A stretch of DNA of 30,654 bases from Thermomicrobiales bacterium (GTDB lineage Bacteria > Chloroflexota > Chloroflexia > Thermomicrobiales > UBA6265): NCBI GenBank assembly GCA_038232775.1, contig JBBSNJ010000001.1, forward strand, positions 1 to 30,654, written 5' to 3'. A program made the translations under genes and the position numbers. How positions within the stretch are numbered: position 1 is the first letter of the stretch; each line of letters opens with the position of its first letter. The notes beneath the pieces are model-generated. The model was not told where the DNA came from and did not search any database. It saw nothing but the letters and a program-made list of their open reading frames with translations. This document shows positions 1 through 30,654 of this stretch, one piece after another.

Positions 1-189
1 CTGGCCGACCTGCGTCGCCGGGACGCGATCGACGCCGGACGCGCCGCTTCGCCCCTGGCCGTGCCGGAGGGTGCCGAGATCATCCGGACCGATGGCATCG
101 ACGCCGCGGCGGTCGTCGCCAGGATCGAGGATGTGGTCCGCGCCGCCTGGGAACGGCATCGCCCGGTGGGGGACGGCCAACCTCGGTGA
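1..189 (+). CDS. cmk: Cytidylate kinase, 3' end (truncated by window edge)
   Basis: Frame 1 reads LADLRRRDAIDAGRAASPLAVPEGAEIIRTDGIDAAAVVARIE..., matching the Cmk C-terminus (RD..D..R..SPL). TGA at 187-189 overlaps the GTG of plsC, a common gene order. Confidence 0.8.
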   Translation: MADLRRRDAIDAGRAASPLAVPEGAEIIRTDGIDAAAVVARIEDVVRAAWERHRPVGDGQPR

Positions 190-962
190 GCGCTCCGGGC
201 GGATCGGGGGCCGGGGCCGCGCTGGCGCCGCCGGTCGACCTAGCGAGGGGGAAGCTCCGAGGGCGGACCCGGCGCGGGTTGCGCGCCGTCCTGCTGATGG
301 TTCTGCGCCCCGCGCTGGGGCTCAGGATCGAGGGGGCGCAACTGGTGCCGGCCGAGGGTCCGATCTTGGTGGTTTCCAACCACCTCCACAACGCCGACCC
401 GATCTTGCTCCACATCGCGTCACCGCGGCCGCTCCACGTCATGGCCAAGCGGGAGCTGTTCGCGATTACGGTCAGCGGCTGGATCATCCGCCGCGCCGGC
501 GCCTTTCCGGTCGACCGCGGGCGGGCCGACCGGGGGGCGCTGCGGCTGGCTCAGGCGACCCTCGAGCAGGGGATCGCCGTCGCCATGTTCCCGGAAGGGA
601 CGCGGAGCCCGAGCCGGCGACTGCGGCCGGCCCAGGCGGGGGCCGGTCTGATCGCGCTGCGCGGCGGAGTCCCGATCTTGCCGGTGGCGATCACCGGCTC
701 GGAGCGCTTGCCGGGCGACCGGGGCAAGGGAGGGGACGTCGCCCTCCCCCCTCCCGAGCCGGGGCACCGTGGGGTCCGCGTTCGGTTCGGCGCCCCCTTC
801 CGACTTCCGGACCAGACGGGATCCGGCAAGATTGGCGTGCAGGACGCTACGCAGCGGCTGATGGCCGCGGTCGCCATGCTTCTGCCGCCCGATTACCGCG
901 GCGCCTACGCCGAGACCGACGACGACCTCGACCCGGTTGCCCCGTCTGCCGGAAAACGATAG
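186..962 (+). CDS. plsC: Lysophospholipid (1-acyl-sn-glycerol-3-phosphate) acyltransferase
   Basis: NHLHNAD (HxxxxD) and FPEGTRS motifs; 258 aa; GTGA overlap with cmk. Confidence 0.9.
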   Translation: MSAPGGSGAGAALAPPVDLARGKLRGRTRRGLRAVLLMVLRPALGLRIEGAQLVPAEGPILVVSNHLHNADPILLHIASPRPLHVMAKRELFAITVSGWIIRRAGAFPVDRGRADRGALRLAQATLEQGIAVAMFPEGTRSPSRRLRPAQAGAGLIALRGGVPILPVAITGSERLPGDRGKGGDVALPPPEPGHRGVRVRFGAPFRLPDQTGSGKIGVQDATQRLMAAVAMLLPPDYRGAYAETDDDLDPVAPSAGKR

Positions 963-1192
963 GGCATCCTGCCGGAACGCCCCGCTCCCGCAATCGGGAC
1001 TGGCTTCCCGCGCCTACCGCCGCGGGGGTGCGCAGCAGGCACGCCCCGAGCGGAGCCGTAAGGGACTTGCTGTTGAACGCGGAATGTCTCAACTAATCTC
1101 ATCCTCATGAATAGTCGGATTGATCGATTTCGGTTATCGAACAATATGAACTGATACGGAACCCGGGTGATTCGTTGCGTTTGCCGGAGAGA

Positions 1193-1913
1193 GGCCCGCA
1201 CCCCCAACCTCCTCTCTCCCGGACAGTTTCGGTTTCGGCTCGGATCGGCGGCTTCCACCCCCCGATCCGGAGCGTCTCAGGGACCACGCACGGGGAGCGT
1301 GGCCACCACCGCGGGGTTTTCGGCCAGCTTCCCGGCGCCGGAGTGGAGCCCGAAGCCCCATCCTGGAGCCAGAAACCAAACTGTCCGGGGGAGAGCCCCC
1401 GACCCCTCTCCCGCTGCGGCGGCTGACAGGGGTAGGTATCAAGAGGGAAGCCCGGAGGCGCCTGCTGGGGAGATCGGCGCGTGGGCGCTGATGGCCGGCC
1501 ACACGGGCGGAACTCCGCCCACGATCGGGGCCGGAACGGAGGAAGAGGAGTGCGAGACCGGGTGGGGCACCGGGCCGCCGGTGGGGGGAAAACGGCGCCC
1601 GTTCGTCGCTTCCCGAACGATACCGACCCCTGTCAGGGGCGGGAGAGGGGAGACGGTTCTACAGCGCTTTGCAGAAGCGTCGGCCCAGGGCCGCGGCGTT
1701 CGTTCGGTGGACCACTGTCGCCCTGCGGGCGACGGGCGCAGCAAGCAGCGCCCCTACAACTGGTCGCGGCGGGTCAGCTTCAATGCAACCCGCTCCACTC
1801 CCAAGAGAGGCACGGCTCCACTGGACTTCGTATGGCTCCAAATTCGGCTGATCACCGTGGCTTCGGCTCCCCCTCTCCTGCCGCAGCGGGAGAGGGGGTG
1901 GGGGGTGAGGGCC
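1193..1913. repeat. Cluster of nested long-range inverted repeats (CCCTCTCCC/GGGAGAGGG family)
   Basis: Arm pairs: 1212-1236/1372-1395; 1403-1414/1639-1650 (12/12); 1423-1440/1619-1636 (17/18); 1403-1420/1880-1897 (18/18); degenerate outer arms 1193-1220/1888-1913. Confidence 0.8.
1712..1793 (-). repeat. REP-like palindromic unit (GTAG class), copy 1
   Basis: Minus strand GTAG-GGGCGC-TGCTTGCT-GCGCCC plus a TCGCCC-TGC-GGGCGA hairpin; near-identical copy at 22404-22483. Confidence 0.75.
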
Positions 1914-2157
1914 GGCGCCGCAAACACCACGATTCACCCGCAGTTCGTGAAAATCGCTCGATGCCTCGCTTCAGTCGGGGGTGATGCCTGGTTCGCCTTC
2001 GCTGGTGGCGCCGAGCATTGAGGGCGTCGTCCCGATCAGCGAAACCCGATTGGCCCATCTTGGGGTGTTTTTCGGTTCGATCGCGACCGGCGCTCGGAAT
2101 GGATGCCGAGGCGCTAGGGTCGAACCAGAGCGCCCGGCCCGCGTCGGTCCTCCCCGG

Positions 2158-3519
2158 CTAGTCGGAGCGGCGGCGACCGGGCGAGCCGCGACGGGCGACC
2201 GGAGGGGGAGCCGCCGTGTCATCCTCGCCCCAGACCAACTCGTGGTCGGCGATGTGGACGATGTCGCCGTCCTCGATCCCCTGACGGTTGAGCTCCTGCT
2301 CGATGCCGCTGCTCTCGAGGACGCGCTGAAAGCGGCGAACCGCGTCGTCGGTCTCGAAGTTGGTCATCCTCGTTAGCCGCTCGATGCCGACGCCGGAGAC
2401 GACGAAGTGGTTGGGCGCCGGCTGCAGAATCTGCCAGGCGCGCTCGTCGACGTTCTCCAGCGTGTAGGTGCGGCGCTCCTGGGGCTTCGGTGCCGCGGCC
2501 CGCTCAGCCGCCTCCACCGCGATCTCGTGGAGCGTCGCCGCCGTCGCGTTCAGGAGTTCCTGGACGCCGCTGCCGGTGGCGGCGGAGATGGGGAAGAGTC
2601 GGTGGCCGGTCAGCGCCGCCCGCAGCGCGGGGAGGTGATCCCGCGCCTCCGGCAGATCGGTCTTGTTGAGGGCGATCAGCATCGGCTTGGAGGCGAGGTC
2701 GGGGTCGAAGGCGACCATCTCCTCGTTGATCGTCGCGAAGTCGACCAGCGGGTCTCGCCCTTCCAGCCCGCCGGAGGCGTCGAGGACGTGGATCAGCGTC
2801 TTGGTCCGGGTGACGTGGCGGAGAAACTCGTGGCCGAGCCCGGCGCCCCCGGCCGCCCCTTCGATCAGGCCGGGGATGTCGGCCAGGACGAAGGTGGTCC
2901 CGCCCCGGCCACCGACCTCGACGACGCCGAGGTTCGGCTCGAGGGTGGTGAAGGGGTAGTCGGCGATTTTGGGCTGGGCGGCCGAAGCGGCGGCGAGTAG
3001 AGTCGATTTGCCGGCGTTCGGCAGTCCGACCAGGCCGACGTCCGCGATCAGGCGCAGTTCGAGGCCGAGCCAGCGCTCCTGGCCGGGCTCCCCGAGCTCG
3101 GCGATTCGTGGCGCCTGCCGGGTCGAGCTCTTGAAGTGAACGTTCCCGAGCCCGCCCCGCCCGCCGCGGGCGATGACGAACTCCTCGTCCGCCTCGGTCA
3201 GGTCGGCGATCAGCTCGCCGCTCTCGTCGTCGGTGACGACGGTGCCGGGCGGGACGTCGACGAAGAGGCTCTTGCCGGCGCGCCCGTGCTGCTTTTGGCT
3301 GCGTCCGATTTCGCCCTCTTCGGCCAGGAAACGCTCGTTGTACTGGAAGGGGAGGAGGCTGGTCAGGTTCGCCTTGACTCGCAGCCGGACGTCCCCGCCG
3401 CGGCCGCCGTCGCCGCCGTCCGGACCGCCGCGGGGGACGTATTTCTCGCGGCGGAACGAGGCGGAGCCGCTGCCACCGTCTCCGGCCTTGACGTAGATGC
3501 GGGCGCGATCAACGAGCAC
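2158..3519 (-). CDS. obgE: GTPase ObgE/CgtA
   Basis: Gly-rich Obg fold (GGPDGGDGGRGG), G1 GLPNAGKS, YPFTT, DIPG, NKTD and a C-terminal extension. GTG start with GGAGG SD at 3525-3529. Confidence 0.97.
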   Translation of the reverse strand: MLVDRARIYVKAGDGGSGSASFRREKYVPRGGPDGGDGGRGGDVRLRVKANLTSLLPFQYNERFLAEEGEIGRSQKQHGRAGKSLFVDVPPGTVVTDDESGELIADLTEADEEFVIARGGRGGLGNVHFKSSTRQAPRIAELGEPGQERWLGLELRLIADVGLVGLPNAGKSTLLAAASAAQPKIADYPFTTLEPNLGVVEVGGRGGTTFVLADIPGLIEGAAGGAGLGHEFLRHVTRTKTLIHVLDASGGLEGRDPLVDFATINEEMVAFDPDLASKPMLIALNKTDLPEARDHLPALRAALTGHRLFPISAATGSGVQELLNATAATLHEIAVEAAERAAAPKPQERRTYTLENVDERAWQILQPAPNHFVVSGVGIERLTRMTNFETDDAVRRFQRVLESSGIEQELNRQGIEDGDIVHIADHELVWGEDDTAAPPPVARRGSPGRRRSD

Positions 3520-3530
3520 GGGGCCTCCAG

Positions 3531-3565
3531 AGTGGGTAGTGGGTAGTGGGTAGTGGGTAGTGGGT
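3531..3565. repeat. Heptamer tandem repeat (AGTGGGT)x5 in the obgE leader
   Basis: Five perfect copies plus a degenerate AGTAAGGGT, read directly from the sequence. Confidence 0.95.
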
Positions 3566-3618
3566 AGTAAGGGTCGCCGCGCGCGGTGAGGTGTGCAATC
3601 GGGAAGGGCGGCTGCCTA

Positions 3619-4475
3619 GGGTCTGTTGGCAAAGCCTACAGCCAGAGCAGGATGCAGGCGATGGTGAGGAGGGTCTCGTAGTGGGCGGCGAGCTTGTCGT
3701 AGCGAGTGGCGATGGCCCGGTGCTGCTTGAGCCGGTTGATCAGGCGCTCGACCTGGTTGCGCTCGCGGGAGGCGGCCCGGTCGAACCGGCCGTCCCGCCG
3801 CTCGTTCGATTTGCGGGGGATGACCGGGCCGATGCCGCGCCGCCGCAGCTCGGCGCGGGCGGTCCGGCTGCTGTCGCCCTTGGCCCCGGCCGCCCGCGCC
3901 GGTCGCAGCTTCGGCCGCCCGCGGCCGGGGCGCTTGACCGCCCCCGCGTCCAGCAGGGCGGGCAGGGTCTTCTGCTCGTGCCGCTGGCCGGCCGTCAGGA
4001 CCAGGGCGACCGGCTTGCCGCCGCGCTCGGCCCGGAGGTGGATTTTCGTGCTGAACCCACCGCGGGAGCGGCCGAGCGCCTGGTCGCCGCCCCCTTTTTG
4101 GCCCCGGCGGCGTGCTGGTGCGCCCGGACCGTCGTCCCGTCCACGAAGTGCAGCGACCAGTCCAGCGCGCCCCGCGCGTCGGCCGCCGCCTGGAGGGCGG
4201 CCAGGATTCGGGCCCAGACCCCGGCCCGCTGCCAGCGCCGGAACCGGGAGTACACCGTCTGCCAGTTGCCGTACCGTTCCGGCAGGTCGCGCCAGGGGGC
4301 CCCGGTCTTCAGCCGCCAGAGGATGCCGTTGAGAACCGTCCGGTGGTCCCGGTTGGGCCGCCCCGTCGCCGGCTTCGCCGGCGGCAGCAAGGGCACCAGC
4401 GTCGCGAATTGCTCGTCCGTCAGTGCGTGTCGTCGTACCATCCTCCAAGTCTACCAAGCGCTTGCCAACAGACCC
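3619..4475 (-). mobile_element. IS5-family element (IS427-like subgroup), 857 bp
   Basis: 14-bp terminal IRs GGGTCTGTTGGCAA (3619-3632) / TTGCCAACAGACCC (4462-4475). Both ends lie in a CTAG context (TA duplication, or CTAG depending on end definition). Encodes a split transposase. Confidence 0.92.
3636..4441 (-). CDS. IS5 transposase split into OrfA (3995-4441) and OrfB by a -1 frameshift; probably inactive
   Basis: OrfA has LTDEQF...WRDLPERYGNWQTVYSRF...FVDGT; OrfB has LGRSRGGFSTKIHL...ERLINRLK..RAIATRYDK. A5G5 tract at 4090-4099. The conserved GDKGY motif reads GAKGD. Confidence 0.85.
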
Positions 4476-4665
4476 TAGCCCGCTCGCACGGCGGGGAACC
4501 GGAGGCGGCTGGGCGGCGGCCGGCGCGGTGCTCCCGCTCCCGTACGGTGCCGCCGGTCCCCGTCCCATCGAGAGCAATGCGCTGGCCGAAATCGCTCTTC
4601 GATCTCGCGTCGGCACTCCCACAACCCCGGCATCGCAACCAGGGGCCAACCAAGGAGTCAAGACC

Positions 4666-5196
4666 ATGCGGCAACCGACGATGCTCTTCGTCCTACTCGG
4701 TTTCCTCGTGCTGCCGCTGGCGGTTCGCGCCCAGGAAGACGCACCGGCCCACGTCGAACGGCTCCAGGCGGGACCCTACGCCATCGACGTCGGCTTCAGC
4801 GAATGGCCGATCCGGGCCGAGCGCTCGGTCGACATCACCTTCGAACCGACCACCGGCATCGCCGGCAAGACGGCGACCGTCAAGCTGACCGGCCCCTCTG
4901 GCGAAGAGTGGGAGGAACCGCTCGGCCGTCACCCCCGCCACCGCGACCTCTGGGGCCTCGATCTGATCGCCCTCCCCGCGGCCGGACCCTGGACGATCGC
5001 CCTCACCATCGACGGCCCGGACGGCACGGGAAGCGGTCAGCTGGCGGGGATCGAGCTCCTCGGCCGGCCGGGGCCGCCGGCGGCCCCGCTGTGGCTGCTC
5101 GGGATCCTCCCCTTGATCTTCCTCGTCTGGCTGACCGTCCGTGCTTGGCGCGGCGTCCGCCCCAGCCGGCTCCCCGCGGCCCGCGGTTGGGTCTAA
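4666..5196 (+). CDS. Secreted protein with C-terminal membrane anchor (beta-rich, possibly YtkA/FixH-like fold); function unknown
   Basis: ATG at 4666 with AAGGAG SD; signal peptide ending AVRA|QE; hydrophobic helix LWLLGILPLIFLVWLTV followed by Arg-rich tail; 176 aa. Confidence 0.75.
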   Translation: MRQPTMLFVLLGFLVLPLAVRAQEDAPAHVERLQAGPYAIDVGFSEWPIRAERSVDITFEPTTGIAGKTATVKLTGPSGEEWEEPLGRHPRHRDLWGLDLIALPAAGPWTIALTIDGPDGTGSGQLAGIELLGRPGPPAAPLWLLGILPLIFLVWLTVRAWRGVRPSRLPAARGWV

Positions 5197-6117
5197 GAGG
5201 GTGTCTCGAAAGCCCTCATGCGGCGAGCCGCCGGGTCATCAGGCCGATCATCGCCAAATCGATCCAGGCCTCCTCGGTCTCTGGCAGGACCTCGTAGTCC
5301 TTGCTCAGGCGGCGGCACCGGCCCAGCCAGGCGAAGGTTCGCTCCACCACCCATCGCCGCGGCAGCAGGCGGAACCCCTTCGGCCTGGGCGCTGGCGGCG
5401 GGGCGCCCTCCGGCAGCAAGACATGGCGCAGCCCGGCGTCGGGGTGCTGGACCACCTCGACCCGCCAGCCCAATTCCTCCGCCACCCACGCCTCGAAGGA
5501 GCCCTTGTAGCCGCCGTCAACCCACATCAGCGCCAGCCGCGGGAAGCGGCCCGCCAGCGGTGCCAGGAGGCGCTTGGCGCCTTCGCGGTCGGTCACGTCG
5601 GCCGGATGGACGTGGCGGCCCAGGAGCCGGCCGCCGGTGTCGACGAGGAGGGAGCGCTTGCGCCCGGTGACCTTCTTCCCCGCGTCGTAGCCGCGCGGCC
5701 CCCCTTTTCCGTGGTCTTTACCGACTGGCTGTCGAGGATCGCCGCGCTCGGCTCCGGGTCGCGCCCAGCCTTGACCCGGACTCGCTCGCGCAGGGCGGCG
5801 TTGAGCCGCTCCCACGTCCCGTCCAGGCGCCACGCCCGGAAGTAGCCGTAGACCGTCTGCCAGGGCGGGTAGTCGTGCGGCAGGGCGCGCCAAGCGTTGC
5901 CGTTGCGCAGCGCGTAGAGGATGGCGTCGACCACCTCCCGCCGGGCGTGCTTCGCCGGCCGGCCCCCGGCCTTCGGGAGCGGCACCAGCGGCGCGAGCAA
6001 GGCCCACTGGGCGTCGGTCAGGTCGGAGGGATAGCGGCGGCGGGGCATCGCGGGGCTCCGTTCCCGAGTAGACTGCCAGCGTCTGCTGCCATCCTACCCC
6101 CCTTTCGAGACACCCTC
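5197..6117 (-). mobile_element. IS5-family element (IS1031-like subgroup), 921 bp
   Basis: 16-bp perfect terminal IRs GAGGGTGTCTCGAAAG / CTTTCGAGACACCCTC; TNA flanks (TAA 5194-5196, TCA 6118-6120). Confidence 0.92.
5216..6048 (-). CDS. IS5 transposase split into OrfA (5593-6048) and OrfB by a -1 frameshift
   Basis: [35 protein letters not shown] and [11 protein letters not shown] motifs; the DDE triad appears intact; A4G6 tract at 5699-5708. Confidence 0.88.
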
Positions 6118-9002
6118 TCAGGCGTCAGCAACGACTCGAGTGCGGACGGGGCTTCGTCGGGAGTGGCCTCGGCCTCGGCTCCGGCCTCGGACGACCCCAT
6201 AACGGAGATCGTCACTCGCGCGACTGGGTTCTCCCAACCGTGATCGTCCGCGGTCAACTCGCCGTCGCCTTCGATCCCCGGGTGGTCGGCGATCGCTTCG
6301 GGCGGAGAGGTCGCGACCTCTCCGCTGTCGACGTTGCCGTCGGGGTCGCCTTCGAGCATCACCGGGCCGAGCGCCGAGCAGGGATCCACCAGGTCCTCGC
6401 TGACCTCGGTGTTCTCTTCCCGGCCGGCGTCGTAGGCGTCGAGCTCGAACTCCATCGAGCCGCTCTCCGGCAGCTCGACGGAGTCCAAGCCGAGGAAGCC
6501 GTCGTTGGTGCAGATCAACATCGTCGCCAGCGAAAGGCGGTCGCCCGGCTCGGCCGCGATCTGGAAGGTCGCGGTGTCGGTGACGGGCATGCCGTTGACC
6601 ATCGCCTCGTTGCCCATCGGCGCCAGAGGCGCACCCACGTTGACGGCGTCCGTCACCCCATCCATCGCTTGCACGCTCTGGAAGAGGGGGATCGGGTCGC
6701 CGTCCTGGGCGATGGCTGCCAGCGCGTCGGAGGCTTCTCCGTCCACCTGGAATAGGTGGAGGTCTTCCCCGTGCGTCGCCGCGACCGGCGGCGAGAAGGG
6801 CTGTCCGTCGGTCAGGTTCTCGATCGTGACTTCGTAGGCGACGGTTTCGCCGTCGCCTTCGCCCGCCGCCGGAGTCGCCTCCTCGTCCTGGGCGACCGTC
6901 ATCGTTCCGGTCATGCCGAAGAAGCGCTGCGGACCGAGCGGGCTAAAGAACCGGTAGGCCCCCGGCTCCTCTGGCGCCGTGAAGACGAAGTAGGCATCCT
7001 CGCTCGGCACCAGCGGTCCCATCAGCGCGATCGGCCCGTCGGGCATCTCAACCGCGAGGCCCGACGGCGGCAACCCCGTGTTGGTGAGATGGATCGCGAC
7101 CTCGGCGCCCGGCGCGACCGAGAATTCGTTCGGGAAGAACGAGAAATCGTGGGTTTCGATCTCGACGAGCGTGGCATCGGCGGGCGGCAGTGCCACCGGC
7201 GCAACCAGCGCCTCGGCGGCGATTCCGCCTGTCTCGACCTGGACCGGCTCGGCAAAGACCTCGTTCGCCTCACCGTCGCCGTCCTCGGGCAGGGCGAAGG
7301 CGATCACGGCGTCGCCCGTCGGCGAGATTGAGCTGGAGCGAATCTGGTTGTTGCCGCCGAAGGTCATCACGACGTACTGGCGGCCGTCGACCATGTAGAC
7401 GGCCGGCGAACCGTTGGCGCCGCCGACCCCCTTGCGGTCCGGCTTGTAGGTCCAAAGGATGTCGCCGCTCTCGGCGTCGACGGCATTGAACTGACCATTG
7501 CTCTCGCCGAAGAAGACGAGATCGCCGGCGACGACCACTCCGGAGACGACCTTCTGGGGCGTCTCGATCTGCCAGGCGAGCTCGCCGGTGGTCGTGTCCA
7601 TCGCGTCGAAGAGGCCGTAGTTCTTGACGCCGGGGATGGCGTCGACCCCGGTCGAGCCGAGGCTGTTCTGGAGTTCTTCGGTCGCGTGGTAGAGCCATGG
7701 CTCGTAGCCGCCGGCCTGAATGTAAGCGTAGTTGGTGCGCGGGCTGTAGGCGCTGGCGGTCCACTCCGGACCGGCCTCGAAGCCGGGTTGGATCAGCAGC
7801 GGCTGCTCCTGGGGCGGCGTCCACATCGGAGCGGCTTCGATCCCCGGCGGCTGATTCTCGACCTCCTGCGGGATCAACGGTTCCGTGGCGGGGTTCGGTT
7901 GGGTCGAGGATGGATTCTGCCAGGACGGCTCGGTCGGCACCGCCTCTTCCTCGACGTCGTAGAGGGGCGTGCCGTCGCGGCGGTCGAGGATGAAGTAGTT
8001 GCCGTTCTTGTTGGCGTGCCCGATCGCGGGGGTTTCCTCCCCATCCTTCTCCAGGGTGAAGAGGTGCGCGGGCTGGACCGCGTCGTAGTCCCAGAGGTCG
8101 TGGTGGACCTCCTGGAAGTGCCAACGGTAGGCACCGGTCTCGAGATCGAGGGCGACGACCGACGTGGCGTACAGGTTGTCCCCGGCGCGGTCCGCGCCGT
8201 TCTCGTCGGGGGCGGCGTTGCCGGTGGTGATGTAGAGGAGCCCCAGGTCGGGGTCGGCCACCGGCGTCGACCAGACGGTACCGCCGCCGGTTCGCCACGA
8301 GTCGCCGGCCCAGGTCTCGTTCCCTGGTTCCCCGAAGCCGGGGATGGTGTAGAAGCGCCACAACCGCTCGCCGCTCTCGGCGTCGTAAGCGTCGACGAAG
8401 CCGCGGTTGAGGAACTCGCCGCCGGAGGCGCCGATGATCACCTTGCCGTCGACGAAGAGCGGCGCCATCGTCTCGGTCCACTTATCGCGCCAGTTGGCGA
8501 CCACCACCTGCCACGCGACCTCGCCGCTCTCCTCGTCGAGGGCGACGAGCTGGGCGTCGAGGCGACCAATGAAGACCTTGCCGTCGCCGACGGCGACGCC
8601 GCGGTTCGTCTGGCCGCAGCAGATCGCCAGCTCGTTCAAACTCGGCATGTCTTCCGGATTGTAGGTCCACTGCTCCTCGCCCGTGGCCGCGTCGATGGCG
8701 AAGACGTGGTCGTGCGGCGAGGCGACGTACATGGTGCCGTCGACGATGATCGGCTGGGCTTCGAAGGATGTGCTCTGGTTTGCGACGCCAGTGTGGAAGA
8801 CCCACGCCGGTTCGAGCTCCTCGACGTTGTCGGGGGCGATCTGGTCGATATCGACGTACCGCATGCCGCCGAGGTCGTTGCCGTAGTAGTTCCAGTCGAG
8901 CCCGTCGTCCGACCCAGTTGTTCCGTCCTGGGCCAGCGTCGGTGAGGGGAGCGCCAGCAGGAGTAAGGCGAAAGCGAGCGTTGCTCGGTGGGCTCTCCGC
9001 AT
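6018..9002 (-). CDS. Secreted PQQ-dependent dehydrogenase (alcohol dehydrogenase-like) fused to a cupredoxin-like domain and a spondin_N-like domain; last ~33 codons read into the IS
   Basis: ATG at 9002 with AAGGAAGG SD; signal peptide ending TLA|QD; repeated PQQ beta-propeller W motifs; ICCG, GGEF, TGN and HDLWDYD; cupredoxin-like segment about 7170-6895; spondin-like YEVTIENLT...PFSP...TNDGF...YDAG about 6840-6205. Confidence 0.85.
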
Positions 9003-9451
9003 GGTCGGGATTCCTTCCTTGATCTGCGTGGCTGAGGCGGGTCGGTCGGTCTTCGTCAAAGCCCCCGTTTCTCCGCGCTCCTCGCGGTGCGGCCCGTGCC
9101 CCACGTCATCGTGGCGCGAATTGGAACCGCAGAACCGTCGGTGCCTCCGGGTGTGCGCCGAGATGGCGAATGAGTTCCACCAGCCCGCCACCATGCCGCA
9201 AGTCAGCGCCGTTCGACAACCCTCATCCGTGGTCTGGGGATGATTCGTGGAGGCCCTGAGTCTCCCCCTCGGCCCCCTTTCTCGGGGCGTGGGAGCGAAG
9301 GGAGGGCGAGCTGCGCTCCCTCGAACTCCGCTTCGGGGGGCGACCGCCGCCGGGATCACGAACACCGAGCGCCTCGGCGTGGAGTGTTGCCGCCCCGTGG
9401 AGAGGCGACGGCGCGGTGCCCACACCCCACCCCCCGAGCCTACCGGCTGGG

Positions 9452-9515
9452 AGTGAACGCGCCGGTGGCCAGTGGTGGACGATTCGGTGAACGACGGTGA
9501 ACGCAATGGTGAACG
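9452..9515. promoter_or_regulatory. Phased GGTGAACG direct-repeat array, candidate OmpR/PhoB-type binding site
   Basis: Perfect units at 9486, 9496 and 9508; variants at 9474 (GGTGGACG), 9452 (AGTGAACG) and 9464 (weak); spacings 12/10/12/10/12. Confidence 0.55.
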
Positions 9516-9816
9516 AGCCCCGCTGTTGTCCTAGTATTCGGCCAATGGCGCGGCACGAGCGGTCGGTGCGGGGCGGGAGTGCCCGAGCTCGCCGCTCGAT
9601 GACGGGCACGCCGTGTCGCGCCAAGATCGAGCCCGCGGCGCTCGCTGAGTGAGGGCCCTGGCTCCCTTCCAGGCGGCACCAGCGGGTCGGCGCGCCAAAG
9701 GGACCCTTTGGCGGGGAAGGAGCGGCCCGGCGACGCCTTCCCCCGATGAGGGACACCGGGGCGGTGAGCGATGAGCGGGGACGCGGTAGCGAGGGAACGG
9801 GACGCTGAGCGCGGAA

Positions 9817-10509
9817 TCAGCGTGCGGCGGCGAAGCGGTAGCCGACGCCCCATTCGGTCCAGATGTAACGGGGGTGTTCGGCGTCGTCGCCGAGCTTGCT
9901 CCGCAATCGCCGCACGAATACCTTCAAGTACTGGACGTCGTGGACGTAGGCGGTCCCCCACACCCGATTCAGCAGGAGCTGGTGCGGCAGGACGGTACCG
10001 GCGTGCCGGACCAACTCCTCCAGCAGGCGGTATTCGGTCGGCGTCAGCCGCACGATTTCCCCGCGAAGACGAACCTCCTGGGTCGAGAAATCGAGCGAGA
10101 AGTCGTCGCGCACGAACGACGGAGGCGCCTCGATCGTCCCGGTGGACCGGCGGAGCAGCGCTCGCAGGCGGGCGAAGAGCTCCAGAGGGTCGAAGGGCTT
10201 GGTCAGGTAGTCGTCCGCCCCGAACTCGAGCGCCCGCACCTTGTCGATCGTCGCGTCGCGGACGGTCAGCATCATGATCGGAACGTCGGAATCCTCCCGA
10301 ATTCGGCGACAGACCGCGAGCCCGTCGGGCGGCGGCATCGCGACATCGAGCACGATCAGGTCTGCCCCCTCCTCGGCGAAGGAGCGGAGCGCCTCTTCAC
10401 CGGAGGCGGCGATCGTCACCCGGCACCCCGGCCAGGTCATGCGGGCACCGAAGGCGATCGCCTCGGCCACGTCGCGGGCGTCCTCGGCGATCAAGACCCG
10501 CGGCGTCAT
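9817..10509 (-). CDS. OmpR/KdpE-type response regulator
   Basis: Receiver domain (IAED, LDVAMP, DDYLTKPF) and winged helix (RRLRSKL...WGVGYRF); ATG at 10509 overlaps the kinase TGA (ATGA); 230 aa. Confidence 0.93.
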   Translation of the reverse strand: MTPRVLIAEDARDVAEAIAFGARMTWPGCRVTIAASGEEALRSFAEEGADLIVLDVAMPPPDGLAVCRRIREDSDVPIMMLTVRDATIDKVRALEFGADDYLTKPFDPLELFARLRALLRRSTGTIEAPPSFVRDDFSLDFSTQEVRLRGEIVRLTPTEYRLLEELVRHAGTVLPHQLLLNRVWGTAYVHDVQYLKVFVRRLRSKLGDDAEHPRYIWTEWGVGYRFAAAR

Positions 10510-11789
10510 GCCAGCCCTCCGGCTTCCATCGCCGCCCAGCACGGCAAGGCGACGTGGAAGGTCGTGCCCCCGCCGGGTCGGGACTCGGCCCACACCCCGC
10601 CCCCGTGCAGCTCGACCAGGGCGCGCGTGATCGCCAGCCCCAAGCCGGAGCCGCCGCCCTCGCCGCTGAGGCGATAGAAACGTTGGAAGATCGTCTCCCG
10701 CGCCCATGACGGGATGCCGGGGCCCTCGTCGGAGACGAGGACCCGGATCTCGTCACCCACCCGGCGCCCGCTGACGTGGATACGGGTGCCGGGCGGGGAG
10801 TGAAGATGGGCGTTGGCCAGGAGATTGAGGAAGATCTGCTCCAACCGCGACGGATCGCCCGCGCATGGCAGGGGCTCATGGAGTTCCAGCTCCAGCGTCT
10901 GCTCTTTCCCTTCGATCAAGGGGTAGACCGCGGCCGTCGCGCCAGCGACGACGGTGCGCAGGTCGAGCGGCGTCCGGTCCAAACGGAGGGTTTCGGCATC
11001 GAGCCGGTTGGCGACGAGCAAGTCGTCGATCAACGCGCCGAGCCGCTCGATGTTGCGTCGGCCATTGGCCAGCAACGCCCGTTCGTCGGTCCGCAGCCCG
11101 CCGCCGATGCTGGCGTCGAGCAGGATGAGCGCGGCCCGGGCGGCGGTCAGGGGGGTCCGTAGGTCGTGGGAGACGGAGGCAACGAAGTCGGCCCGGAGGC
11201 GGTCGAGCCCTTCCAACCGCGTCGTTTCGTCGAGCATCGATTGGGCGGCGTCTTGCTCCTGGTCGAGGCGCCGCGTCAGTGTCCCCATGCCGACCCCGAC
11301 CAGACCGAGCACGACCAGGCGGGCGCTCATGGCCCGGAAGTCGGCACCCGAGCCGGTCCAGCCCGGCAACGATGGTTCGACGACCAGGGCGATGGTGGCG
11401 AGGGCACCGCTGTAGAGCAGGGTGCCGGGCAGCGTCATGAAGGCGGCCGTTTGGACCGCCGCCAGCACCAGGAGCGTGAAGAGGGGGCCGCCTGGTCCCG
11501 GACAGCCGAAGTAGACGAGCCCGACCGCCGGCAGATCGAGCAGCGCGGCGCAGGCGAAGAAGCGCCGGTCGGGGATGCGGGAGCGGAGGAGATCGAGGAG
11601 CAGATTGTAGCCGGCGAAAATCGCGACGAGTGCCCACTCCGGCAGACCCGTCCGTCCCGCCGAAGGTTGGGTCAGCGAAATCAAGAGCAGGGCCGCGATC
11701 GTCACCCAGCGCAAATGGGCGATCGACCGCACCAGGAAGCGGTCGTGCGCGGGTTTGCCGATAAATTGGATCGCGGCTAGCTGTCGCAT
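10506..11789 (-). CDS. Membrane-bound sensor histidine kinase
   Basis: Multi-TM N-terminus, H-box SHDLRTPLT, N-box NLLANA, G-boxes DEGPG/GSGLGL. Start uncertain (ATG 11789 or GTG 11837). Confidence 0.9.
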   Translation of the reverse strand: MRQLAAIQFIGKPAHDRFLVRSIAHLRWVTIAALLLISLTQPSAGRTGLPEWALVAIFAGYNLLLDLLRSRIPDRRFFACAALLDLPAVGLVYFGCPGPGGPLFTLLVLAAVQTAAFMTLPGTLLYSGALATIALVVEPSLPGWTGSGADFRAMSARLVVLGLVGVGMGTLTRRLDQEQDAAQSMLDETTRLEGLDRLRADFVASVSHDLRTPLTAARAALILLDASIGGGLRTDERALLANGRRNIERLGALIDDLLVANRLDAETLRLDRTPLDLRTVVAGATAAVYPLIEGKEQTLELELHEPLPCAGDPSRLEQIFLNLLANAHLHSPPGTRIHVSGRRVGDEIRVLVSDEGPGIPSWARETIFQRFYRLSGEGGGSGLGLAITRALVELHGGGVWAESRPGGGTTFHVALPCWAAMEAGGLA

Positions 11790-11889
11790 TGGCGTCGAGA
11801 CCGAGTTGGCACCAACCGGCACCCACGGAGCGTTCACCGCCGGTGAGCATAACCGAATCGCGCAAGTTCGGGAATGAGTGCGTTATGGT

Positions 11890-12160
11890 GCTCAGGGTCT
11901 TTTCGTTCTCGATCGATCAACGGGGGCCGGCGGCGGCCCGGACTGCTCGGGGATCAATTCCAGAGCTGAGGCGACGAACCCGGCTGAAGCCGGCTGGGGC
12001 TGGTGGGCAGGCTCGCGGGGGAGGAGGGAGAAGGAGACCCGGGTTGCGGCCGGGGCGTCGCTTTGCTTCGCCTCCACGTTTACGGGAAGCCGGCGGGTGG
12101 AGACCCTCACTCGTCGCCGATTGGCCCGGTCGAAGGTGTCTGACGCTCAGGGTCTTTTCG
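11890..12160. repeat. Exact 16-bp direct repeat GCTCAGGGTCTTTTCG at 11890-11905 and 12145-12160
   Basis: Read directly; both copies lie in the non-coding region upstream of the kinase. Confidence 0.8.
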
Positions 12161-12220
12161 CGGACGGCGAGGCCCGGCGCGTTGGCGCTCCCGGAACGGC
12201 ATCCGCCAGCGAGATCGTGC

Positions 12221-12499
12221 TCATCTCTCACGCCCCCGCCGGGCGAAGAGAGGCCGCTCGGGCGGTTCGCCCGGCACTGGGATTTGGGTCCGGACCCGCA
12301 CCCGCGACGCCGTCTCGTTGCACCCTTCCACCGGACAGAAGTAGATGAGGGTGTACTCTTCTTCCGACTGGTCCGCGAATCGCGTGGGTCGGCCCTGCTT
12401 GCCCCGCAGGCGCATCTCGGTCTTGTGGTCCGGGCAGATCGGGATCTCCGGATCGAACCGTTCCCGCCGAAAAATCACGTCGAGCACGCGCTGCACCAA
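12221..12499 (-). CDS. Small hypothetical protein with a CxxH...CxxxxC putative zinc site
   Basis: GAAGGAG SD before a TTG/GTG start; CPDH and CPVEGC; protein-like composition unlike the shadow ORFs; 92 aa. Confidence 0.7.
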   Translation of the reverse strand: MVQRVLDVIFRRERFDPEIPICPDHKTEMRLRGKQGRPTRFADQSEEEYTLIYFCPVEGCNETASRVRVRTQIPVPGEPPERPLFARRGRER

Positions 12500-12711
12500 T
12501 GCTCTCCTTCTGCTCGGACCAGCCGCCCCGCCCCCCCGGAAGGGGGAGCCCCCCGCGTGCCTCTACGGGGACGGACCGGCGCCCGACCCCGCTCGCGATG
12601 GGATCGACGGCACGCTAGTATACGGCCGCGCCGCTCCCGACCGGCGCCCCTCGTCGTTTCGCCCCGGTGCCACCGCTGCGGCTGGTCGCCCGGCCGGGAG
12701 GATGCTCGCGC

Positions 12712-13131
12712 GTGGACGATGTCCTTTCCGCCCTCCGCCTCCGCTTCGGCGACTCGTGGGGCGCCGACGACGAGACGGCGCTCCGCTTCTCGGCCGACGT
12801 CGAGCATCTGCTCCACGGTCTCGACGGCGCCCACCTCGTCGGCGACCCCGAGATCGAAGACGGCAACATTACCCTCAAGGTCTGGGTCGACCACCCCGTC
12901 AACGACCTGATGACCGCCGACCGCCTCGCCTACGAGATCTTCGGACGCCTCAGCGAGGAGATCTTTTTCGCGGAGCGCCGCTTCGAGGCCGGGGGGCTGC
13001 GCTACCCGTTCGTCACCGGCTCGCCGCGCCACGGCCACGTCGGCGCCCTCCTCCTCTTCGGGCCGCACGCCGCCGCCTTCGCCGACCGCTTCCGCCAGCG
13101 AATCTCCGGCGGTCTCCGCTACCACGCCTGA
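12712..13131 (+). CDS. Hypothetical protein (139 aa)
   Basis: GGGAGG SD then GTG; GC3-rich codons and globular composition; no family recognised. Confidence 0.7.
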   Translation: MDDVLSALRLRFGDSWGADDETALRFSADVEHLLHGLDGAHLVGDPEIEDGNITLKVWVDHPVNDLMTADRLAYEIFGRLSEEIFFAERRFEAGGLRYPFVTGSPRHGHVGALLLFGPHAAAFADRFRQRISGGLRYHA

Positions 13132-13150
13132 GCCCCGCCTCGCGCCCCTC

Positions 13151-13159
13151 TGCTAGCAT
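13151..13159 (+). promoter_or_regulatory. Extended -10 element (TG-C-TAGCAT) upstream of the ferredoxin
   Basis: Motif match about 55 nt before the ATG. Confidence 0.4.
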
Positions 13160-13214
13160 GGGCGAACGGCCGCCGGATCGACGGTGGCCGACAACGTCGA
13201 AACGAGGGAGAGCG

Positions 13215-13574
13215 ATGCCGACGGTCAAGATGGAGGGGATCGGGGAGACGATCTGCGACGACGGACGGCGGCTGGTCCTCTGCATCGAGGACGCCGGCGT
13301 CGACATCCTCCACCGCTGCGGCGGCAATGCCCGCTGCACGACCTGCCGGGTCGAGATCCTCGACGGCGAGCCGAGCCCGATGACCGACGCCGAGCGGGAA
13401 CGGTTGGAGCGGGTCGATGACCTCGCGCCGAACACCCGCCTCTCCTGTCAGGTCCAGCTCCGCGGCGACCTCTCCGTTCGCGTCCTCCGCCGCCTCCAGG
13501 ACAACCCAGAAATGACCGACCCCGGCCCGCGCCCGATCGAGTGGCCGGCCGATGGGCCACTGCCACCGGAGTAG
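13215..13574 (+). CDS. [2Fe-2S] ferredoxin
   Basis: CGGNARCTTC (C-x5-C-x2-C) and RLSCQ; GAGGGAG SD; 119 aa. Confidence 0.9.
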   Translation: MPTVKMEGIGETICDDGRRLVLCIEDAGVDILHRCGGNARCTTCRVEILDGEPSPMTDAERERLERVDDLAPNTRLSCQVQLRGDLSVRVLRRLQDNPEMTDPGPRPIEWPADGPLPPE

Positions 13575-13598
13575 CGGCGCCGTCCTCGGCAGGCGCCG
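13575..13598. terminator. Possible hairpin between convergent genes
   Basis: CGGCGCC-N10-GGCGCCG immediately after the ferredoxin stop; no U-tract. Confidence 0.3.
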
Positions 13599-13619
13599 AC
13601 TGGTCTGGGAAGGGTCCCC

Positions 13620-13970
13620 TCAGACCGTCGTCGAGTCGGCCGAGCCCGCCGCCTGCCAGAGCAGCATCGCCGTCGCCAGCGGCAGGTCGGCCGTCTTCGC
13701 ATCCGGGTCCGGCAGCGATTGGACGTAGGGGCGGAGCGCCGCGAACAGCGCCTGGACCTCCGGCTGGCTCCAGAACCGCCGGAGATTGTCCTGGACCTCC
13801 CCCTCGGCCACCGTCAGCTCCAGCGCGTAGTAGCCGCTCCCGATAAAGACCACCAACCGGTCGACGCCGGCTCCCCGTTCCAGGACGTCGATCGGGAAGG
13901 CTGCGTGCGCGGCGCGGACCGCCAGTTCGTCGCCCGTTTCCATCGTCGATACGTGGAGTAGCGTCTGCAT
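13620..13970 (-). CDS. Hypothetical protein (116 aa)
   Basis: ATG at 13970 preceded by GGGAGGCGAGGG; protein-like composition; no family recognised. Confidence 0.65.
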   Translation of the reverse strand: MQTLLHVSTMETGDELAVRAAHAAFPIDVLERGAGVDRLVVFIGSGYYALELTVAEGEVQDNLRRFWSQPEVQALFAALRPYVQSLPDPDAKTADLPLATAMLLWQAAGSADSTTV

Positions 13971-14104
13971 CCCTCGCCTCCCGCTCGTCCATGCGTGACC
14001 GCTCCGACCGTCGGCAAACGATGCACGCGATGTGCCAACCGGGGCGGCTGGATCGCCCGGCCCAGCCACGATCATTGATAACGCCGCGGCGGTTGGACAG
14101 TCCT

Positions 14105-14134
14105 TTGACACCCCCGAAGCGCGCGGCCTACACT
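14105..14134 (+). promoter_or_regulatory. Sigma70-type promoter of the SRP RNA
   Basis: TTGACA-N18-TACACT, ending 6 nt before the predicted RNA 5' end. Confidence 0.75.
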
Positions 14135-14140
14135 GGTCCT

Positions 14141-14408
14141 GGTCGTGCTAGATGGGGAGTTAGCGGTGCCCTGTACCCGCAACCCGCTACAGCGGGGTCG
14201 AATTCCCCCTCGAGGCCCGACCCTGTGGGACTGGCGGCGCCACGTAGCGTTGATGGAAGGGTCCCGCGCGGCGAGGAACGGCGAACCCGGTCAGGACCGG
14301 AAGGTAGCAGCCGTAAGTCGAACTCCTCGGGTGATGCGGGGTTGCCTGCCCGGAGCCAACGGGCGTCGAAGAAGCCGGAGGGTTGCGGTCGACAGGGGGT
14401 GCACGGCC
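14141..14408 (+). ncRNA. ffs: Large bacterial signal recognition particle RNA (scRNA type, with Alu domain)
   Basis: Helix-8 motif TCAGGACCGGAAGGTAGCAGC at 14291-14311; Bacillus-like 5' Alu region GTGCTAGATGGGGAGTTAGCGGTGCCCTGTACCCGCAACCCGCT; 5' GGTCGTGC pairs with 3' GCACGGCC. Confidence 0.92.
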
Positions 14409-14415
14409 TTCACGT

Positions 14416-14447
14416 GGACGCCCCGCTCGGTAGCGAGCGGGGCGTCC
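14416..14447. terminator. Perfect 14-bp hairpin between the SRP RNA and the convergent sdh transcription unit
   Basis: GGACGCCCCGCTCG-GTAG-CGAGCGGGGCGTCC. Confidence 0.7.
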
Positions 14448-14487
14448 TGCTGTCCGGGCCACTTCGGCAGGCCGGCGCGACGGGGGA

Positions 14488-14961
14488 TCACGATGAGCGC
14501 GCGGTCTTGCCGGATCTCGCCGCCGAGCCGGTGGCCGGCACCGCTTTCCCCTTGGGTTGGAGGTAGCGTCGCTTGACCCGCTCCTGGTCGAAGGCGCGGA
14601 GCTGGACCGGGAGGACCCGACGCCAGTAGTAGACGAAATAGATCGCCAATGCCAGCGCCGCCAAGAGGCAGAGCCAGAGCCAGATCGGTTCCCCGAAGCC
14701 GAACGGATTAATCCCCAGGGCACGGATGCCGAAGAAGAAGAGCCCGGCCCCGAAGACCCAGAGCGCCATCCCGGCGTCCCGTCGCACCATCCGCCGCACG
14801 ATCGGGTGGGAGGCGACTCGGCCGACCGCTTGCCCGGAAAGGACCGCGGCGAACACGAAGCCGACGCCGAAGAGCACCAGGAAGAGGAGGGCCGGGAGGC
14901 TGAAGACTTCCTCGGTCGCCGGCGGCGTCGTCAGACTCTGCCACGAGAACGGGTTCCCCAC
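14488..14961 (-). CDS. Hypothetical membrane protein (about 3 TM helices) downstream of sdhB
   Basis: GGGGAGG SD then GTG; three hydrophobic segments; basic C-terminal tail; 60 nt from the sdhB stop. Confidence 0.75.
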   Translation of the reverse strand: MGNPFSWQSLTTPPATEEVFSLPALLFLVLFGVGFVFAAVLSGQAVGRVASHPIVRRMVRRDAGMALWVFGAGLFFFGIRALGINPFGFGEPIWLWLCLLAALALAIYFVYYWRRVLPVQLRAFDQERVKRRYLQPKGKAVPATGSAARSGKTARSS

Positions 14962-15021
14962 CGAGCTCCTCCCCCGCCCCGGAACGAGCGGTCGCGAGAC
15001 CGCGCCGGCCCGCCCCGGCCG

Positions 15022-15720
<699 letters not shown>

Positions 15721-15747
15721 GCCGGGCTCCCTTCGGTCGCCTGTGTC

Positions 15748-15847
15748 CAGTTGCCGGTTGTCAGTTGCCAGTTGTTGATTGTCGGTAATCAGGAGGATCG
15801 GAGGACCACTGACCTCCGATTCTCCACTGACTACTGACAACTGGCAA
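15748..15847. repeat. Heptamer-built long hairpin in the sdhA-sdhB spacer
   Basis: Units CAGTTGC/CGGTTGT/CAGTTGC/CAGTTGT/TGATTGT; inner 13-bp stem 15792-15804/15813-15825 (12/13); outer arms 15765-15775/15837-15847 (11/11). Confidence 0.75.
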
Positions 15848-15852
15848 TTCCG

Positions 15853-17583
15853 TCAGTACTTCCGCTCTTTCGGCTCGAACTCGGTGATGACGACGGGCTT
15901 CTTCCGCAGCTCTAGACCGCCGGAGGTGCGGGCGATCAGGGTGTGGGCCAGCCAGTGGACATCGTCGCGCTTCTGGAAGTCGTCGCGGTAGTGCGCGCCC
16001 CGGCTCTCTTGGCGGGCCAACGCGCCCTCGACGATCGCCTCGGCGCAGTCGAGCATGCAGCCGAGCTCGTGCGCCTCGAGCAGGTCGGTGTTGAAACGGG
16101 TGCCGTGGTCGTCGATCGCGACCTGGCGGTAAGCCGAGCGCAGCCGCCCGATCTCTGTTTTGGCCGCGGTCATCCCCGCCTCGTCGCGGACGACCGAGAC
16201 CTTGTCCATCATCACCTCTTGCATCGCCGCCCGGAGCTCGGCCGGCGCTTCCCCCTTGTCCCGCGAGGTCAGATCGGCGACCGTCGCCCGCGCCGTGAAG
16301 TCGGGGTCGGGCGGCAGCGGCGGTAGGTCGCTCTCGTGGACGAAGCCGAGCATGTGCCGCCCCGCCCGCCGGCCAAAGACGACCAAGTCGACCAGTGAGT
16401 TCGTCCCCAGCCGGTTCGCTCCGTGGACCGAGACGCAGGCGGCCTCCCCGGCCGAGTAGAAGCCGGGGATCGCCGTTGCCTGCTCGTCCCGGATCACCCG
16501 CCCTTCGACATCGGTCGGCAGCCCGCCCATCGCGTAGTGGGCGGTCGGCTGAATCGGTATCGGCTCCGTCTTCGGCTCGACCCCGAGGTAGGTGCGGGCA
16601 AAGTCGGTGATGTCGGGCAGCTTGGCATCGATCTGCTCGGGGGGCAGGTGGGTGAGGTCAAGGAAGACATAATCCTGACCGTTGACCCCCCGCCCGGCTT
16701 TGACCTCCTCGTAGATGAAGCGGGAGACCATGTCCCGTGGCGCCAAGTCCTTGAGTGTCGGCGCGTAGCGGGCGGCGAACGCTTCGCCCTCGCCGTTGCG
16801 GAGGATGCCGCCCTCGCCCCGCGCCGCCTCCGAGAGCAGGATGCCGAGCTTATAGATCCCGGTCGGGTGGAACTGATAGAACTCCATGTCCATCAGCGGC
16901 ACGCCGCGGCGGTAGGCGAGGGCGAGGCCATCGCCGGTCCCGGCCATCGCGTTCGACGTGATCTTGAAGACCCGACCGAAACCGCCGGTCGCGATCAGCA
17001 CCGCCTTGGCGTGGATCGTGTGGATCTCGCCCGTCCGAATCTCCATCGTCACGCAGCCGCAGCAGCGGCCGTCCTCGGAGAAGAGGATGTCGAGCAGGTG
17101 GTGCTCGTCGAAGAAGTTGACCTGGTGTTTGATCCCCTGCTGGTAGAGGGTCTGGATAATCATGTGGCCGGTGCGGTCGGCCGCGAAGCAGGCCCGCCGC
17201 ACCGGTGCCTCACCGTAGTTGCGGGTGTGGCCACCGAAGCGGCGCTGGTCAATCAGCCCCTCCGGGGTCCGGTTGAAGGGGAGCCCCATGTGCTCCAGCT
17301 CCAGGACGGCGTCGATCGCCTCCCGCGAGAGGACCTCGGCCGCGTCCTGGTCGACCAGGTAGTCGCCCCCCTTGACGGTGTCGAACATGTGCCACCGCCA
17401 ATGGTCCTCTTCGGTGTTCCCGAGGGCGGCGCTGATCCCGCCCTGGGCGGCTCCGGTGTGGGAGCGAGGGGGGTAGAGCTTGCTGACGACGGCGACGTTC
17501 GCCTTGCCGGCCATCTGGATGGCCGCCATCAGGCCGGCGCCGCCGGCACCGACGATGACCGCGTCGTAGCGGTGATAGGCCAT
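15853..17583 (-). CDS. sdhA: Succinate dehydrogenase/fumarate reductase flavoprotein subunit
   Basis: GAGGAG FAD motif, [10 protein letters not shown] covalent-FAD His motif, QFHPT, HYAMGG, GANRLG; 576 aa. Confidence 0.96.
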
Positions 17584-17697
17584 TGGGCGACCTCCAACGA
17601 ATGGCCGAGGCGGGAGCGCGACCCCCCCGACGATGGACGACGAGAGATGTGCTAGGAGCGTCCACTCACCGCCGCGGGGCCGTGATTCACCTCGGCA

Positions 17698-17725
17698 AAC
17701 CTAGCCCTCGGGGAGGGGACTGTCA
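17698..17725 (-). promoter_or_regulatory. Candidate sdhA promoter
   Basis: Minus strand TTGACA-N16-TAGGTT, about 115 nt upstream of the ATG. Confidence 0.45.
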
Positions 17726-17784
17726 AGCGCGCCGCGCTGCCCCGGCCAGACCTCCCGTACCGTCGAATCTTCTCGCCGCGGCCG

Positions 17785-17790
17785 TATAAT
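17785..17790 (+). promoter_or_regulatory. Consensus -10 (TATAAT) upstream of CoA-transferase 1
   Basis: Perfect hexamer in a very GC-rich context, about 50 nt before the start; no clear -35. Confidence 0.45.
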
Positions 17791-17841
17791 GACACCTTCC
17801 GAGTGCTCGGGGATGGGCGGAAGCGACAGGAGGATCGGGTG

Positions 17842-19056
17842 ATGGTCGATGAGCCCCGACTCGAACAGATGCCGCTCGCCGGGGTCCGCGTGCTCGATCT
17901 CGGGCGACACCTCGCCGGTCCCACCTGCGCCATGCTCTTGGGCGATCTCGGTGCCGACGTGATCAAGATCGAGAAACCGGGGGCGGGGGAGGACGGTCGG
18001 TCGTCCGGCCCCCCCTTCTTCGACGGCGTCAGCGCCTTCTTCCTCTCGGCGAACCGCAACAAGCGCTCGATCACGCTCGACATCAAGCAGGCGGCAGGGC
18101 AGGATCTGTTCCGCCGCCTGGCGGACGGCGCCGACGCGGTGGTCGAGAACTTCCGGCCGGGGGTGATGGACGCGCTCGGCATCGGTTACGAGGTGATGCG
18201 GCAGCGCAACCCGCGGATCATCTACTGCTCCATCTCCGGTTTCGGCGTCGATGGACCGTTCGCCGACCGGCCGGGGCTCGACCAGATCATCCAGGGCTTC
18301 TCCGGGCTGATGAGCGTCACCGGCTTCGAGGGGGGCGACCCGGTCCGCGTCGGCATCCCGATCGCCGATCTCCTGACGGGGCTCTACGGCGCCTACGGCG
18401 TCCTCGCCGCCCTCCAGGCGCGAGAACGGACCGGTCGCGGGCAGGTGGTTAACACCTCCCTCCTGGAGAGCATGGTCGGGACGCTCGGATTCCAGGCCGT
18501 GCGCTACCTGAACGGCGCCGGCGCTCCGCCGCCCGCCGGCAATCATCACCCGATCAACGCCCCCTACGGCGTCTTCAAGGCCCGCGACGGCTACATCACC
18601 CTCGGCGCCACGGGGGACAAGCGCTGGACCAAATTCTGCCACCTGATGCAGGCGCCAGAATGGCTCGACGATCCTCGCTTCGACTCCAACGGCGGACGCT
18701 ACGAGAATCGCCTGCTCCTGGCCGACCTAATCAACGAGAAGCTTCAGCAGCACACCGTCGACGAATGGGAAGCGATCTTCAATCGGGAGGGGATTCCGGC
18801 CGGTCCCGTCTACGGCATCGACCAGACCATGGACCATCCCCAAGTCCGCCATCGGGAGCTGGTCGTCGAGCGGGACCATCCCGAGATGGGGACGGTCCGT
18901 CTCCTCGGCCTGCCGGTGAAGCTGAGCGACACCCCCGGCGGCGTCCACCGCATCCCGCCCGCGCTCGGCGAGGACACCGAGGCGGTGCTCCAGGAGCTGG
19001 GTCTGACCGCCGAAGAGGTGAGCCATCTCCGCGACGAGCAGGTGGTCGGCGCCTAG
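17842..19056 (+). CDS. Class III CoA-transferase (CaiB/BaiF family), copy 1
   Basis: LAGVRVLDLG..AGP, NRNKRS, ENFRPG, YCSISGFG and catalytic Asp in PIADLLTG; AGGAGG SD (start GTG 17839 or ATG 17842). Confidence 0.93.
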   Translation: MVDEPRLEQMPLAGVRVLDLGRHLAGPTCAMLLGDLGADVIKIEKPGAGEDGRSSGPPFFDGVSAFFLSANRNKRSITLDIKQAAGQDLFRRLADGADAVVENFRPGVMDALGIGYEVMRQRNPRIIYCSISGFGVDGPFADRPGLDQIIQGFSGLMSVTGFEGGDPVRVGIPIADLLTGLYGAYGVLAALQARERTGRGQVVNTSLLESMVGTLGFQAVRYLNGAGAPPPAGNHHPINAPYGVFKARDGYITLGATGDKRWTKFCHLMQAPEWLDDPRFDSNGGRYENRLLLADLINEKLQQHTVDEWEAIFNREGIPAGPVYGIDQTMDHPQVRHRELVVERDHPEMGTVRLLGLPVKLSDTPGGVHRIPPALGEDTEAVLQELGLTAEEVSHLRDEQVVGA

Positions 19057-19148
19057 CCCACTGCCCGGAAGCAACAACGTCCGTCGCTGGGCGCCAACGT
19101 CTCAGGCGGACACCGTTTGAACCGTTTTGGTTATCGGAAGCGGGAACG

Positions 19149-19198
19149 GCTCCCCTCTCCCGCGCCCGGGACAGGGTGAAGCGGCCGGGGGTGAGGGC
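19149..19198. repeat. CCCTCTCCC/GGGAGAGGG-family palindrome between convergent genes
   Basis: GCTCCCCTCTCCCGC...GGGACAGGG...GGGGGTGAGGGC, co-linear with 1866-1912. Confidence 0.6.
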
Positions 19199-19237
19199 AT
19201 TTGTCCGGGAAGCGGCAGCCATTTCCCGGATTGCGTA

Positions 19238-19759
19238 TCAGGCGTCTCCCAGCTCGGCTTGGTAGCGCTCGGCCCGCTCTCGGTAGTGGGCGACGCCGGC
19301 GGCGATCTTCCCGACCTCAGCCTCGGTCACCGAGCGGACGAGCTTGGCCGGCACTCCCATGATCATCGATCGCGCCGGGAACTCCTTGCCCTCGGCGACG
19401 AGGGCGCCGGCGGCGACGATGCTGCCGCTCCCGATCCGCGCCCCGTTGAGGATGATCGCGCCCATCCCGATCAAGCAAGCGTCCTCGATCCGGCAGCCGT
19501 GGAGGATCGCGCCGTGGCCGATCACGACCCGCGCCCCGATGGAGCAGGGATAGCCGGGGTCGGCGTGGAGGACCGCGCCGTCCTGAACGTTCGACTCGGC
19601 GCCGACCGTGATCGGGTCGGTGTCGCCGCGGAGGACGGCGTTGAACCAGACGCTGGCCGCGGCGCCGAGGGTGACGTCGCCGATCACCTGGGCGCCGGCG
19701 GCCACGAAGGCGCCGGCATCCACTTGAGGATGACGCTCACCGAGCGATCGGACGGGCAT
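19238..19759 (-). CDS. Gamma-carbonic anhydrase-like protein (left-handed beta-helix, YrdA/CaiE/PaaY-like)
   Basis: Hexapeptide repeats, VLRGD, NVQD and three His ligands (LHAD, GHG, LHG). Confidence 0.92.
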   Translation of the reverse strand: MPVRSLGERHPQVDAGAFVAAGAQVIGDVTLGAAASVWFNAVLRGDTDPITVGAESNVQDGAVLHADPGYPCSIGARVVIGHGAILHGCRIEDACLIGMGAIILNGARIGSGSIVAAGALVAEGKEFPARSMIMGVPAKLVRSVTEAEVGKIAAGVAHYRERAERYQAELGDA

Positions 19760-19910
19760 CGTAGCATCCTCCTCACCGGCCTCGTTGATTCCCCGCTCTG
19801 GGCGCCGGCGCGGAACCGGCCGCTGGCCCTCGGGGGCGCTTGGGGAGCGCTGCTCGTCCGCGACGGCCAGAACTCGTCAAGACCGGAGGCTTCTCGAACT
19901 CTCGCCGCAT

Positions 19911-19939
19911 TTGACGCCTCGAGGGCAAGAATCTATCGT
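19911..19939 (+). promoter_or_regulatory. Candidate promoter of CoA-transferase 2/crotonase
   Basis: TTGACG-N17-TATCGT. Confidence 0.5.
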
Positions 19940-20061
19940 ATCCGACCTCTCGGCGCCTGTCCTTCTGGGAGACAGCGCTTCTCGTCGATCCGTTTGGTAG
20001 GGTGGCGCCGCAACCCGTTACGCTGACCGCCCCGGTGAGGAGCGGACAGGGGGGCACCCCG

Positions 20062-21249
20062 GTGAGTGCTGCACTCGAAGGCATCCGCATCCTCGACCTC
20101 TCCCGGATCCTGAGCGGCCCGTACTGCACGATGGTCCTCTCCGACTTCGGGGCCGAGGTGATCAAGGTCGAGCGTCCCGGCGCCGGCGACGACACCAGGC
20201 AGTGGGGGCCGCCGTTCGTCGCCGGCGAGAGCGCGTACTACCTCAGCGTCAATCGGAACAAGAAGAGCATTACGGTCGACCTCGGCACCGCCGAAGGGCG
20301 CGAGATCGTCCACGCCTTGGCGCGCACCGCCGACGTCGTGATCGAGAACTTCCGGCCGGGAACGGCGGACAGGATGGGGATCGGTTACGAACGGCTGCGG
20401 CAAGAACGGGCCGATCTCGTCTACTGCTCGATCTCGGGCTTCGGCCAGGACGGGCCCCATCGGGACCGTCCCGGCTACGACGCGCTCGCCCAGGCGATGA
20501 GCGGGATGATGGCGCTGACCGGCGATCCGGAGGGCGCACCGACCAAGCACGGGATGTCGATCGCCGACATCGGCGCCGGGCTGTGGGCCGCCTTCGCGAT
20601 TTCGACCGCGTTGCTGGTCCGGGAGCGGACCGGGGAGGGCCAGCACCTGGACATCTCTCTGCTCGATGTCCAGCTCTCGTGGCTGACCTACGCGGCCGGC
20701 AACTACTTCGCGACCGGCGAGAATCCGGCTCGCTATGGCTCCGCCCATCCCAGCATCGTGCCTTACCAGCCGTTCGCGACGGCCGACGGCTACCTGATGC
20801 TCGCCGTCGGCAACGACCGGATGTGGCAGCGCTTCTGCGAAGTCGCGGGGCAGCCCGATCTCGCTGAACGGCCCGGTTTCGCGACCAGCGCCGAGCGGGT
20901 CGTCAATCGCGAGCAGGTCGTCGCCGCCGTCGCCGCGATCATGGCCGAGCGGGCCACCGACGAATGGTTGGTGGCACTCGAGGCCGCCGGCATCCCGGCT
21001 GGTCCCATCAACTCCGTGGCGCAGGCCCTCGCCGATCAGCACGTGGCCGCCAGGGAGATGGTGGTCACGCTCGATCATCCGACCGCCGGCCCGATCAAGG
21101 CCATCGGCGTCCCCGCCAAATTCTCGGCGACGCCGGGAGCGGTGCAGGGGCCGCCGCCGCTCCTAGGCGAGCATACTGGCGCCATCCTCCGCTCGCTCGG
21201 CTATAGCGACGACGCGATCGCCGATCTCGCCGCCCGGCAGATCGTGTAG
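20062..21249 (+). CDS. Class III CoA-transferase (CaiB/BaiF family), copy 2
   Basis: LEGIRILDLSRILSGP, NRNKKS, ENFRPG, catalytic Asp in SIADIGAG; likely GTG start at 20062. Confidence 0.93.
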   Translation: MSAALEGIRILDLSRILSGPYCTMVLSDFGAEVIKVERPGAGDDTRQWGPPFVAGESAYYLSVNRNKKSITVDLGTAEGREIVHALARTADVVIENFRPGTADRMGIGYERLRQERADLVYCSISGFGQDGPHRDRPGYDALAQAMSGMMALTGDPEGAPTKHGMSIADIGAGLWAAFAISTALLVRERTGEGQHLDISLLDVQLSWLTYAAGNYFATGENPARYGSAHPSIVPYQPFATADGYLMLAVGNDRMWQRFCEVAGQPDLAERPGFATSAERVVNREQVVAAVAAIMAERATDEWLVALEAAGIPAGPINSVAQALADQHVAAREMVVTLDHPTAGPIKAIGVPAKFSATPGAVQGPPPLLGEHTGAILRSLGYSDDAIADLAARQIV

Positions 21250-21432
21250 TCTCGGCAGGGTGCCCGGCCGCACCATCGGCAGCGGCAGGAAGGGCTAGAC
21301 CGTGGCGCCGGTATCCGGCGGCGGCGTAGATTCCCTGGAACGCCGAGCCGGGACTGGGCGCGCAGCCGGTGGGGGCGGAGCCTCGGATCGCTCCGGGGCA
21401 CGAATCTTGGCCGGATCGGAGGAGGAGCGGAG

Positions 21433-22227
21433 ATGAGCGACGGTGGAGCCGAGGAGATCCTGTTCTCGGTCGAGGGTCGGATCGCGACCATCACCTTCAA
21501 CCGGCCCCAGTCGCGGAACGCGATGACCTGGAACATGTACGACCGCCTGGTCGGCTACTGCGACGACATCGACGCCGACGAGGAGATCCGGGTCGTCATC
21601 CTCAAGGGGGCCGGCGACCGGGCCTTCGTGGCGGGCACCGACATCGGGCAGTTCAAGGCGTTCACCGATCCCCAGGACGCGATCGACTACGAGCGACGGA
21701 CCGGGGAAGTGAGCGGCCGGCTGGAACGCGTCGGCAAGCCGACGATCGCCATGATCCACGGCTACTGCGTCGGCGGCGGCGCCGCGCTCGCCCTCGCCTG
21801 CGACTTCCGCTACGCGGCACCGACCCTGAAGTTCGGGATCCCCATCGCCCGCACCTTGGGCAACTGCCTCTCGCTCCGCGGCTACAGCCGGTTGGTCGAC
21901 TACGTTGGCCCCGCCAAGACCAAGGAGCTGATCATGCTCGCCCGGCTGGTCGAGGCCGAGGAGGCGCTGTCGCTCGGCCTCGTGACCGAGATCGTGCCGG
22001 ACGGGAAGTTGGAGGCCCGCGTGCGGGAGGTGGCCGAGCAGCTCACCCAGCTGGCGCCGTTGACCCTCCGCGCCACCAAGGAGAGCCTCCGCCGCATCCT
22101 CGCCGCGCGGGGGGGAGAGCACCTGGAAGGGGAGGACATCATCCTCTCGTGCTACATGAGTGACGATTTCCAGGGAGCGGTCCAGGCATTCCTTGAGAAG
22201 CGGCCGTACCAGTGGACCGGGAAGTAG
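21433..22227 (+). CDS. Crotonase/enoyl-CoA hydratase superfamily protein lacking the canonical glutamates
   Basis: FNRPQSRNAM, AFVAGTDI, GYCVGGG oxyanion motifs; GGGAALA and FGIPIARTLGN at the usual Glu positions; GGAGG SD. Confidence 0.88.
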   Translation: MSDGGAEEILFSVEGRIATITFNRPQSRNAMTWNMYDRLVGYCDDIDADEEIRVVILKGAGDRAFVAGTDIGQFKAFTDPQDAIDYERRTGEVSGRLERVGKPTIAMIHGYCVGGGAALALACDFRYAAPTLKFGIPIARTLGNCLSLRGYSRLVDYVGPAKTKELIMLARLVEAEEALSLGLVTEIVPDGKLEARVREVAEQLTQLAPLTLRATKESLRRILAARGGEHLEGEDIILSCYMSDDFQGAVQAFLEKRPYQWTGK

Positions 22228-22403
22228 CCGACACGGGTCGAAGCCGAGTCCCGGCGGTCGCCGCCTCTTCCGATCGCTCGGATCATCCGTCGACTCATCC
22301 TGACTCGAGCGTGTCAGTGGGTGATGCCGCACGGCGTCAACGCGGTCCAGGCTCGAAAGTGTCACGCAGAAGATGCGGCCCAAGGCAGGAGTGGTTCCTT
22401 GTG

Positions 22404-22483
22404 CCACTGTCGCCCTGCGGGCGAAGGGCGCAGCGAGCAGCGCCCCTACGGCTGGTCGCGGCTGGGCTTTGAGTGCAACCCGC
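22404..22483 (-). repeat. REP-like palindromic unit (GTAG class), copy 2
   Basis: Near-identical to 1712-1793; on the minus strand it begins 1 nt after the tctA stop codon. Confidence 0.75.
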
Positions 22484-22484
22484 A

Positions 22485-23996
22485 CTAGCCGGCTCCGACT
22501 CGCGACGCCCGCCGTCGCCGCGTGTACCCGACCAGCGGCCAGAGCAGCGTGGCGATCACGATCACCATCAGCACGCCCGCGATCGGGCGGGTGAAGAAGA
22601 TCGACCAATCGCCGCGCGAGAGCGTCAGCGATTGCCGCAGTGAGCGCTCGGCGAGCGGGCCGAGGACGAGTCCCAGGACTAGACCGGCGGCGGAGTAGTC
22701 CAACCGCTTCATGGCGAAGCCGAGCACTCCGAAGAGGGTCATGATCAGCACATCGACCGGGTTGTTGTCGAGCGAGTAAGCGCCGATCACGGCGAACAAC
22801 ACCACGAACGAGGCCTGGATGCCGTACGGCACGCGGAGCATGCTGGCGAAGAGCGGGATCGCGAAGATGTTGAGTACCACCAACATCAAATTGCCGATGT
22901 ACATGCTGGCGATCAGGCCCCAGGCGAACTCCGGATGCTCGGTGAACAACAGCGGCCCGGGCCGCAGTCCCCAGAGGAGGAAACCGCCGAGGAGCACCGC
23001 CGTCGTCCCCGAGCCGGGGATGCCGAGCGTCAGGAGCGGGATCATCGCCGCCGCCGAGGCGGAGTTGTTGGCCGCCTCCGGCGCCGCCACTCCCTCAATC
23101 GCTCCTTTGCCGAACTCCTCGGGATGGTGCGAGGCGCCGCGCTCGACGCTGTAGGCCATGAACGAGGCGAGCGTCGAACCGGCCCCCGGCAGGAGGCCGA
23201 CGAAGAAGCCGATTAGCGTCCCCCGCACGATCGCCCCCCGCGAGCGGAGCCATTCCACCGAGGAGGGCAGGGAGTTCCGCCAGCGAAGCGAGGTCTCGAT
23301 GATCGGCCGTCCGGCCGGGTCCAACATGCCGTCGAGGATCTCGCCGATCCCGAACAGCCCGATCGCGGCGACGAGAAAGCTGAAGCCATCGAGCAACCAG
23401 ACTTGATCGAACGTGAAGCGGGGACGACCAGACATAATGTCGAGCCCGACGGTCGAGAGGAGCAAACCGATCACGACCGACGTCAGGCCCTTGCTCAGTG
23501 AAGAGCCGGAGACCGCGCTCAACGACGTGAAGCCGAGCATGATCAGCGCGAAGTACTCGGGGGGGCCGAAGCGGAGGGCGAAAGTGGTCAGCAGGGGGCT
23601 CAGGAGCGTCACCATGATGACGCCGAAGGTGCCGGCGATGAATGAGCCGATTGCCGCGATCCCGAGCGCCTTCGCCGCCCGCCCCTGCCGCGCCATCTGG
23701 TAACCGTCGAGCGTGGTGACGACCGTCGCCGCCTCGCCCGGCATGTTGATCAGGACGGAGCTAATCGTGCCGCCGTACTGCGCGCCGTAGTAGATCCCGG
23801 CCAGCATGATGATCGCGCTCGTCGGATCCATGCCGAAGGTGAGCGGGAGGAGGAGCGAGACGCCGACGACGGTGCCGATTCCCGGCAGGGCGCCGATCAC
23901 TTGGCCGGCGGTGACGCCGATGAGCGCGAAGAGCAGATTCTGGGGGGTCAGCGCGACCTCGAAGCCACGGAACAGGCTCTCGAGCAGCTCGATCAC
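22485..23996 (-). CDS. tctA: Tripartite tricarboxylate transporter large membrane subunit
   Basis: GALPGIG, YYGAQYGG, PGEAATV, EAANNSA, LTLGIPGSGTTA; 503 aa polytopic protein. Confidence 0.95.
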   Translation of the reverse strand: MIELLESLFRGFEVALTPQNLLFALIGVTAGQVIGALPGIGTVVGVSLLLPLTFGMDPTSAIIMLAGIYYGAQYGGTISSVLINMPGEAATVVTTLDGYQMARQGRAAKALGIAAIGSFIAGTFGVIMVTLLSPLLTTFALRFGPPEYFALIMLGFTSLSAVSGSSLSKGLTSVVIGLLLSTVGLDIMSGRPRFTFDQVWLLDGFSFLVAAIGLFGIGEILDGMLDPAGRPIIETSLRWRNSLPSSVEWLRSRGAIVRGTLIGFFVGLLPGAGSTLASFMAYSVERGASHHPEEFGKGAIEGVAAPEAANNSASAAAMIPLLTLGIPGSGTTAVLLGGFLLWGLRPGPLLFTEHPEFAWGLIASMYIGNLMLVVLNIFAIPLFASMLRVPYGIQASFVVLFAVIGAYSLDNNPVDVLIMTLFGVLGFAMKRLDYSAAGLVLGLVLGPLAERSLRQSLTLSRGDWSIFFTRPIAGVLMVIVIATLLWPLVGYTRRRRASRVGAG

Positions 23997-24023
23997 GGCG
24001 AGGCAGCCCTCCGCTGGCGTCGG

Positions 24024-24521
24024 TCAGGAGCCGAAGGGGCCGAGCGGGAGCGGGACCAGCAGCAGCCGCACGAAGCCGACGTAGAGGGCGATCGGGGTCA
24101 GGATCGTGAAGAGGATCGTCGCCGGCCAAGCCCGGTCGCCAACCCAGCGGATGTTGACGAAGGTGAACGCGGCGGTCGACAGCCAGAGCCCCAGGGGCTC
24201 GAACAAAAAGGCGAGGGCGACGGTGCTCCCGAAGAAGATCAGCCAAGGACGCCAAATCTCGCGCCCCAATGGACTCGGCTGAGCGACCGCCACCGACGCC
24301 TCGTCCCCGATCACGGGGTCGGGTGTCTCTGGCGCGGCGCCGCTTCGCGCGTTGCGGACCAGGACGACGGAGAGCAGGAGCAGGGCGATCCCCAACCAGA
24401 GCGGGAGAAAACCGGCACCGGGGCCATACTCGGCCGAGTACGGTAACCGCCGCGCCTGATACATGGTGAACACCCCGAGTGCCGCGACGATCAACGCCGC
24501 CGCAGTGTCGGCCTTGCGCAC
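24024..24521 (-). CDS. tctB: Tripartite tricarboxylate transporter small membrane subunit
   Basis: GPGAGFLP and final LLVPLPLGPF; about 4 TM; GAAGGAG SD then GTG at 24521; lies between tctC and tctA. Confidence 0.85.
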   Translation of the reverse strand: MRKADTAAALIVAALGVFTMYQARRLPYSAEYGPGAGFLPLWLGIALLLLSVVLVRNARSGAAPETPDPVIGDEASVAVAQPSPLGREIWRPWLIFFGSTVALAFLFEPLGLWLSTAAFTFVNIRWVGDRAWPATILFTILTPIALYVGFVRLLLVPLPLGPFGS

Positions 24522-24607
24522 GGCGCTCCTTCCCCCCCGCGGCCTCCGGATCGCGCGGCAACCTGGCGGGGAACCTCCGCCGGCCGCCGCGGCCACGTGA
24601 GGCGCCG

Positions 24608-25612
24608 CTACTCCGCGGCCACGCCCATCTCGTTGATCAGCGCCTCGAACTGCACGTACTCCTCATCCAGGAAGGCGCGGAACTCGTCGGGCGGCAAATA
24701 GGCGGAGCTCAACGAGTTGACGTCGATGTACTCGGTCTGCCACGGCTCCGACTCGGAGAGCGTTTTCAGCGCGTCGGCCCAGTATTGCACCGCTGCCGGG
24801 TCCATCTCCGGCGGTCCGAACACCCCCCGCATCTGTTGGTAGACCGCGTCGATGCCCTTCTCCTTCATCGTCGGCACGTCGGGGAGCGCCGCCAGGCGCT
24901 CATCACCGGCGACCGCGAGGGCTCGGATCTCGCCCGCCTCCAACTGCCCGATGATCTCGTTCGGGTTGGCGGAGGCGACGTCAATATGGCCGCCGAGCAG
25001 CGCCGCCTGGACTTCTCCGCCGCTCTCGAAGCTGATGTAGTTCAGACTGGCATCGCTCTCGTTCTCGATCTGGGCGAGGAGCAAGCTGTCCTCGCCGCCC
25101 AGGCCCGAACCGCCCCAACTGACTTCGTCCGGCGTGGCCTTCCCCGCCTCGATCAACTCCTCGATCGTGGTGAACTCCGAGTCGGCCGACACGATCACCA
25201 GCAGTTGATCGAGCGCCATTCGCGCGATCGGGGTATAGAGCTCGTATCGGTCTTCGGAGCCGAGGATCAAGGGGTTGGTGAGGATGCTCGTCGTAACCGT
25301 CATCAGCACGTAGTCGTTCCCCGTCTTGCCGAGGACATACGTGCCGCCGATCGTGCCGCCGCCTCCTTCGCGGTTGACGACGTTGATCGGTGCTTCGACG
25401 ATCCCCTGAGATTGGAGCATCGAGGTGATGGTCCGGGAGAAGTTGTCCGAACCGCCGCCGGGCGAGAAGGGGACGACGAACTCGACCGCCTTATCGGGGT
25501 AGTCGGCAGGCACGTCGCGAGCCAGGCTTGGGCGGGCGGCGGGCAAGAGCGTGCCAACGCCGATCACCGACAGGAGCAGGCGGCGAGACAAGGGTCGCGG
25601 TGATCGGGACAT
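24608..25612 (-). CDS. tctC: Tripartite tricarboxylate transporter substrate-binding protein (Bug/TctC)
   Basis: YPDKAVEFVVPFSPGGGSD, GGGGTIG, VPTMKE; AAGGAG SD then ATG at 25612; twin-arginine-like SRRLLL signal. Confidence 0.92.
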   Translation of the reverse strand: MSRSPRPLSRRLLLSVIGVGTLLPAARPSLARDVPADYPDKAVEFVVPFSPGGGSDNFSRTITSMLQSQGIVEAPINVVNREGGGGTIGGTYVLGKTGNDYVLMTVTTSILTNPLILGSEDRYELYTPIARMALDQLLVIVSADSEFTTIEELIEAGKATPDEVSWGGSGLGGEDSLLLAQIENESDASLNYISFESGGEVQAALLGGHIDVASANPNEIIGQLEAGEIRALAVAGDERLAALPDVPTMKEKGIDAVYQQMRGVFGPPEMDPAAVQYWADALKTLSESEPWQTEYIDVNSLSSAYLPPDEFRAFLDEEYVQFEALINEMGVAAE

Positions 25613-25998
25613 GATCGTCAACTCCTTCTCGTTCTGAGCGTCATCGCTCGGCCATGAACCGCTGAAGGGAGCCTTTTGTCGTTCTGTCCGGAATCTCTCG
25701 CTTCGGGTGGTGATGTAGCGCCGGATTCTATCGGCGTCGTTCGGCCGTGTCAAGCAGGGTGAAGATCGAAGGGGCGCTCCCGGATGTCGGGTTTGGCTCC
25801 GCCGGGGGAGGATCGGGTCGGGGCTGGCGCCACATAGACCGTTGCCCATGCCAAAGGGCGCCCGGACGGCTCGCCCACCCGGCAGGATCGGCGGGCCCCA
25901 TCCCCGACCTGGAACGGTGCCGCGCTCCCGAGGATCGTAACGGTGGGGTCGGGCGAGGGATCGATCATCCGGTGCCCCGCAACCCGCGCCAGCCCCAA

Positions 25999-26007
25999 TG
26001 CTATACT
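25999..26007 (+). promoter_or_regulatory. Extended -10 element (TG-C-TATACT) upstream of the M20 peptidase-dinG pair
   Basis: Motif match about 80 nt before the TTG start. Confidence 0.5.
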
Positions 26008-26088
26008 CCAGGCCGCCAGCCGAAGCCGCACCGAGGCAGGAAGCGGCCCTGCTCGCCCTGATCCACATCCATCGGAATTGAGCTCCCG

Positions 26089-27275
26089 TTGACTGCCGCC
26101 CCCGCCCTCCTGCCAACCATCCCGGCTGAGCGCATCGCCGCCGTCCAAGCCGCGGCCACCGCCGCCGCCAGCCGCGTCGTCGACCTCGCGGCCCGCATTG
26201 CCGCCGTCCCGGCCCCGACCGGCGACGAGGGCGACCGCTCGCGCGACGTCGCCGCCCTCCTCGCCGAGGACGGGGTAGAGCGGAGCGTCGACGACTTGGG
26301 CGACGTCGTCGCCGTCCTCCCCGGAGCGCGCCGCGATGGGCCGGCGGTGTTGCTCGCGGCCCACCTCGACACGGTTTTCTCGAGGCAGACAGAGCTGCCG
26401 ATCCGGCGCGATGACCGCCACCTTCACGGCCCCGGCGTCGGCGACAACAGTTTGGGGGTCGCCGCGGTCCTGGCGCTGCCGGGTCTGCTGCGCGCGGCCG
26501 GGCTCGAGCCGGAGGTCGATCTGCTGCTGACCGGCAACGTTGGCGAGGAGGGGCTCGGCAATCTGCGCGGGATGCGGGCCGTGATGGACGCCCACCCCCG
26601 GATCGCCGCCGCCATCGCCGTCGAGGGGCACAACCTCGGCCGCGTCACCCATGTCGCCGTGGGTAGCCGTCGCCTGCGACTGGTCGCCCGCGGCCCCGGC
26701 GGCCACAGTTGGGGCGACTTCGGCCGCCCGAGCGCCGTCCACGCGCTCGCCCGCGTCGTCGCCGATCTGGCCGCCCTGCCGCTCCCCCGCGCGCCGAAGA
26801 CGACCCTGAACGTCGGGATGATCGAGGGGGGCGTCTCGGTCAACTCGATCGCGCCGGCCGCGTCCTGTCTGGTCGATCTGCGCTCGGTCGACGCGGCCGC
26901 GCTGAGCCGACTCACCGAGCGCGTCGACGCGGTCGTCGCGGCTCACCAGGGGGGAGTCAGCGTCACCAGCGAGCTGCTCGGCGAGCGCCCGGCCGGTGTC
27001 GTCCCCTTCGAGAGCTCGATCGTCCGGCTCGCCGCCGCGGCCCTCGCTGCGCTCGGCGTCGATGTCGCCTACGACGCCTCGAGCACCGATGCCAACGTCC
27101 CGATCGCCCGCGGCATCCCCGCCGTCTGCCTCGGGTTGACCACCGGTGGCAACGTCCACCGCGAGGACGAGTACGTCGACCTGGCGCCTGTCGCGACCGG
27201 CGTTGCTCAACTCGCCCTCGTCGCCCTCGGTCTGGCCGATGCCCTCGCCGCGGGCACCCTCGCCCCGATCGGGCG

Positions 27276-27279
<4 letters not shown>
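26089..27279 (+). CDS. M20/M25/M40 family metallo-hydrolase
   Basis: AAHLDTV, GPGVGDN, GEEG, VEG and NVH metal-binding motifs; central dimerisation domain; TTG start uncertain. Confidence 0.88.
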
Positions 27280-30170
<2,891 letters not shown>

Positions 30171-30472
30171 GGTTGGACGGCGACGCGGCCGATTCGAGGC
30201 GATCGAGGAATCCGTCCCCTCTTGACGCTCGACGGATTCCTCGACCAGTTCGGAAGGCTTGGGACGGAGGAGCTCCGGGCTCGCCCGTTGGACCAAAGGC
30301 GGCAGCGCACGGGTAGTCGCGGTACTCTCAAGGAGCGCCGGCGACCGGACCTTGGCCTTCGATCCCCGATGCTGCGTTCGTTCGGGCGGTCGCGGCGGGC
30401 TCAGTTCAGACCGAGAGGATTGCCCTCCGACGGCAAACAGACCGAGCGAACCACGAGAAAACGAGGCACCCC

Positions 30473-30654
30473 ATGAGCGAGATCCTTGGCCGCAACCTCG
30501 CCCTCGAGCTCGTCCGCGTCACCGAGGCGGCGGCGTTGACTGCTGGCCGCTGGATGGGTCGCGGCGACAAGGAGGCGGCCGACCAGGCCGCGGTCGACGC
30601 CATGCGGCTCGTCCTCGACTCGATCGCTATGGAGGGCGTCGTCGTCATCGGCGA
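30473..30654 (+). CDS. glpX: Class II fructose-1,6-bisphosphatase, 5' end (truncated by window edge)
   Basis: [45 protein letters not shown]...GVVVIG, the GlpX N-terminus; missing from the supplied ORF track. Confidence 0.92.

Follow-up and report, generated by a model that had tools for sequence, protein, structure and literature searches.

A predicted exported PQQ dehydrogenase carrying a copper-less cupredoxin-fold domain and a spondin module in a Thermomicrobiales bacterium

One gene in the window, by which we mean the whole 30,654-nucleotide stretch analyzed here, is best explained as encoding an exported PQQ enzyme with a non-redox cupredoxin-fold domain and a spondin domain with a binding function, expressed under two-component control and supplied with scavenged PQQ. 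We give this overall explanation a probability of roughly 0.55. PQQ alcohol dehydrogenases (ADHs) are the textbook case of enzymes whose electrons go to cytochrome c, either a separate protein or a fused domain, and the window protein would be an exported quinoprotein dehydrogenase of the type II (quinohemoprotein) ADH lineage.

Results

Reading frame and domain order

The gene is a single open frame on the minus strand (6018–9002), running from an ATG at 9002 to a stop at 6018–6020 and encoding 994 amino acids plus stop; its 2.9 kb are unbroken, with a GC3 of 0.86. The order of the parts is signal peptide, PQQ propeller, cupredoxin fold, Spondin_N/F-spondin fold, and a 33-residue read-through tail, and the linkers between the domains are acidic and rich in Ala, Thr, and Pro. 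The domain folds are supported in three ways, by Pfam/NCBIfam, AlphaFold2, and Foldseek. The original prediction, made from the sequence alone, had proposed a fusion of PQQ, cupredoxin, and spondin domains, and profile scores, the AlphaFold2 model, and Foldseek matches agree that this fusion is real; the C-terminal segments do model as cupredoxin and spondin folds when the predicted structure is searched with Foldseek. Of the bounds proposed there, 6117–9002, the upper end holds, but 6117 is the junction with an IS5-family element. Residue 961 is most likely the end of the native protein. The stated absence of a CxxCH motif was borne out both for the protein and for the six-frame translation of the whole window.

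The signal peptide (residues 1–24; 8931–9002, minus strand) has a basic N-region and a hydrophobic core, followed by TLA before QD, where the cleavage site is predicted to lie. The region is a helix at residues 3–16 in the predicted structure, and the leaders of homologues are of Sec, lipoprotein, or Tat-like type.

An adjacent two-component pair

Upstream of the PQQ gene lie genes for an OmpR/PhoB-family response regulator of 230 amino acids (9817–10509, minus strand) and a histidine kinase that spans the membrane with about six helices and lacks a large outside (sensor) domain (10506–11837, minus strand; start GTG at 11837 or ATG at 11789). The pair had been pointed out as adjoining the gene, and it is indeed a conserved neighbor: Kinase and regulator are kept beside the PQQ gene in three related loci (L001, L008, and L016), in all of which the regulator lies upstream. 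We also found direct repeats with the core GTTCACC and a spacing of 12/10/12/22 nt (9452–9514, minus strand), located 450–510 nt upstream of the start codon. GTTCACC occurs nine times in the window, where 2.8 copies would be expected, and three of the nine lie within 29 nt; a similar cluster occupies the same gap in L001, with none seen in L008. These repeats are candidate sites for the OmpR-type regulator, and the conserved linkage suggests that the pair probably controls expression through them. At 450–510 nt, their distance from the start codon is large for an activator site. Two-component control of a PQQ enzyme has a parallel in PedH, which is regulated by PedS2/PedR2.

The spondin module

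Residues 722–934 (6201–6839, minus strand) form a module of the Spondin_N/F-spondin fold. It scores 29.9 bits against Pfam Spond_N (PF06468; cut-off 24) and 141 bits against the NCBIfam spondin domain NF038123 (cut-off 40), and its Foldseek matches are F-spondin (3q13, E = 1.7e-11) and mindin (3d34, E = 7.7e-11), with the C2-like eight-stranded sandwich fold. In animal FS domains, the Asp residues of the PSPDW and DAGTD motifs make up the Ca2+ site (PMC3117680). In a profile alignment to mindin and F-spondin, NDGF of the window module falls on PDWF and YDAGrE on YDAGTD, with the Ca2+-ligand positions at Asp834 (6501–6503) and Asp858 (6429–6431); across 32 modules, the first of these Asp residues never varies and the second hardly ever. 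The module thus shares with the F-spondin and mindin FS domains (3Q13, 3D34) and with NF038123 the fold and the PSPDW-like and DAGTD-like motifs, including both side-chain Ca2+ ligands. It differs from them in its disulfide pattern, having a single Cys pair (Cys831 and Cys875, likely a disulfide), and in its context: Animal FS domains occur in matrix proteins together with reelin-N and TSR, whereas the window module is attached to an oxidoreductase. The animal domains bind integrins, membranes, or LPS; for bacterial spondin domains, we know of no established function.

The module is 50–60% identical to copies found beside DUF302, DUF7282, CHRD, DUF4331, and SLH parts, and equally to copies beside multicopper-oxidase, blue-copper, and six-bladed dehydrogenase-like parts. 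It is a mobile surface module of Chloroflexota, found on many of their surface proteins as one copy or as tandem copies. In L009 and P0012, the spondin part is N-terminal of the same enzyme, and the module has joined this enzyme at least twice. As the third domain of the window protein, the C2-like module with its putative Ca2+ site may provide Ca2+-dependent binding of a cell-envelope, polymer, or mineral target. A pure tethering role, one of the functions originally suggested for it, is doubtful because in other proteins the module sits beside dedicated anchors (SLH domains, a sortase signal).

Instead of attachment, the task of the module could be metal supply. The exposed Ca2+ site, acidic and with additional Glu/Asp around DAGxE, would then capture lanthanide or calcium, or, in a variant, the module would fix the enzyme to phosphate or lanthanide minerals; either way it would feed the metal site of the propeller in a cell without an outer-membrane uptake system. 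This is consistent with the conserved Ca2+-ligand Asp residues and the conserved acidic run alongside them, with independent fusions to eight-bladed PQQ enzymes (the window protein, L009, and P0012) and to six-bladed dehydrogenase-like propellers (P0020 and P0022), and with the lanthanide-marker Asp of the enzyme described below. The upstream repeats also resemble PHO-box cores, and the best NCBIfam matches of the kinase are PnpS and PhoR (both below cut-off). However, most partners of the module are non-PQQ proteins (CHRD, DUF302, DUF4331, and SLH), most members of the enzyme clade lack the module, and its tandem copies are more reminiscent of binding modules of the avidity type. We consider metal supply unlikely and retain Ca2+-dependent target binding as the preferred reading.

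The PQQ propeller and its cofactors

Residues 31–575 (7278–8912, minus strand) form an eight-bladed PQQ propeller, which scores 356.7 bits against Pfam PQQ (PF01011; cut-off 26.7) and has PedH as its best PDB sequence match (6zcw, E = 6e-73). The top Foldseek matches of the full-length model, whose propeller has a pLDDT mostly above 85, were all PQQ ADH/MDH structures and included the quinohemoprotein ADHs 1kv9, 1yiq, and 1kb0 as well as PedH. Against TIGR03075, the methanol/ethanol-family PQQ dehydrogenase model, the protein reaches 419.2 bits and stays under the curated cut-off of 480; it belongs to a divergent clade and is not a core member of that family. The NCBIfam runner-up was TIGR04528 ("acido-empty-quinoprotein") with 342 bits.

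The active-site motifs lie where the original prediction had placed them, the vicinal Cys128–Cys129 at 8616–8621, GGEF at 8412–8423, and TGN at 8217–8225 (minus strand). Cys128–Cys129, Glu196, Asn262, and Asp305 align with their counterparts in PedH; the Cys pair, Asn262, and Asp305 are the same in all of 39 relatives, and Glu196 in nearly all. The sequence W-D-Y-D (residues 304–307; 8082–8093, minus strand), also invariant in the 39 relatives, aligns with WDFD of PedH, which puts Asp305 at the position of the catalytic Asp and Asp307 at that of the lanthanide marker. An extra Asp two residues past the catalytic one has been described as such a marker (bioRxiv 10.1101/2020.02.25.964783). Lanthanide use by the window protein is uncertain, since Asp-x-Asp occurs in Escherichia coli Gcd (glucose dehydrogenase; WDMD) too. 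The propeller retains all PQQ- and metal-holding residues of PedH/XoxF-type enzymes, including the extra Asp, and the substrate is most likely an alcohol, aldehyde, or sugar, oxidized with the help of PQQ and a lanthanide (or Ca2+).

A search for pqqC found no copy in the organism's own genome, nor in any of 40 relatives, of which 26 are at least 90% complete; as a positive control, 13 of 301 genomes in the phylum gave a hit. The own genome is 69% complete, and the absence of pqq genes from it is not proven. Because pqqC was not found in the genome or its relatives, PQQ is probably taken from the surroundings. The genome encodes two sortases, and sister proteins (L009, L011, and L012) carry sortase-type signals; the sortases and the lack of pqqC hits together point to what is probably a surface enzyme running on scavenged PQQ, one that would act on the outer side of the membrane of a Thermomicrobiales-like cell that is monoderm and bears sortases.

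The lack of pqqC hits in 41 genomes of the order would also be expected of an "empty" quinoprotein homologue that no longer uses PQQ and works as a surface binding or scaffold protein or with another cofactor. The TIGR04528 score, the subthreshold match to the ADH model, and the disabled electron-exit domain described below agree with this, but the TIGR04528 score is far below that model's own cut-off of 650, and the residues of the PQQ and metal sites, including the strained Cys–Cys, are invariant across 39 relatives in a domain with a dN/dS of 0.126. Moreover, surface enzymes of PQQ non-producers, such as E. coli Gcd, run on scavenged PQQ. An empty homologue is in our judgment improbable, and a PQQ-using enzyme remains the preferred reading.

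A cupredoxin fold that has lost its copper site

The propeller is followed by a conserved linker with a QVETG motif (residues 576–608; 7179–7277, minus strand). Its pLDDT is 88–95 when the propeller is in the model and 57–65 when it is left out, and it appears to pack on the propeller. The next domain (residues 609–703; 6894–7178, minus strand) scores only 18.4 bits against Pfam Cupredoxin_1, below the cut-off of 27. In Foldseek searches with the predicted structure of residues 576–965 (mean pLDDT 80), it matched cupredoxins (4hcf, auracyanin, and CuA domains) at E about 1e-6 to 1e-7; for 4hcf, 6kol, and CuA domains, the E values were 5e-7 to 4e-6. The matches to 4hcf, 6kol, 1qhq, and CuA domains had a probability of 1.00 and target TM scores of 0.6–0.8. 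In an alignment with ligand-bearing sister proteins (L012, L019, L029, P0013, and P0015), the 13-residue ligand loop (6912–6950, minus strand) is degenerate, with the Cys now Ser687, the second His Gln692, and Met697 kept. The first His is Ser (the position reads PPSG), so that only Met697 is left of the four ligands. Three of the four type-1 copper ligands have thus been lost in the clade of the window protein, whereas sister proteins keep His-Cys-His-Met, and there is no Cys anywhere between residues 130 and 830. The cupredoxin-like domain of the original prediction is excluded as a blue-copper electron carrier, because Met alone remains of the ligands.

In a tree of PQQ domains, the proteins without the ligands fall into one clade (SH-aLRT 99), sister to L012, which has an intact copper site; more intact-site clades branch below, and the heme-c fusions (quinohemoprotein ADHs) form the outgroup. 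Judged from these sequences, the domain is derived from a true type-1 copper domain whose site was lost once in this clade, and it is the remnant of a fused blue-copper electron acceptor standing in place of the heme-c domain of quinohemoproteins. Selection has not been relaxed along with the loss: Against L001, dN/dS is 0.126 for the PQQ domain, 0.124 for the cupredoxin-like domain, 0.163 for the spondin domain, and 0.26 to >0.5 for the linkers, so that the cupredoxin-like domain is under purifying selection as strong as that on the catalytic domain. As the copper site is lost, the domain strongly constrained, and its packing on the propeller seemingly secured by the conserved linker, we infer a non-redox structural or docking part.

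That the domain is still a metal or redox center of another kind and passes electrons on, for example through a Cys-less copper site of the FtrB/EfeO type built from the kept Met, Gln/Glu, and His638, is very unlikely. Its strong constraint and the near invariance of Met697, Met701, Gln692, and His638 would fit, and Foldseek also matches Cys-less cupredoxins, namely Brucella FtrB (8vuk, TM 0.80) and the metal-binding Cupredoxin_1 protein 4hcf. However, His638 does not stand in for a lost ligand, since the sister L012, which bears the ligands, has it too; some members have Glu in place of Gln692, P0033 has Leu in place of Met697, and no new His/Cys/Asp cluster appears in the domain. The Cys-less cupredoxins (FtrB 8VUK and Bacillus anthracis Cupredoxin_1 4HCF/4HCG) share the small fold (target TM 0.75–0.80) and, like the window domain, have no type-1 site, but they still bind Cu or Zn via other residues, whereas the window protein has no comparable conserved ligand set.

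With a non-redox domain, electrons would leave to a separate carrier, which is the weakest link of our explanation. The organism's own genome has at least eight Copper-bind matches and three cytochrome c matches over the family cut-off, several of its blue-copper proteins being free ones, and no carrier gene was found within the window. A non-redox domain at the former place of electron exit leaves the exit path without an explanation.

An IS element on the stop codon

An IS5-family element with DUF4096 and DDE_Tnp_1 reading frames (5194–6120, minus strand) sits on the stop codon of the PQQ gene, bounded by inverted repeats of 17–20 nt (terminal repeats at 5193–5212 and 6102–6121). Homology to the closest relative ends at LLTP, and the following residues 962–994 (6021–6119, minus strand) are a foreign tail read from the junction and the IS end. 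Through the insertion and a single base change, the stop was replaced and 33 foreign residues were gained, with every domain left intact. The IS on the stop codon, a second IS 0.7 kb away, and the absence from the window of two small neighbor genes of the relatives might suggest a gene en route to decay, its stop and terminator taken by the IS and its tailed product unstable or not made, but this is highly improbable given that the 2.9-kb frame is intact with its GC3 of 0.86, that the IS hit no domain and the tail comes after a naturally disordered acidic linker, and that all three domains have a low dN/dS against L001.

Distribution of the architecture

Among 5.8 billion protein clusters, only two other proteins (P0003 and P0006) have a C-terminal spondin on this enzyme, and one further protein (L009) has an N-terminal one. 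A full-text literature search found no description of the PQQ–cupredoxin–spondin architecture. The unfamiliarity originally claimed for it therefore stands as to rarity but not as to stand-alone novelty: By sequence, the window protein is a tip variant of a wider PQQ-dehydrogenase::cupredoxin family, the particular combination being rare. Comparison of C-terminal types over 80 loci showed that the third module varies and may be a spondin, a fasciclin, an Ig-like domain, a sortase signal, or none. The sister fusions with an intact type-1 site (L012, L016, L019–L021, L029, L089, and P0039) share the propeller clade, the linker, and the domain order; they keep His...Cys-x(2-4)-His-x(2-4)-Met and can hold blue copper, and they lack the spondin module. 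One such intact-site fusion occurs in G013, a genome of the same GTDB family as that of the window, and our full-text search found no literature on these sisters. The blue-copper-fused lineage is found mainly in Chloroflexota and Dormibacterota, the copper-less sub-lineage also in Bryobacterales.

Discussion

The type II quinohemoprotein ADHs (ADH IIB 1KV9 and ADH IIG 1YIQ of Pseudomonas putida HK5; QH-EDH 1KB0 of Comamonas testosteroni) are the best structural and among the best sequence matches of the window protein. They share with it a single chain with a signal peptide, an eight-bladed propeller with Cys–Cys, a propeller-wrapping linker, and a small C-terminal domain. In the window protein, however, that domain has a cupredoxin fold instead of a cytochrome c with its CxxCH, its clade has no redox cofactor site there at all, and the spondin module and the Asp-x-Asp metal motif are additions. 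With PedH (6ZCW), ExaF, and XoxF, at about 30–40% identity, the protein shares the Glu, the Asn, the catalytic Asp, and the Asp that follows two residues later. Those are periplasmic enzymes of a single domain that pass electrons to a separate cytochrome c encoded nearby, whereas the window protein has two extra fused domains and no cytochrome gene nearby and, unlike theirs, its host seems not to make PQQ.

A bolder view, which we regard as speculative and rather improbable, is that the PQQ::cupredoxin family is a third class of PQQ ADHs, a "quino-cupro-protein" whose fused blue-copper domain takes the role of heme c, and that the window branch combines a silenced copper site with a Ca2+/Ln3+-binding spondin. 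If true, a PQQ-auxotrophic monoderm would thereby have a surface enzyme that is self-contained, with the spondin capturing lanthanide or clamping the enzyme to phosphate or rare-earth minerals, and a PHO-box-like two-component circuit would turn it on when metal or phosphate is limiting.

On the preferred reading of an exported enzyme with scavenged PQQ, the window protein raises a testable question about the route of electron exit and the job of a disabled carrier domain, and it gives bacterial spondin domains a defined enzyme partner for study. As single-chain oxidoreductases that can be reconstituted with their cofactor, such enzymes may find use on electrodes. The protein would also extend predicted lanthanide/PQQ enzymology to monoderm cells that apparently make no PQQ.

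Domain Architecture of the PQQ Gene

The PQQ gene occupies a minus-strand frame that encodes 994 amino acids. Its start, an ATG at 9002, follows AAGGAAGGA, and it ends in a stop at 6018-6020; its codon-position GC of 0.67/0.50/0.86 marks 6018-9002 as a real frame. The original prediction had placed the motifs correctly, with Cys128-Cys129 at 8616-8621, GGEF at 8412-8423 and TGN at 8217-8225, and was also right about the lack of CxxCH, which occurs neither in the protein nor in the six frames across the 30.6-kb window. On the protein, Pfam PQQ scored 356.7 bits, Pfam Spond_N 29.9 bits (cut-off 24) and the NCBIfam spondin domain NF038123 141 bits (cut-off 40); Pfam Cupredoxin_1 (18.4 bits, cut-off 27) and the NCBIfam alcohol-dehydrogenase model TIGR03075 (419 bits, cut-off 480) stayed below their cut-offs.

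The C-terminal segments model as a cupredoxin and a spondin, the folds initially proposed for them. An AlphaFold2 model of residues 576-965, computed from 38 homologous segments, had a mean pLDDT of 80, and in Foldseek comparisons its spondin half matched F-spondin (3q13, E 1.7e-11) and mindin (3d34, E 7.7e-11) and its cupredoxin half 4hcf, auracyanin (6kol/1qhq) and CuA domains (E 5e-7 to 4e-6). In the full-length model the propeller was confident, its top structural matches being the quinohemoprotein alcohol dehydrogenases 1kv9, 1yiq and 1kb0, the membrane alcohol dehydrogenase 8gy2 and the lanthanide enzyme PedH (6zcw). The spondin part of that model was poor, a consequence of replacing an alignment that had mixed full-length proteins with spondin fragments and misplaced the latter, and the spondin fold is taken from the separate 576-965 model. 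The three-domain observation is confirmed, and the architecture is neither common nor, within what could be searched, characterised; the interpretation first put on it was partly right.

Loss of the Copper Site and History of the Fusion

Alignment with ligand-bearing relatives put Ser (in PPSG) at the first His copper position, Ser687 at the Cys, Gln692 at the second His and Met697 at the Met position, and the stretch between residues 130 and 830 is free of Cys. Judged from the sequence, the cupredoxin domain would no longer carry electrons: it is a relic, without copper, of a blue-copper domain fused to the enzyme. In comparison with L001, a related locus in another genome, dN/dS was 0.124 for the cupredoxin-like domain, 0.126 for the propeller and 0.163 for the spondin module, with the linkers ranging from 0.26 to above 0.5, and by this measure the cupredoxin-like domain is kept under constraint. 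The linker before it reached a pLDDT of 57-65 when modelled alone versus 88-95 with the propeller present, which suggests that it rests against the propeller in the manner of the quinohemoprotein linker.

To place the domain in its family, 185,579 species genomes were scanned, giving 79 loci, and the C-terminal part was read for 80, one having been added from a relative's genome. Loci with 40-43% identity to the window propeller mostly carried a cytochrome c domain (Bacillaceae, Gammaproteobacteria and others), a few having none, and at 43-47% identity there was either none or a canonical blue-copper domain with PHS...FCVPHPFM (Thermomicrobiales, Dormibacterota). At 59-65%, the loci L012 and L016 had intact copper sites, and the ligand-less form was found in nine loci at 62-81%. 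We built a maximum-likelihood tree from the propeller only, making it independent of the C-terminal trait. All ligand-less proteins (15/15) fell in one clade (SH-aLRT 99), which was sister to L012 (support 92) and nested in a group with further copper-bearing clades; this group and the haem-c fusions lay on opposite sides of the tree (100). Most simply, a blue-copper domain would have replaced the haem domain, after which the copper site was lost once and the domain was kept.

An exhaustive library search with the last blade plus the cupredoxin-like domain gave no more than 12 representatives with E of 1e-30 or lower, spanning ligand-less and ligand-bearing forms, and the nearest free-standing relatives were small type-1 cupredoxins with CPVGNHRxxGM. 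An intact His-Cys-His-Met cupredoxin is fused to a PQQ dehydrogenase in the loci L012, L016, L019-L021, L029 and L089 and in the related protein P0039; these copper-bearing PQQ::cupredoxin fusions look like an undescribed "quino-cupro-protein" class. The L016 protein has two cupredoxin domains with intact ligands, with Gln/Asn-rich linkers between.

The Spondin Module

The spondin module is 50-60% identical to modules present in one to three copies in many Chloroflexota proteins, where its partners include DUF302, DUF7282, CHRD, DUF4331, SLH and multicopper-oxidase-like, blue-copper and six-bladed dehydrogenase-like parts; in its own genome it is found in the PQQ gene only. PQQ enzymes with a C-terminal spondin, namely the window protein and the related proteins P0003 and P0006, form one tip clade in the propeller tree. 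The module is N-terminal in the locus L009, together with a sortase-type signal, and in the protein P0012, together with DUF302 and DUF7282, and other clade members have a fasciclin domain, an Ig-like domain, a lipoprotein signal, a sortase-type signal or nothing in the third place. Two further proteins, P0020 and P0022, have the same spondin module at the C-terminus of a six-bladed dehydrogenase-like propeller (weak matches to GSDH and DUF7133), so both propeller classes among sugar/alcohol dehydrogenase-like proteins have members fused to it. A comparison with a protein atlas returned only low-scoring unnamed Spond_N clusters.

Searching the PDB with a single spondin sequence gave no match, and a profile was needed: one of 32 modules matched mindin (E 5e-6) and F-spondin (E 3e-5) by sequence, aligning NDGF on PDWF and YDAGrE on YDAGTD. 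In F-spondin these two motifs supply the two side-chain Ca2+ ligands, D325 and D354 (PMC3117680). Across the modules the first ligand Asp is invariant and the second nearly so, and since both are aligned and conserved, the Ca2+ site is probably kept.

The module had been suggested as a possible surface tether, a role that we do not favour, since it is found next to SLH domains and sortase signals as well; for that reason we regard it as a module for binding, not as the anchor. In the sortase-type C-termini, MPHTGG, LPNTGG or MPRTGG precedes a membrane helix and basic residues (L009 ORF 2-2527, L011, L012), and such C-termini are wall-sorting signals of this type on Chloroflexota PQQ enzymes. 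The window's own genome encodes two sortases, of a family that among control genomes was found in Gram-positive monoderms only.

Catalytic Domain, Cofactor Supply and Electron Acceptors

By sequence, the best match among solved structures was PedH (E 6e-73), followed by quinohemoprotein alcohol dehydrogenases and XoxF. The Cys-Cys pair, Glu196, Asn262, Asp305 and Asp307 align on the corresponding PedH residues; across 39 relatives the Cys-Cys pair, Asn262, Asp305, Asp307 and Lys332 are invariant and Glu196 nearly so. Asp307 lies two residues after the catalytic Asp305, and an Asp at this spacing is experimentally required for lanthanide coordination in XoxF1 and ExaF (bioRxiv 10.1101/2020.02.25.964783). 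A caveat is that E. coli glucose dehydrogenase shares the Asp-x-Asp of the window enzyme (HHDLWDMD); in the alignment, however, it has neither the Cys-Cys pair nor the Glu and Asn, which makes its metal site a different one. The conserved residues tilt the odds modestly towards a lanthanide as the metal of the window enzyme.

The nearest homologues of the window protein come from Chloroflexota MAGs. We did not find pqqC in the own genome, a 4.26-Mb assembly of 962 contigs that is 69% complete, or in any of 40 relatives of the order, 26 of them at least 90% complete; it scored above cut-off in 13 of 301 genomes of the phylum, so the search works. It was also missing from five genomes with haem-c or cupredoxin relatives, a result not interpretable alone. 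The unpublished genome G010, one of the 40, enters only the pqqC counts and the count of PQQ-like matches. A surface enzyme taking up PQQ and its metal from outside seems likely. Elsewhere in the own genome we found free blue-copper proteins (at least eight matches) and c-type cytochromes (three matches over the family cut-off), which could serve as electron acceptors; no gene of either kind is linked to the PQQ gene, and a search by CxxCH gave no cytochrome partner in the window or adjoining most cupredoxin-bearing relatives.

An Insertion Sequence at the 3' End

The gene does not stop at 6117, the lower bound initially assigned to it; this position marks the edge of an IS5-family element at 5194-6120, with DUF4096 and DDE_Tnp_1 in two frames and inverted repeats at 5193-5212 and 6102-6121. 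A second element of the same family, also with DUF4096 and DDE_Tnp_1, lies at 3611-4483 (inverted repeats 3611-3632 and 4462-4483), and the two enclose 0.7 kb between obg and the PQQ gene. At 3531-3561, just outside the left element and beside the obg start region, AGTGGGT is repeated in a short tandem array.

Homology to the closest relative stops at "...LLTP", and the flanks of the element at 5194-6120 are unequal, TAA versus TCA. A rearrangement was considered and dropped, as interlocked stop codons and one base change are simpler: TAA on both flanks would give the PQQ gene a TAG stop right at the junction, and the plus-strand neighbour at 4663-5196 ends in the same TAA. On this simpler reading the element would have landed precisely where the stop codons of two convergent genes overlap, with one change from TAG to GAG. 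With GAG, the frame now continues for 33 codons across the junction into the element (6021-6119), and the insertion touches no domain. The convergent ORF at 4663-5196, which shares the stop region, encodes 177 amino acids with a signal peptide and one C-terminal membrane helix; it had no Pfam match and no counterpart adjoining the PQQ gene in related loci.

Neighbourhood and Regulation

Upstream of the PQQ gene and in the same direction lie an OmpR-type regulator and a histidine kinase that has about six membrane helices and lacks a large outside domain. The pair had been noted as adjacent from the start, and the linkage holds in the related loci L001, L008 and L016. The 813-nt gap upstream of the PQQ gene had no Rfam match, and a scan of 5800-9900 for sigma-70 promoters and terminators gave nothing above chance. 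At 9452-9514 the gap contains phased GTTCACC repeats, L001 has a comparable cluster in its corresponding gap, and a DNA alignment of the regulator-to-gene gap against L001 found the GTTCACC units alone conserved. An extra unit at 11832-11838 on the plus strand, opposite to the cluster and close to the kinase gene's 5' end, is a hint that the two-component operon may regulate itself.

Two further small genes recur in related loci. A conserved ORF of about 85 amino acids with two Cys (GERC, TWCDDP) sits just upstream of the PQQ gene in both copper-bearing and ligand-less relatives (L001 1772-2116; L008 6659-7027; L019 425-685, equal to L089); it had no Pfam match and was not detectable in the window's gap. 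A four-helix membrane protein of about 150 amino acids, with conserved His residues and only a weak DUF1440 match, adjoins the ligand-less PQQ::cupredoxin gene in three loci of different lineages (L008 7031-7741; L009 3247-3816; L017 10775-11299) and is a possible membrane partner of the PQQ enzyme; one query did not find it in the own genome. The rest of the window is housekeeping: obg, an acyltransferase, sdhAB, CoA-transferases, tctAB, a DinG-like helicase and the bacterial large SRP RNA (14143-14406, plus strand; RF01854, 174 bits), the last being the only hit of a whole-window Rfam scan.

Discussion

Full-text literature searches, with most subscription journals outside reach, returned nothing on bacterial spondin domains, PQQ::cupredoxin enzymes or their combination, which is not proof of novelty. 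A 2026 preprint on lanthanide-binding PQQ enzymes, some of them from Chloroflexi, mentions neither cupredoxin nor spondin. From its sequence, the gene product is best described as a surface PQQ dehydrogenase, probably lanthanide-dependent, of the quinohemoprotein lineage. Its gene combines a copper-less but constrained relic with an added spondin that carries a putative Ca2+ site, linked to a two-component system and with its stop codon clipped by an insertion sequence. The copper-bearing parent family is arguably a more important lead than the variant in the window.
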